Counted from the first letter of the stretch, positions 1 through 64,000 are shown. The stretch is DNA of 64,000 nucleotides from an uncultured Chloroflexia bacterium (GCA_963810095.1 CAWEMM010000007.1:96001-160000); one strand, 5' to 3'. Made by a program: numbers and translations. Notes: generated by a model from the letters alone, not told the origin.

Positions 1-1490
1 AGGATTTCGAGCGCGTTGACCAGGCGCAGGCGGGTGAAGCTTGGTTCGATCACTTCGTCGATCTGGCCCATATCCGCCGCGGCATACGGGTTGTGGAAGC
101 GGTCGACGTAATCCTGCAGCAATTGTTTGCGCAGCGCGATGGGATCGGCGGCCTTGCGCAGCTCTTCCCGGTAGAGGATGTTGATCGCGCCTTCCGGCCC
201 CATCACCGCAATCTCGGCGCTCGGCCAGGCGTAGGCCAGGTCCGTGCGCATCTGCTTGCTGCTCATGGCGATGTAGGCGCCGCCCATGGCCTTGCGGATG
301 ACCACGCTGACCTTGGGCACGGTCGCCTCGCAGTAGGCGTAGATCACCTTCGCACCGTGGCGGATGATGCCGCCGTGCTCCTGCGCGACGCCGGGCATGT
401 AGCCGGGGGTGTCGACGAAGGTGATGATCGGCAGATTGAACGCGTCGCAGAAGCGCACCCAGCGCGCGATTTTGTCCGAGGAGTCGATGTCGAGCACGCC
501 GGCCAGGGACATGGGCTGGTTGGCCACCACGCCCACCGGGAAACCGTCGAGACGGGCCAGGCCGATCAAGGCGTTCTTGGCGTAGTGTGCGTGAACCTCG
601 AGGAAGCTGCCGCGATCGAACACGCTCGAGATGACCTGCCGCATGTCGTACGGCTGGCTCGAGTCCTCCGGCACCAGCCGGTCGAGCATGTCGTCGCGGC
701 GGCCCGGGTCGTCGTAGGGCTGAACCCGCGGCGGGTCCTCGCTGTTGTTCTGGGGCAGATATGAGAGGATTTCCTTCACGAGACGGAACGCGGCCATCTC
801 GTCGTCGGCCGCGAAGTGCGCCACGCCGGAAAGCGTGTTGTGGGCCACCGCGCCGCCGAGCGTGTCGAAGTCGACCTGCTCGCCCGTGACCGCCTTGATC
901 ACGTCCGGCCCGGTAATGAACATGTAGCCGGTCTTGCGGACCATGACGATGAAGTCGGTCAGTGCGGGCGAATAGACCGCACCGCCCGCGCAGGGGCCCA
1001 TCTGCACGCTGATCTGGGGCACCACGCCCGAGGCCATGACGTTGCGCACGAAGAGCTCGCCGTACGCGGCCAGCGACCGCACGCCCTCCTGGATGCGCGC
1101 GCCGCCCGAGTCGAGCAGCCCGACGACGGGGATGCCGCTCTCCATCGCCAGCTCCATCACGCGGCAGACCTTCTGCGATTGCACTTCGGAGAAGGAGCCG
1201 CCCAAGATGGTGAAGTCCTGCGCGTAGACAGCGACCCGCCGGCCGTCGATTTTCGCAAACCCGGTCACAACGCCGTCGCCGGGGAAGCGCTTCTCGTCCA
1301 TCCCGAAGTCGCTGAAGTGGTGGGTGGCAAGCCGGCCCAGTTCCTGGAACGTGCCCGAATCGACGAGCGCCTCGATGCGCTCGCGGGCGGTCAGCTTGCC
1401 CCGGTTGTGCTGGTCGTCGATGCGGGCCTGTCCGCCGCCCAACTTGGCCTTGGCGCGCATGTCGCGCAGTTCCGTGAGTTTATCCTTCAT
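1..1490 (-). CDS. Acyl-CoA carboxylase carboxyltransferase (beta) subunit, PccB/MmdA family; 3' end runs off the window
   Basis: Manual translation from ATG at 1490: MKDKLTELRDMRAKAKLGGGQARIDDQHNRGKLTARERIEALVD...PGDGVVTG...QDFTILGGS...DSGGARIQEG...GPCAGGAVY. Absent from the ORF track because no stop lies in the window. Confidence 0.93.
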   Translation of the reverse strand, partial: MKDKLTELRDMRAKAKLGGGQARIDDQHNRGKLTARERIEALVDSGTFQELGRLATHHFSDFGMDEKRFPGDGVVTGFAKIDGRRVAVYAQDFTILGGSFSEVQSQKVCRVMELAMESGIPVVGLLDSGGARIQEGVRSLAAYGELFVRNVMASGVVPQISVQMGPCAGGAVYSPALTDFIVMVRKTGYMFITGPDVIKAVTGEQVDFDTLGGAVAHNTLSGVAHFAADDEMAAFRLVKEILSYLPQNNSEDPPRVQPYDDPGRRDDMLDRLVPEDSSQPYDMRQVISSVFDRGSFLEVHAHYAKNALIGLARLDGFPVGVVANQPMSLAGVLDIDSSDKIARWVRFCDAFNLPIITFVDTPGYMPGVAQEHGGIIRHGAKVIYAYCEATVPKVSVVIRKAMGGAYIAMSSKQMRTDLAYAWPSAEIAVMGPEGAINILYREELRKAADPIALRKQLLQDYVDRFHNPYAAADMGQIDEVIEPSFTRLRLVNALEI

Positions 1491-1505
1491 ATGAGAGCCC
1501 TTTTC

Positions 1506-1540
1506 TTGCCGCCGTGGGACTGAGTGTGCTATAATGCCGG
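1506..1540 (+). promoter_or_regulatory. Sigma70-type promoter of tRNA-Ser(CGA)
   Basis: TTGCCG (1506-1511), 18-bp spacer, extended -10 TGcTATAAT (TATAAT 1530-1535), GC-rich discriminator GCCGG. Confidence 0.7.
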
Positions 1541-1575
1541 TATCGGTCAGACACGGCCGATACCGCACCGTTGCT

Positions 1576-1662
1576 GGAGAGGTCGCATAGTTGGCCTAGT
1601 GCGCGCGTCTCGAAAACGCGTATCCTCGAAAGGGATCGTGGGTTCGAATCCCACCCTCTCCG
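1576..1662 (+). tRNA. tRNA-Ser(CGA)
   Basis: Acceptor stem GGAGAGG/CCTCTCC, anticodon arm cgcgt-ctCGAaa-acgcg, long variable arm, T loop GGTTCGAATCC, discriminator G. Confidence 0.97.
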
Positions 1663-1693
1663 CTCATGTAGCGCAAGTGCGCTACAAAGAATG

Positions 1694-1724
1694 AAGAACC
1701 CCACCATGCGTGGGGTTTCTTTGT
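1694..1724 (+). terminator. Intrinsic terminator after tRNA-Ser(CGA)
   Basis: Hairpin aaccccac-catgc-gtggggtt followed by tctttgtt. Confidence 0.7.
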
Positions 1725-2060
1725 TAAGGCCGTCCGTTTTTCCGACATCGAGTTTCCTTGGCGACCGCATTGTCGGGTCCTATTCTAGCGACGGAAGGCA
1801 CGAGGGGCTATGACCATCATCATAAGGAGCGCAGTTCTTCCAAAGAAGTCGGGCACCCGGGGTCCAAAGCCCTGGCGGCGCCGGCGGGTATGCGCTGACC
1901 TCACCTTTGGTCCGTGATATTCACAAATGTCGCACTTGTCCGTATCTATTTCGATACTCCGACGTTCGTTATCTCAGCCAATGCTGCAGCCGCAGGCTTG
2001 CGTGCCAGCCACACTCACGGTTAGCCGGCGGGACGGAGACGGTTCTCCGAGCCGCGCGGC

Positions 2061-2441
2061 GTGAAAGACAACTCCGTGACGGTACGACTCATGCTCGTGG
2101 ACGACTCGCCGTTTATCCGGAAGGGACTGCGGCTGCTGCTGCAGACGCAGCCGGACTTTGTCGTCGTGGGTGAGGCCAGCGACGGGGCGGCTGCCGTGCA
2201 TCTTTCCAGGGTGCTCCAGCCCGATGTCATCCTGATGGACGTCCACATGCCGGGCGTCAACGGCATCGCCGCGACGACGCAGATCATGGCTGCCGATCCT
2301 TCTGCCCGGGTTGTGATCCTCTCTGTCGAAGACAGCGACGAGTCTCGGGCGCGGGCCGCCGAAGCCGGGGCCTCTGCCTTCCTCGGCAAATCGGGCAGGG
2401 CCGAGGAGTTGTGGGGAGCGATCCGGGCCGCGATTGGCTGA
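2061..2441 (+). CDS. Stand-alone response regulator receiver domain (NarL-like REC, no output domain)
   Basis: LVDD, PDVILMDVHMPGVNG, ILS and FLGK receiver motifs in 126 aa. Confidence 0.88.
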   Translation: MKDNSVTVRLMLVDDSPFIRKGLRLLLQTQPDFVVVGEASDGAAAVHLSRVLQPDVILMDVHMPGVNGIAATTQIMAADPSARVVILSVEDSDESRARAAEAGASAFLGKSGRAEELWGAIRAAIG

Positions 2442-2477
2442 GGCCATCATGCTGGACGATCTCCATGGTCCGGGGGA

Positions 2478-3127
2478 TCACCGGGTCCGGTGCGCTTGGG
2501 CCTTCTTATCGGCAATGATGGCGTAGCGTTCGTCAGTTACGCGCTTGCCCCACAACTCCAGCCTATCGCTCAATGGCTCGGCCGCGACCAACCTAACCGA
2601 GCGCGGGAGTTCTGCGATCAGCGTGTCTTCTGGTATTCCCGCCCCGGCTGACCAGTTACCCTCAATCAGAACAAGCCGTCCTGCGGGCCGCAGCAGGCCG
2701 GTCCACCGGTCGAGCACCCGCTCTGGCTCAGGCAGCGCCCACAGCACGTGGCGGCACACGATCACATCGAACGACGCCTCCGGCAACCTCGGGGCCGCGG
2801 CGTCCATGACCAGGAAGCGCGGGGGGTTGGGGAAGCCCGCCGCCTTGGCCGCAGCCCGCTCGATCATGGCGGGCGAGAAGTCGATGCCCGTCACGGCATG
2901 GCCCAGGTGCGCGAGCACGAGGCTGAGCGATCCTGTGCCGCAGCCCACGTCGAGCACGGCCGCCGGCGCGGATTGGGCAGCCAATCCCGCAGCAACTCCG
3001 TCCACGCGTGCAGCACCTGCGGGTCGCGGAGCCCGTGGTCAGGCTCGTCGTCGAACGTTGCGGCGGCCGCGTCCCAGTACCGCTGCGCATCCGATCTCCG
3101 GTCCCCATCGCGTCCGTTTCCATTCAT
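2478..3127 (-). CDS. Class I SAM-dependent methyltransferase (split by one frameshift near 2980)
   Basis: N-terminus YWDAAAATFDDEPDHGL in ORF 2891-3127 continues as VLDVGCGTG...FDVIVCRHVLW in ORF 2478-3005. Confidence 0.85.
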
Positions 3128-3233
3128 TGCGTCCTCCGCGAATCTCGTCCACAGTCTCGCAACGCCGCACGTCCGCCCCCCGCGCCCTCGCGGCCTTGAC
3201 GAATCCCTTCTCTCGGGCTACAGTCACCGGCCT

Positions 3234-3759
3234 ATGGAGAACCCACCCGTGCTGTACATTTTCGGCGGCCTGCCCGGCACAGGCAAATCGACCCTCGCGC
3301 GCCGCCTCGCGCTCCGCCTTCACGCCATCCACCTGCGCATCGACACCATCGAGCAGGCCATCCGTGAGGCGGGGGGTGCTGTCACTGGCGGCGAGGGATA
3401 CAACGTCGCTTACCGCCTCGCTGCGGACAACTTGCGCCTCGGGTTCAGCGTCGTCGCCGACTCTGTCAACCCCTGGCCGCTCACGCGGGCGGCGTGGCGG
3501 GGCGTGGCACTCGAGCGCGGGTGCCCGCTACGTCGAAATCGAAGTCGTCTGCTCCGATCCGCTCGAGCACCGCCACCGCGTCGAGACGCGGACAGCGGAT
3601 ATCGATGACTTCCGGCTGCCAAGCTGGGACGACGTCGTCAACCGGGATTACCGGCTCTGGGACGACGAGCACATCACCCTCGATACAGCCGGTCAGGCTG
3701 CGGACGAGAGCTTCGCAAGCCTGGTGCTCGCCTTGGGCGATCAGGCCTCAACCCCCTGA
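3234..3759 (+). CDS. AAA_33-type P-loop kinase (frameshift near 3525)
   Basis: MENPPVLYIFGGLPGTGKSTLAR...DSVNP then IEVVCSDPLEHRHRVETR in a second frame; TTGACG-17-TACAGT promoter at 3196-3224. Confidence 0.85.
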
Positions 3760-4268
3760 ATCTCCGGCGTAATCGCCGAAGGGGGTAAGTCCTGCTTAGG
3801 AATAACGCTGAAGCTCCCGTCGCTTTCGAGGATGATGGCCTCAATCTCCTCCATTGCACCGTGGCCCTTCTCGCGCACGGCCTCGCGTACCTCTTCCTCG
3901 GTGACGCGCTGCTTCTTGAGCGCCTCGTCCAGCATCCGCCCGTTGCGATAGAGCAGGGTCGGGCTGTGCTTGAACAGCCGGTGCGCCGTCTTCGACCGGG
4001 CGGAAAGGAGTGACACAAGGCCCTGCAGCAGGAACAGCAGGACATACACGGTGATACCCTGGGCCAGGGACACCTCAGGGTTGAGCACCGTGTCCGCGAA
4101 CGTGGTTCCGAGCGCAGTCATCACCAAAAGCTCGAACCCGCTCATCTTTGCCAGGGTCCGCTTGCCCGTCATGCGCAGGATCGCGATCACAATCGGGTAC
4201 AGGCACAGCGTCATCACCGCGGTCCGTAACAGCTTGTCCCAGCCGTTAAAGAACAACTCCCCGTTCAT
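3741..4268 (-). CDS. DUF421/YetF-domain membrane protein
   Basis: LRMTGKRTLAKMS, three TM segments, PTLLYRNG...ILESDGSFSVI. Confidence 0.88.
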   Translation of the reverse strand: MNGELFFNGWDKLLRTAVMTLCLYPIVIAILRMTGKRTLAKMSGFELLVMTALGTTFADTVLNPEVSLAQGITVYVLLFLLQGLVSLLSARSKTAHRLFKHSPTLLYRNGRMLDEALKKQRVTEEEVREAVREKGHGAMEEIEAIILESDGSFSVIPKQDLPPSAITPEIQGVEA

Positions 4269-4429
4269 GCTCCCTCCACAACTTCTACAACCAGGTTGAA
4301 GGATGGCAACGAGCATTGACCATCGCTGGTTCCCCCAAGGAGAGGCGTCCTATGCGGCATCACTCCGCACCCGATTTGGCTGGTGTCGCACCGTGCCCCA
4401 GCGCGTTCTCCCATCGACTTCCAGCCCAT

Positions 4430-4460
4430 TTGACATAGTTGGTGTAACTTAAGTTATAAT
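4430..4460 (+). promoter_or_regulatory. Consensus promoter with a 19-bp spacer (MerR-family-type architecture), probably leaderless
   Basis: TTGACA 4430-4435, TATAAT 4455-4460, palindrome TAACTTAAGTTA 4445-4456; ATG 8 nt after the -10 with no SD. Confidence 0.7.
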
Positions 4461-4468
4461 ATTCTCCC

Positions 4469-5698
4469 ATGAACGAGATTCTCCTCGCTTTTGTCACCGG
4501 TCTCACAACAGGTGGCCTCAGTTGTCTTGCCGTCCAGGGCGGGTTGCTGGCGGGCTCAATTGCGCACGAGGTCGAGCAGAACGTGGCCGGCGTGCCTATC
4601 CCAGTGCCCGCGGACACGGGCAAGAAGCCACAGCGCAAAGATGGCGCGCCGCCGGCCAAGGGGAAGCGGTACGCGGCAAGCAGCGCGGCGATTCCCGCTG
4701 CGCAAGCCCCTGTCGAGCGTCCACGCGCCGCCCGCCCCATCGTCCTCTTCCTGGGCGCGAAGGTCATTGCCTATACGGCGCTGGGCTTTTTGCTGGGCCT
4801 GCTCGGCTCGGTTTTCCAACTGACCACGACGATGCGGGTGGCCTTGCAGGTCGGCATCGGCATCTTTATGGTCGGCAATGCGCTGCGGATGCTCGACGTG
4901 CACCCGATCTTCCGCTATTTCGCACTGGAACCACCGCGCTTCATCACCCGCTACATCCGCCGCAAGTCAAAGGGTGAGGTGACGGACGCTACGCCCATCT
5001 TCCTCGGCGCGATGACCGTTCTCATTCCGTGCGGGGTGACCCAGGCAATGATGGCCGTGGCGATCGCATCGGGCAGCCCGGTTGTCGGCGCGACCACCAT
5101 GTTTGCGTTCACGCTCGGCACGACGCCCGTGTTCTTTGCCTTGGCCTACCTGGCCACCCGGCTGGGCCAGCGGATGGAGAAGAGCTTCATGCGGGTGGCC
5201 GCAATCGTCGTGCTCGTGCTCGGATTGATCAGCATCGACGCGGCGCTCACACTGGCGGGCTTCCCCTACTCGGTTACGAATCTGCGGATGGCGATGCGAG
5301 CGAACTCGGCGCCCGCGGCCGTGGTGGAGAACGAGCGCCCGCTGCACGCCGACCCGCTGGCGGCTGCTCCAACGCCGGGCGCCGCGGGCGCGGGCGGACT
5401 CACCTCGGCCTTCGGTGCGCAAGCAGGACCGGGCACGGTCGTCATCAATGTGAACAGCGACGGCTACTCCCCGCAGGTCGCGCGCGCCCAGGCGAACGTG
5501 CCCGTAAAGCTCAACATGGTGAGCAAGGAGACGTACAGCTGCGCCCGGGCGCTGGTCATCCCGGCGCTGAACGTGCAGGAACTCCTGCCCGAATCGGGCA
5601 CGGTCACCATCGACATTCCGCCGCAGCCCGCCGGCAGCAAGCTGTTCTACAGCTGCTCCATGGGCATGTACAGCGGCGTCATCGTATTCGAGGGGTGA
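4469..5698 (+). CDS. TauE/SafE (DsbD_2)-family membrane protein with C-terminal cupredoxin-like domain; probable copper/heavy-metal handling
   Basis: GGLSCLAVQGG, IPCGVTQAM, multiple TM helices, C-terminal YSCARAL...YSCSMGMYSG. Confidence 0.85.
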   Translation: MNEILLAFVTGLTTGGLSCLAVQGGLLAGSIAHEVEQNVAGVPIPVPADTGKKPQRKDGAPPAKGKRYAASSAAIPAAQAPVERPRAARPIVLFLGAKVIAYTALGFLLGLLGSVFQLTTTMRVALQVGIGIFMVGNALRMLDVHPIFRYFALEPPRFITRYIRRKSKGEVTDATPIFLGAMTVLIPCGVTQAMMAVAIASGSPVVGATTMFAFTLGTTPVFFALAYLATRLGQRMEKSFMRVAAIVVLVLGLISIDAALTLAGFPYSVTNLRMAMRANSAPAAVVENERPLHADPLAAAPTPGAAGAGGLTSAFGAQAGPGTVVINVNSDGYSPQVARAQANVPVKLNMVSKETYSCARALVIPALNVQELLPESGTVTIDIPPQPAGSKLFYSCSMGMYSGVIVFEG

Positions 5699-5705
5699 GT
5701 GAGAG

Positions 5706-5912
5706 ATGGTGAAGCAGGTCTTCCGGGTGTTGGATATGCATTGCACGAACTGCGTGATGACGATCGAAGGGCTCGAGGACGACTTGCCCGGCGTCAAGTC
5801 CGTGCGGGCCAGCTACCAGCGAGGCACGGTCGAGGTGGAGTACGACGAGAAGCGGCTGACCGAGGCGAAGATCAGGGAATCCATCACGGGATTGGGCTAC
5901 ACCGTCGCCTGA
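5706..5912 (+). CDS. Heavy-metal-associated (HMA, CopZ-like) chaperone
   Basis: 68 aa with MHCTNC (CxxC) and C-terminal LGY. Confidence 0.9.
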   Translation: MVKQVFRVLDMHCTNCVMTIEGLEDDLPGVKSVRASYQRGTVEVEYDEKRLTEAKIRESITGLGYTVA

Positions 5913-5938
5913 AGGCTTAGCCCCTCATGCGAAACACC

Positions 5939-5969
5939 GGCCGGAAGGGAGCACGCGCTCCTTCCGGCC
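5939..5969. terminator. Hairpin between convergent genes
   Basis: ggccggaaggg-agcacgcgct-ccttccggcc. Confidence 0.6.
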
Positions 5970-7643
5970 TTATTTTATCCTGTACAGCACCGCGAGCCCT
6001 GCCCCCGCATCCACTGCCGCGACGAACTCCAGCTCGGCCGGCGCTTGGGCCGGGTCGAGCAGCGCGGCAAGCTGGGGCCGCAGCTTGACCTCGTTCTGAT
6101 CTACCGCGATGAACTGTGCGCCCTTGCGACGGGCGTACGCCAGCACTTCGTCCCAGCTTGCCGCGGGCGTCGGCGCCCACGCCGCATTCGCATGGAAGGC
6201 GATCGCTGGGTAGCGGGCGAGCAGCCGCACTTCGCCGCCCCCCGCCGCCTCGGCCAGCTTTTGTGCAATGGCGAGGTGGGCCGGCTGGAACGAGCCTGTG
6301 ACCTGCAGCCGCGCCCGCAGGCGCGGCCCGTCGAACAGCAGGAACGCCAGGAGTAGGACGAGCGGCACCGCGGTCCACGCCCAATGCAGCGCCTTGGCGT
6401 CCCTCGAGGGACGCACCAACGCACCCACCGACTGGCCCAGCCAGTCTCCTAGCTGCACGATTCCCCCGGCAATCCAGACGATGGCAGGCAGAAGCGCGAC
6501 GGCGATGTACCGGTCCTGGATGAAGAAGGGCAGGAAGCTGAGCGCGCCGACCAGCGAAGTGATGAGCATGAGCTCGCCGCGCAGCCGGCGCAGGCTCCAC
6601 GCCCGGGCAAACAGGCCGAGGGCGATCAGGGGCAGCAGCCACCAGTGAACGAGCCGGGGGCTGATGAGGGTCTGGACGAAGTCGCGGACGTTGGTGCGGA
6701 CGAGCCTGACGAACCCGCGGGGGTCGGCGGCGATCGCGCGGGGCAGGCTCTCGCTTTCGCTCGCGGGTGAGAACAGGTACACCTCGCCGCTCGCCGGGTC
6801 GATGCCCCAGGTCGCCTTATCGAACGTTGCCATGTCGTTCGTGGCGAGGCTGCGCGCGCTGACGTAGGCCGCGCCCGACTCGTCGGCCAACTGCCATTGG
6901 CCGGTTTCCGCATGCATGGCGAGGACGTACGGCGTGATGACCAGTCCGAATGCAAGGAGTGCCAGCCCCGCGCCGGCCAGGCTCGCGGCCAGGGGCCGGC
7001 GCACGGGCGTATCGTGGGGGCGGAGGAATACGGAGATCAGGACCGCGACGGCCAGCCCGGCCGCCAGCAGGATGAGGGCCTCCGTGCGTACGAGGTAGGC
7101 GAGCCCAAGCGCCGCGCCCGCGAGGATCATAAGATGGGCCTTGCCGTCCTGCACCGCGGCGACGAGCGCCCACCACGCACACGCGACGAGCAGCAGGTAG
7201 AGCGGCTCGGTCATGGTGCCCCAATAGAGCGGCCCCACGACGAGCGCGGGGAAGACCGCCGCAACGAGCCCGGCAGCGAGTCCGGCGGCTTCGCCCGACA
7301 GCCGGCGCGCGATGCCCCAGGCGGGCAGCACCAGCAGTGCGCCGCAGAGGACATGTAGCGCGTCGCTGCCCACCATCAAAGCGTGTGTTCCCGAAATGCC
7401 GAACAGCCCGGCGATCTTTGCCAGGACGGCTGCGGCAAGCGGGAAGAGCGGCGCAAAGTGCACGCCCGAAATCCCGAAGAATTGGTAGCCCTGCCCCTCC
7501 AGAAGGCTGCGCCCCAGCCAGAGGTAGAACGGCTCGTCGCCCCAGACGATGCGCGACTGGGCGGCGGCATAAATGCGGACGGCGGCGGCGAGCAGCACAA
7601 GCAAGGCAAGCAGCCACCGGCGGCGTGTTTGGGTCAAGGTCAT
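5970..7643 (-). CDS. GT-C fold glycosyltransferase (PMT/ArnT-like, family 39)
   Basis: First TM followed by WGDEPFY, then TEPLY, LAYLVRTE, QDRY; polytopic. Start placed at MTLTQ. Confidence 0.8.
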   Translation of the reverse strand: MTLTQTRRRWLLALLVLLAAAVRIYAAAQSRIVWGDEPFYLWLGRSLLEGQGYQFFGISGVHFAPLFPLAAAVLAKIAGLFGISGTHALMVGSDALHVLCGALLVLPAWGIARRLSGEAAGLAAGLVAAVFPALVVGPLYWGTMTEPLYLLLVACAWWALVAAVQDGKAHLMILAGAALGLAYLVRTEALILLAAGLAVAVLISVFLRPHDTPVRRPLAASLAGAGLALLAFGLVITPYVLAMHAETGQWQLADESGAAYVSARSLATNDMATFDKATWGIDPASGEVYLFSPASESESLPRAIAADPRGFVRLVRTNVRDFVQTLISPRLVHWWLLPLIALGLFARAWSLRRLRGELMLITSLVGALSFLPFFIQDRYIAVALLPAIVWIAGGIVQLGDWLGQSVGALVRPSRDAKALHWAWTAVPLVLLLAFLLFDGPRLRARLQVTGSFQPAHLAIAQKLAEAAGGGEVRLLARYPAIAFHANAAWAPTPAASWDEVLAYARRKGAQFIAVDQNEVKLRPQLAALLDPAQAPAELEFVAAVDAGAGLAVLYRIK

Positions 7644-7785
7644 GGTGTGAGTTGAGGCTCCTGTCCTGTTAGGAGAATGATAACCCGTGGAGGACATCAG
7701 GTGGAAATTCGTCTTGGACGGTTTGGGCATATAATCCCATCTATCAGCGCACCGGTTTCCTCGACAACACACCTGGGAGCGTTCT

Positions 7786-8592
7786 GTGCCACTTGACGAA
7801 TTTGCCCTCATTCAGCTTGCGCTTAAGATCGGCGCCGCGATCCTGGTTTTTCTGGTCGGCCGTTGGCTTGCGGGACGAGCGCGCAAGACGCTAACGACAA
7901 CGCTAGGCAAGACGACACTTGCGCCGTCCATGGCGCGCTTGCTCGAGCTGGCCGCGTATTACGGCATCCTGCTGGTGACAGGGATCGTCTCGCTGGCGCT
8001 GGTCGGTTTCCCGGTGTCGGCCCTGCTCAGTGCTTCCTTGATCATCGTGGTGATCCTGGGGGTGGCGCTCCAGCAATCCATCAGCAACCTGGCAGCGACG
8101 ATTGTCTTCATGCTGTTTCAGCCTTTCCGCCTGGGCGAGCTGATCGAGGGCAACGGGGTTCTCGGCGTGGTGAAGGAGATTCAGCTGTTCAGCACGGTGA
8201 TCGTGACGGGCGACAACCGTGAGATCACGGTGCCGAACGCCAAAATTCAGGGGAACAACCTCGTGAACTACACCCGGCTGGGTCGTCTGCGGGTCGATTT
8301 CGAGTTCAGCGTGAGCTACACGGATGACCTGGGCAAGGCGAAACGGGTGTTGGCCGACATCCTGTCTGCTGAGCCGCGCGTGCTGGCCGAACCCGCGGCG
8401 TTGATCTTCGTGAAGTCGCTCGATGACAGCGGGGTGAGCATTGCCGTGCGCCCGTGGGTGCAGCCCGAGGACTATTGGACGCTGCAATGGGATCTTCCAG
8501 AGCGAATCAAGCTGCGCTTTGACGCTGAGGGTATCACGATCCCCTTCCCCCAGCGCGACGTGCACATGATCCCCGCCACGCCCGGGCGATAG
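7786..8592 (+). CDS. mscS: Small-conductance mechanosensitive channel
   Basis: GVALQQSISNLAA, QPFRLGELI, VPNAKI, ITIPFPQRDVH. Confidence 0.92.
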   Translation: MPLDEFALIQLALKIGAAILVFLVGRWLAGRARKTLTTTLGKTTLAPSMARLLELAAYYGILLVTGIVSLALVGFPVSALLSASLIIVVILGVALQQSISNLAATIVFMLFQPFRLGELIEGNGVLGVVKEIQLFSTVIVTGDNREITVPNAKIQGNNLVNYTRLGRLRVDFEFSVSYTDDLGKAKRVLADILSAEPRVLAEPAALIFVKSLDDSGVSIAVRPWVQPEDYWTLQWDLPERIKLRFDAEGITIPFPQRDVHMIPATPGR

Positions 8593-8601
8593 GGGTTCTA
8601 T

Positions 8602-8630
8602 TTGACTCAAAGTGGGCTTACGCGTAGAAT
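8602..8630 (+). promoter_or_regulatory. Promoter of tRNA-Ser(GGA)
   Basis: TTGACT (8602-8607), 17 bp, TAGAAT (8625-8630). Confidence 0.75.
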
Positions 8631-8645
8631 TGCCCTACAAAGCCG

Positions 8646-8732
8646 GGAGAGGTCGCATAGTTCGGTCTAGTGCGCGCGATTGGAAATCGCGTATCCTGCA
8701 AGGGATCGAGGGTTCAAATCCCTCCCTCTCCG
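8646..8732 (+). tRNA. tRNA-Ser(GGA), intact; attL of the integrated element
   Basis: GGAGAGG/CCTCTCC acceptor stem, cgcga-ttGGAaa-tcgcg anticodon arm, long variable arm, GGTTCAAATCC. Confidence 0.97.
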
Positions 8733-8738
8733 CCTAAT

Positions 8739-8780
8739 AAACGAGCAGACACTGTGTGTTGTGTCTGCTCGTTTGCTTTT
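8739..8780 (+). terminator. Element-supplied terminator after the restored tRNA
   Basis: aaacgagcagacac-tgtgtgtt-gtgtctgctcgttt followed by gctttt. Confidence 0.8.
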
Positions 8781-8834
8781 ACTACTGCTTGTGGTAGGCC
8801 ACCTTAACGACCTTGAAAGGTCGAGGAGGAAGCC

Positions 8835-9776
8835 ATGCCACAAGTACATGCGATTCGCCTTAAATCCCTCCCCCCTCCCTCGGAGATTGAGACGGCAGGC
8901 CGTAGCTTCATGCTGGATCGTGAAGCGAAGCGGTGCACGGCCGCAACCTTGGCCTGGTATGAACGCTACATCGGGGCGCTGGTCTCCTGGCTGGTCGAGC
9001 GCAAGGTTTCATCGCTCGCGGACGTTAGCCCGAACCAAATACGTCAGTACCTTCTCGATCTTCGCGACCGCGGCCTCTCAGATCGCACCATACATCACCA
9101 CGCCAGCGCAGCCCGCGCCTTTTTCAATTTCTGCGTAGACGAAGAACTCACACCGGGCTCGCCTATGGCGAAGGTTCGGATGCCTCGACTCCCTAAAGAA
9201 ATCCTCCCCGCGTTCTCTCCTGACGAGATCGGCCGTTTGGTCGCGGCGTGCGAAACAGAGCGGGATCGAGCAATCGTGCTTGGGTTGCTTGACACCGGCT
9301 GCCGGCTCGCTGAGTTTCTCGCGCTGCGGGTGGGCGATGTGGACCTAGCAGGCGGCACCGTACGAATCCGTCAAGGGAAGGGCAAGAAGGATCGCACGAC
9401 CTACATGGGTTCGCAGACCCGGAGACACCTACGCCGATACCTGACCGAGCGCCCAGCTACGTACGACGGTGATCGGGTATGGCTCGTGGAGCAAGGCGAC
9501 CGGCCTCTCTCACGGATGGGGATGCAGCGACTACTTCAGCGCATCGGGGAACGCGCCCACGTCGCCAACTGCCACGCACACACTTTCAGAAGAACCTGCG
9601 CCATCACCTGCCTGCGAAACGGCATGGACGTGCACCGGTTGGCGCTGATACTTGGTCATGCCGATATCGGCGTTCTGAAGAAGTATCTGCCGTTTGTCGA
9701 GCAAGACCTGCAAGACGCTCATGTGAAGTACGGACCGGTTGACGCATTACTTGCGAAAGGCAGGTCGCAGCGATGA
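8835..9776 (+). CDS. Tyrosine recombinase/integrase (XerC/D-like, SAM-like N-domain)
   Basis: Catalytic set TGCR, GKGKK, HTFRR, LGH, KKY; SD GAGGAGG upstream; 100 bp from attL. Confidence 0.95.
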   Translation: MPQVHAIRLKSLPPPSEIETAGRSFMLDREAKRCTAATLAWYERYIGALVSWLVERKVSSLADVSPNQIRQYLLDLRDRGLSDRTIHHHASAARAFFNFCVDEELTPGSPMAKVRMPRLPKEILPAFSPDEIGRLVAACETERDRAIVLGLLDTGCRLAEFLALRVGDVDLAGGTVRIRQGKGKKDRTTYMGSQTRRHLRRYLTERPATYDGDRVWLVEQGDRPLSRMGMQRLLQRIGERAHVANCHAHTFRRTCAITCLRNGMDVHRLALILGHADIGVLKKYLPFVEQDLQDAHVKYGPVDALLAKGRSQR

Positions 9777-10523
9777 CCGCAACCACGCCGACCAGAACAC
9801 CGGCATGACATTAGAGGCGAAATTCTCCCGCCCGACAACTCCGGCGCCCTCGTTCCACGTCCTGCGCCGGCGCCCCTGATCCGCATCGCGCTGCCGAAGT
9901 CGGGCTGTGATGCGAACGATACGGGCCTTCTAGAGCACGAGGTGAGGCGCCCAGCCCGCTCCCCGTCCGTTGAGTCCGATGTTCTGGTTCCGTCCATCCA
10001 GGCGGCATTTACGGCCATTGCAGCAGCGATATGTGCCGGCACGCTGGCATGGGTGCTTGGGTGGAGCTGGCGAACGGTGATCTGCACGTTCAGCCTCGCG
10101 CTGGCGGTGTCCTGGCTGTGGCGTATGCGGGTCGCAGATGGGCTTCTATGGGAAGTCGAACGGTTCACCGGGCGCGACTTGAACGGCGACGGAGCCGTTG
10201 GAGAGCCGCCATCGCAACCCGTTCTTGTGAACGTGTGGCAAGCCCGACAAGAGGCCGCCCAGGTAAGGGCGGAGGATGATGCCGAGCGCGAACGCCAAGC
10301 CCTGACCGCTTTCCTGCACCGGTGTTTCGTAGCCGGGACATCCGAGACCGCCCACGGCGTAAAAGCCAGTGGGCCGGATCGGGATACCTACGTCAAGCAG
10401 CGGGATGCGCTGCTGAGTCTGGGCATCGCTGCTTGGCGCAACCCAGCCAAACCGCGTGCGGGCTGGCGGATCGTGGTTTCCCACCAGAAGGCGATGGAGT
10501 TGCTGAGCAGGTACACGCTCTAG
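9773..10523 (+). CDS. Hypothetical 2-TM membrane protein with DxNxDG motif and possible C-terminal wHTH (probable early frameshift)
   Basis: ATG overlaps the integrase stop (ATGA); frame open from ~9780 into ORF 9942-10523; hydrophobic pair, RDLNGDG. Confidence 0.6.
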
Positions 10524-10603
10524 GCGTACGTACGTGCTGCGTACTTGCGTACGGGCACGGCGGATTCGAGATACGCGTACCAGAAGTGGGGGGAGGAAAG
10601 ACC

Positions 10604-10939
10604 GTGAAGGAAGAAACGCCGGCTCGCGCCGAGACCCAAGCGACCGAGCATGATGTTGTCAAGGGAGCGTTCTACACGCTGAACCTGCTAGTCGCGCTGA
10701 TAAGCGGGGCGGCGGGGTTCGCCATGCCGCTTGCGTGGCTCATCACCGGGTTATGCGTGTTCTCGATGCTGATCGGGCATCAGGCCGAGGAAGCCAAGTC
10801 CGACCGGGAAGAAGTCAAGGGACGGCCGCTCGATGCGGCAGACCGGGCCGCTGGCTGCGGCCTCTCGTTCTTCCTGGCGGGCATCGTGGCGGTCGCGTTC
10901 TTCGTCGCGCTATTGAGCATCGGAGCGGGTCTGCCATGA
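10604..10939 (+). CDS. Hypothetical small membrane protein (about 3 TM)
   Basis: GGAGG SD before GTG at 10604; hydrophobic stretches. Confidence 0.6.
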   Translation: MKEETPARAETQATEHDVVKGAFYTLNLLVALISGAAGFAMPLAWLITGLCVFSMLIGHQAEEAKSDREEVKGRPLDAADRAAGCGLSFFLAGIVAVAFFVALLSIGAGLP

Positions 10940-11126
10940 CCCTTCGGGTATATCGATTCGGTATGCTTATGAAGGCATGTAGATATTATCAGATTTACTC
11001 ATAAACTTTATCGCGAAATCCGCCTCGATGGGCCGGGGGCGTCAAACAGACGGTCCCTCTCATCCCGTATCCTGGAACGGTCTGACCTGATACGGTCTGA
11101 TAACAACAAAGGCGGAGGAATCAAGA

Positions 11127-11325
11127 ATGTCGAAGTTTGTTATCGCGGTAAGTGTCGATGAGGGCGCCAACGCCCTGCTGACGCAGATCGCCAACCAGGA
11201 GGGCGAAGGCAACAAGAGCTTCGCGTTTTCGCCGCATCGTTCGGGAGGCGGCCGAGCGCCGGGGGCTAGTGGAGCCGCCGGCACGACCAACGGACGAGCA
11301 GGATGAGCGGGAGGTGATCGCGTGA
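11127..11325 (+). CDS. Ribbon-helix-helix (CopG/Arc-like) regulator with a 1-nt frameshift; not in the ORF track
   Basis: GGAGG SD; MSKFVIAVSVDEGANALLTQIANQEGEGNKSFAF then, removing one T from a T4 run, RRIVREAAERRGLVEPP...; stop overlaps the next start. Confidence 0.6.
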
Positions 11326-11591
11326 CCACCGTTAAGACGATGGCGCCCCATGTTGATTGCGGCAACACAGGGCGAGAGACGACAACGGCAGCGGGCAGCG
11401 ACCCTTGTCGTCCTGATGGTAGCCTAATTGCGGCGTGGCGTCAAGCGGCGCCGGTTATCGTAGACTGGCTTGGCCAAACGTCAGAAATGACACGAGCGGA
11501 TGGCCACACGGAAGCGGCGCAGATGTTCTGGCACGCGATGATGCTGGCTCAAGCCGCCGTTAACGCTCTTGGGTGGGACCTCCATGAATAA
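11322..11591 (+). CDS. Hypothetical protein of the replication operon
   Basis: GGAGG SD; GTGA overlap with the upstream gene and overlap with the helicase start. Confidence 0.55.
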   Translation: MTTVKTMAPHVDCGNTGRETTTAAGSDPCRPDGSLIAAWRQAAPVIVDWLGQTSEMTRADGHTEAAQMFWHAMMLAQAAVNALGWDLHE

Positions 11592-12956
11592 CGACCTTCT
11601 TTGCCCTGAGGCGGAAGAGAATCTTGTCGCCTGCGCCCTATACGATTGCAACAATTTCGTGTTGGACGTGGCGCCCGCTGAGTTCAACGATGAGCAGTTA
11701 TCGCACATCTGGGCCGCCGGCCAGAAGTTGACAAACGAGGGCGTCTACGTGGACTCCGAGGTCGTGCAATTCGAGCTGGGCAAGCAGGGGGTGAATGTTC
11801 CCCTGACGCGACTGGCCGCCTTACTCACGCGGGAGGTTTTCAGCGGCAATGCGCCCATCTGGGCCGCTGAGGTACGTGACAAGGCCCAACGGCGGGCGGC
11901 AGAGGAGCAACTAACAAAGGCACTCCGGGTGCTCTATACCTCCAACGGGACCTGGAAGACCGACCTAACCGACGTCGGGACCCAGCTGCTCAACCGCGTC
12001 ACGCCCCGGCCGGAGGCAAAACGCACCGAGCGCATGGGCGGATGGACGGCGGCCGAACTGCTGGCCTGCGATTTCCCGGAACCCATCTACGCGGTACCCG
12101 GAATCATCCCTGTCGGCCTAACGTTCTTGGGCGGGCGCCCGAAGGTCGGTAAGTCCTGGCTCGCTCTCCAATGCGCCATTGCAGTGGGCACGGGCGGGCG
12201 GGTGCTCGATAAGCAAGTGGCGCAAGGCAACGTGCTCTATCTTGCCCTTGAAGACAACGGCCGGCGGCTCAAGGAACGCAGCAAGAAACAGGGCATGCCG
12301 GCCACTGCCAAGATACGATTTGAACCGCAATGGCCGCGGCTGAACGCCGGCGGGTTTGAGGCGCTCGATGCGGCGATAGCCGAGCACCACTACACGCTCG
12401 TTGTCATCGACACGTTGGGCCGGCTCGTGGGTCGCGCCCGCACCGATGACTACGGCGACATGACCGACCTCCTGGGCCGGCTGCAAGACCTCGCCCTGGA
12501 GCACGACATGGCGATACTCGCGCTCGACCATCACCGAAAAGCTCGGCTGGCACGATGGCCGACCCTGTAGATGACATCGTGGGCAGCACAGCCAAGAGCG
12601 GGGCGGCTGACGCCATCCTCGGGTTGTTCAAGGAGCAGGGGAAACGGGGCGCTACGCTCAAAGTGACGGGGCGCGACGTGGAATGGCAAGACCTGGCGCT
12701 CTCGTGGGACGTAACCACCTGCTGTTGGCAGTACGAGGGGACGACGGAGGAAGTGGCGCAGCAAGGAAACGTCGGTAAGATCGTCGCTGCACTCCGGGAC
12801 GCGGGGGCGCCCATGACCCTGACCGAGATCGCCACGGCCACCGGGCTGGGCAAGAACAACCTGCAACCGATCCTTGTTGACATGGCGGACAACGGAATCT
12901 TGGAGCGGCTCGACCAACATGGCCGCGAGAAGCCGTATCGCCTGCGGGCGGCTTGA
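11584..12956 (+). CDS. Replication protein: DnaB-like N-terminal domain + AAA_25 (RepA-type) helicase + C-terminal wHTH; frameshift near 12550
   Basis: EAEENLVACAL...F...HIW...NA..WA..VRDKAQRR (DnaB-N-like); Walker A GRPKVGKS, YLALED, VVIDT, DHHRK, then DDIVGSTA, TGRD, MTLTEIATATG. Confidence 0.85.
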
Positions 12957-13042
12957 GAAGTGGTAGAACAATCAGAACCATAGAACTATCGGGCCTCTCG
13001 GTGCCCCGATTGTTCTGAAAGTTCTGATTGTTCTACCACTTC
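12957..13042. repeat. 86-bp nested inverted repeat; candidate replication origin
   Basis: Perfect 22-bp arms GAAGTGGTAGAACAATCAGAAC (12957-12978 / 13021-13042); inner 12-bp arms with 1 mismatch (12982-12993 / 13005-13016). Confidence 0.85.
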
Positions 13043-13152
13043 CGGGCCGTGGTACCCCAGGTTAGGCGGGCGGCTCGTGGCGGCTGACAAACATGCGGCA
13101 CGCAATTGGGCCGATAATTGGGTTATTCAGGCAGTATTTCAGGAGTGTACGA

Positions 13153-13489
13153 CATGGAAAACAACGACGGCATCACCAAACGGGATGCGCGCGGGAGGAT
13201 TGTTGCCCGTAGCGGTCCCACCCCCGGCGCCGGCCGGCCATCGCTCGAAGCAACCGAGCGGCTCCGGGTAGCGATTGAGGAATTGCTTGACGAGGAGACG
13301 TTGGCGGCTTGGCAGGCCGCCATGCGCAAGAAGCTGGCGAAGGGGAACTCGGCCGCAAGCGTGTTCGTGGCGGATCGGCTGTTGGGGAAGCCCGCTGTGA
13401 ACGTCAATAACGCGATGGATGCCAACCTTGCGGCGTTCATGACGGCCTGGAACGCCGCAAGCACCGGCCAGGAGCATGACCCGGATTGA
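13153..13489 (+). CDS. Small-terminase-like protein (DUF5681-like)
   Basis: AGGAG SD; KRDARGRI..SGPTPGAGRPS, helical middle, ADRLLGKP motif typical of this terS-like group. Confidence 0.6.
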
Positions 13490-13515
13490 CCGGCGCCAGC
13501 CGTAGCTGGCGAGTT

Positions 13516-13868
13516 CTACCTTGCTGAATTACCGAATGGGTGAACCACGCCGGCTGCGGTTGTCTCATGGGCTTGATCGGCTGCGATAACCGGGCCGGGT
13601 TGCAAGTGCCGCTCGTAATCGCCGGGGTGCCGGTGCAATCGACAACCTCGACAGTCACAACCAAGACGCCTACAGGGAAGTCGCCTGGAGTCAACCCATT
13701 GTTTGAAACCCACCCTCATCACCGGGCTTGAGGCTGGCTTAGACGTACGCCCTTTCTCGGATATTTGTAGGCCGGCTTCGGAACTCCACCCGCTTCGTGC
13801 CGCGCATGATCCGCTCGGCATACGGCTGGTGGACGCTGAGTGCAAGGGTGACAGTTGGTAGGTCTATC
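13516..13868 (-). pseudogene. ASCH-domain protein, split by several frameshifts (errors or decay)
   Basis: LALSVHQPYAERIMRGTKRVEFRSRPTNIRERAYV in one frame; FPVGVLV.TVEVVDC...NPARL..PIKP.RQPQPAWF in another. Confidence 0.75.
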
Positions 13869-14534
13869 GCCGGCCGTATTGTCGAAGCCGTGGCTGCATT
13901 GCAATCCAACGGGACTTCGTGCCGCTCGCTATGTTGCCGGAACGGCATATCAAGCCTCGCCTTCACGGTCTCTCGCGATTGAAACGAAGGACCACAGCGT
14001 TTGAGGGGTTGCTTTGCGAGGCAGAACGTACAGGCAGGGCGCCGATCTCCAGTTAGGCCAAAATCCACACCTTCGATTCAGGACGTGCGGCCCCAGCCCG
14101 ATCATTCCTTCCGCAGAATCCGTCTAGTCGCACTTCACGTGCAATCTAGTAGACGCTTAGTGAGGGTGTGCATAAGTGCACTAGATGGGGCAGAGGCTGC
14201 GGAGCGTCGCGAGACAGGGCGTCTTTTGTAGGGGTAACAATCATTGAGCAGCGTAGATGCCAGCACGTAGAATGTGCACTAGTGACCATAGGGCTGGTGT
14301 AGCCACTGACCGGGTGCACCTGACTATAGCGAGAACCTGAAGAATACGGTGGTGTAAACTTCTAGGGGTATCTCGACAACTTCATCTTCTCACGGCCCGT
14401 CGTTCATTTTCGCGTCATGTTCGTCCGCGACACTGCCTCGCGTCGTCGCCCGACGGAATGTGGCAGGCGCCCGCAACGATGGAGTTGCGCACTGTGCCGG
14501 GTATCGTGCTTGTGTAAGCGCAAAGGAGCCTTCC

Positions 14535-17500
14535 ATGTCCCGCCGCCTCATCGTCCGCATCTTGCGCACCTTGCTGCTGACCCTGCTCCTGGCCGGCCCG
14601 TCCATCGCTCCCGCTTCCGCTGATCCCGACGCCCCCGGCCGCAGGCCGCCGGCTCCATCTCCGGCCGTATCACTGACGTCATCACCGGCCAGCCCATCGC
14701 GGGCGCCACGGTCGAAGTCGTCAACACGTCCAATCCAACCACCACCACGGATGTCGATGGCCGTTACCGGTTGATCAACGTCCCCGAGGGCCAGCGCTAT
14801 CTCCTGTTAGAGCACCCTCGCTACGCCTACGAGTATTACCCGACGCGCCCACCTGGGGCCTGGGCGGGCCGGTCGAAGTGAAGGCGGGCGAGGAGACGAC
14901 CGGCATCGACGCGGCGCTCGCGCCGGGCGGGCGCATCGGCGGTCAAATCGCCGACCAGGAGACGGGCGCGCCGCTGGCCGGCGTCCGGGCGATCGCCGCG
15001 ACCAGTGGTACACCGACTGGCGGGTGGCGGGCGAGGGGGTCAGCGGCGGGGATGGACGGTATGTCATCGAGGGGCTGTGGACGAGCGTCTATCACGTAGA
15101 GTTCGTGGACGAACCGGGCGACCATGCGACGACGCAGTACGGCGACGGTGCGAGCGTGGGCCTGCTGACGGGCGAGGAGGCGGGCGGGATCGACGTCGCG
15201 ATGCCGCATGAGGGCAAGATCGCGGGGCAGGTGATCGATGCGCTGACAGGCGAGCCGCTGGCGGGCGTCACCGTGAATGTCCTCGGTGTCTCACCGGCGC
15301 GCAAACCGATCCGCAGGGCCGCTACGACATCGGCGGCCTGGCGGCGGGTGAGCAGAGACTACGCTACCGCGACGGTTACGCCGTCGTCTTCTACCGCGAC
15401 AAGCCCGACGAATACCAGGCCACACGCGTCACGGTGCACGCCGGGGAGACCACCGGCGGCATCGACCAGGCGCTGACCCCGCTCGGAGCCATCAGCGGGC
15501 GGGCGACGGATGCAGAGACTGGCACGGGGCTGGCGGGGATCGACGTGATCCTTGACCCGGGTTGAGACGGAAACAGGGACGGCGACGGAGACGGCGGGGT
15601 GTACACGATGACCAACGTGGTGCCCGGTGCGCACACCGTCGTTGTCCGCGATCCAAAGGGCGTCTATCGCGAGGCACCTGCAAAGGGCCCGGACGGCTCG
15701 GAGACGATCACCATCCAGCCGGGGCGGACGACAGAGGGCGTCAAATGCGGCGCTCGCACCCGTCGTACCGCAGCCGCCCAGCAGCCGTAAGATCACGGGC
15801 ACGGTGACAGAGATGATCACCGCGGAGCCTCTGCAGGGCATCCGAGTCACGCTGTACGACTGCTACCGCTCTACCACACCGAGTGCTGGGACGTCGGCGA
15901 AGCGTTTACGGATGCGGCGGGCGCGTACACCTTTCCCGATCCTCCGGACTCCGAGGGCATGACTTTCTCCGATCCGTCCGGCGTCTACCTGCAACAGGAC
16001 AGCGCCAGACTTCCGCTCGCCCGACGTGGACGAGACCGTCGTGATTGACATGGCCTTGCAGCGATATGATCGGGTCTACGGCGGGATTGCAGGCAGGGTC
16101 ACGGCGGCGACGACGGGAGAGGCGCTGGTGGGTCAGCAGGTCTGCGCCGAGAACACTCAAACAAGCGACTCCGGCTGTGGGCACACGGCGGCGGATGGGA
16201 CGTACACGATCAACGGGCTGAAGGCGGGCAGTACAAGGTCGGGTTCGGCTGGAGCAACTGGCGGGGTGACCGTTACTGGCGCTGGTACTACGGCGGCACG
16301 GATGTGGGGACGGACGTCAGGTACGTGCGAACGAGATCACACCGAACATCGACGGCGCGCTGCCTGAACAAGGCCGAATTGCGGGTGTGATCCGCAGCGA
16401 CGCGACGTCCGAGCCGCTTCTGGGGCGGTGGTCGAGGTGTGCAGCAACTGGTGCGACCGCCACGACTACCGCCGCCGACGGCACGTACATCAGCACCTAC
16501 CTGCCGCCCAGCGCGTCCTACCTGCCGCCCACTGCGTACTACGTGCGTGTGACGGGGGCGTACCAGCAGCGCTACTACCGCGACACGACCGACTGGCAGC
16601 AGGCCGAGAGAGATCACGGTGACCTACGACAGTCTCATCACCGGCATTGATATCAGCCTGCCGCCTGGGCGCATAGTCGGTCGGGTGACCGATGCGGCAA
16701 CGGGCACGGCGGTAAGGGAATAAGGTTTAGGCCGGGCAAGAGCTGGGGCAGCGCTACGACCGGGACGGATGGCCGCTATACCATCGGGAACCTCGATGAA
16801 GGCGGGTACCGGCTGCATTTCGAAGACCCGACGAAGGGCTACGCGCCCTTGGATGCAAGCGGGCCGATTACCGTCACGCTCGGCCGATCCTGACGTCTGA
16901 CGCGCAGCTAGTCGGCAACGGTTACATCGCGGGCCGGGTCACGGCGGCGGAGAGCGGCGCGCCGCTGGGCGGGATTGAGGTGAAGAGCGACTACCGTGCG
17001 TGGCGCCCACCACGACCGGCCCCCGACGGGACGTATAAGATCGGCCCGCTGCCTGACGGCGACTACCAGGTGCGCTTCTGGGACGGCGGGCTGCTGCGCC
17101 GGATGGAGTACTACCGGGAGACCACCGACTATAATGACTACACGCCCGTTACGGTCCGGCACGGCGAGACGACGACGGGTATCGACGAGAGCATGGACCG
17201 GCTAGCCATCGCACGGGGCCGGGTGGTGGATGCGGGCACGGGCGCGCCGGTCGCCGGGGTGAAGGTGGCGGGCAAGGGCTACTACAGCGCGAATGTCCCG
17301 GTCTACACGGACGCGGAGGGGCGCTACGAGCTGCCCGGCCTGGATGAGGGCGAGTATTCGCTGACCGCCACGGATCGCAGCCACGCCTACGTCGACGGGC
17401 AGAGCGAGACGGGTCGCGTTCCCGGTGGGGGCGGTCATCGACGTGCCGGACATCGAGCTGAAGCGATGGGGCGAGTTCGGCGGGACGGTGACGGACGCGC

Positions 17501-17844
17501 TGACCGGGGCGCCAGTGGCGGGGGTGTGGGTGCAGTTGTACGAGCGCTCTTCCGGCGAGTGGTACACCACCATCGGCGGCTGCTATGCGATCACCGGGCC
17601 GGACGGGATGTACCGCATCCGGGAGATGTACGACTGGACGGTGCGACCAGTCTTCTACGATCCGCAGGCGCGCTTCCATGCCCAGTCGTACGGCGGCGGC
17701 AAGTCGCTGCTGGACACGCAGGTGGTGACCTTCAAGCAGGGGGTGGACACGTTGGGGGTGGATGCGGCGCTTGTACGGAAGGAGGATGGGCCGCCCGTGG
17801 AGATACGGTTGCGCTTGTATCTGCCCATGATTGCAGCGCCTTGA
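14535..17844 (+). CDS. Large secreted surface protein with about 11 carboxypeptidase-regulatory-like (prealbumin-fold) repeats and a C-terminal YLP motif; heavily frameshifted
   Basis: AAGGAG SD, signal peptide MSRRLIVRILRTLLLTLLLAGPSIAPASA; recurring GxIxGxVTDxxTGxPLAGV...DGRY units about every 280 bp; ends RLYLPMIAAP. Confidence 0.8.
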
Positions 17845-17914
17845 TACGACTTTCGCTCCGCTCTAGTCGGTGCTGACACTATCTAATTTCGCTTCGAGTT
17901 GGGCTGTTGGGTTC

Positions 17915-17972
17915 TTGACAAGGGGCAACTTACGAGGCACAATAGCTTATGAGAATTGATGTCACGCAAGTT
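17915..17972 (+). promoter_or_regulatory. Promoter of the second recombinase, overlapped by an imperfect inverted repeat
   Basis: TTGACA 17915-17920, 17 bp, CACAAT 17938-17943; arms at 17927-17943 and 17955-17972. Confidence 0.55.
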
Positions 17973-18006
17973 TTCTTCAAGATCATTCGCTTTAGGGGGG
18001 GGCCGC

Positions 18007-19147
18007 ATGAACGAGCTTACCACCACTGCCAACGGCGCCGAACTGCTCGCGTTCGTGGATCAACCGCCCGACCAGAACCCGGCGCTCGTGTATCTCGCCG
18101 GACTGACGGCCGGGTCACGCCGTACGATGCGACAAGCCCTCTACACGATTGGCTCTATCGTGTTGCGCAAGACCCCATCGAGGCGACGGAGGCCGACCAA
18201 AGCCGACTGATCGCGGGATTACCGTGGGGGGCGCTCCGCTTCCAGCACACCGTCTTGATACGTTCCGAGTTGACCGCCCGTTACTCGCCGGCTTCTGCAA
18301 ACAAGCAGTTGTCGGCCCTACGGGGCGTGCTCAAGGCCGCTTGGCGCCTGGGCCAAATCGGGGCGGAAGAATATCAGCGTGCCATTGACCTCGACCGTGT
18401 ACGGGGTGGAAGTGAAGACCCACGGGGACGCGCCCTCACGCGTGGTGAGGTTCGGGCCATAATGAACGACGTGCATGACGGACGCCAGTCCCGCCGGCCT
18501 GCGGGATGGCGCCATGTTCGGGTTGTTGTACGGCGCTGGTCTTCGGCGTGCTGAATTGTCGGCTCTCGACCGTTCAGACTACTCCGTGGACGGCGACGAA
18601 AACGCAAGCCTGACCGTGCAGCACGGGAAGGGCAACAAGCGCCGGCTGATACCGCTTACGGATGGTGCCCTAGATGCGCTGCGGGACTGGCTGAGTGTCC
18701 GGGGCGATGAACCTGGGCCGTTGTTCGTGCCGGTCAATCGAGGCGGCCGGCTGATCCTGGGTCAACGAATGACGCCCCAAGCGGTCTACAACATGCTCGT
18801 GAAGCGGGCCGAACAAGCGGGCGTCAAGGGTTTCAGTCCCCACGACCTGAGGCGGACGTTCATCTCGGACCTTCTGGACGAAGGCGCCGACATTCGCGAC
18901 GGTGCAGAAGTTGGCCGGCCATGCGAACGTCACGACCACGGCCAAGTACGACCGACGAGGTGAGAGGGCCAAGCGTAAGGCGGTCGGGCTACTTGTAGTG
19001 CCGTACCAACGGCGCCGGCTAGACGAGGGACAGCGGCGTAAGCAGTCAGTACGAAGAGACCAACGGCCGGCTCGGGCTACACAACCCGGCCGGCTTTTTG
19101 GTGGGCGGCGAGATGTACCACGGGCAGGTAGACGGTTAGGGCTATAG
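18007..19147 (+). CDS. Second tyrosine recombinase, plasmid-resolvase-like; three frameshifts, true stop probably near 19050
   Basis: [71 protein letters not shown]. Confidence 0.88.
19064..19099 (+). terminator. Intrinsic terminator after the second recombinase
   Basis: gccggctcggg-ctacacaa-cccggccggc followed by ttttt. Confidence 0.6.
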
Positions 19148-19342
19148 GGTGGGGCAGGTGAGCGGGCGGTGTGTGCTAACGGACCTCTCTGAACAGCGGA
19201 ATGATGTGCGCTTATGGGTGTGTGGTACGGCCCTGTAGATTTTCAAAATTCCGGGTTTTTGGCGGTGATTGAGGGAGACGAAGCAGCTAAGACATGCGCC
19301 GAGGCCCGGTCTCCCTCAGGGATGGCTACTGCGGGCCGCCTT

Positions 19343-19543
19343 CTACCGCCACATCAGCACGATTCCAGCGTGGACCGTCCCGCCACCGGTGAGATGCACG
19401 CGCCATAATCGGCCCTGGGGTTGATCGACGGCGACCACGAAGACGCCTTCGGGGTAATGCTTCTTTAGCCTCTTCCAGCGCTTCTGTAGGTCTTTGGGCA
19501 GATCCTTCAGGGGGTCGGGGAGCTTGGGGAAATCCTTGTCCAT
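19343..19543 (-). CDS. Small hypothetical protein near attR
   Basis: 66-aa ORF with AAGGA SD and protein-like composition; no family recognised. Confidence 0.45.
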   Translation of the reverse strand: MDKDFPKLPDPLKDLPKDLQKRWKRLKKHYPEGVFVVAVDQPQGRLWRVHLTGGGTVHAGIVLMWR

Positions 19544-19814
19544 TTGACATTTCCTTCACGTGGGCTTATCGTACCGCCCAGAAATATAAATGCCGGTTTG
19601 GTGCCGTTTAACACCTCGCCGGCATGGTGACACAGTGGAAGAAGCACTGCACACCGGGAGCGATTATAAAGGCGCTCGTGCTTGTCCACAAGTCGGCACG
19701 GGCGCCCTTCTTTTGTCGCCCGAGTATATGCGACTAACCTTAAATCGCAATTTTCCAATCCAGCTTCGCCTACTACATGTAGTAGTAGAGACGAAAGGAC
19801 ATACAGCATACAGT

Positions 19815-19896
19815 GTCGCATAGTTCGGTCTAGTCCGCACGATTGGAAATCGCGTATCCTGCAAGGGATCGAGGGTTCAAATCCCTCCCTCTCCGC
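19815..19896 (+). repeat. attR: pseudo-tRNA-Ser(GGA) lacking the first 6 nt
   Basis: Matches 8652-8733 except two substitutions (tagtGcgcGcg to tagtCcgcAcg) that disrupt the D and anticodon stems. Confidence 0.95.
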
Positions 19897-19901
19897 TGAG
19901 T

Positions 19902-19942
19902 AGACGGGCAGTTACTGGATGCAGTGACTGCCCGTTTGTTTT
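19902..19942 (+). terminator. Displaced original tRNA terminator
   Basis: acgggcagttactg-gatg-cagtgactgcccgt followed by ttgtttt, directly after attR. Confidence 0.75.
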
Positions 19943-20044
19943 GGCAGCACGCCCGCGTGACGAAGGGTCGGACCCTGGCGGGAGCTTTCTAGCTTGCTTT
20001 TTGCCGAGGGTCGCCTGGCCCCTGGCGGGAGCGCTCTTCCTTTT

Positions 20045-20360
20045 TTTGGCGAGGGCCGGCTGGCCCCCGCCGCCCGGCTGCCGCCGCCCCCGCTTCGGGG
20101 GCGTAGCCCCCGAAACCCCCAAAGGGTACGCTCCTGGCGCTTCTCATCGACCGGATCGCGTCAAACTCCCTCACAGAGGGCGCCTTGTGGAGGGCGCGCC
20201 CCACGGACTTAGTTTTGCCCGAGCCCGTCTCTGGCAGCCGCGCGACGCTCCGCACGCCGCCGCCGGGATAAGGGCGGACGGGCCGTTCCCCGAGCAGCGT
20301 TGGGGGTCAAGGGGGCGCAGCCCCTTGTCGGGGGCGGCGGGGGCAAGAGGGCCCCCGCCA
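20045..20360. repeat. REPIN/BIME-like composite repeat (two inverted GC-rich units); homologous to 34897-35168
   Basis: GCAGCGTTG..GGGGTCAAGGGGGCGCAGCCCCTTGTCGGGGGCGGCGGGGGCAAGAG and TTTGGCGAGGGCCGGC both recur as reverse complements at 34.9-35.2 kb. Confidence 0.8.
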
Positions 20361-20491
20361 CAACACCTTATCTGGCATATCGGGCAAACCCCGCTGGAGT
20401 GCCGCCCGACTGTCAGCCTCCCATCAGCCTCCAGACAAGCGCTGACATTGCGTCGGGTGTATACTGTCTTCAGTGCGGTGAAGGAGGCTCT

Positions 20492-21316
20492 ATGCGAAAA
20501 CGTAGCCGCGTGGTGCTCGGTCCGCTGCTGCTGTTATGCGGAGTCCTGGCGGCGGGTTGTGCCGCCCCACTGTCTTTCCACGACCCCACAGGGATCGCGT
20601 TTGTCGACCGCTTCACGACGTTCCTACTCAATCCGGACGTCGCGTACCTGCTGCTGGTGCTGGGGCTCCTGGCGCTCATCGCCGAGTTCACCACACCCGG
20701 CGCGGTGGCGCCCGGCGTGTCAGGCGTCATTCTGCTCATCCTGGCCTTCTACGGCCTGCTGCAGCTGCCGACAAACTGGCTGGGGCCTGCGTTGATGGTG
20801 ACGGGCATTGTGATGCTGCTGCTCGACATCAAGGTGACCGGCTTCGCGCTCAGCGTGGGCGGGGTGGTCGCGTTCCTGCTGGGCTCGCTGTTGATCTTTA
20901 CACCGCCATGGGCTCAGCCGCCGGCTCCCACGGCACCCACGGCCAGCCTCAACCCCTGGCTGATCCTGGCGACCACGGCCGGCGTCGCCGTGTTCTTCAT
21001 CCTGGGCATTGCTGCCGCGCTGAAGGCACAGCGCTTTCCGATTGCGACGGGGCGCGAGACCTTGATCGGCCAGGTGGGCGTGGCGATCGACACCCTCAAT
21101 CCGGCCGGCTCCGTCCGACTGGAGGGGGAAGTGTGGTCGGCCGAGAACCACTCGGGCGACGCGATCCTGCCGGGCACGAAGGTCCGGGTCGTGGGCATCG
21201 ACGGGTTGCGGTTGCAGGTCGAGCGCGAGTGGGGCGCGGCCCGCTGGTCAGAGCGTGCCCCGTGGCCGGCAGACGCGGCCAATGAGCCGGCGCCGCAGGA
21301 CGATCCGAAATCGTAA
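20492..21316 (+). CDS. NfeD-family membrane protein (lacks the N-terminal protease domain)
   Basis: AAGGAGG SD; LNPDVAYLLL...EFTTPG..PGVSG; C-terminal TGRETLIG..G...L.PAG.VRLEGEVWSA. Confidence 0.9.
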   Translation: MRKRSRVVLGPLLLLCGVLAAGCAAPLSFHDPTGIAFVDRFTTFLLNPDVAYLLLVLGLLALIAEFTTPGAVAPGVSGVILLILAFYGLLQLPTNWLGPALMVTGIVMLLLDIKVTGFALSVGGVVAFLLGSLLIFTPPWAQPPAPTAPTASLNPWLILATTAGVAVFFILGIAAALKAQRFPIATGRETLIGQVGVAIDTLNPAGSVRLEGEVWSAENHSGDAILPGTKVRVVGIDGLRLQVEREWGAARWSERAPWPADAANEPAPQDDPKS

Positions 21317-21351
21317 GTTGCATTTGTCTTGGAAGTGAGAGGAGCTAACCG

Positions 21352-22260
21352 ATGTTAGGGGCTGCCATTGGCACAATGGTGCTGCTGTTCCTGTTCATGT
21401 TCTTTCTGTTGATCTTCCGGCCGATCCGGGTCGTGAAGGACTACGAACGGCTGGTGCTCTTCCGCCTCGGCCGGTACGCAGGCACCCGTGGCCCTGGTCT
21501 CGTCTGGCTGTGGCCGGTGATCGACTCGGTCAACAAGGTCAACCTGCGGGAGGATTTCCTGGAGATCCCGTCCCAGACCTGCATCACGCAGGACAACGCG
21601 CCGATCGACATCGATTTTCTGATCTACTGGAAAGTGATCGATCCGGGCTTGTCCGTGCTGAAGGTGCGTGACTTTGCGGGCGCGTCGCAGGGCATCGCCA
21701 CCACGACCTTACGTGCCGTCATCGGCGACATCCCACTTGACGACGTGCTGGCGAAGCGCGAGCAGATCAACCAGGTGCTGCGCGCCAAGCTCGACGAGGT
21801 GACCGAGCGGTGGGGCGTGAAGGTGACCGGCGTGGAAATCCGCGAGATCGTGCCCCCGCGAGACATCCAGCAGGCGATGAACCGGCAGATGTCGGCCGAA
21901 CGCGAGCGCCGGGCCGTGGTGCTCGAGGCAGACGGCAAGAAGCAAGCGTCGATCACGGTGGCGGAAGGCAATAAGCAGGCGGCCATCCTCCAGGCGGAAG
22001 GCGCGCAGCAGGCGGCCATTCTCCAGGCGGAAGGCGGCCGGCAGGCGTCGATCCTGCAGGCGGAGGGGTATTCGATGGCGCTGTCGAGAATCTACGAGGC
22101 GGCGCACTCGCTGGACCCGAAGACCATGCAACTGCAGTACCTCGATGCGCTGAAGGCGCTGGGCAGCGGTCCCGCGACGAAGTTCATCTTCCCGATGGAG
22201 TTCACCAGCCTCGTCTCCGGTTTCGCCCGCCTCAACGGCGGCGACGGCGATGGGAAGTAG
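21352..22260 (+). CDS. SPFH/stomatin (band 7) protein
   Basis: YERLVLFRLGR, ITQDNAPI, TTLRAVIG, MNRQMSAERERRA; canonical partner of nfeD. Confidence 0.95.
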   Translation: MLGAAIGTMVLLFLFMFFLLIFRPIRVVKDYERLVLFRLGRYAGTRGPGLVWLWPVIDSVNKVNLREDFLEIPSQTCITQDNAPIDIDFLIYWKVIDPGLSVLKVRDFAGASQGIATTTLRAVIGDIPLDDVLAKREQINQVLRAKLDEVTERWGVKVTGVEIREIVPPRDIQQAMNRQMSAERERRAVVLEADGKKQASITVAEGNKQAAILQAEGAQQAAILQAEGGRQASILQAEGYSMALSRIYEAAHSLDPKTMQLQYLDALKALGSGPATKFIFPMEFTSLVSGFARLNGGDGDGK

Positions 22261-22281
22261 AACGGGACGCAGATAGGGCGG

Positions 22282-22315
22282 AGAAACCAGGTTTCTTCGA
22301 AGAAACCTGGTTTCT
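22282..22315. repeat. Perfect 34-bp palindrome; family A interspersed repeat
   Basis: AGAAACCAGGTTTCT-TCGA-AGAAACCTGGTTTCT. Confidence 0.9.
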
Positions 22316-22345
22316 TTGACAGAACCCCGATCCATCGGGTACAAT
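22316..22345 (+). promoter_or_regulatory. Promoter of SRP RNA
   Basis: TTGACA 22316-22321, 18 bp, TACAAT 22340-22345. Confidence 0.8.
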
Positions 22346-22352
22346 CTCTCAT

Positions 22353-22620
22353 GGTCGTGCTAGATGGGGAGCTAGCGGTGCCCTGTAGCCTGCAATCCGC
22401 TACAGCAGGATCGAATTCCCCTTCTAGGGTCTGCGGTCAGCGGGACTGCCTGCTGGTGAGCGTGGATGGCTGGGTCCTGTGCGGCGGGAGCCTGTGAACT
22501 GGGTCAGGACCGGAAGGTAGCAGCCCTAAGCGGTCACTTCTGGGTGCCACGGGGTTGCCTGGCCTGAGCAAGCCAGATTTGGCAAGCCGAGTGACGAGAT
22601 TCGAAGAGGGGTGCACGACC
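22353..22620 (+). ncRNA. ffs: Large bacterial SRP RNA (with Alu domain)
   Basis: Terminal pairing GGTCGTGC/GCACGACC; Alu-domain GGGGAG.TAGCGGTGCCCTGTA.CCTGCAATCCGC; helix 8 GTCAGGACCGGAAGGTAGCAGC; colinear with Bacillus scRNA as recalled. Confidence 0.96.
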
Positions 22621-22703
22621 AGGCATCATGGGGGCAGCTGCGATGAGCGGCTGCCCCTCATCATTTAAGAGACCTGGTTTCCACGGTGATAGGAGGTGAA
22701 TCG

Positions 22704-24511
22704 GTGGCTGAAACACGAAGCCTGCCCCTGCGCTCTGAGGTGCCGGTCGAGCAGACCTGGGACCTGGCAAGCGTCTACGCCAGCCCGGCGGACTGGGACG
22801 CAGCCTGCCAGGACCTGGAGAACCGGCTGCCGGCGTTGGCCGCATACCGGGGCCGGCTCGGGGAAGGCCCGGCCGTCCTGGCCGCGTTCCTCGACGCCTA
22901 CCAGGCTGCGGGCGTCGAGATGGGGAAGATCGCGCTCTACACCCGCAACGCGTCGTCTGTCGACTCGACGGACCAGGCCGCGGCCGGCCGGGTGGGTCAG
23001 GCCAACACGCTGATGAGCCGCTTCCTGGCCGCGAGTGCGTTCCTTGACCCCGAACTCATGTCCATCGGCTTCGACCGGCTGGGCGATTGGATTGCGACCA
23101 CACCGGAACTCGGCTTCATGGCCCATTACGTGGATCGCCTGCGCCGCCGCGAGCCCCACGTCCGCTCGAGCGAGGTCGAAGAGGTCTTGGCGCAGCTGTC
23201 CGATCCCTTCACCAGCCCATTCAATATCTACAGCACCTTGACCGCCGCCGAGATGCGCTTTCAGCCCGCGGTAGGCAGCGACGGGACCGAGCTGGAGGTC
23301 GGGCAGGCGAGCTTCAACGGCCTGATCACGCATGCCGACCGGAACATCCGGCGGACGGCCTGGGAGAGCTATGCGGATGGCTACGGGGCGGTGAGGAACA
23401 CGCACGCGGGCCTGGTGATCGCCGCCGCGAAGCAAAATGTCTTCAACGCCCGGGTACGCCGTTACGACTCTTCGCTGGACGCCTCGCTTGGGCCGAACGA
23501 CATCCCGACCCCCGTCTTCCATAACTTGATCGCCACCTTTCGCCGCAACCTACCGACGTGGCACCGCTACTGGCGCCTGCGCAAGAAAGCGCTGGGGCTC
23601 GATGCCTTCCACGTCTACGACATCAAAGCGCCGCTGACCCGCGCAAAGCCGGTCGTCCCGTTCGAGCAGGCGGTCGAATGGATTGCCCAGGGCATGGCGC
23701 CGATGGGTGAGGAGTACGTGGGCGTGTTGCATCGCGGCTGCACCGAGGAGCGGTGGGTCGACTGGGCACTGAACAAGGGCAAGCGCGACGGTGCGTTTTC
23801 GAGCGGGACGACGGGCACCCGCCCGTTTGTGATGATGTCGTACCAGGACGATCTCTTCAGCCTCAGCACGCTGGCGCACGAACTCGGCCATTCCATGCAC
23901 TCGTACTACAGCCGGAAGACGCAGCCCTACGTTTACAGCCGCTATTCGCTCTTCGTCGCCGAGACCGCTTCGAATTTCAACCAGGCGATGGTGCGCGATT
24001 ACCTCTTCCGGACACAGACCGAACGCGACTTCCAGATTGCGCTGCTGGAAGAGGCCATGTCGAACTACCACCGCTACTTCTTCATCATGCCGATCCTGGC
24101 GCAGTTCGAGCTGGAGGTCCACACCCGGGCCGAGCAGGGCAAGTCGCTCTCGGCCGCGGTCCTCAACGACATCTGCGCCGGCCTTTTCGCGGAGGGCTAT
24201 GGCGGCGAGGTGGAGTTTGACCGGGACCGGATCGGGATCACGTGGGCGCAGTTCCTGCACATGTACCTGAACTTCTACGTGTACCAGTACGCCACGGGCA
24301 TCTCGGCCGCGCACGCGCTGGTGCACGGCATCCTGGACGGCTCGCCGGGCGCAGTGGACCGCTACATCGACTTCCTCAGTTGTGGCAGCTCGCGCTACCC
24401 GCTCGACGTGCTGCAGTTGGCCGGCGTGGACATGACGCGCCCGAGCCGGTGGATACCGCGTTCGGGGTGCTCGCCGGGTACGTGGAGCGGTTGGAGGAAC
24501 TGCTGCAGTAG
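22704..24511 (+). CDS. pepF: Oligoendopeptidase F (M3B), frameshift near 24440
   Basis: AGGAGGT SD; TWDL, GKRDGAFS, TLAHELGHSMH, FVAETAS, FYVYQYATG; C-terminus in ORF 24242-24511. Confidence 0.93.
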
Positions 24512-24663
24512 GCACCGCCAGGCGAGTACTTCAGCATCTAGCCGGGGAAGGTCGGAGAGCGCGCTCGACGCGACGCCTCGCCTTCCCCCATCCGCAACCC
24601 TCCGCGGCTTCCTTGCGTATTTCCCCATGACGGCCACGCCGTACGTCCCGCAAGGAGCCGCTC

Positions 24664-26184
24664 ATGTCCTCACGCTCCAAATGGCAGCAGTTTCTGACCA
24701 GCGACCTGGCCCTCCTCCTCCTGATCGCCCTGGTGCGGGTGCTGCTTCACCTGCTCACGAACAACAACTCCGGCTTCCATCGCGACGAGCTGAACTTCAT
24801 TGCCAATGCCCGCCACCTGGCCTGGGGCTACGTCGAGTATCCGCCGCTCACCCCGTTCCTCACCCGCGTCTCGCTTGTCCTGTTCGGCGAGTCGGGCGTA
24901 AGCGTGCGCCTCTTCGCCGTCTTGGCGCAGGCCGCGGCCATTGTCGTCACGGGGCTGATGGCACGCGAGATGGGCGGGCGGCGCGGCGCCCAGGTGCTTG
25001 CCGCCCTCGCCGTGGCCATTACCCCTATCAGCATCGCGATGGGCACAATGATGATGTACGTGTCCTTCGACTTCCTCTGGTGGGTGCTGGCGGCCTACTT
25101 CGTGGTGAAGCTGCTGCGCACGGAGAACCCGCGCTGGTGGCTGGGGGTGGGCGCGGCGATCGGGCTGGGTGCGTTGACGCGCTACACGATCGTCATCGCC
25201 GTTGCTGCACTGGCGGTCGGTATCCTGCTCACCCCCGCCCGCCGCTACCTGCTCAGCCCCTGGCTCCTCGCGGGGGTGGGTCTCGCCGCGCTCATCTGCC
25301 TGCCAAACATCATCTGGCAGGCGCAGCATGACTTCGTCGCGCTCGCCTTCACGCGTGCGATTCACCAGCGCGACGTCGCATGGGGCCGGACGTCGGGCTT
25401 CGTCGTCGAGCAGTTTTACCAGGCCAGCCACCCGTTCACGGTCCCACTGTGGATCGCGGGGCTTTATTTCTACTTCTTCGCACCGCTCGGCCGCCGGTTC
25501 AGGACCCTGGGGTGGATGACGGTGGTGGCATTCGTGCTGTTCTACGTCAGCGAGGGCCGGGGTTACTACACCGGGCCCGTCTATCCCATCCTGCTGGCTG
25601 GCGGGGCAGTCGCCGTGCAGGAGCTGGTCGCACGGCTGAAGCCCAGGACCGCGCGCGCCGTTTGGAGCGCGGCGTTTGTGCTCTTCATGTTGGGCGGCGT
25701 CGTGTACCTCGCGCTGCAGCTGCCCGTAGCGCCGGAGGGCTCGGCCTACTGGCGCTTCACGAGCGGCATCGTGGGTGAACAAATCGAGAAGGTCGGCTGG
25801 CCTGAGCTGGTGACCGAGGTGGCGGGCGTATACAACTCGCTCCCCACCGACGAGCGGAGGTCGACCGCCATTCTCACGGCAAATTACGGCGAGGCCGGCG
25901 CAGTCGACCTTTACGGGCCGGCGCTCGGCTTGCCCAACGCCATTAGTGGGGTGAACAGCTATTGGCCCCGCGGCTATGGGGATCCGCCGCCCGAACACGT
26001 CATTCTCATCGGCTTTGACAGGAACTCGGCAGAGAAATCGTTCAAGGACTGCAGCAGCGCGGGCATGATTCCGAATCCATACAAGCTGCACAACGAGGAA
26101 GGCGCCCGCCCTGTGATCTATTACTGCCGCGGGCTTAAGCGGCCGTGGCCTGAGACGTGGAAGTGGTATCAGTCATACGGGTGA
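24664..26184 (+). CDS. GT-C fold glycosyltransferase (PMT/ArnT-like, family 39)
   Basis: GFHRDELNF...LAWGYVEYPPLTP, PNIIWQ, NYGEAGA. Confidence 0.88.
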   Translation: MSSRSKWQQFLTSDLALLLLIALVRVLLHLLTNNNSGFHRDELNFIANARHLAWGYVEYPPLTPFLTRVSLVLFGESGVSVRLFAVLAQAAAIVVTGLMAREMGGRRGAQVLAALAVAITPISIAMGTMMMYVSFDFLWWVLAAYFVVKLLRTENPRWWLGVGAAIGLGALTRYTIVIAVAALAVGILLTPARRYLLSPWLLAGVGLAALICLPNIIWQAQHDFVALAFTRAIHQRDVAWGRTSGFVVEQFYQASHPFTVPLWIAGLYFYFFAPLGRRFRTLGWMTVVAFVLFYVSEGRGYYTGPVYPILLAGGAVAVQELVARLKPRTARAVWSAAFVLFMLGGVVYLALQLPVAPEGSAYWRFTSGIVGEQIEKVGWPELVTEVAGVYNSLPTDERRSTAILTANYGEAGAVDLYGPALGLPNAISGVNSYWPRGYGDPPPEHVILIGFDRNSAEKSFKDCSSAGMIPNPYKLHNEEGARPVIYYCRGLKRPWPETWKWYQSYG

Positions 26185-26187
26185 GGT

Positions 26188-26216
26188 GCCATAGCGACCC
26201 GCCAGGTCGCTATGGC
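26188..26216. terminator. Hairpin between convergent genes
   Basis: gccatagcgacc-cgcca-ggtcgctatggc, 12-bp stem. Confidence 0.7.
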
Positions 26217-26227
26217 TTGCCCGGGCG

Positions 26228-26716
26228 CTACTGTGTCATCGTCGCGATAAACCGCTTAAGGTCGGCTGAGTGATCCCGGTAGTGCAGATACGTGTTATCG
26301 GCGACCAACTGCCACGGCATCCACTCTGCCGGCATGCCGGGCCACTGGGCAGGGTCATTGAGCTGCTCGTCGGTCAGCCCCTCGAGCGTCTTGTAGAGGG
26401 CCTCGTGGACGTTGCGTGCCGATTCCCGCACCTCGTCCGCGGGCCGGTCGCGGCTTTCTTCGTAAATCAGCCGGTTACGTTCGTCCAGCGCCTGGTTCCA
26501 CCAATCCGAGCCAAAGAACCTGCCGGCCTGGAGGAAGTCGAGCATTTGGCCCTCGTGCCAGGCCAGGTGCGCGTAGATATCCTTGACCTTCCAGTCACCT
26601 GCCACGGGCAGCGCGTCCTGCTCTTCCGGGCTCAGCAGTGAGCTTGTCGCCTCCCACTCGATCTTCGCCTCGAGAATTTGCCGCAGCAATTCATCCTTCG
26701 TCATCTTCTCCGTCAT
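26228..26716 (-). CDS. DinB/ClbS-DfsB-like four-helix bundle protein
   Basis: WKVKDIYAHLAWHE, NTYLHYRDH; GGAG SD. Confidence 0.8.
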   Translation of the reverse strand: MTEKMTKDELLRQILEAKIEWEATSSLLSPEEQDALPVAGDWKVKDIYAHLAWHEGQMLDFLQAGRFFGSDWWNQALDERNRLIYEESRDRPADEVRESARNVHEALYKTLEGLTDEQLNDPAQWPGMPAEWMPWQLVADNTYLHYRDHSADLKRFIATMTQ

Positions 26717-26747
26717 TACACTCCTCCACGGATGGAAAACGGCATGC

Positions 26748-29252
26748 CTACCGCACTTCAAACTCCTTTATGATCCACGATTGGCTTTCTGTCAGTAAGC
26801 CCGTGCGTGTAGTGAGGCGTTTGCCGTCCGCGGCCTGGTAGGCGCCCACGATCAGGCGGTAGCGGCCGGGCGCAAGGTCCGCGGGCAGCGACAACGTGTG
26901 CCGGTCGCGGACGAGCTCGCCGGGCTGCCAGTTCGTTGTCGGGTAGCGACCGCCGAGCGGCTGCTCTTCCAGGTTGGCGGCGACGGCGCCTTGCTCGTCC
27001 AGCGCCTGGATGACGACGACGAGCGGCTCGCCCGGTGCCTCAAGCGCCTGCCAGAGGAGATCCACGGGCACTACGCCGCCGGCCCCGACCGCGGCGACCG
27101 GCGTGCCGGCCTCGATCAGCGCAAGCGGACCGAACTGCGCAAGTGCGGGCAGGGCAGAGGTTCCTTCGGCACGTTGTACGGTCACCCGCCCGAGCACTAA
27201 GCCCGGATCGGCCGGCACCGCGCCGTTCACCGGCGTGCCGCTTAAGGGTCGTCCGGTGCCTGCATCATACGGGACCAGTACCAGGTCATAATCGCCCGGG
27301 ACCGTGCCCTGCGGCACCGTCAGCGCGAGCGGCTGGCGCTGGACCACGTTGGCCGGCCAATTCTCGGACGTAAACAGCGGGCCAAGCGGCTGCTCGTCGG
27401 ACGCGGCCCACACGTCGCCCCCCGCATCGGCGAGCCGCAGCGACGTGCCAAGGGTGATGGTGAGCGGAGTGGTCGGCAGCCAGAACGCGCTCGAAAACAG
27501 AGTCGCGCCGGGTCGTGCGCTCTCGGGGGGTGGGACGATCCGCAGCGCCAGGTCGCCGAAGATGGCGCCCGGCGCGCCGGCCTCCCACGCGGCGCCGTCG
27601 CGCGACGTGTATCCCTCCACCCGCAAGTAGGCCTCGCCGGGGTAGGTGCGCTCGTCCAGTTCCTGCCCGTGGCGCGACAGCAGGGCACGGATGAGGCCGT
27701 CCGGATCGTTCACCGTGTCGTAGATACGGTAGTGCCACACCCGGCCGAACCGGTCAAGCAGGTCCGCCACCTTCTCTTTCGCCACCTGCGAGGGCATGGC
27801 AAAGAAGTCCGAGCGCGAGTCGCCCCAGCCGAGCCCGGCATCGCCGTCCGTGTGGCCGGTGGTGACCATGACGAGCGCGTCGTCGGAACGCGCTTCGGGC
27901 AGCGCGCCGGTGAGCCGGTAGCGGCCTGCGATGTCGCCGTCCCAATAGGTTGCGAGGGCAGTGTAGGCCCAGCCCGCGTTCACCAGCACCACGTCGCCCG
28001 GCCGCCAGCGCGCTTGGAGCTCGCGCACAGCCGCCCGATGATCGTCGGCGGCGAAGGCGGGGTTGAACCAGAACTCGCGGAGGGAAAGCGCTGCGCCAAG
28101 CAATAGAACGAGCCCGGCGACACCCGCGGCCCCGCGCGAGCGCCGCCCCAGCCAGACCAGGCCCCCTGCCAGGACGATGTAGAAGGCCGGGCTGTAGGTG
28201 AAAAGGTAGCGCACGTGATACAGCGGCGTGGCAAAAGAGATGACCAGGATCAGGAATAGTGGGCCGAGCGTAGCCACTGCCAGGGCTACCGCCGCGGCCA
28301 CGCCCTTACGCCGGGCAAAAAACCGCAGCCCAAGCGCGTAAAGCGCCAGCGTCAGCAGCAGCGCGGGCCAGATCCACACGGGCGCGGCCGGGCCAAACGA
28401 CAGCGCTTGCCAGCTTTCCAGCAGCGCGGCGGGCAACTGGGGGACCGCCCGCCAGGGCGGGACGGGTGGCTGGGTGGCCTGCCGGAACGCGGTTCCGATC
28501 CATGGCGCGTACAGCACCGCGGCCGCCAGGTTCGCGAGGACGAGAGGCCACACGGACCGTTTCCGCCGCAGCAGGACAACCAGTGCCCAGAGATTGAGGG
28601 CTGCGAGCAGAAAGGCGAAATAGTACAGCACGTACGTGCCCAGCGCGGCCGCGAGCGCGTACACGACATAGGGCCGGTTGGTGGTTGCGTCCACGGCAGC
28701 GAGCAGCGCCCAGAGCACGACCAGGCCCAGGGCGGCGCCCAGCGTGTACATCCGTACTTCCTGGCTGTACCACACGTTGAACGGGCTGAGCGCGACGAGC
28801 AGCGCGGCGACGAGCGCGACGGTGCGGCCTCCGAGGCGCCGCGCGAGCGCATAGACCAGCGCGATCAACAGCACGCCGAAGAAAAGGGAGAAGAAGCCGG
28901 AGGCGAACTCGAGGCCGTTGCCGTGCGGATCGGCCCGGCCGGTGGGATATCCGGACAGCACCAGCCAGCCGCGCAGCAGCAGGTAGTAGCCGGGCGGATG
29001 GATGTCGCCCGCCGTGTGGCGTAGCAGCTCGCCGACAGGGCTGCCCGCGAGATAGGTGCTGACTGTCTCGTCATACCACAGGCTGCCCGCGCCCAGGTGA
29101 AACCCCCGGAGAGCCGTCCCGGCGAGCAGGACCGCAAGGAGCGCGACTCGCTCGCGTGCTGCGACGCGGCCCATCGGGCCCGGTTCGCCGTTGATCCCGC
29201 TGGTCATGGCTGCGACCCAACCCCTGGCCGGGCAGGCGGCTTCATGAGGCAT
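26748..29252 (-). CDS. GT-C fold glycosyltransferase (PMT-like) with extracellular beta-sandwich C-terminal domains; start uncertain (29252 or 29207)
   Basis: SLWYDE, DIHPPGYY, YSQEVRMY; C-terminal YPTTNWQPGELVRDRH...PGRY. Confidence 0.85.
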   Translation of the reverse strand: MPHEAACPARGWVAAMTSGINGEPGPMGRVAARERVALLAVLLAGTALRGFHLGAGSLWYDETVSTYLAGSPVGELLRHTAGDIHPPGYYLLLRGWLVLSGYPTGRADPHGNGLEFASGFFSLFFGVLLIALVYALARRLGGRTVALVAALLVALSPFNVWYSQEVRMYTLGAALGLVVLWALLAAVDATTNRPYVVYALAAALGTYVLYYFAFLLAALNLWALVVLLRRKRSVWPLVLANLAAAVLYAPWIGTAFRQATQPPVPPWRAVPQLPAALLESWQALSFGPAAPVWIWPALLLTLALYALGLRFFARRKGVAAAVALAVATLGPLFLILVISFATPLYHVRYLFTYSPAFYIVLAGGLVWLGRRSRGAAGVAGLVLLLGAALSLREFWFNPAFAADDHRAAVRELQARWRPGDVVLVNAGWAYTALATYWDGDIAGRYRLTGALPEARSDDALVMVTTGHTDGDAGLGWGDSRSDFFAMPSQVAKEKVADLLDRFGRVWHYRIYDTVNDPDGLIRALLSRHGQELDERTYPGEAYLRVEGYTSRDGAAWEAGAPGAIFGDLALRIVPPPESARPGATLFSSAFWLPTTPLTITLGTSLRLADAGGDVWAASDEQPLGPLFTSENWPANVVQRQPLALTVPQGTVPGDYDLVLVPYDAGTGRPLSGTPVNGAVPADPGLVLGRVTVQRAEGTSALPALAQFGPLALIEAGTPVAAVGAGGVVPVDLLWQALEAPGEPLVVVIQALDEQGAVAANLEEQPLGGRYPTTNWQPGELVRDRHTLSLPADLAPGRYRLIVGAYQAADGKRLTTRTGLLTESQSWIIKEFEVR

Positions 29253-29397
29253 CCTTTCGTGGGGGAGGTGCGATGATGTTATACTCTATCACAGAACGTC
29301 AGATTAGCCACAGGGTTCGCAGCGGGTTTCGACGGCCCGCTGCACCGGGTCTCTGAAAGGCCCGGCGGATGCTGCGGCAAAGAACGGAGCACGCCCC

Positions 29398-30219
29398 ATG
29401 CCTGAGACTGTCCTTGCGCTCGTACCCCATCCCGACGACGCGGAATACTACTGCGGCGGCACGCTCGCCAAGTTCGTGGCCGAAGGAGCGCGGGTGCACA
29501 TCGTTGTGGCCACCGACGGCCGTAAGGGCTCTTTCCAGGAGGAAAGCAACACGCTCGCCGAGCTGCGTGCGGAAGAGATGCGGCGGGCAGCCGCTGCGCT
29601 GGGCGCTCAGCCGCCCATTCTGCTCGGTTTCCCCGACATGGAGCTCGACACGCTGCGGCCGGGCGTGCTGCGCGAGCAGTTCGTGCGTGCAATCCGGCAG
29701 ATCAGGCCCGACGTAGTGTTTGCCCAGGACCCGTACGCGCTCTACGAGCCGCACCCCGACCATCGGGCGGTCGCCTGGGCTGCCACCGAGGCGATCAACT
29801 GCAGCAAGCTGCCCCTGGCTTATCCGCAGCACCTGGCAGAGGGGCTGCAGCCGCATTGGGTGCGCGAGAAGTATTTCTACGGGGACGTGTTGCCGGGCGC
29901 GAACCGCTTCGTCGACACGTCGCCCTACATCGGCCGCAAGCTGGCCGCGATGGGGGAGCACCGGTCGCAGGTCGTGTTCCTTGTTGAGGACGTCTTGCGC
30001 CAGGGGGCGATGGCCGGGCTCGATGCAGCGCAGTTCGCGGGTCCTGCCTCGACTAATCCACTCGACCTGCTGCATTACGGCCTGCGTGCGCAGGACGCCG
30101 AGACCGGGCGGAAGTACGGCGTAGCCTACGCCGAGGAGTTCCGCTGGAGCCGTTATCACCCCCTCGTCGAGGCCGCGCTGGCGGGCATGACGCCTGCGGG
30201 GCGGGGGAGCGCGGCATGA
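29398..30219 (+). CDS. PIG-L/LmbE family deacetylase
   Basis: PHPDDAE, TDG, R.EE, HPDH, H.SQ, YAEEF. Confidence 0.92.
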   Translation: MPETVLALVPHPDDAEYYCGGTLAKFVAEGARVHIVVATDGRKGSFQEESNTLAELRAEEMRRAAAALGAQPPILLGFPDMELDTLRPGVLREQFVRAIRQIRPDVVFAQDPYALYEPHPDHRAVAWAATEAINCSKLPLAYPQHLAEGLQPHWVREKYFYGDVLPGANRFVDTSPYIGRKLAAMGEHRSQVVFLVEDVLRQGAMAGLDAAQFAGPASTNPLDLLHYGLRAQDAETGRKYGVAYAEEFRWSRYHPLVEAALAGMTPAGRGSAA

Positions 30220-31586
30220 AGCTGACCATCGTCGGGGCGGGGGGCGTCCGGACGCCGCTGATCGTCGCTGCGATGGCGCGGCGGCAGGCGCAGCTTGGTA
30301 TCGCCGAAGTGAGCCTGATGGACATCGACGGCCCCCGGCTCGAACTCATCGGCCAACTCCTGCCCGCGGACGCGCCGTTTACGATCACCGCCACTACCGA
30401 TGCCCGGGAGGCGCTGCGGGACGCGGACTACGTGATCACGACCTTCCGGGTGGGCGGGATCGCCTCGCGGGTGGTCGACGAGACGGTGCCGCTGAGCTTC
30501 GGGGTCCTCGGCCAGGAGACCACCGGGCCGGGCGGGTTCGCGATGGCCATGCGCTCCATTCCCGTGCTGCTGGGCTACATCGGGCTAATGGCGGAGGTCT
30601 GCCCCGCGCCTGGTTGATCAACTTCGCCAATCCAGCCGGGCTGATGGCAGAGGCCGCCGTTCGACTCGGCGGATGGGCGCGCACGGTGGGCATCTGCGAT
30701 GCGCCGGAAGGGATGGCGCGGGTGGCGGCCGCGGTCCTGGACGCAAGCCCGCGGGACATCTACCTCGACTACTTCGGGCTGAATCACCTCGGCTGGGTAC
30801 GTGGGGTGCACTACCGCGGGACGCGACCACCTGCCGCACCTCATTGAGATGATTCGGGGGTTCGGCGGGCTGCCCGGCCTGCCGTTCTCTGCGGACTTCA
30901 TCGCGTCGCTCGGCATGATCCCCAACGAGTACCTGTTTTACTACTATCACGGCCGGCAGGCGGTGGAGAACTTGCTGCGGGCGGGCACGACGCGCGGGCA
31001 GCAGTTGGTGGCGCTCAACGAAGCGCTGTTCGACCGGCTGGCGTGGCTGGCGGATGAGGGCGACACAGCAGGCATGCTCGAGGCGCACCGGGCCTACCTG
31101 CACGAGCGCGGGGACTCATACATGGTGCGTGAGACCGGCGCAGCGCACGATCTGGGCGCGCTCGGTCCTGCGTTCCAGGCTGCGCTGGAAGGCGAGGGTT
31201 ACGCGGGCATCGCGCTCGACGTGATCGAAGGATTGAGCGGCAAGGGCGCCCGGCACATGGTCGTCAACGTGCCGAACGGAGGCGCGATTCCGCAGATGGA
31301 GCAGGATGCTGTCGTCGAGATCCCCGCGTACATCGGCCGCGACCTCGTGCGCCCGCTTGCCGTCGGCCCCGTGCCGCCCGAGCAGCTGTCGCTGATGCAG
31401 GCAGTCAAGGCATACGAGCGGCTGACGATCGAGGCCGTCCGTTCGGGCTCGCGGGCGGCGGCGGTTCACGCGTTGGCAGTTCATCCGCTCGTGCGCGACG
31501 TCCGCGTCGCCGAGCGCATCCTGGACGGCTATATCGAGGGGCACGGCAGCGCCGCCCGCGGCGGCTCGTTCCCCGAGCTAAGGTAG
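30216..31586 (+). CDS. Family 4 glycoside hydrolase (6-phospho-beta-glucosidase-like), two frameshifts near 30610 and 30820
   Basis: MKLTIVGAGG, GQETTGPGG, NFANP, GICD, GLNHLGW, IPNEYLFYYY, VKAYERL. Confidence 0.92.
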
Positions 31587-31590
31587 GATC

Positions 31591-32496
31591 ATGGCCCGAC
31601 GTTACGACGTGTTGGTGGTCAGCGACTATTTCCTGGACCTGGTTTTCACCGGACTGCCGCAGCTGCCTGAGTTGGGCCAGGAGGTGTTCGGCACAGGCTT
31701 TGCGATGCTGGCGGGGGGCGGGTTCAACAGCGTCGCGGCCATGCACCGGCTCGGTCTGCGGGTGGCATGGGTGGGCGACTTCGGCAACGACGAGTTCAGC
31801 CGGTTCGCGCTCGAGCAGGCCGAGGCCGAGGGGATCGACGTATCGTTTTGCGTCCGCCACCCGCGCCCGCTGCGCCGGGTCAGCGTGGCCGTCAGCTATC
31901 CCCAGGACCGTGCTTTTATCAGCTACTGCGATCCCGAGCCGGCCGTCCCCGCGGGCTTTAGGGCGCTGGCGAAAGCCTCCGCCGAGACCGTGTTCCTGGG
32001 CGGCACCGTCTGGGGCAGCTCGTTCGATGCGGGGCTGCTGCTGGTGCGCAGCCGCCGCATGAAGCTGCTGATGGACGGCAACGGCGCGGAGAAGGCGTCG
32101 CCAAAGGACGTTGGGCTGCGCCGCGCGCTGCAGAGCGTCGACCTGTTCCTGCCGAACCTGCGTGAGGCGAAGCACCTGACCGGCCAGTCTGACCCGTGCG
32201 CCGCGCTGAGCGCGCTTGCGACACTGTGCCGCCTGCCGGTGCTCAAGGCGGGCGGAGACGGCGCGTATGCGATGGTCGCGGGCAGGATCGAACACGCGCC
32301 GGCCATCCCGGTTACGCCCGTCGACACCACCGGCGCGGGCGACTGTTTCAACGCCGGGTTCATCAAGGCGTGGCTTGAAGGCCGGCCGGTGGAGGAGTGC
32401 CTGCGCTGGGGCAACGCCGTAGGTGGGCTGTCGACCACCGTCGCGGGCGGCGCGTCCCGGAGGGTGACGCCGGAAGACATCGCGGCCTATCTTTAG
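31591..32496 (+). CDS. PfkB-family carbohydrate kinase
   Basis: GDFGND, PNLREA, VDTTGAGDCFNAGF. Confidence 0.93.
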   Translation: MARRYDVLVVSDYFLDLVFTGLPQLPELGQEVFGTGFAMLAGGGFNSVAAMHRLGLRVAWVGDFGNDEFSRFALEQAEAEGIDVSFCVRHPRPLRRVSVAVSYPQDRAFISYCDPEPAVPAGFRALAKASAETVFLGGTVWGSSFDAGLLLVRSRRMKLLMDGNGAEKASPKDVGLRRALQSVDLFLPNLREAKHLTGQSDPCAALSALATLCRLPVLKAGGDGAYAMVAGRIEHAPAIPVTPVDTTGAGDCFNAGFIKAWLEGRPVEECLRWGNAVGGLSTTVAGGASRRVTPEDIAAYL

Positions 32497-32561
32497 CGCG
32501 TGGTATAATCGGCGCGCCGACGGGCTGCATGACAGCCTGCGCCGCAGGAGGATGAAGGCGT

Positions 32562-32910
32562 ATGACCCCTTGGCTGACATTTGTCATCGGTATCATTCTC
32601 GGCCTGCTGATTGGCTGGGTGATTGACCTCTTCTATCGCCAGCGCGCCGGTGGCAGAGCACGCATCTGAGTCGCCCGCGCCCCCGGTGTGGGCGCAGCCG
32701 CTGCCCGACGAGGCAAGCACGAGCGGGGCTCTCGGGGTGAGCGATGCAGCGGGGTGGCCCGAGGTCTCCGGGCGGGTCGCAGAGGTGGCAGACGAGGCGC
32801 CGGCGCTCCCGGCGGCAGAGGCGGAGGCCGGCCTGTCATCCGAGCAGGTCGAGTCCCTTGGTCCCGGCAGCGCGACCCAGGCACCCCCAGACGACACGCC
32901 CGCCGCGTAA
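32562..32910 (+). CDS. Small single-TM protein with acidic Ala/Pro-rich tail (probable frameshift near 32650)
   Basis: MTPWLTFVIGIILGLLIGWVIDLFYRQR then ORF 32623-32910; TGgTATAAT at ~32501-32509 and AGGAGG upstream. Confidence 0.55.
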
Positions 32911-32930
32911 CGGACCTGACGGCCAACGCG

Positions 32931-32965
32931 AAAGAGACCCCCGAGAACAACTCGGAGGTCTCTTT
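32931..32965. terminator. Hairpin between convergent genes
   Basis: aaagagacc.ccgag-aacaa-ctcgg.ggtctcttt. Confidence 0.65.
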
Positions 32966-32992
32966 GTTTGATCCAATGGCCGCCGGCTCGCC

Positions 32993-34712
32993 CTACCGGT
33001 CGCTGCGGCCGGGCGCCGCCTTGGGCGTCAGCAGGAGCAGCGCCATGGCCAGCGCGAGGAAGAGGCCGAAGAAGGTCCACCGGGTCGCCGGCACGTCGCT
33101 CAGTGCGGCCAGGAAGCCGTCGCCGAACTCGGCGGCGGGCAGGCTGCCGGCCGTCGTCTGGCTGGCCCGTTGCTGGGCCGCCGCAATGGCCGTCTTGGTC
33201 GTAGCGTCGTTCGCCCCGCGGGCTGCGTCGGCCAGCGTCTTCTGCGCGTCCGGGCTGGCGATTTCGCCCAGCGCCCAAGCTGCCTGGGTGCGCACGCCCG
33301 GGTCGCTGTCTTTCAGCGCGGCCGCAAGTGGCTGCACCGCGTTTTCCGGCTTGATGTAGCCGAGCATTTCAGCGGCGTGGCTGCGCACGGCCGGGTTCTG
33401 CGATTTCAAGCTCGCCACGAGCGAGTCGCCGGCCTGTGGCCCCGCCTTCTCCAGCGCGGCCATGGCCGCATGGCGGGCCGGCGTCATCTCGACATCTGCG
33501 AGCGGGACCGTCAGTGCACTTCAGCGCGGCAGGCGTCCCGATGTTGGCCAGCGCCTCGGCCGAGCGTTGTGCGACCGCGGCACGGTCTGTCCGCAGGTGC
33601 TCGGCCAGCAGGTCCACCGCCGCCTCGCTCTTGAGCAGGCCCAGCGCGTATGCCGAACGTGCCCGAACAGCTTCCTGATTCGAGGCCAGCGACTGCATCA
33701 ACGCGGGCGCCACGCTCGTGTCGCCAAGCCGGCCAATCGCCTCGGCCGCTCGGTCGCCGGCCAGCGGGTCGCCATCGTCCAGGCGGTCCATCAGCGGCTG
33801 GACGCCGGCTTTGTCGCCCAGCAGACCCAACACCCGAGCTACAGAAGCCCGCACGGCCGGGTCACCGCTGTTCAATTCATTCACCAGGTCGGGCGTGTAC
33901 TTCAGCTCCTGGGTCACCACGCCCTTGCTCGTGTCGACCGTAACGGCCAACGGCTTGCCTTCGACCGTCTGGATCGTGGTCGCCGGGCCGCCGCTCATAG
34001 GCAGTTGGTCCATCTGGAGCCACAGCCGGCCGCCGTCGACGCTCACGAAGGTGCCCACCGGCGTCATCCGGGTTTCGCTCGTTCCGGTCCATACGGCCGT
34101 GCTGGCGTAGATGATGGATTCGTCTTTCGGGTCGATCTTCAACGCAGTCACCGCAACCGGCGCGGCACCGTTCATCGAGATGGTCGGGTCGTTGACCACC
34201 TGCCAGGTTTCGCCGCCATCGCGGCTGACTGCCAGCCCGACAGATTCGGTGCCCACAAAGATCGCACCGTTGCCCTTGCTCGTGACCGCCAGCGACATGG
34301 GCCGGCTCGGAAGCTGGCCTGCATGCGCCCAGCTGGCGCCTGCATCGCGGCTAACCCAAACCGCGTTCCCGCTGCGGCCGTACACGACCTGTTCGTCACC
34401 GGGAACTGCGATCACCTCGGAGACATTCTCAGGGATGCTGGCAACTGCGTGCCAGGTCTTGCCGCCATCATCACTCCGCTCGACCTGCGTCAGGGCGTCG
34501 CCCTGCACCGTGCTGCGGTAGACAAACGCCTGCGGTTCCGACGCCTGCGCTGCGGGGGCAGCGGCGGGCGCACGGGAAGCGCTGTTGCGCGGAAAAGAGT
34601 CGGACAGGATCGGCTGCCCGATTGGGGCCAGGCCGATCAGGATCAGCAATACGGCCAGGCTGATGCGCAGCGCGGGTCGGGTGGCGAGAGTTCTAAGCCA
34701 ATTGGATTTCAT
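32993..34712 (-). CDS. Exported BNR/Asp-box propeller + HEAT-repeat protein with C-terminal TM anchor (frameshift near 33515)
   Basis: N-terminal hydrophobic segment; four SxDxGxxW Asp boxes; VRxxAAxxLG HEAT repeats; C-terminal TM; GGGAGG SD. Confidence 0.8.
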
Positions 34713-34896
34713 CTGAACTGTTCCTCCCGTAAGGGCCTCATCACGTTGTCAACTCACTGCCCTCACAATTTCACAACGCTGCACATAATCATTCGGTTCC
34801 AGGCGTCGGGAAGGATTGCACAGAGGCAAAGTGGGGGCAAAAAGACGCCAGGGGTTCCTGGGAAACCTGGTGTCTCGTCGTGTTCGAAGAGGCGGT

Positions 34897-35168
34897 TTGG
34901 CGGGGACGCTCTTGCCCCCGCCGCCCCCGACCAGGGGCTGCGCCCCTTGGAACCCCAAAGGCAACGCTGCGGGTAGATGTTCGCCTGGCTAAGTCACTGT
35001 GCGGGGGATGTGCCGGGGACGGCAAAAACCACTCGTGTATGTATCCGCCGTTGTGTGCGAAGCGAGCGTGGCGGCCCCGCACGGCCGGGGGCCCACCAGT
35101 CAAGAGGCAGCTGGCTGGCCGGGAGCGTTGCCTCTAGGGGTTTCGGGCGCCGGCCGGCCCTCGCCAAA
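34897..35168. repeat. Second copy (inverted) of the REPIN-like composite repeat
   Basis: Both arms are homologous to 20045-20360; one arm carries an internal deletion. Confidence 0.75.
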
Positions 35169-35218
35169 CAGCATGACCTACCTTGCATGGCCCGCCGACA
35201 ATTTCCCTGTGTTCGTGC

Positions 35219-36373
35219 CTAGATTGCGGCTTCGAGGATTTCGGTCAGCTCGGCGGGGGTGAGCACGATAGGGTTCGCCTTCGTGCTTGAAGCTGCGGCC
35301 GTCATCTGGACCAGCTCCGGCACGTGCTCGGCTGACACCCCGTACGCGGCCAGCGGGGGAATGTGCAGCTCGCGCGCCAGTTCCTGCACCCAGCGCACGG
35401 CGTCTGCAGCCCGGGCGGCAGCGCTGCCGGTCAGGATCGAGGCAACCTCGTCGTATTTCGCCAGGGCGGGGTGGCCGGGTTCGCGGTGGGCAAGGGCCCG
35501 GACGTTTATCGACATAACGGGAGGCAGCAGGGCCGCGCAGACTGCGCCGTGTGGTGCATGGAAGGCACCGCCGATGGGCCCGGCAAAGCCGTGCGCGGCG
35601 CCGAGCCCGGCGTTGGCCAGGCTTAAGCCGCCGAAGAGGCTTGCTAAGGACATGTCTTCGCGAGCGGCGACGTCGTCGCCGTGCTCGTACGCCCTGCGCA
35701 GCGAGCGTGCGACCCGCATCATGCCCTCACGACAGAGCGCGTCGGTCAGTGGGTTGGCGCGGCTCGACGTGAAGGGCTCGATCAGCTGCGTCAGCGCATC
35801 CAGGCCGGTGCTCGCGGTGACGGCGGGCGGCAGCGACAGCGTCAGCTCGGGATCGATCAGCGCGAGGCGCGGCAGCATCGTCGGGCTGCGCAGGCTCGCC
35901 TTGATCCCGTGCGCGGGCGACAGCAGCACGGCGTTGCGCGTTACTTCCGCGCCGGCGCCCGCGGTAGTGGGGATGGCGATGACGGGGAGCGAGGGCTGGG
36001 TAAGCAGCTTGCCGCGCCCGACGACCTCGAGATAGTCGAGGGGATCGCCGCCATTCGCGACCAACGCGGCCACTGCCTTCGCCGTATCCATGCTGCTTCC
36101 GCCGCCGAAGCCCACGACCAGGTCGCAGCCGGCGGCCGCGGCCGTGGCTGCCGCCGACCGGACCAGGTCCGTTGTCGGCTCGCCTGGCACCGCCGTAACG
36201 ACCGTCTCGAGCCCGGTCTCTGCCAGTATGTGGAGGGCACGCTCGGCCCGGACGGGGTCCGTCCCCACGGCAAGTAGGACCTTGCGCCCCATGCTCCGGG
36301 CCGCGGGACCCAGTTCCCGCAGGCAGCCGGGCCCTAAGACAATTCGCTGCGCGGTAGCAAACTCAAATCGCAT
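35219..36373 (-). CDS. Iron-containing alcohol dehydrogenase
   Basis: GGGSSMDTAK, PTTAGAGAEVT, DPELT, DALTQLIE, LGAAHG, PHG. Confidence 0.93.
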   Translation of the reverse strand: MRFEFATAQRIVLGPGCLRELGPAARSMGRKVLLAVGTDPVRAERALHILAETGLETVVTAVPGEPTTDLVRSAAATAAAAGCDLVVGFGGGSSMDTAKAVAALVANGGDPLDYLEVVGRGKLLTQPSLPVIAIPTTAGAGAEVTRNAVLLSPAHGIKASLRSPTMLPRLALIDPELTLSLPPAVTASTGLDALTQLIEPFTSSRANPLTDALCREGMMRVARSLRRAYEHGDDVAAREDMSLASLFGGLSLANAGLGAAHGFAGPIGGAFHAPHGAVCAALLPPVMSINVRALAHREPGHPALAKYDEVASILTGSAAARAADAVRWVQELARELHIPPLAAYGVSAEHVPELVQMTAAASSTKANPIVLTPAELTEILEAAI

Positions 36374-36400
36374 GGTTACGGATTCCCCGAGGCCGGGTGA

Positions 36401-36482
36401 ACCACAAAGGCACGAAGACACCTGGGTCCACGAAGTGCTCCGATCGGCCTTGGTGAACCTTGTGGCTTGGTGTCTTTGTGGT
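36401..36482. repeat. Family B palindromic repeat (CACAAAG.CAC...GTG.CTTTGTG)
   Basis: Inverted arms of ~8-bp tandem units; related copies at 43961-44032 and 56657-56723. Confidence 0.8.
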
Positions 36483-36494
36483 GCGCTCTCCTCC

Positions 36495-36791
36495 TCACCC
36501 AGGAAGATAGACGCTCTCGTACTTCACCGCGAAGCGCGGCTCGGCCATCATGTCGGCCGCACTCTCGCGCCAGCGTGCATAGTGAGCCGTCGCCTTGTGT
36601 TGTGCGAGGGCATCGCCGTCGCGGTATGCCTCGATCAGCACGAAGCGGGTCGGATCGTCGACATTCTGCACCACGTCGAAGCGCGCAATTCCCGACTCTT
36701 GCACGCTGTTCGATGCGTTGTCCACGCATAGGGCCTTAAACGGCTCGATGAATTCCGGCTTGATGTGAACGTGGATGAATACAACCTGCAT
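36495..36791 (-). CDS. ABM-domain protein (LsrG-like putative monooxygenase/isomerase)
   Basis: NSVQESGIARFDV, FVLIEAY, HKATAHYARW. Confidence 0.88.
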   Translation of the reverse strand: MQVVFIHVHIKPEFIEPFKALCVDNASNSVQESGIARFDVVQNVDDPTRFVLIEAYRDGDALAQHKATAHYARWRESAADMMAEPRFAVKYESVYLPG

Positions 36792-38018
36792 CTAGTCCCT
36801 CCCCGCGGGCGCACGCCGTTGCGTCGCCCAGAGCGATCCAGCGACGCCGATCGCCAGCGTGGCAACGGCGGTGACGGCAAACATGGCCTGCAGCCCCGCC
36901 TTCGCCGCGATAATGCCGCTCAACCACGGGCCCGCGAACATGCCGAGCGCATAAACCGACTGGTGGACGCCCATCGCCGTGGCCCGCTCGGCCCCGTCGA
37001 CCTGCTCGATGCTCATACCCATGAGTATTGGGTAGCACAGGCCGTACCCGATGCCGACCAGCACCTGCACCGCCAGCAGCCATGCGATCGAGTTAGCCAC
37101 CGCGCCACATGCCGCACCGAGCGCGAGCGCGACGAAGCTCACGATGAGCAGGGGGCGCTTGTCAAAGCGTTTGACGAGAAACGCGGCCGCAAGGACCGCG
37201 GGCGTGAAAACCGCCAGGTGCACGACCGTTAGGTTGCTGACCATCGAGTCGGCCGCGCCCAGATTCTTGGCCAGGAGCGCCACGAACCCATACACCAGTC
37301 CCATAAGCACGTAGTGCGCCATTGCGCTCAGCCCCGCGGGCAGCAGGACGTCGGGGCGCCCCGCCAGCCGCCCGATGCCCTTGATTGTCGGGGCCTTGGC
37401 CGGCCGCCGGGGTTCGCCCGTGGGCAGCACGAGGACGATCGCGATACCCGCCAACACGGCCGCAGCGACAAATGCCAGCGGATAGCCGCCGAGCGCGTTG
37501 AGCGGGCCGGTTGATGCCGTCGCCAGCACCCGGGCGACCGCGGACATGACGGTCAGCGTGGTCGTCGCCTGCACGGCCTTCTCCGGGGGGTAGAGCGAAC
37601 TGAAAACCACCGTCAGCGGCACCCAGGTCGCCGCGGCAATGCCGGTGATCGAGCGGCCGATCAGCAGGGCCTGGGTCGAGTGCGCGGCGCCCATCAGCAG
37701 GGCCCCGGCCCCTGCCAGCGCCAGGCCGGCCGCGATAAAAGGCTTGCGCCGGCCGGCCCAGTCGGAGGCTATGCCGACTGGGAGACGGGTCAGCGCCTGC
37801 CACAACCCGTACATAGACAGGATCGTGCCAATCAGGGCCAGGTCGGGGGTGAGCGTTCCGGCGTAGGTGGGAAGGGTCGGTACGTAGGTGTAGAGGGATG
37901 CCCAATAGAGCAGCGCGACCGTCCCGTATAGCACGACCGCGACCCGGTGACTGCTGAGGCGCGCGGCGACTCCAGCCGGCGCCTTGGCCGGCTGCACCCC
38001 GGAGAGTGGATCTCGCAC
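36792..38018 (-). CDS. MFS transporter
   Basis: About 12 TM, G..SD.AGRRK motif A; GTG start overlaps the CBS gene stop. Confidence 0.9.
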   Translation of the reverse strand: MRDPLSGVQPAKAPAGVAARLSSHRVAVVLYGTVALLYWASLYTYVPTLPTYAGTLTPDLALIGTILSMYGLWQALTRLPVGIASDWAGRRKPFIAAGLALAGAGALLMGAAHSTQALLIGRSITGIAAATWVPLTVVFSSLYPPEKAVQATTTLTVMSAVARVLATASTGPLNALGGYPLAFVAAAVLAGIAIVLVLPTGEPRRPAKAPTIKGIGRLAGRPDVLLPAGLSAMAHYVLMGLVYGFVALLAKNLGAADSMVSNLTVVHLAVFTPAVLAAAFLVKRFDKRPLLIVSFVALALGAACGAVANSIAWLLAVQVLVGIGYGLCYPILMGMSIEQVDGAERATAMGVHQSVYALGMFAGPWLSGIIAAKAGLQAMFAVTAVATLAIGVAGSLWATQRRAPAGRD

Positions 38019-38431
38019 TATCTGTGCTCCCTGGCTTCGAGTTTCACCATGTGGTAAACGACGTCCGCCGCGGAGACGACGGCGATCGGGCGCATCTTGT
38101 CGCCTTCGTGGCGGACGGCAACGACCCGGTGGATCCGTTCGTTCAGGAGGAGATCGCAGACCTCGGCAAGGGTAGTATCGAGGGTCACCGTCACGACGCC
38201 CGCGCTCATGTACTGTCCGACCGTCCGCCCGGCCCAAGGGCCGCCGTTCTCCCACGCTCGGAGCAGGTCGGTGCGGCTGAGGATGCCGGCCAGATAGCCT
38301 TCTTCGTCCACGACCACCAGCGCACTGACGTCTTCACCCGTCATGCGCCGTGCCGCCTCAACCAGCAATGTGCCGGGCGTACAGGTCAGCACACCCAACC
38401 GTTTGGCCTGCATCACCGTCGTGTTCGGCAT
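38018..38431 (-). CDS. CBS-pair domain protein
   Basis: LVVVDEEGYLAGILSRTD, IHRVVAV, VVSAADVV. Confidence 0.9.
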   Translation of the reverse strand: MPNTTVMQAKRLGVLTCTPGTLLVEAARRMTGEDVSALVVVDEEGYLAGILSRTDLLRAWENGGPWAGRTVGQYMSAGVVTVTLDTTLAEVCDLLLNERIHRVVAVRHEGDKMRPIAVVSAADVVYHMVKLEAREHR

Positions 38432-38560
38432 CTCGTCCTCCGGGCACCCGGGCAGGGGCCGATGGTTACATCATCTCGTGCGATGACGAGGGTGGGCGCG
38501 TGCCTGCAATCCGCGGTACAAGGCGGACCCTCGTAGATTGTGAAAAGTATAGCCGGGGCG

Positions 38561-41500
38561 TTAAGCCATGTCAAGGACCTGCGTGATCTGTCCGGCTTGC
38601 AGCCACCCGACCCCGTACTCGTCGACCGTCCAGCGGCCCTGCACCAGCAGGGGCTTCCAGGGCGCCGGGCTGCGCGTGCCCTTCGCCGCGTGCAAGAACA
38701 CGAACCGCTCGCCATCGCCCAGGAAGAAGCCGGGCCCCCCGGTCCAGCCAGGGAGCCGCACGCCGGCTGTGAGCAGGGCCTTGCTGCGCGTAGCCATTAT
38801 CTCTGCCAGCGAGGCGTGGGCAGGAAGTGCCGCGCGCGCCGGCGCCAACGGGTCGGCCAGCGCGCTCACCGGCAGACCGAGCAGCTCTTGCTCCCATTCC
38901 CAGCGCCGGTCGACGGGCTCGGGTGGGGGCTGGGGCCGCGCGAAGTCGAAGGCGAGCTGATTGAGCCCGCCTCGTCTCCGCAACAGGTCCGCTTCGGCCA
39001 GTAGCTCGCTCCGGCTGCCCGCGCCGCCGAGCCCGTCGAGCGCACCGCAGCGGATCAAGTGGTCGAGCTCTTTTGGCTGCAGTTCCACCCGCAACAGCAG
39101 GTTCCGCAAATCGAGGTAGGGGCCGGGACCGCCAGGGCGGGCGCGCTCCGCCACAATAGCGGCCGCGGCGCTGTTGCGCAGGTCACGCACCTGGCCCAGG
39201 CCCATGTACAGCGTGCCAAGCGCGCCTTGACCGGGCACGAGCGTGAACTTGCTCCCGCTGAAGTTTACGTGCGGCGGACGGACGGGGATGCCGAGGCGCA
39301 CCGCCTCCGACATGTAGATCGCGGGATGGTGGAAGCCGCCCCAGTCCTGCAGGCGAGCGGCGAGGAACTCCGCAGGGTAGTGGGTCTTGAGGTAGGCACT
39401 GCGGAAGCTGACGTCGGCGTACGCGGTGGCATGGCCCTGGTTGAAGCCGTAGCCGGCGAAGGGAAGTATCTGCTCCCACAGCTGGACTGCAGTCGCCGGA
39501 GTCATGCCGGGCCCTGCCGGGGCGGGCCGGATGCACCCCTGGACGAACTGTTCCTGGAGTGCGGCGATTTCGTGGCGGCCGAAGTGGCTCATGCCGCGTC
39601 GCAGGTGATCGGCCTGGGCCCAGCTCAAGCCCGCCACCTCGGTCGCGATCCGCAGCACCTGTTCCTGGAAGATCAGTACGCCCTTCGTGGGCCCCAAGAT
39701 GGGCGCCAGGGACGCGTGCAGATACGTCGTCGGCTGCTCCCCCCGGTACCGTTTCACGAACTTGTCCGCCATGCCGCCCATCGCGGGGCCAGGCTTGAAG
39801 AACGCGTTGGCAATGGCCAGGTCGCGCACTCGCCGCGCCTTCAGCTTGCGGAGCGTTCGCTGTGCGCCTTCCGACTCACACTGGAAGACTCCGATGGTCT
39901 CGGCGCGCGCGATCAGATCGCCTGTCGCCCGGTCGTCGAGCGGGATCTTCGACAACTCGAACGCGGGGTCACGCTGCGCACGGACCATCTCGGCCGCGTC
40001 GGCCAACACCGTGAGCGCCCGGATGCCGAGCAAATCAAGCTTGGGCAGGCCGATCGCGGCCACGTCACCGTGTTCGTACTGGGTGACCAGGAAGCCCTTG
40101 GGCGTCCACTGGAGCGGCGCCATGTCGGTCATCGGGCCGGGCGAGATGACTACGCCGCCGGGGTGAATGCTGATGTGGTCGGGCGTGCCCACCAGGTCCC
40201 ATGCGGCCTGGGCCACCTCGCGCTCCCGGCTGTCCTCAATCTCGGGCAGGATGTCGGCGATCGTGCGCTCGTCGCGGCGACGGGGGTCCGGGTGCCAGCG
40301 CCCCGGCATCATCCCTGCGAGCTTGTTGATCGCCTCGTCGTCCAACCCGTAAGCCTTGCCCACCTCGCGCACGGCAGACTGGGGCCGCATGGTGCTGATC
40401 GTGCAGACCATGGCGACCCGGTCCGGGCCGTAATGGTCGCGCACGTAGCGCAGGACCTCGTCGCGGCGAGCGGAGCAGAAATCGAGGTCGATATCGGGTG
40501 GATCACGCCTGGCCGGGTTGAGGAAGCGCTCGAAAAGCAGGTCGTGCTCGATCGGGTCGACCGTCGTGATGCCCGCGCAGTAGGCCACCAGCGAGTTTGC
40601 CACGCTGCCCCGGGTGCTGACGGGCACGCCGTGCTCCCGTGCGAAGCGGACGATGTCGGCCACGACCAGGAACAGCGGCGCGTAGCCGTGCTCCGTGATG
40701 GCGGCGAGTTCCTTTTCGAGACGGTCTTCGGGAGGCGATTCGCGATAGCGCTCCTCCAGCCCGGCCTTCGCCGCGGCGGCGAGGGCGCCGGCAGGCGTTT
40801 GGCCTTGCGGCAGCGCGATGCTGGGCCAGACGGGCCGGCCGTCCGGCAGTGCGCGGCCGCACCGGGCTGCCACCCGCGCGGTCGCCTCGAGCGCATGCCC
40901 GTACCCGGCGTATCGAGCGGTCATCTCGGCTTCGGTCAACCAGTTCCGGCTCAGCTCGTCGCGCGGCTTGCCGGCGGGCCCACGCACGTCCGTGCCGGTG
41001 CGAGCCGTATACTCCGTTCTTGCCGTGTCTCGCACCGCCGGTCCGTCCCACATCCCCGCTTCGGGCGCAGCCTCGTCGCTCCCTTCGAGTGGCTCGTCAG
41101 ATTCGGGCACGGCGTCGAGCGGGCGGTTCGCCCGGATGGCCGCCAGCAGCCGCAGCCTCGGGGCTTCTTCCGGGCTGAGGCAGTAGATGGGCCGCACGGC
41201 GACCAACGGCATGCCCAGCCGCCGGGCCAGGCTGGCCAGTTCGGCCGCTCTCGGCGCATCCTGGACGCCGTCCAGTTCCAGCGCCAGGCACGCGTCCTCG
41301 TCGAAGGTGCCCGCAAGGCGAGCTGCAAACGCCTGCGCCGCGCCCGTTTCGCCGGCCGCCAGGAAGCGGTCGACCCAGCCGTCGCGGCCGCCGCTGAGGC
41401 AAATCAGGCCCTCCCGGTGCGTCGCGACCTGCTCCCAGAGCAGGCCCGTTTCTGAAACGGCCTCACGGTCCGCCCGGCCCTGGATGAGGGTGGAGAGGCG

Positions 41501-41824
41501 GCACAGCGAGCGGTAGCCGGACGCGTCCTTTGCGAGCAGGACGAGGTGGCCCGGACCCGTGTCGGCCTGCCCGGGCCGCGCTGCGCCGCTGGCGGGCCGC
41601 TGCAGGGTGACCGTCATCCCGACGATGGGCTGCACTCCGGCCTTGTCGCAAGCCCTGGCAAACGCGATTGCAGCGTACAGCGCGTTCGTGTCGGTCAGCG
41701 CGAGGTGGGTCATCCCCTCGCCGGCCGCGCGGGCGGCGAGGGCTTCGGGCGAGGGCGTGGCCCCGAGCAGCGTCAGGTTCGAGTGGACCTCGAGATGGGT
41801 GAATGGCACGTGGGCATGCGACAT
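38561..41824 (-). CDS. dnaE2: DNA polymerase III alpha subunit, DnaE2 (error-prone)-like
   Basis: PHP domain (HLEVHS, LALTDTN), RGSVANS, PPDIDLDF, HPGG, KLDLLG, GVFQCES, YGFNQGHA; shortened C-terminus. Confidence 0.85.
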   Translation of the reverse strand: MSHAHVPFTHLEVHSNLTLLGATPSPEALAARAAGEGMTHLALTDTNALYAAIAFARACDKAGVQPIVGMTVTLQRPASGAARPGQADTGPGHLVLLAKDASGYRSLCRLSTLIQGRADREAVSETGLLWEQVATHREGLICLSGGRDGWVDRFLAAGETGAAQAFAARLAGTFDEDACLALELDGVQDAPRAAELASLARRLGMPLVAVRPIYCLSPEEAPRLRLLAAIRANRPLDAVPESDEPLEGSDEAAPEAGMWDGPAVRDTARTEYTARTGTDVRGPAGKPRDELSRNWLTEAEMTARYAGYGHALEATARVAARCGRALPDGRPVWPSIALPQGQTPAGALAAAAKAGLEERYRESPPEDRLEKELAAITEHGYAPLFLVVADIVRFAREHGVPVSTRGSVANSLVAYCAGITTVDPIEHDLLFERFLNPARRDPPDIDLDFCSARRDEVLRYVRDHYGPDRVAMVCTISTMRPQSAVREVGKAYGLDDEAINKLAGMMPGRWHPDPRRRDERTIADILPEIEDSREREVAQAAWDLVGTPDHISIHPGGVVISPGPMTDMAPLQWTPKGFLVTQYEHGDVAAIGLPKLDLLGIRALTVLADAAEMVRAQRDPAFELSKIPLDDRATGDLIARAETIGVFQCESEGAQRTLRKLKARRVRDLAIANAFFKPGPAMGGMADKFVKRYRGEQPTTYLHASLAPILGPTKGVLIFQEQVLRIATEVAGLSWAQADHLRRGMSHFGRHEIAALQEQFVQGCIRPAPAGPGMTPATAVQLWEQILPFAGYGFNQGHATAYADVSFRSAYLKTHYPAEFLAARLQDWGGFHHPAIYMSEAVRLGIPVRPPHVNFSGSKFTLVPGQGALGTLYMGLGQVRDLRNSAAAAIVAERARPGGPGPYLDLRNLLLRVELQPKELDHLIRCGALDGLGGAGSRSELLAEADLLRRRGGLNQLAFDFARPQPPPEPVDRRWEWEQELLGLPVSALADPLAPARAALPAHASLAEIMATRSKALLTAGVRLPGWTGGPGFFLGDGERFVFLHAAKGTRSPAPWKPLLVQGRWTVDEYGVGWLQAGQITQVLDMA

Positions 41825-41959
41825 GGCCGGCATGATAGCACATGGCATGTGATAGCACAGAAGTCTCATCCCGTGCTATGATGCCGGATGAACTCGGGCA
41901 GCCTGAGCGGCGTCGTGCGGGCCGCAACCACCCGTCAGGAGGGGTGCTATTATCCCGCC

Positions 41960-43961
41960 ATCGATCCTTGGCGTCGACGTCGGCGGCACGTTCACCGACT
42001 TCGTCTACATCGCCGGCGAGCAGGTAAAGATCACCAAGGTCCTTTCCACGCGGGCCGACCCGTCGCGGGCCATTCTGGAAGGTATCGATCGGCTTGGGGT
42101 GGCGCCCAACGCCGTCATCTCACATGGGACCACCGTCGCGACCAACGCCCTGCTGGAGCACCGCGGCGCGGCGACCGCCCTGATCACCACTTCCGGTTTT
42201 CGCGACGTGCTGGCCATCGGCCGGCAGACGCGGCCGAGCCTCTACCGGCTCTCCTTTCCGCCGCGGTGGACGCCTACCCCGGAGGCGCTGTGCTTCGGCG
42301 TGCCCGAGCGCGTCGCGCCCGACGGGTCCATCCTCGTGCCCCTGCAGGAGCACGAAGTCGAGCAGGTGCTGGACCAGGCGGTGGCCGGCGGCGCGGAATC
42401 GCTCGCAGTATGCCTCCTCTTCGCCTTCGCGAACCCCGCGCATGAGCAGTTGATCGGCGCGGCCGCACGGCGGCGCGGCTTGCCGGTTTCCCTTTCATCC
42501 GACATCCTGCCGGAGTTCCGCGAGTTCGAGCGTGCGTCGACCACGGTGCTGAACGCGTACGTCTCGCCGTTGATGCACCGCTACATTGCCGGGCTCCGGG
42601 CCGGCCTGGGCCCCGGCCGCCCACTGTGGATCATGCAGTCGTCTGGCGGCATCCTGACGGCGGAGGCCGCGCACGTTCAGGCTGTCCGCACGCTCCTATC
42701 GGGGCCGGCCGCCGGCGCACTTGGGGCATTCCACGTGGCTTCACAGGCGGGTCAGCCGAGGGTGATGACCTTCGATATGGGGGGCACTTCCACCGACGCG
42801 GCCCTCATCGACGGCCGGATCCCTCGTACCTCGGAGGGGAACATCGAGGGCTGGCCCGTGCGCGTGCCCACACTCGACATCCACACCGTTGGTGCAGGCG
42901 GCGGCTCGATCGGATGGGTCGACGCGGGCGGCGCGCTGCGCGTCGGGCCAGCGAGCGCAGGCAGTGAGCCGGGTCCGGCGTGTTATGGCCGGGGAGGTGA
43001 TCGCTTCACGGTCACGGACGCCAACCTGGTGCTTGGCCGGCTGCACCCCGGGCATTTCCTGGGGGGGCGGATGCGGCTGGATCCGGAGGCGGCGCGCTCT
43101 GCAGGCGAGCAGTTGGCCGGCCGTTTGCGCCTGAGCATGGAGGAACTAGCCGAAGGCGTGCTGCGGGTCGCGGATGCGCGCATGGAACAGGCGCTGCGGG
43201 TCATCTCCGTCGAGCGCGGCGCAGACCCGCGCGGCTTCACCTTGCTGCCCTTCGGAGGCGCCGGGCCGCTCCACGCCCTCTCGCTGGCCGAGGCTCTGCG
43301 CATCCCCCGGGTGCTGATCCCGCGGCATCCGGGCGTCCTGTCCGCGCTCGGGCTGGCGTTGGCCGACTTCATCGTGGACTTCTCGCAGACGGTGATGCTG
43401 CAGCCCTTGGAAGGGCAAGTGGACGAGGCCCAGCAGGTGCTCGCACGCGCCTTTGCTCCGCTCGAAGCGGCTGGCTGCGCCGCCCTTGCCGCCGAGGGAT
43501 TTGCGGGCGGCGATACCGCATTGTTGGAGCACGGCCTGGACGTACGGTATCAGGGCCAGTCCTTTGAGTTGAGCGTTCCGTTGGAGGGGATGGACCTTCG
43601 GCGGGCGCTCTCGGCCTTCCATGTCGCGCACGAGGTCAGGTATGGCTATGCCCGGCCCGGGGCGGCGGTCGAGATTGTCAACGTCCGGCTGACCGCCCGG
43701 GGGCTGCGGCCCAAGCTGTCGTTTCCCCCTGCTCCGCCCGCGGCCGGGTCCGACCCTGCCGTCGCGCTGGTCGACCGCCGGCCCATACACCTGCACGGAC
43801 GCTGGATGGAGGCGCCGGTGTACGAGCGCGGGCTGTTGAGACCGGGCCACACGCTGGCCGGGCCGGCCCTGGTCGTGCAGGAAGATGCCACGACCCTGGT
43901 CCTCCCCGGCTGGCGCGCGCGCGTCGACGCCTGGTTGAACCTGTCGCTAGAGGCTGATTAG
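41960..43961 (+). CDS. Hydantoinase/oxoprolinase subunit A (HyuA-like)
   Basis: ILGVDVGGTFTD from 41964 in frame with ORF 42099-43961; HGTTVATN, DMGGTSTD, GAGGGS. Start probably ATG read as ATCG. Confidence 0.92.
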
Positions 43962-44032
43962 CCACAAAGACACGTGGGCTCAACGCTTCGCAATCCTCGT
44001 GGTGCGTCTTCGTGTCCTTGTGCCTTTGTGGT
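43961..44032. repeat. Family B palindromic repeat
   Basis: gccacaaagacac...gtgtccttgtgcctttgtggt between hyuA and hyuB. Confidence 0.75.
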
Positions 44033-44054
44033 GAAGGTAGTGTCGGAGTTGCGA

Positions 44055-45663
44055 ATGGCCGGTTTTGACCCTGTCTTGCTCGAGATCATGAACAGCTTGC
44101 TTGCGGCGGTGGCAGAGGAGATGGGCGCGGCCCTGCGGCGGACGGCCTACTCGCCAAACATCAAGGAGCGCCGCGACTTTTCCTGCGCGGTGTTCGACGC
44201 GCACGCTCATCTCGTCGCGCAGGCCGCACACATCCCCGTCCATCTCGGCGCCATGCCGCTGTCGGTCGCAGCCGCTATCGAGCGCTTCCCGCACCTGGCG
44301 GATGGCGACATCGTGGTCCTGAACGACCCGTACGCGGGCGGCTCGCACCTGCCCGACATCACGATGGTTGCGCCCGTCTTCGCAGCCGAGGAACCCGGTG
44401 ATCTGCTCGGCTACGTTGCCTCACGCGCCCACCATGCCGACGTGGGGGGCATTACGCCGGGCTCCATGCCCCTGGCCGACGAGCTTTTCCAGGAGGGCCT
44501 GATCATTCCACCGGTGCTTCTGCAAAGGCGGGGTGTGCCAGACGAGGGTGTGCGTGACCTGATCACCCGCAACAGCCGCACGCCGGAGGAGCGATTAGGC
44601 GATCTCGAGCGCGCAACTGTCGGCCCAACGACTGGGCGCCCGGCGGGTACAGGAACTGGCGGCCCGTTATGGTCGGGGCCTCTTGGCAGAGTACATGGCC
44701 CATCTCCAGGACTACGCGGAGCGATCGGTCCGTGTGTTGATCGACAGCATGCCGCCCGGCCAGTTTACCTTCGAGGACGTCATGGACGACGACGGGTTCG
44801 GGAATGTGGACCTGCCCATTCGCGTAGCCATAGAGGTGCAGGAAGGGGACCTTGTCGTGGACTTCACCGGCACCGCGCCGCAGACGCGGGGCGGTATCAA
44901 CGCGGTGCGTCCGGTGACGGTGTCTGCCGTCTACTACGTCGTCCGCTGCCTGATCGGCGACTCGCCTGTGCCGACCAACGCAGGGATCTTTCGCCCATTG
45001 CGGATAGTCACGCAACCTGGAACGCTGGTCGACGCACGATTTGGAGCCGCAGTTGCGGCCGGGAATGTCGAGACGTCGCAGCGCATCGTCGACGTCGTGC
45101 TGGGCGCGTTCGGACGCGCCTTCCTGCATGCCGCACCTGAGCGGGCGGTCGCGGCCTCACAGGGCACCATGAACAATATCACGATCGGCGGGATTGATCC
45201 CCGCAGCGGCCGGCCTTTCGCATACTACGAGACGGTTGCAGGGGGGATGGGCGGCAGTGGCGTATCAGACGGGCTTTCGGGTGTGCACGTCCACATGACC
45301 AATACCCTCAACACGCCGGCCGAGGCGTTGGAGTACGCGTATCCGCTGCGAGTGACACGCTACGAGCTTCGCCGCGGCTCGGGCGGCGCGGGACGGCAGC
45401 GGGGCGGCGACGGGCTGATCCGGGAGATCGAACTGCTGGGCGACGCGACAGTCACCCTGTTGTCTGAGCGGCGACGGCGCGCGCCGTACGGCTTGGACGG
45501 CGGCGGCGAAGGGAAGCGGGGCGAGAACTGGTACTGCCCGAACGGCGGCGAGCCGCGCCGGCTCGGCGGTAAGGCGACGTTCGGCGCGCAGCGCGGGGAT
45601 CGGGTGCGCATGGAAACCCCTGGCGGCGGGGGCACAGGCGTGATCGACGACCCGGCGGACTAG
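44055..45663 (+). CDS. Hydantoinase B/oxoprolinase subunit (frameshift near 44610)
   Basis: SPNIKERRDFSCA, NDPYAGGSHLPD, HHADVGG, MTNTLNTP, TPGGGG. Confidence 0.93.
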
Positions 45664-45761
45664 CCGAATCGCAGCGCTGGGATGTGCGCTGGGGCCGGTC
45701 CCTGACCGGCCCCGGCCAAGACAAACGAACGAGCCTGAAGGACAGGTAGGCCCTGTACGCT

Positions 45762-46142
45762 CTATTCCGCCGTCCCGGACGTCTTCCGCGGTGCACGAAC
45801 CGGCTTCGCCCGCCGGCCATCGACCAGTAGGTGCATCACGGCCAGGTACGGGTGCTTCCACATCATCCGTGGCCCGGCGTACCGCATCACCTGGCGTACT
45901 TCTTCCCGCCGGTCAAGCTTGTAGCAGTGCGTCGGGCATTTCGCACAGGTGGTCTTCTGTTCCTGGTACGGGCATTTGTTCAGCCGCAGCCCGGCGTAGG
46001 ACTGCAGGCTCTGGCACGACTCGCACAGCGCGTCACCCCGGCTCCCGTGCTTGTCGTGGCAGTAGATGGCGACCATCGCCTCGATCGTTCGTGCCTCGCG
46101 CGCCATGCGCGGGCTCGTATTGGTCAGTTCGATGCGTTGCAC
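45762..46142 (-). CDS. YgbA (nitrous oxide-stimulated promoter) family Cys-rich protein
   Basis: RE..TI..M..IYC..KH, CxxC, CP...K..CxxC..HCY, MRYAGPRM..KHP. Confidence 0.9.
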   Translation of the reverse strand: MQRIELTNTSPRMAREARTIEAMVAIYCHDKHGSRGDALCESCQSLQSYAGLRLNKCPYQEQKTTCAKCPTHCYKLDRREEVRQVMRYAGPRMMWKHPYLAVMHLLVDGRRAKPVRAPRKTSGTAE

Positions 46143-46503
46143 GCGTCCAACCCCTTGATAGTGTGATCACCGCCAGTATAGCGGTTATGTCCCGAGCCGC
46201 AGCGACTTTTGTCCCCTTCGCGCTGGCAGCAGAAAGTGGGCTGCCATCTTATCCGCGTCGCCTTGGCACCGGCATTCAAGACGACTTGCTTATTTGCAGC
46301 CTCACGCGCTATACTAGCGCCAGCCTGCCCCTCTGCAGGCGCATTGCCCCGCCAGGTCTCAGCGTTGAGCGTGCGCGCATGCACACATGCCCGGCATGTG
46401 CCCACATGCGTCGGCCGATGTCGGCCCGGACTGCGCCGCTCGAAGGCCGCGCCGCACGCGCACTCGACGCTGCTCATTGTTGGTCCCTGTTCGCACGGTC
46501 CAC

Positions 46504-46555
46504 ACCGCCCGGTTGCAAACCGCCCGATTGCAAACCGCCCGGTTGCAAACCGCCC
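46504..46555. repeat. 15-bp tandem repeat x3.5 upstream of the beta-eliminating lyase
   Basis: ACCGCCCG(G/A)TTGCAA at 46504, 46519, 46534, plus a partial copy at 46549. Confidence 0.9.
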
Positions 46556-46658
46556 TTTTCTGTTTAGCCTTGCCCTGGCAGCGTCTTGACCCTCCTTCGT
46601 AGCACACGCTAACCCGCACGCCCGCGGCCTGGCCCCATCCCAGGACGGAGGCTCGCAC

Positions 46659-48106
46659 ATGTACGTACGGCTCAGTAACGGCAGACAGATCCCGGTCGAG
46701 GCGCACAAGGTTAAGATCGTGCAGCGCACCGATCTCCCCCCGGTCGAGCAGCGCTTGCGTGCCATGCAGGAGGCCGGCTACAACACCTTCCTGCTGCGCA
46801 CCGCGACGTCTTCCTCGACATGCTCACCGACAGCGGCACCAATGCCATGAGCGACAACCAGCTTGCCGCCATGATGGTGGCCGACGATGCTTACGCCGGC
46901 TCCGAAAGCTTTTACAAGCTGGCCGATGCAGTGAAGGACGTTTTTGGCTTCAAGTACACCCTGCCCGTGCACCAGGGTCGGGCAGCCGAGCACCTGCTTG
47001 CCAAGGTGTTCATCAAGCCCGGCAGCTACGCCATTATGAACTATCACTTCACCACCAGCCGGGCGCACGTGGAGTTGGCGGGCGGCACGGTCCTGGAGCT
47101 GTACGGCGACGAGGCGCTTAACACCGACTCGGTCGACCCGTTCAAGGGCAACATGGACCTCGGCCGGCTGCAGGCGGCGATCGACAAGCACGGCGCGGAG
47201 AACATCGGCTACATCCGAATGGAGGCGACGACCAACCTAATCGGCGGGCAGCCCTTCTCCATGGACAACCTGCGCGCGGTCAAGGACATCGCCGGGCGGT
47301 ACGGCATCCCACTCGTCTTTGACGGCAGTCTCATCTCGGAAAACGCGTTCCTCGTGCGCGAGCGCGAGGCCGAATGCCAGTCGTGCTCGATTGCCGAAGT
47401 CATCCGCAAGATGATGGAGTACGTCGATATCCTCTACCTGTCGGGGCGGAAATCGGCGGCCGTGCGCGGCGGCCTCATCGCCACCAACGACGACAAACAC
47501 TACAACGACATCCTCAACTGGCTGCCGGTGTACGAAGGCTTCGCCACGTACGGCGGCATGTCGACGAAGGAAGTTGAGGCCATGGCGGTGGGCCTGCGCG
47601 AGATGACCGATCCAATGGTGGCCGGCTCGGGCGCCGAGTTTGTGCGCTATTTCGTCGAGCGGCTGTGTGAGGAAGGCGTGCCTGTCGTGACGCCGGCGGG
47701 TGGCCTGGCGTGTCACGTGGACGCCTGGCGCTTTGCCCCCCACATCCCCCAGAACCAATATATCGCCGGTGCGGTTGCGGCCGCTATCTATCTTGCATCT
47801 GGCGTCCGCAGCATGGAGCGCGGCACGATCTCCACGGACCGTGACCCCGTCACCGGCGCCGAAATCATGGCCGACCTCGAGTTGGCTCGCCTGGCCGTCC
47901 CCCGGCGCACCTACACGATGTCGCACATCGAATACACGGTCGACCGGATTGCCTGGCTCTATCGTCACCGGGAAATGATCCACGGCCTGAAGTTCGTCCA
48001 GGAGCCGCCGGTCTTGCGCTTCTTCTTTGGGCGCTTGGCGCCGGTAGACGGCTGGGCGCAGGAGCTCGCCGCCGCATTCAAAGCGGAGTACGGCGAAGCG
48101 ATGTAG
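46659..48106 (+). CDS. PLP-dependent beta-eliminating lyase, tyrosine phenol-lyase/tryptophanase family (TPL-like); frameshift near 46800
   Basis: AGYNTFLL, DMLTDSGTNAMS, AYAGSESF, HQGRAAE, FKGNMD, GGQPFSM, RSMERG, LRFF. Confidence 0.9.
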
Positions 48107-48204
48107 CGAGGACGGCTCGCAGATTGGACTGATGCGACCGATCTACCTGGTCTTGGAGCATCGCGGCGTTCTGCCGTCGATCAAAGCGAACGATCAGGAG
48201 AGCC

Positions 48205-49107
48205 TCAAGAAGCCAGGTTTCTAGCCGACACCTGGCTTCTTCTATAAGAGGTAAATCCTTCGATCCAGTAGATCGCCAGTGCGATCCAGATCACGACGAA
48301 GCCGATCAGCCGGGCCTGGTTGAACGGCTCGTCGAAGATGAACACCCCGATCATGAACTGGAGCGTGGGCGCGACGTACTGGAGCAGGCCGAGGGTGATC
48401 ATGGTGACGTGGCGCGCGCCGAAGTTGAACAGGAGCATCGGGATCGCCGTCGCCGCGCCCGCGCCGAGCAGCAGCAGCGTAGCACCTGTCCCCGAGCGGC
48501 CCAGTGCGCCCGTCCCCTGCCCGTTGAGTACCAGCAGGTAGGCGACACTGGGGATGAACAGGAGCAGCATTTCCAGGGTCGAACCCTCGATGGAGCCCAG
48601 CTTGCCTGTCTTCCGCAAGAGGCCGTAGACGCCGAACGTGAAGGCCAGCGTCAGCGCGACCCAGGGCAGCCGTCCCAGGTCCACCGTCAGGTACAGGACG
48701 CCCAGCAGCGCCACGAGCACCGCCGCAGCTTGCCAGCGGCGCAGCCGCTCGTGGAGGAATACGAGCCCCAGCAGCACATTGACCAGCGGGTTGATGAAGT
48801 AGCCAAGACTCGCCTCGACGAGATGGCCGCTGTTGTTCGCCCAGAGATACACGCCGTAGTTGATCGCCAGCAGGATGGCAGTAACCACATAGCGACTGTA
48901 ATCGACGGGGCGCCTGGTCACATCCCGCAGCCAACCCCATCGCCCGGTGATCGCAAGCACGATCAGGATGAACACCAGCGACCACACGAAGCGGTGGGCC
49001 AGGATCTCTTGAGCGGGCACACCCTTGAGCCCGTGCCAGTAGACGGGTAGAACACCCCACAAGACATACGCCAGGAGCGCGGCGAGCGCACCGTTCTTCT
49101 TCAACAC
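48205..49107 (-). CDS. rarD: EamA-family transporter RarD
   Basis: AYVLWG, EILAHR, EASLGYFINPLVNV, LQYVAPT; GGAGG SD and a TTGACA-17-TACAAT promoter at 49162-49134. Confidence 0.93.
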   Translation of the reverse strand: MLKKNGALAALLAYVLWGVLPVYWHGLKGVPAQEILAHRFVWSLVFILIVLAITGRWGWLRDVTRRPVDYSRYVVTAILLAINYGVYLWANNSGHLVEASLGYFINPLVNVLLGLVFLHERLRRWQAAAVLVALLGVLYLTVDLGRLPWVALTLAFTFGVYGLLRKTGKLGSIEGSTLEMLLLFIPSVAYLLVLNGQGTGALGRSGTGATLLLLGAGAATAIPMLLFNFGARHVTMITLGLLQYVAPTLQFMIGVFIFDEPFNQARLIGFVVIWIALAIYWIEGFTSYRRSQVSARNLAS

Positions 49108-49180
49108 GAGCCTCCCAACGGACAAACCGGCTGATTGTAGCCCGGGTCGGGAAGGGTGTCAACGAATGGTCGTTCCCGCT

Positions 49181-50068
49181 TCAGAAGCCGCCGCCGGAGG
49201 GGGCCCATGGCGCGGCCCACCTTCCACCTGGAGAAGCCGGGCCCAGGATGGGGCCGGCAGAAGGCGAGCCCGCCGCCCGAGACCACTGCCACGTGAACCC
49301 GTAGCTGGTGTGGATCGCCCATTGCGGTTGTTCGATGCTGCCCATGCCAAGGTTGGTTACGGCGTCGCCCGGGATGCCGTCGGCCGGTTTCACCTGGTAC
49401 ACGGGCGCGACGGCGTACATGGGGAAGTTGGCGGCGTACAACTCGCCCGGCTTCATCTCCGTGACGATGCGCTGATAGAGCGTCCCGCCATCCAGCGAGG
49501 TGACATTGAAAGCAATCCCCGGCTGGCGTTCGCCAGGGACGTTGCGCGCGTCCACCAGGATGTGGTGCTGGCCCGCGAACGGCGGTTCGTTCTCCGCGTA
49601 CCACACGCCCTTGATCAGCCGCCAGTACCACTGCCCCGGCTGCACCTGCGCGGGCAGGATCTTCGCGCCCCGTTGGTCGAGCCGCGGATCCCACTCGATT
49701 TGGCTGGGCGCACGCGTCGGGGTGGCCGTGGGGCTCGCAGTCATGGTCGGAGTGGGGCTTGGGGTGACCGGCACGGTATATGTCGCAGTCGGGGTCGGAG
49801 TGAAGGTCTGCGTCGCGGTGGGTGTTGGGCTCGGCGTCCAGGTCTCCGTGGGTGTGGGGCTCGGCGTGAAGGTTTCGGTGGCGGTCGGCGTCGGGCTTGG
49901 CGTCGACGTTGCCGTCGGCGTCGGCGTTGGCGGATTCGCTACGACCGGCAGATAGACCCACCATGAGGGTGGTTCGTCTGCAAAGGCCGGCCCGCGCGTC
50001 GACGGCAGCAGAACGGCGCAGACGGCGAGCAGGAGAACTGTAAACACGAGGACGAGGTGGCGTCGCAT
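49181..50068 (-). CDS. Secreted protein with YLP motif, long Pro/Thr linker and C-terminal globular domain
   Basis: Signal peptide, WVYLPVVAN, ~80-aa (PT)n tract, then WDPRL... domain. Confidence 0.8.
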   Translation of the reverse strand: MRRHLVLVFTVLLLAVCAVLLPSTRGPAFADEPPSWWVYLPVVANPPTPTPTATSTPSPTPTATETFTPSPTPTETWTPSPTPTATQTFTPTPTATYTVPVTPSPTPTMTASPTATPTRAPSQIEWDPRLDQRGAKILPAQVQPGQWYWRLIKGVWYAENEPPFAGQHHILVDARNVPGERQPGIAFNVTSLDGGTLYQRIVTEMKPGELYAANFPMYAVAPVYQVKPADGIPGDAVTNLGMGSIEQPQWAIHTSYGFTWQWSRAAGSPSAGPILGPASPGGRWAAPWAPSGGGF

Positions 50069-50338
50069 AGGAGTCGCTCCGGGAGCGGGATGGGGTGCCC
50101 AAACGGGTCGCAAAACGAACGAGCTTTACGTGCGCAGCTCTCTAGACCGAGCGCCAGAGCGAACATTTTCACGCTGCGACTCGTTTTGAAGTGCCGCGCA
50201 GGTGACAGCGGACATCGTCATGTTGCGCCTTGTTTGGTGGGTATATTATGCCTCCCGACCGGGCTAACGGCCAAGCGAGAAAACCGTCTGAGAGATACGA
50301 TACGGTGCAAGCCCGTCGGGACGTGATATACTCGCCGC

Positions 50339-51001
50339 ATGGTCAACCCTGTGCTCACCGTCTACCGCCGCGCGTTCTTCCACTTGTATGGTTGGGCCAC
50401 GCTGCGCCTGTACGACGAACTGGCCTGGGCGTATGACCCGGTCAGCCGGTTGGTGAGCGGGGGGCGCTGGGACGCGTGGCGCCGCTTCGCACTCGACGAC
50501 GTGCAGGGGCCGCGCGTGCTCGAACTCGGCTTCGGCACCGGCGAGCTGCTCCTCGAGATGCGGCGCCGGGGCCTGGCGGCGGTCGGCCTCGACCCGTCGC
50601 GCCCCATGCACCGGGTGTTGAGCCGCAAGGGCGCCAGGCAGGGGCTGAACGTGCCGCGGCTGCTTGCGCGCGCCGAGGCGCTGCCGTTCCCGTCCTCTTC
50701 CTTCGACACCGTCGTCTCGACCTTCCCCGCCAACTACATCATCGAGGCGCCCACGCTGAGCGAGGTGGCGCGGGTGCTGGCGCCCGCCGGCCGCTTTGTC
50801 ATCGCCGGGCTGATCGTCCAGGTGCCCCACTCGGCGCGCTACCCGCTGTCGATCGTTCCGGATGGGCCATGGCCCCGGCTGTGGCGCTACTTCACCGGCG
50901 TGGCGGGTGAGGCGGGCCTGACCTGCCGCGTGACCTGGCGGGAGGATGGTCGTGCGCGGGTGCCCGTGGTCGTGTGCACGCCGGCGGAGACGGGGGCATG
51001 A
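50339..51001 (+). CDS. Class I SAM-dependent methyltransferase (UbiE-like)
   Basis: VLELGFGTG, LDPS, AEALPF..SFD. Confidence 0.88.
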   Translation: MVNPVLTVYRRAFFHLYGWATLRLYDELAWAYDPVSRLVSGGRWDAWRRFALDDVQGPRVLELGFGTGELLLEMRRRGLAAVGLDPSRPMHRVLSRKGARQGLNVPRLLARAEALPFPSSSFDTVVSTFPANYIIEAPTLSEVARVLAPAGRFVIAGLIVQVPHSARYPLSIVPDGPWPRLWRYFTGVAGEAGLTCRVTWREDGRARVPVVVCTPAETGA

Positions 51002-51792
51002 CGGCGCTGACATCGCACCTCGCGGGTGCGGCCGACGTCGTCTCTTCGACCGGCAGCACCCGGCTCGTCGTCCTGCGCGGCGAGCCGCGCCTTTACAGCA
51101 ACGCGCAACTCGACGACTACGCCGGCCTGCCCCGATCCAGGTTCCCCCACAAACCACCGTTGACCTTCAGCCTGCGGGCCAGGTTTTCACACGAAGCGGC
51201 GACGGAGCGGCGCGCAGGACTGGCGGGCACCGCGGGCTTCGGATTCTGGAACGACCCGTTCATGATGACCGAGCCGCGGCCGCCGCTGTTGCCGCGGGCG
51301 CTCTGGTTCTTTTATGCCAGCCCGCCGTCCGACATGAAGCTGGATCTGAACACGCCCGGTTGGGGCTGGAAGGCGGCTGCCATCGACGCGCTGCGCCCCT
51401 CGGTCATTGGGCCGGCGCTGGCCGCACCGCTGCTGGTGCCGCTGATGAACGTGCCGGTTCTTTACCGCCGGGCGTGGCCGGCGATCCAGCGCCGGCTGCG
51501 GATTGCCGAGGCGCTTGTCCCCGGACGGATGACCGGCTGGCACACCTACTCGATCGAGTGGGGTGTGGGGCCAGGGCTTGGCAGGGCCCGGTTCCGCGTT
51601 GACGGGGTACTGCTTCTCGACGCGCCGGCGCCCCGGGGCCCGCTCGGGCTGGTAACCTGGTGCGACAACCAGTACATGGTCGTCCTGCCGTGGGGCAGGT
51701 TGGGCCATGGCCTGCTCGAGACAGGCGAACAGTGGCTCGAGATCGCGGATATCGAGCTGGATCACTCAGCCGGGGAAGGCAGGGGCTCATGA
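50998..51792 (+). CDS. Hypothetical protein, possible concanavalin A/LamG-like fold
   Basis: ATGA-coupled to neighbours; GTAGFGFWN, WHTYSIEW, FRVDG, W.DNQY. Confidence 0.65.
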   Translation: MTALTSHLAGAADVVSSTGSTRLVVLRGEPRLYSNAQLDDYAGLPRSRFPHKPPLTFSLRARFSHEAATERRAGLAGTAGFGFWNDPFMMTEPRPPLLPRALWFFYASPPSDMKLDLNTPGWGWKAAAIDALRPSVIGPALAAPLLVPLMNVPVLYRRAWPAIQRRLRIAEALVPGRMTGWHTYSIEWGVGPGLGRARFRVDGVLLLDAPAPRGPLGLVTWCDNQYMVVLPWGRLGHGLLETGEQWLEIADIELDHSAGEGRGS

Positions 51793-52460
51793 GGATCGAG
51801 GAACTCACGCTGGACGCCGCGGATCTCGCTCCGCTGTACGAGTTTTACGGGGGGGATCTCGGACTTCCGGTCGTGCGGCGCAGCGCCGACCTCCTGGCCT
51901 TGCAGGTTGGGGCAACAAGGCTGCAATTTCGGCGCGGTCCCGTACGCCCCTGCTATCACTTTGCCTTCAACGTCCATCCCGCGCGCTTCGAGCGGACGCG
52001 CGCTGCGCTCGCAGCGATCACCCCCCTGCTGAACGATGGTCACGGGGAAGAGGTCTTCGACTTTCGTGCCTGGGACGCGCGCGCTAGCTATTCGTTCGAT
52101 CCGGCGGGTAACGTCCTCGAGATCATCGGTCGCCGCGAACTCTCGGCTATGTCCGTGCCGGACGGGCCGGGTTGGCTGTGCGTGGGCGAGATCGGCCTCG
52201 TAACAGATGACGTGCCCGCGCTCGCCATCCGCATCGGCCGCGAGACCGGCACGCCTGTTTACCGGGAGTCGGCAGGCGAGACGTTTGCCGCGCTCGGCGA
52301 TGCCGAGGGCCTCCTGATTCTGGTCGAGCGGGGACGCCCATGGTACCCGGACACCGGGAAGCCGGCCGTCGCCGCGCCCGTCAGCGCCGTGGTCTCCGCG
52401 GGGGCGCAGGTCTGGCAGTTGCAGGGGCCGCCCTACGAGTTCGCTCCCCGCCCCAAGTAG
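51789..52460 (+). CDS. VOC/glyoxalase-superfamily protein
   Basis: FYGGDLGL, YHFAFN, FDPAGNVLEII, GEIGLV. Confidence 0.85.
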   Translation: MRIEELTLDAADLAPLYEFYGGDLGLPVVRRSADLLALQVGATRLQFRRGPVRPCYHFAFNVHPARFERTRAALAAITPLLNDGHGEEVFDFRAWDARASYSFDPAGNVLEIIGRRELSAMSVPDGPGWLCVGEIGLVTDDVPALAIRIGRETGTPVYRESAGETFAALGDAEGLLILVERGRPWYPDTGKPAVAAPVSAVVSAGAQVWQLQGPPYEFAPRPK

Positions 52461-52669
52461 CTCGAAAGGCACGCCCCGCTCGCCCTCCGTAATGCCGCCG
52501 CTTTGGGCGCCGCTCCGAACCCTCTGCTGCTACAATTGTCCTGTCTTGGGTGATTTGTCAATAATAATGGAACAAGCGCCCCGCGCGGCCACGTCTTGAC
52601 GCACGCTGCTGTTTCCGGCGCTCGCCAGTCCCGGTGACAGCAGATTGCACGGGGCGAGGGTTCGGATTG

Positions 52670-55174
52670 ATGCAGTGGACAGGGGAGTATCTGCGCCAGA
52701 AGTTTTCGGCGTGGCGCCCAGAGCGCGTCGCCTGGGTCGCACCGGTCGTGGCGCTGGCGGCATTAACGCTCGCATGGGCCTGGCCCCGGCCGGCAGCGAT
52801 CCTGCCAAGCCCTGAACCGCTGCACGGATCGCTGCCCTATGCCACGCTGCTCTGCGAGTTCGCCGGCGCCCCAACCGTCGATACTGCATCCTGGTCCGTC
52901 GCCTACTATGACCGGTTGATGCTGGGCGATCCGGACAGCGTAGACAAGTTCTGGCGCGAAGTGTCGTATGGCGCGATTAACCTCGCCGGCAGCAAGGCGT
53001 TCGGCTGGTTTCAGATGGCAAAGCCTGCTTCTGCTTATCGCCGCGGCAGCCAACCCGACCTCGACGCACTCGCGCGTGATTGCACGGCGACGGCCGACAG
53101 GGCTGCTGGCAAAGCCCTCTACTTCCCCAAATACGCAGGTCTCAACCTGGTCTTCAGCGAGTGCATCGACCGGTCGCGCGGGGGCGCAATGGAGCTCACC
53201 CTGGACGGCCGGCGGCAGACCTATCGAGTCACCTGGGTCTGCCCCGGCTACGCCAGCTCGCACCAGATCTTCAGTCACGAGATCGGGCATTCTTTCGGGC
53301 TGACGCATTCGGAGGATGCGCAGGGATCCGAATACGGGAACAACTGGGACGTGATGAGCAACGCTGCCTACTGCGCCCCCTCCACCCCCCTCGGCACGCT
53401 GGCGCAGCAGCCGATCGCCTACGATAAGGACGTGCTTGGTTGGATCGCGCCCCGGGATAAGTACATGGCGCGGGGGCCGGGCACGGTAACGATTCAGCTG
53501 GACAACCTCGAGCAGTTGCGGGCGAACTCGCCCGGCTATCTGCTCGCCGAGATCCCGCTGCCCGGCGGCCGGTTCTACACGGTCGAAGCCCGTGCGCGCA
53601 GCGGCTACGATCTCGCACTTCCCTCCGCCGGCGTGTTAATCCACGAGGTCGACCCGAGGCGCACGAATCGCGCCCGCCTGGTGACGGGCGACCCGACGGC
53701 CGGTCGCAATACGCTGCTGACCGCGATGGGCGGTTGGCCGGTCGGCTCGGCCTTCATCGACCGGGAAAACAATGTCGGGATCAGCGTCGATGCCCAAGTG
53801 GATCGCGGTTTCGTGGTCACCCTCTATCTTGCGGCTCTACCTTGGCCGCTCGCCCCGGGCCAGCAGGCACGGAGCGATGACCGGACGATGCTGGCATGGC
53901 AGCCGGCTCCGCGCGGCGAGTACGAGGTCCAGGTGTCGCGCATGGCATCCGGCTCTTCGACGGAGTGGGGCGCTACATTCGTGAGCACCCAGCCCTACCT
54001 CGAGGCGCCGCTGGCGCTTGGGCGGTATCGTTGGCAGGTACGCGCCGTTCCGGGCGGCATGTGGTCGCCGGCCCAAGACCTACTGGTAGACCGGAATCCC
54101 GGCTGGCACCCGCCCGAGCAGGTGGCCGGCGCCTTCGGTTCACTGCGGGTCCCGCCCGCGATCAGCGTCGGCGAAAACGGCCAGGTCGAGATCGCCTGGG
54201 CGCAGGACGGCCGGCAGCGCATGGTCGCCGTCACGCGGGCCGCGCTGCAGGCGGGCGCATGGGCGGTCGAGGACCTTTTCTCTCTCCCGCGGGCGTCGCA
54301 GCGCGACCTGGCGCTCTCGTTCACTCCCGCGGGCGACCTGAAGGTGGCGTGGCCGAATGGGGCCATCGGCAACCGCGGCGGGCCGTTTACCCCCGCGCTT
54401 GCCCTTGACGCAAGGGGCCGGGCGCATGCGATCTGGGCCGGCTCGGGCCAGGCGTCCGGCCTGTTCTCCGCTATCTTCGACGCGCAGGCGGCGACGGCCA
54501 GGCCGTTGGCCGCCCCACAGGTGGCCCTCGCGCCTGTCGTCCACCCGGTGCGCATCGCGGACGACGCGCCAAACGGCGAGAAGTACAGTCCCGCGCTGGC
54601 CTTGGATGGGAACGGCAACGCGCAGGCCGTGTGGATCGACACACGGGACGGGCATGCCGCGTTGTACGCCGCGCAGCAGTATTCGGGCGCCGCTTGGGGG
54701 CTCAGCCAGCGCTTGAGCGGACCAGGCACCGTCGTGTACGGGCGTCCGTCGGTCGCTGTGGATCGCACAGGCCATGCTTATTCGGTCTGGCAGAGCAGCC
54801 TTGACTGCGGCGAAGTGTCGACCCGCGAGCAAGTGAGCTTTGCCGAGCGCCTCGCCGGCCACGCATGGCAGCCCGCGGATACCTTGACCGTTGCATCGAG
54901 CGGTGCTCGCCTGATCGCGCCGGTGGTTGCGGCGAACGAAGGGGGCGAGGTGTACGCCGCTTGGGGCGAGTTGGACGGCGCCAGCTATCGCCTCTTCGCG
55001 GCCTACCGGGGCAAGGCCGGCGAGTGGAAGCCGCCCCAACTTGTGGGAGATGGGCCTGCGGAACTGGCGCCGGCCGCCTTGAGCCTGGCCGTCGGCGTGC
55101 GCGGCGACGCTTACCTCACCTGGGCCGAGACGCAGCCCGCGCACACGAGCATCCGTTTCGCCGCCGCTCACTAA
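52670..55174 (+). CDS. Secreted metzincin-like (M6/M11-type) metalloprotease with C-terminal beta-rich repeats
   Basis: HEIGHSFGLTH zinc motif, WDVMS Met-turn, VEAR, GVLI; C-terminal PALALD.xG.AHA.W repeats. Confidence 0.82.
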   Translation: MQWTGEYLRQKFSAWRPERVAWVAPVVALAALTLAWAWPRPAAILPSPEPLHGSLPYATLLCEFAGAPTVDTASWSVAYYDRLMLGDPDSVDKFWREVSYGAINLAGSKAFGWFQMAKPASAYRRGSQPDLDALARDCTATADRAAGKALYFPKYAGLNLVFSECIDRSRGGAMELTLDGRRQTYRVTWVCPGYASSHQIFSHEIGHSFGLTHSEDAQGSEYGNNWDVMSNAAYCAPSTPLGTLAQQPIAYDKDVLGWIAPRDKYMARGPGTVTIQLDNLEQLRANSPGYLLAEIPLPGGRFYTVEARARSGYDLALPSAGVLIHEVDPRRTNRARLVTGDPTAGRNTLLTAMGGWPVGSAFIDRENNVGISVDAQVDRGFVVTLYLAALPWPLAPGQQARSDDRTMLAWQPAPRGEYEVQVSRMASGSSTEWGATFVSTQPYLEAPLALGRYRWQVRAVPGGMWSPAQDLLVDRNPGWHPPEQVAGAFGSLRVPPAISVGENGQVEIAWAQDGRQRMVAVTRAALQAGAWAVEDLFSLPRASQRDLALSFTPAGDLKVAWPNGAIGNRGGPFTPALALDARGRAHAIWAGSGQASGLFSAIFDAQAATARPLAAPQVALAPVVHPVRIADDAPNGEKYSPALALDGNGNAQAVWIDTRDGHAALYAAQQYSGAAWGLSQRLSGPGTVVYGRPSVAVDRTGHAYSVWQSSLDCGEVSTREQVSFAERLAGHAWQPADTLTVASSGARLIAPVVAANEGGEVYAAWGELDGASYRLFAAYRGKAGEWKPPQLVGDGPAELAPAALSLAVGVRGDAYLTWAETQPAHTSIRFAAAH

Positions 55175-55491
55175 GTATCTACCCGGGAATTAGCTGGGGC
55201 CGGTCTCTGACCGTGCCCCGTCTGGCCCGAGCACCGGCCAGGCTGGCGTACGAAACCGGCCAGAGCATTTTTAGATAGATTTCAAGCGGACCGCATCTGC
55301 CCGGCGTTCCGATTCGCGGCCGGCATACGGCCGGTTTGCTCCTGGTCCGATCGGATCCGCGCGCAACAAAACCCCGATTCGCTTCGTACAGATGGGTGCA
55401 GAGGATTGCTGCCCAACTTTGCAGTTGGCTGCGGACGCGACGGCGCACCGCGCGGACGGTGCGCCCGGAGCGGCGCTACAAGGAGCCATCT

Positions 55492-56046
55492 ATGAACGAC
55501 GATCGAGGACGCAATATCGGGGTGCTGGGGGTGGGCCTGGGCCTGATTGCGCTCGGCATTCTCTTCCTACTGGGAACGATCTTTCAGATCGATATCTGGG
55601 GTGTGCTCTGGCCGTTCTTCATCATCGTGCCGGGGCTGCTGTTCTTCGTCGCCATGATCAGCATCGGGAAACCGGGTGCGCCGCTCGCCGTCCCGGGGAG
55701 CATCGTGACGATGGTGGGCCTGATCTTATTCTTCCAGAACGTGACGGGGCTGTGGTCGACTTGGGCGTATGTCTGGGCGTTGATCTTTCCCACGTCGGTG
55801 GGCATCGGCATCGCGATCGCGGGGCTGTGGTCGGACGACACGAAGGCCATCCGTGCAGGCACCGCGATGGCCGGTGTGGGCGTGGCGATTCTCCTGTTCT
55901 TCGCCTTCTTCTTCGAGGTGATCCTCAACCTGAACGGCCTGCGCAGTGGCGCTATCGGCCGCATCCTGATCCCGGTGCTGGTGGTCGGCGCGGGCTTCGC
56001 ACTCCTGCTATTTGCATTGAAGCCGAAAGCAAGAATGGAACGCTGA
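55492..56046 (+). CDS. Multi-TM membrane protein (LiaF/LiaI-like TM region)
   Basis: AAGGAG SD; GLIALGILFLL, LWP, WAY.WAL. Confidence 0.7.
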   Translation: MNDDRGRNIGVLGVGLGLIALGILFLLGTIFQIDIWGVLWPFFIIVPGLLFFVAMISIGKPGAPLAVPGSIVTMVGLILFFQNVTGLWSTWAYVWALIFPTSVGIGIAIAGLWSDDTKAIRAGTAMAGVGVAILLFFAFFFEVILNLNGLRSGAIGRILIPVLVVGAGFALLLFALKPKARMER

Positions 56047-56115
56047 TTGAACTGATATAGCTGATCCACTCGATCCAAAACAGATCAGGTAATCAGTCCG
56101 ATCAGTCCAATCAGC
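56043..56115. repeat. Family D palindromic repeat built from 9-bp CTGAT units
   Basis: ctgattgaactgatatagctgat...atcaggtaatcagtccgatcagtccaatcag; half copy at 48120-48143. Confidence 0.7.
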
Positions 56116-56125
56116 GTTCTATTCG

Positions 56126-56626
56126 CTAATGCACGTGGCCGTCTTCGCTGTGGACGTGGCCGTGGTCCAGTTCTGTGGGCGTGGCCGGCCGGACGTCGAT
56201 CACCTTAACGTGGAATTGAAGGGTCTCGCCCGCCAGCGGGTGGTTGTAGTCGAGTACAACGGTGTCGCTGCGCACCTCGTAGACCGTGGCCTCGTAGGTG
56301 TCGCCCTCGTTGTCGGTCACCTCGAGCGGCATACCTTCCTCGAGCTCCATCTCGCCCGGCAAGTCGCTCTTCGCCACCTCTTCGAGCGCATCTTCATCCC
56401 AGTCGCCGTACGCGTCGTCCGGGCGCAGCGTGATGTCGCGCTCCTCGCCCACGTTCATGCCGATCATCGCGTCTTCCAGGCCGGGCAGCAACTGCTCCTG
56501 GCCCACGATGAAGCGCAGCGGCATATCCCCCTGCGTCGAATCTGCGACCTCTCCGCCGTCCAGGGTGAGCGTGAAGTCGAACGTCACCACCATGCCATCC
56601 GCCACCACGGGCGCCGTGCTATCCAT
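56126..56626 (-). CDS. slyD: FKBP-type peptidyl-prolyl isomerase SlyD
   Basis: LLPGLE, AYG, DYNHPLAGETL.F.V, His-rich tail. Confidence 0.95.
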   Translation of the reverse strand: MDSTAPVVADGMVVTFDFTLTLDGGEVADSTQGDMPLRFIVGQEQLLPGLEDAMIGMNVGEERDITLRPDDAYGDWDEDALEEVAKSDLPGEMELEEGMPLEVTDNEGDTYEATVYEVRSDTVVLDYNHPLAGETLQFHVKVIDVRPATPTELDHGHVHSEDGHVH

Positions 56627-56656
56627 TAGAGTTCCCCCTTCTGAATCAGATTTCAA

Positions 56657-56723
56657 CACAAAGACACCAAGGCACGAACGTTCACAAGGCCTTTGCGGGC
56701 CTTCGTGTCTTTGTGTCTTTGTG
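56657..56723. repeat. Family B palindromic repeat
   Basis: cacaaagacaccaaggcacgaa...ttcgtgtctttgtgtctttgtg. Confidence 0.8.
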
Positions 56724-56731
56724 CTTATATG

Positions 56732-58529
56732 TTAGTTCTCGTTCTCGCTGCGCCAGCTTCTCGGCGTCGGCGACCATGCTTTCCAGGATGCTGAGACCGC
56801 CGTGCCAGAAGCCCGGGTCCTGCAGGTTCACGCCCAGGGGCGCGACGATCGCGTGCGGCCAGTCGGACCCACCGCGTGACAGCATTTCGAGGTAGGCATC
56901 GGCGAACCCTGCACCCACCTCCTTGTAGCGGGCGTACAGCGCCAACACGAGCAGCTCGCCAAATGCGTACGCGTAGACGTATCCGGGCGACCCGATAAAG
57001 TGCGGGATGTAGCTCCACCACAGCCCGTAATTCTCGGTCAGGGTGACGCTCTCGCCGAACATGGCCCGCTGTGTCTCCAGCCACAACTCGGAAAGTCGCT
57101 CGGCCGGCAGCTCGCCTTCTGCGCGGCGCGCCGTGTGGATCGCGTTCTCGAACCGGTTCATGCTGATCTGGCGGAAGGCGGTGGCGAACGAGTCTTCAAT
57201 CTTCTGCGTCAGCATGCCGAGCCGCACTTGCGGGCTCGACTCTTGCGCCATCATGGACTGAAACACCAGCATTTCGCCGAACACCGATGCGGTCTCCGCC
57301 GTGGTCAGCGGCGTATCAGCCTGCAGCACGCCCTGCACGCCCGCGAGCTTCTGGTGCACCCCGTGGCCGAGCTCGTGCGCCAGCGTCATTACGTCCCGCG
57401 GCTTGGCGTCGTAGTTCAGCAGCACGTACGGGTGGACCGAGGGCACTGTCGACGTGGCTGAAGGCGCCGCCATACTTGCCCGGGCCGGGGCGGCGCGTCG
57501 ATCCACCGCCGTTCGAAGAACCAGCCGGCGACCTCGGCCATGCGGGGATGGAACCGGCCGTACGCGTCGAGGACGATGCGCTTCGCCTCTTCCCACGTGT
57601 ACCGGTGGTCGGCTGCGGGCAAGGGCGCGTAGCGGTCGTAGTCAAACAGCTCGTCCAGCCCCAACAGTTGGCGCTTGAGCCGGTAGTAGCGCGCCACAAT
57701 GTCGTAGCGCGAGGTCACGGCATCGACCAACGCTTGCACGGTGGCGTCGTCGACCTCGTTTGCCATGTTGCGGCTGCTGATCCACGTCGGGTAGCGACGA
57801 AGCCGGTCGTCGGACGCCTTGTCGGCCAGGATCGTGTTGAAGATATAGGTGGAGCCCCGCTTCAGTCCTTGCAGCCCGCGGGTAAAGTTGCCGGCCGCCC
57901 GGCGCCGCAGCTCGCGGTCGGGCGCATACAGGTTGCTCAGAATCTGGTCGCGGCTCATTTCCTGCCCGTCCAGCTCGTAGCGCGCGGCCGACTGGGACTC
58001 GTCAAAGAAGCGTTCCCAGGCGTTGCGGCCCGTCACCGACTTCTCGGCCAGGATCTTTTCTTCCGGTTCGGTCAGCAGGTGCTTGCGATACAGGCGGACG
58101 ACTTCGAGCCAATGACGAAAGCGGGCGAGCTCGGGCGCGGCGTACCACCGGCTTGCAGCCTCGTCTGGCGCATGGGCCAGCTCCAGCTCGAGCCACACCA
58201 GCTTCTGCCCCAGCCGCGAGCCGCGCTCGGTCACCATCTGCATGCAGCGCGCCGCGCTGCGGGTCTTCGGTGTTTTGCGTCCAGTTCAACTGGGCGAACG
58301 ATCCGGCCCGACCCGCGCGCTCGCGGAGCGTCTCGAAGCGCCCCAGGAGTTCGGCAATCTCCGCAGTGGACAGGCCGGCGAGGCGGCCGCGGTACTGTGC
58401 GTCAAGCGCGTCGGCCTCCGCGTCGGCCGCATCGAGGTCGGCAATCAAGCGCGGGTCGTCCATGCCTCCGTAGAGGTCCGACAGGTCCCAGCTCGCCTCT
58501 TCGGCGCCGGTAAGAGTTGGTGTGGTCAT
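56732..58529 (-). CDS. M3-family oligoendopeptidase (second PepF-like paralog); several frameshifts
   Basis: WDLSDLY, GKYGGAF, HPYVLLNY, TLAHELGHGVH, AETASVFGE, YVYAYAFG spread over ORFs 58002-58529, 57416-58243 and 56682-57596. Confidence 0.9.
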
Positions 58530-58618
58530 ATTTCTGGTTTGCTCCCAATCAGACAGCTAGCTATTCTAGAATGCTCCGGCCGGTCGGATAGACTGTAAGT
58601 GCTGCGTCGACTCATAGC

Positions 58619-58742
58619 AAAACCAGGTTTCCGCCAGAAACCTGGTTTTTGGCCACGCTGCTCGAATAGTAGGTGCGACATGTGTTTCTTGTCTGTATCC
58701 AGGTAAGCATTCAGAAACCAGGTTTCTGCCAGAAACCTGGTT
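58619..58742. repeat. Two family A palindromic repeats
   Basis: AAACCAGGTTTC(C/T)GCCAGAAACCTGGTT at 58619-58649 and 58713-58742. Confidence 0.85.
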
Positions 58743-58749
58743 GCCAACC

Positions 58750-60585
58750 CTATGCGCCCACAAAATCCATCTCGGGCGTCGCCAGCGCGGCCGTCCGCTC
58801 GTGCCGGAACTGCTGCGTGTACAGGCGATAGTACTTCCCATGCTGCCTTAGGAGCTCGGCGTGCGAGCCCTGCTCCACGATCCGGCCGTTCTCGATCACC
58901 ACGATGCGGGTGGCCTTCTTGATCGTCGACAGGCGGTGGGCGATGACGAAGCTCGTCCGCCCTTCCATTACCTGGTCCATCCCCTTCTGGATCAACGCCT
59001 CGGTCACCGTGTCCACCGAGCTCGTCGCCTCGTCCATGACCAGCACCTCGGGGTTTGCCAGCACTGCTCGGGCCAGGCTGATCAGCTGCTTCTGGCCCAC
59101 CGAGAGCCGGTTGCCGCCTTCGCCCACCTCGGCCTTGTACTTGCCCGTCAGCTTCGTAATGAACTCATCCGCGCCCGCGATACGCGCAGCCTCCTCCACC
59201 TCGGCATCTGTCGCGTTCAGCCGGCCGTAGCGGATGTTCTCCCGGATCGACCCCGAGAACAGGTGCGGCGTCTGCAGCACGACGCCGATGCGCGAGTGAA
59301 TGCTGTGCATGGTGAAGTCGCGGTAATCCTGGCCGTGGATCTTGATCGACCCGGCCTTGGGCTCATAGAAGCGGCAAACAAGGTTGACGATTGTCGACTT
59401 GCCGCCGCCCGTCGGACCGACCAGCGCGATCGTCTCGCCCGGCTGCACCTTCAGCGAGAAGTCCTGCAGCACCGGCTTGTCCGGTTCATAGTAGAAGTCC
59501 ACATGGTCGAACTCGATCTCGCCGCGGATCGTCGGCGTGGGTCGCGCGCCCTTCTTGTCATACACTTCCGGCTCCGCATCGACCAGCGAGAACGTGCGCT
59601 CGGCCGATGCGATGGCGTTCTGCATCTCGGAGTAGACGCGCGCCAGGTCCTGAACGGGCCACATCATGAACGTCACGTACGAGACGAAGGCCTGGAGCGA
59701 GCCGATAGTCATGCCGATCATGACGCCCGAGGTGCTGTCTGCCAGACCGGTGTACAGCACAATCGCCGCCACGGCGAACGCGCTGATGATCTGGACCACC
59801 GGCAGGAAGAGCGCCGAGAGCCACGCAGCCCGATACGAGGACTTGTACATGTCGTCGGTGAGGACCGCGAACTCGCGCAGGTTGGCATCCTCACGGCCCA
59901 GCCCCTTGACCACCCGCACGCCCGTGATGTTCTGGTTATACTCACCCGTGATCTTGGAGTTCAGCTTGCGCGCCTGGCGATACTGCACCAGGATTTTCGT
60001 CTTGAAGTAGATTGCAACGAAGATCAGGACCGGGATAACCGCCAGCACCACCAACGCCAGCCGCCAATTCAGCTTGAACATGAAGAACATGGACGAGCCG
60101 ATGCTGAAGAACGCCCAGGTCACGTCCAGCATGCCCCAGGTGACCAACTGCGCGATGCGCTCCGAGTCGGACGTGACACGCGACATGATCCAGCCGACGG
60201 GCGTCTTGCTGAAGTACGAGAACGACAGCTCCTGCAGGTGGTTAAACAGCTTCTTGCGCAGGTCGTATTGCACCCGCTCGCCCAGCGTGGCGGCCAGGTA
60301 GATGAAGATGAATACGCCAATGGCCTGGAATACCATCAAGGCCGCGTACTGGATGACGATCTCGCGGAGCGCGGCTGGATTCTGCGGTACGATCGCGACG
60401 TCGATGATCTGCTTCGACAGGTACGTGAAGACCGCATCCATCATCGCGACGACTGCGATGGTGATCAGGAATCCCGTGACCCACTTCCAGTGTGGGCGCA
60501 CCAGCCCGAGGATCCGCCGCAGCGTGCCGCCGTTGATCTTGGTATTAGAGAACTCTTCTTCTTCGAATTCGTAATTGTCTGCCAT
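58750..60585 (-). CDS. ABC exporter, fused permease/ATPase (heterodimer partner)
   Basis: TM domain, GPTGGGKST, LSVGQKQ, VMDEATS, IAHRL. Confidence 0.93.
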   Translation of the reverse strand: MADNYEFEEEEFSNTKINGGTLRRILGLVRPHWKWVTGFLITIAVVAMMDAVFTYLSKQIIDVAIVPQNPAALREIVIQYAALMVFQAIGVFIFIYLAATLGERVQYDLRKKLFNHLQELSFSYFSKTPVGWIMSRVTSDSERIAQLVTWGMLDVTWAFFSIGSSMFFMFKLNWRLALVVLAVIPVLIFVAIYFKTKILVQYRQARKLNSKITGEYNQNITGVRVVKGLGREDANLREFAVLTDDMYKSSYRAAWLSALFLPVVQIISAFAVAAIVLYTGLADSTSGVMIGMTIGSLQAFVSYVTFMMWPVQDLARVYSEMQNAIASAERTFSLVDAEPEVYDKKGARPTPTIRGEIEFDHVDFYYEPDKPVLQDFSLKVQPGETIALVGPTGGGKSTIVNLVCRFYEPKAGSIKIHGQDYRDFTMHSIHSRIGVVLQTPHLFSGSIRENIRYGRLNATDAEVEEAARIAGADEFITKLTGKYKAEVGEGGNRLSVGQKQLISLARAVLANPEVLVMDEATSSVDTVTEALIQKGMDQVMEGRTSFVIAHRLSTIKKATRIVVIENGRIVEQGSHAELLRQHGKYYRLYTQQFRHERTAALATPEMDFVGA

Positions 60586-60654
60586 CGGAACCCCCCTCAA
60601 CAGACCGGGTTTCGCTCCAACCATGTTGGAGTTGCAGAAACCTGGTTTGCCAGG

Positions 60655-62535
<1,881 letters not shown>

Positions 62536-62802
62536 CGGAACGCTCCCGGTAAATGTCGTTCGGCCGGCCGGACCCGGCCGCGAACGATGATTGTACCATA
62601 GCAGTACAGCATCAACTAACTACGCAAAGACCGCGTGCGGGTTGCACGTGCGCTCCGCCCTTCGCGCTTCGTGTGCTTCGTTACGCTTCGCGTCGTCGTG
62701 TTCCAGGCCCCCTCCGCGTTCCGGCCTCACTGCGTGACCTTGCGCCGCAAATGGTGTAAGATTCGAGCGGAACCCGCTCTGAAAGGTCACCGTCACAAGA
62801 AC

Positions 62803-63909
62803 ATGAAGCGCTTGCATCCCCTATTCCGCCTGTGCGCCGTCGCCGTGCTCGCCGCGCTCCTTCTGGGGGCATGCAGTTCGGCTGACCTCTCGGCTGCCTA
62901 CCTCCAGGCGAATCGTACGCGGCTGGCGACGCCCGCGGCGGCCGAAAACAGGCCCACGCAGTTCGTCGTCGCGCCCGGTTCCACGGCACGGTCTATTGCG
63001 CAAAACCTGGCCGATCGCGGCCTGGTCACCGACGCCCGGCTGTTCGAGGCTTTTGTTCGCGTCAACGGGCTGGCAGCTAATCTCGAAGCCGGCACGTTTC
63101 AACTCAGCCCCCATATGACGATCCCGCAGTTGGCCTACGCCCTGACCGACGCCCGGGCAGCCGAGATCGCGATTCGGGTGCGCGAGGGCTGGCGCTTCGA
63201 GCAGACGGCCGATTACCTCAGCCAGAACACGCCGCTGGACGGGCAGGAATACCGCCAACGCGCGGCCCAGGGCGTGCTGACCGGGATCGATACGAGCAGC
63301 TACGCCGAGTTCCTCGACCCGCGGCCCGCTGGTGCGACCCTTGAAGGCTACCTAGTGCCCGACACTTACCGCCTGCCGGCCGAGGGCGCGACCGTGCTGG
63401 ACCTGTTGAAGCGGCAGCTCGACTCGTTTCGGGATCAAGTGATGCCCGCCTGGCGTGAGGCCAAGGCGGCAGGCAAGACGCAGCTCACCCTGCACCAGGT
63501 CCTCACCCTGGCCAGCATCGTGGAGCGCGAGGCGGTGGTCGACGACGAGCGGCCGACGATCGCCGCGGTGTACTTGAACCGGCTGGCGCGCAACATGCGG
63601 CTGGAAGCCGATCCGACGGTGCAATACGCCATGGGGTACCAGCCCGACAGCGGCCTCTGGTGGAAGGCGCCGGTTTACCTGCAGGAATACGACAAGGTGC
63701 AGAGCCCGTACAACACTTACAAGGTCAAGGGGCTGCCGCCGGGGCCGATCGCCGCGGCGAGCCTGAAGAGCATCGAGGCCGTGCTCAACCCGGACACGCA
63801 TGACTACCTCTTCTTCATGGCAAAGGGCGATGGGAGCGGACGGCACACCTTTGCGCGCACGTTCGAGGAGCACCTGAAGAACGTGGAGGCGTACCAGAAG
63901 GGCAACTAA
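62803..63909 (+). CDS. mltG: Endolytic transglycosylase MltG
   Basis: [44 protein letters not shown]. Confidence 0.95.
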
Positions 63910-64000
63910 CAACAGGCGTCTCAACCTGGCGTGCATTAGTGCCGCGGCGGGCTTGACACGCGCAGAGAGCGATTTGAGCCTGGTGCAAGAGTAGCGCGTC

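Follow-up and report, generated by a model that had tools for sequence, protein, structure and literature searches.

The closest described systems are the PICIs and SaPIs, islands of about 10 kb in which a site-specific integrase stands at one end and a regulator precedes the replication protein, the origin lying just 3′ of the latter's gene; a small DNA-binding-type gene holds the terS position, cargo follows downstream, and there are no tail, holin or portal genes (PMC10085698). Of the PICIs found with SatelliteFinder, over 99.9% lie in Proteobacteria and Firmicutes, and the string 'Chloroflex' does not occur in the main text of that survey (PMC10085698). The tycheposons of Prochlorococcus are described as combining a tRNA-targeting tyrosine recombinase and partial-tRNA att copies with swappable replication modules (DnaB-type, VirE/VapE-type or primase), with members carrying cargo or a terS-type gene and with tandem arrays at tRNA genes (bioRxiv 10.1101/2020.12.28.424599).

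The element described here occupies positions 8735-19897 of the window, the whole stretch of 64,000 nucleotides analysed from an uncultured Chloroflexia bacterium, and is a genuine integrative replicon that represents a new family in the Chloroflexota. It is like the PICIs and SaPIs in all the respects listed above, its order of integrase, regulator, replication helicase, origin-like palindrome, small DNA-binding-type gene and cargo (Table 1) being that given in the initial annotation, which had also recognised a non-canonical toolkit. In keeping with this, and set against PICIs as that survey portrays them (PMC10085698), it has no protein recognised as a PICI component. Its regulator is RHH-like and not AlpA, MerR or Stl, its replication protein is a helicase, no primase being recognised, capsid-morphogenesis genes are absent, the candidate for terS is no more than a remote relative of DUF5681, and a membrane/winged-helix hallmark gene (orf193) and a second recombinase are added. 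The traits given above for the tycheposons recur in the element, its relatives and its host genome, compared by description only; the differences lie in phylum and in orf193, which is absent from the gene labels seen in that account (bioRxiv 10.1101/2020.12.28.424599).

Table 1. Features of the element and its borders, in window coordinates
Feature	Position	Strand	Basis or remark
tRNA-Ser(GGA) / attL	8646..8734	+	ARAGORN; 3′ 83 nt (8652-8734) = attL
Element-borne terminator-like hairpin, 3′ of rebuilt tRNA	8738..8775	+	Terminator scan
int1, Xer-like tyrosine integrase	8835..9776	+	Pfam Phage_integrase 9e-30
orf193-family gene, membrane helical hairpin and winged-helix-like C-terminal domain	9789..10523	+	tblastn, TM segments, AF2
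Small membrane protein, three hydrophobic segments, start codon uncertain	10586..10939	+	GC3 frame plot, hydropathy
Internal att-like 19-mer	11062..11080	+	16/19 bases match att just 3′ of anticodon
RHH-like regulator gene, frame change in T-run near 11226-11229	11127..11325	+	Both pieces read by eye
Small ORF, 89 aa, overlaps helicase start	11322..11591	+	ORF list
Replicative helicase, DnaB-N-like, AAA_25 (RepA-like) ATPase and C-terminal winged helix	11569..12956	+	Pfam, PHROG, NCBIfam
Palindrome, 86 bp, directly 3′ of helicase stop codon	12957..13042		Repeat search, DNA folding
orf123, 111 aa, remote DUF5681-family protein	13154..13489 (alternative start 13118)	+	ESM Atlas, profile search
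ASCH-domain gene, broken by stop codon and frame change	13516..14068	-	Pfam, PHROG, three-frame reading
Surface protein, secreted, CarboxypepD_reg repeats, at least 8 frame pieces	14460..17844	+	Pfam (repeat matches 14460-17876), GC3 plot
rec2, second Xer-like tyrosine recombinase, 3-4 frame pieces	17956..19147	+	Pfam, NCBIfam, ORF list
Low-GC stretch, GC 0.57, two unsupported ORFs, 19214-19408(+) and 19507-19821(-)	19214..19821		ORF list
attR, tRNA copy lacking first 6 nt	19815..19897	+	Repeat search, alignments

Insertion at tRNA-Ser(GGA)

The direct repeats proposed as att sites proved to be 83 nt long with two mismatches (repeat search and alignments), giving an insert of 11,163 bp and 11,246 nt from attL to attR. 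The tRNA-Ser(GGA) gene at the left border is identical to that at the empty site of a congener (G001; alignment), and the search for an empty attB advocated in the initial annotation was successful in three of seven congeners (G001, G005 and G006), where the same tRNA is followed directly by the right-flank genes. The two variant bases of attR are not found in the empty-site tRNAs, indicating that they derive from the element. Both att copies are trailed by a G+C-rich hairpin and T-run, the two hairpins being different; that on the left is unlike in sequence both the post-attR hairpin and the empty-site hairpins, while 3′ of attR lies the host's own terminator-like hairpin, extending to about 19940. 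Entry into tRNA-Ser(GGA) via a tyrosine-recombinase crossover 3′ of tRNA position 31 is shown or very nearly so, as is the supply by the element of its own tRNA 3′ part and terminator, such that the tRNA gene remains whole. A 99%-identical orf193 copy lies on an 11,245-nt ENA contig, close in length to the distance from attL to attR, indicating that the element has been assembled alone elsewhere.

Related islands and the two recombinases

The expectation that the gene order would recur was borne out in two att-bounded islands with other replicases. Island L040 spans 9,245 bp between perfect 77-nt repeats of tRNA-Gly and encodes in order int, an orf193-like protein, TM proteins, an RHH-like protein, PrimPol/VapE, a RusA-like protein, an orf123-like protein and SH3 cargo. 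Island L043 is 8,776 bp long, is bounded by 48-nt repeats of tRNA-Val and carries int, an orf193-like gene, a CHC2-primase/helicase-type replicase with a winged helix, repeats and a terS-like gene, the last matching PF13022 (3e-6) and seven PHROG 'terminase small subunit' families (best 1e-6). A third relative (L050), a 6,815-nt contig with tRNA-Lys, int and an orf193-like gene, has a 56-nt exact terminal overlap indicative of a circular form. The element and these islands belong to one modular family, 7-11 kb in size and found in Chloroflexota, that is defined by int and the orf193 membrane/winged-helix gene and has swappable replicases.

The 21 relatives of orf193 are 236-312 aa long and none has a Pfam domain; those of full length align over 9789-10520 in a single frame (tblastn), with no canonical start codon in the window before 9942. 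The AF2 model has a mean pLDDT of 74, rising above 90 in the C-terminal part, and a fold search gave weak MarR/ArsR/ORC winged-helix matches, none at E<=0.001. The nearest ESM Atlas clusters are 80-88% viral. The gene occurs in six named genome records, all titled Chloroflexota MAGs, in agreement with the host that had been guessed. Hydropathy likewise bore out the two membrane ORFs reported at the outset, the second of which has no Pfam or PHROG family match. The proposed RHH regulator is recognisable only by eye across its frame break, with RHH-like genes at the equivalent position in L040 and L045/L046, although its N-terminal piece has no HMM match. The adjacent 89-aa ORF has a weak phrog_12449 match (1.3e-3) and no tblastn match in related loci.

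Besides Phage_integrase, int1 matches SAM-like N domains (Pfam) and phrog_1 (1e-47). Of 13 related loci, 7 have an int1 homologue directly beside the orf193-like gene, and in the five of these seven where a tRNA or att copy is seen the homologue adjoins that as well; int1 is probably the enzyme acting at the tRNA site. The Phage_integrase domain of rec2 lies at 18475-18963 (Pfam, 7e-23). Where an integrase and a resolvase had been reported there are indeed two tyrosine recombinases, both with Xer-like NCBIfam matches (XerC/XerA-like for int1), but these are below every cut-off and 'resolvase' is a guess for rec2. The presence of a recombinase at either end, the internal 19-mer (three matches in the window against 0.01 expected) and arrays at tRNA-Pro elsewhere in the genome (L026, 46-nt repeats 3,092 nt apart) would each suit a tandem pair, in which int1-orf193-TM (8735-11061) and RHH to rec2 (11081-19814) each had their own recombinase and the 19-mer was the old junction. 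Such an origin is very improbable, as alignment around the 19-mer found no similarity past the 19 nt, and int-orf193-TM-RHH-replicase is continuous in L040, as is int-orf193 through to the replicase in L043, with no internal att and no second recombinase. The 19-mer is possibly a recombinase or regulator site. The ORFs of the low-GC stretch beyond rec2 have no family match.

Replication module, cargo and frame breaks

The helicase and palindrome described from the sequence were both confirmed. Pfam matches are to AAA_25 (3e-25) and DnaB-N (1e-3) in 11569-12570 and to HTH_IclR (1e-6) in the continuation 12555-12956, with phrog_19 DnaB-like at 1.7e-19 and, for the N part, TIGR03600 phage_DnaB at 1.4e-11, below cut-off. 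There is one frame break near 12525-12545, the second frame being open from 12525, and an intact 495-aa paralogue spans it by aligning in two frames. The closest solved structure is RSF1010 RepA (PDB 1g8y, E 0.0015), with which the AAA_25 core aligns, while the N-terminal domain is like DnaB-N/phage_DnaB of the phage DnaB-family helicases; the element's helicase differs from both types in its extra C-terminal winged helix and in scores that are all far below the family cut-offs. The palindrome has perfect 22-nt arms (12957-12978 and 13021-13042) and a DNA fold of -38.7 kcal/mol (z = -10.6), which none of 200 shuffles equalled. In related loci the region just 3′ of the helicase gene has strong repeats or palindromes in six of eight cases and weak ones in two, and L043 has repeats also 3′ of its unrelated replicase. 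The palindrome is a candidate replication origin.

In the cargo region, the ASCH match (Pfam 7e-5; 13739-14068(-)) covers the first 28 profile positions only, with phrog_3193 at 2.5e-9. The surface protein has a signal-like segment by hydropathy, and an intact 1101-aa paralogue in the same genome (L028:3915-7220), 60-75% identical, aligns with seven frame changes.

At least 12 frame breaks or stops occur in the element, affecting the RHH gene, helicase, ASCH gene, surface gene (seven) and rec2, and these might be real decay. An immobile remnant in decay, whether a dead island or what is left of the early-gene end of a prophage, would also account for an orf193 with no start codon, for the intact flank ORFs of 800-1100 aa in the same window, and for the genes in common with phage fragments being early or lysogeny-region genes. 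This is unlikely, since short contigs from a public run (X1) differ from the window by 0-1 substitutions and 1-2-base indels at ten element positions, of which those at 15743, 15871 and 18469 fit, on our reading, the frame expected from homology and GC3, the one-base difference at 18469 reuniting two rec2 pieces in the ORF list. In addition, the ENA orf193 copy is cut at a different place from that of the window, both att sites are whole, and L040 and L043 show the compact layout without breaks. Judged from the indels in the X1 contigs, most of the frame breaks are probably assembly errors, as had been suspected.

orf123 and the question of packaging

The ORF previously called terS-like exists, but has no direct Pfam, PHROG, NCBIfam or PDB match, every terS model included; it is a candidate small terminase or DNA-recognition protein, the terS role being read from gene position only. 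PF18932 (DUF5681) directly matches none of eight close family members (orf123 has seven close relatives), and the fold model is poor (pLDDT 59). The relationship to DUF5681 appears through the ESM Atlas (score 0.95 to DUF5681 clusters, neighbours mostly viral) and a profile search with 373 matches, among which PF18932 was found in 43 of 141 tested and phrog_38011, a family with no assigned function, in 48 of 141. With DUF5681, orf123 has in common a conserved N-terminal motif rich in Gly, Arg and Pro (columns G14, R15, G25, G27 and R28) and the helical C-terminal part.

Among the relatives, P0068 is of DUF5681 type and matches Nonlabens phage P12024S gp36, which overlaps gp37, the annotated large terminase, at the latter's start. 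The description of Salmonella phage STGO-35-1 gives a genome re-oriented to begin at terL, with the DUF5681 CDS bearing the highest number in Table 1 (CDS 88; PMC8954984). This CDS would presumably be the last, and so adjoin terL. Besides L040, orf123-like genes occur in two phage fragments: L054 from IMG/VR, together with an orf193-like gene, replication genes, a methylase, RusA and TerL, and L062. They lie 4.3 kb (L054) and 2.7 kb (L062) upstream of TerL with several ORFs between, and orf123 could be a late regulator instead. Only two of 401 genomes sampled from the class have an orf123 relative, and no satellite-sized IMG/VR contig was found with the window's orf123 or profile A5.

As the initial annotation had stated, no capsid, portal, tail, terminase-large, lysis, relaxase or T4SS family was matched among the element ORFs scanned (Pfam, PHROG), nor was a capsid-remodelling or interference gene found in the element. 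The element's own genome (88.5% complete) has no match to PF05065, PF04860, PF03237, PF03354 or the L054 TerL, and neither VirB4 nor a relaxase family; none of 37 family genomes has a match to the L062 TerL. AICEs and other ICE/IME are likewise small islands that integrate at tRNA genes and encode int, rep and small membrane proteins, and the element differs from these in having no recognised FtsK-like Tra, relaxase or T4SS gene. Small enveloped bacterial viruses are of similar size, several membrane proteins of unknown function adjoin int, and the ESM Atlas neighbours are viral, as might be expected of a very small temperate virus with unrecognisable particle proteins, for example a membrane-containing virion composed of the surface protein and the products of the membrane ORFs. 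It is highly doubtful that the element is such a virus, as the surface gene has a chromosomal paralogue and is not in L040 or L043, and no capsid-like fold or family was found.

The proposal of a helper-dependent PICI-like satellite stands in part. Discrete tRNA insertion, gene order, synteny and two genes with phage-fragment relatives are in its favour, whereas the X1 contigs, own genome and family genomes gave no sign of a helper phage, of packaging or of an excision junction such as the attP suggested at the outset. That the element is a phage satellite is plausible, if somewhat short of probable. Rather unlikely is an integrative replicating element without phage packaging, plasmid-like or similar to the 'cargo-type' tycheposons, with orf123 as a regulator, that excises, replicates as a circle and moves via vesicles, transformation, cell fusion or an unknown mobiliser. 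The circular L050 has no orf123-like gene, the surface gene makes for a large cargo (3.4 kb), neither a helper nor a packaging gene was demonstrated, the ENA contig was assembled alone, and tycheposons are equally modular, including vesicle-enriched cargo-only forms (bioRxiv 10.1101/2020.12.28.424599). Against this, relatives of two hallmark genes occur in phages, L043 has its terS-like gene in the syntenic slot, and neither element nor genome has a relaxase or VirB4.

As a phage satellite, the element would be excised as a circle by int1 after induction, with the RHH protein governing the rightward operon and the helicase loading at the palindrome that directly follows its gene to amplify the circle. 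The orf123 protein would serve as a small-terminase-type DNA-recognition protein, directing the large terminase and capsids of a helper phage to element DNA, and the surface protein, ASCH protein and second recombinase would be spread as cargo. If it is a satellite, it comes from a phylum, the Chloroflexota, without described phage satellites.

Insertion into tRNA-Ser(GGA)

The last 83 nt of the tRNA-Ser(GGA) gene (attL) are repeated with two mismatches at 19815-19897 (attR), 11,163 nt downstream. The tRNA and the right-flank genes are present in 7/7 congeners, and in G001, G005 and G006 the site is empty, with homologues of the window from 20409 onward following within ~0.3-0.8 kb of the tRNA, at slightly different positions in the three. 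The repeat and the empty sites bear out the initial annotation, in which att repeats at tRNA-Ser(GGA) were proposed to bound a discrete insert. Between the empty-site tRNA of G001 and the attL copy there is no difference, and the two bases in which attR varies (equivalent to 8672 and 8676) occur at none of the empty sites, indicating that the left part of attR arrived with the element and that crossover took place 3' of tRNA position 31. At the level of sequence comparison, site-specific insertion into the tRNA, with the tRNA gene rebuilt, is shown. Each att copy is followed on its 3' side by a G+C-rich hairpin and a T-run, the two hairpins being different; the hairpin after attL is element-borne and that after attR the host's. 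A promoter and terminator scan gave counts close to shuffle expectation, the tRNA terminator excepted.

A stretch of ~10 kb between the same tRNA and right flank in G002 was considered as a relative and not counted, since the genes of the element and a second att copy are both lacking there. In another congener (G004:C35) a tRNA-Ser(GGA) copy at L058:5801-5882 lacks its 5' end, like attR, and is separated by 3.9 kb from the right-flank genes. This copy could be a scar or the end of another island. A tRNA-Ser(CGA) gene at 1576-1663, 7 kb upstream of and 87-88% identical to tRNA-Ser(GGA), forms a pair with it that is conserved in the congeners. Just right of attR a dispersed short repeat occurs at 20035-20140 and 20300-20380 as a partly inverted pair (20044-20075 / 20332-20363), on which fall most of the 63 further matches in the own genome to this stretch, with a few in G004; it looks like a REP/MITE-type family.

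Gene content and frame breaks

The genes listed in the initial annotation (an integrase, two membrane ORFs, a helicase, a palindrome, a further ORF, ASCH, a surface protein and a second recombinase) were found between the att copies, while the RHH regulator named with them stands in part, the gene being seen by eye only, across a frame break that disrupts it. The reported absence of terL, portal, capsid, tail, lysis, relaxase and T4SS genes likewise held, with no capsid, portal, tail, holin, lysis, terminase, relaxase or T4SS family matched by the island ORFs scanned (Pfam, PHROG).

Features of the island and its tRNA gene in window coordinates
Feature	Position	Evidence or remark
tRNA-Ser(GGA)	8646-8734	ARAGORN
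int1 integrase	8835-9776	Pfam 9e-30; phrog_1 1e-47
Two membrane ORFs		in the island
Helicase, DnaB-N + AAA_25 + winged-helix parts	11569-12956	Pfam
Palindrome, perfect 22-nt arms	12957-13042	DNA fold z = -10.6
orf123, 111/123 aa	13118/13154-13489	
ASCH fragment		minus strand
CarboxypepD_reg repeats (surface protein)	14460-17876	
Second Phage_integrase domain (rec2)	18475-18963	

The PHROG matches of the helicase include the helicase parts of primase/helicase families, and its match to RSF1010 RepA is weak (E 0.0015). Relatives of the helicase occur in 18/60 other genomes searched, usually near an integrase, and in six of the eight loci examined the helicase gene has strong repeats or palindromes immediately 3' of it. 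The second recombinase, rec2, is Xer-like by family match and was not seen in the related islands L040 and L043 (see below); it may serve in multimer resolution or be part of the cargo.

The own genome holds two helicase paralogues. One, an intact 495-aa protein 57% identical to that of the island (G000:C8:51894-53276; L025:9865-11352, minus strand), sits immediately to the left of tRNA-Gly(CCC); two 137-nt tandem repeats come after it, and a fragmentary int1-like gene is found right of the tRNA. The other paralogue (45%) lies with an integrase at G000:C6:20904-24580 (L026), adjoining a 46-nt copy of the tRNA-Pro(CGG) 3' end, the second 46-nt copy being within tRNA-Pro(CGG) itself, 3,092 nt away, an arrangement that points to a tandem or remnant array. 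Directly after tRNA-Arg(CCT), at G000:C6:453803-454681 (L027:7804-8682), comes an integrase with 47% identity to int1, probably marking another island. An intact 1101-aa chromosomal paralogue of the surface protein, with segments 60-75% identical, is found at G000:C6:902914-906219 (L028:3915-7220), so the surface cargo gene of the island was probably acquired from this lineage.

The reading frames of the helicase, the RHH gene, ASCH, rec2 and most of all the surface gene are broken, the 1101-aa paralogue aligning to the surface gene with seven frame changes, while flank ORFs of 800-1100 aa are unbroken. Indel errors had been suspected from the start, and the one public sequencing run with words in common with the element (X1; share 0.06, at a depth of 2-3) agrees with this, its short contigs showing 0-1 substitutions against the window together with 1-2-base indels at 14435, 14458, 14465, 14496, 15743, 15871, 18469, 19029, 19032 and 19224; two X1 flank contigs show no indel. 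No att joints were seen in X1, which is too thin to reveal them and so carries no weight for or against excision. In our reading, the differences at 15743, 15871 and 18469 bring the sequence back into the frame that homology and codon bias predict. In addition, a 99%-identical copy of orf193 (P0010), the hallmark gene 3' of int1, is cut at a different place in another assembly. The breaks may be real decay; given the X1 indels and the differently cut orf193 copy, most are treated here as consensus errors of this assembly. The ENA contig that carries P0010 is 11,245 nt long, almost exactly the 11,246 nt that the island spans with both att copies included.

A family of islands marked by orf193

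The best marker of the family is orf193, with 21 relatives of 236-312 aa and no Pfam domain. All six of its matches in the genome collection (6/6) are in records titled as Chloroflexota MAGs. A fold search in the PDB gave 0 matches at E<=0.001, and the resemblance of the predicted structure to a winged helix is a lead only. Thirteen loci, the window included and some of them near-duplicates, carry an orf193-family gene, with an int1-type integrase directly upstream in seven. Besides the window, two of these are att-bounded islands, in which the layout is conserved at tRNA genes of other Chloroflexota, as the initial annotation had proposed to look for. The first (L040, with L047 as its duplicate) is 9,245 bp long with 77-nt perfect copies of tRNA-Gly(TCC) at its ends. 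It starts with int and an orf193-like gene; TM genes and an RHH-like gene come next, then a PrimPol/VapE replicase (4e-44) and a RusA-like nuclease, and finally an orf123 relative (47% identical) followed by an SH3 cargo gene. The second (L043) spans 8,776 bp and is bounded by 48-nt copies of tRNA-Val(CAC); its int and orf193-like gene are followed by a winged-helix replicase of the CHC2-primase/helicase type, with ACATGTGCACATGT repeats where the replicase gene ends. Two genes further on, a 127-aa protein matches PF13022 (3e-6, narrowly below the cut-off) as well as seven PHROG families annotated 'terminase small subunit', the best of them at 1e-6.

A metagenome contig of 6,815 nt (L050) carries a whole tRNA-Lys(CTT), int, an orf193-like gene and a 404-aa winged-helix protein, with no orf123-like gene. 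Its ends share a 56-nt exact overlap and split one gene between them, marking it as a circular form. A scan of genome contigs with profile A3 gave no match. There is little doubt about the element and its family, which are well supported. Inside the island, at 11062-11080, lies an att-like 19-mer. It might mark an origin by tandem insertion, which is unlikely since L040 and L043 carry this run of genes without interruption. A 77-aa protein with a glycine/arginine-rich N-terminal part, encoded at L040:9791-10024, recurs in L045, L046, L048, L051 and L052, larger loci in which a protein of this type lies near an orf193-like gene with no adjacent integrase.

orf123, phage relatives and a possible satellite lifestyle

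The ORF at 13154-13489 had been called terS-like, a similarity that was not borne out by any terS model, by a PDB match or by profile similarity to the terS-like gene of L043 (hhalign probability 0.13). With seven close relatives, orf123 has no direct match in Pfam, PHROGs, NCBIfam or the PDB, and its profile gave noise only against the PDB (E>=0.33). A BFVD search with its AF2 model gave 0 matches at E<=0.001 and is uninformative, the model being poor (pLDDT 59). A search with the orf123-family profile found 373 representatives at E<=0.001; among 141 relatives aligned from the best 150 of these, 43 matched PF18932 (DUF5681) at E<=0.001, with no other family matched by more than one, and 48 matched phrog_38011, for which PHROGs gives no function. 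Searched directly, PF18932 matched 0/8 close members of the orf123 family at E<=10. Independently, the ESM Atlas places orf123 beside DUF5681 clusters (score 0.95, 173-174 shared features).

The sole functional hint for DUF5681 and orf123 is gene position. The DUF5681-type relative P0068 has a match in Nonlabens phage P12024S, whose gp36 overlaps the beginning of the gene annotated as large terminase. In Salmonella phage STGO-35-1, whose genome was re-oriented to the terL start, the DUF5681 CDS is CDS 88, the highest-numbered in Table 1 of the report (PMC8954984), and if it is the last CDS it would lie next to terL. Each of the two IMG/VR phage fragments L054 and L062 has an orf123 relative between its early genes and TerL, though at some distance from the latter (4.3 and 2.7 kb upstream, respectively). 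The L054 fragment (CheckV 55%) carries a replication initiator, a DnaC-like loader, a methylase, an orf193 relative, RusA, the orf123 relative, a homing endonuclease and TerL, and both signature genes of the island are thus shared with phages. Against cultured phages, tblastn with orf123 (P0001) gave chance matches only (E 0.3) and the DUF5681-type proteins P0101, P0062, P0158 and P0085 gave none, and scans of viral contigs with orf123 and with profile A5 gave no match. The own genome (88.5% complete) has no PF05065, PF04860, PF03237 or PF03354 and no L054-type TerL, and the L062 TerL was found in 0/37 family genomes, such that with these queries (four Pfam families and the two TerL proteins) no helper phage was detected in the own genome or the family.

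The island is PICI-like in outline but, set against the SatelliteFinder core as given in PMC10085698, fails or leaves open three of five components. The integrase is supplied by int1 and none of the forbidden tail, holin and portal genes occurs in the ORFs scanned. In place of the regulation module stands the RHH-like gene, with no alpA, merR or stl match in the ORFs scanned (Pfam, PHROG); for the primase-replicase there is a replicative helicase (AAA_25/DnaB-N), with no primase domain among those ORFs (Pfam, PHROG); for the capsid-morphogenesis gene, optional in Type B, no head or packaging family was matched by the ORFs scanned; and for the small terminase there is orf123, a remote DUF5681 relative without a terS model match, a role to which the DUF5681 link and the place of DUF5681 genes in the terS slot lend indirect support. 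An ICE, IME or AICE would differ in its relaxase, T4SS/VirB4 and FtsK-like translocase, none of which was recognised among the element ORFs scanned, with the VirB4 (PF03135) and relaxase (PF03432) families unmatched in the whole genome, and a prophage in its capsid, portal, large terminase and tail genes, absent from the same ORFs. In the features compared, tycheposons are the closest in build, their tRNA-specific tyrosine recombinase, partial-tRNA att copies and replication module all being present in the island.

From what is known of these protein families, int1 would cut the element out as a circle, which the winged-helix RepA/DnaB-like helicase would amplify by opening the adjacent palindrome; more speculatively, the orf123 protein might direct a helper's terminase to the element. 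A satellite lifestyle of the island is possible, if slightly doubtful. The fuller reading, that it belongs to a Chloroflexota-wide satellite family with the int and orf193 pair, swappable replicases and DUF5681-type proteins as a new small-terminase class shared with helpers related to L054 and L062, seems unlikely. To our knowledge, nearly all known phage satellites come from Proteobacteria and Firmicutes. In the literature searched, no paper describing a phage satellite or such integrative elements in Chloroflexota was found, and 'Chloroflex' occurs 0 times in the main text of the SatelliteFinder paper (PMC10085698). If phages package these islands, the satellite lifestyle would reach into a large phylum, most of it uncultured, int with orf193 would be a marker pair for such islands in MAGs and DUF5681 would gain a testable function; if they are unpackaged, the island would still be a clean example, from outside the marine picocyanobacteria, of an integrative replicon with the modular build of tycheposons.
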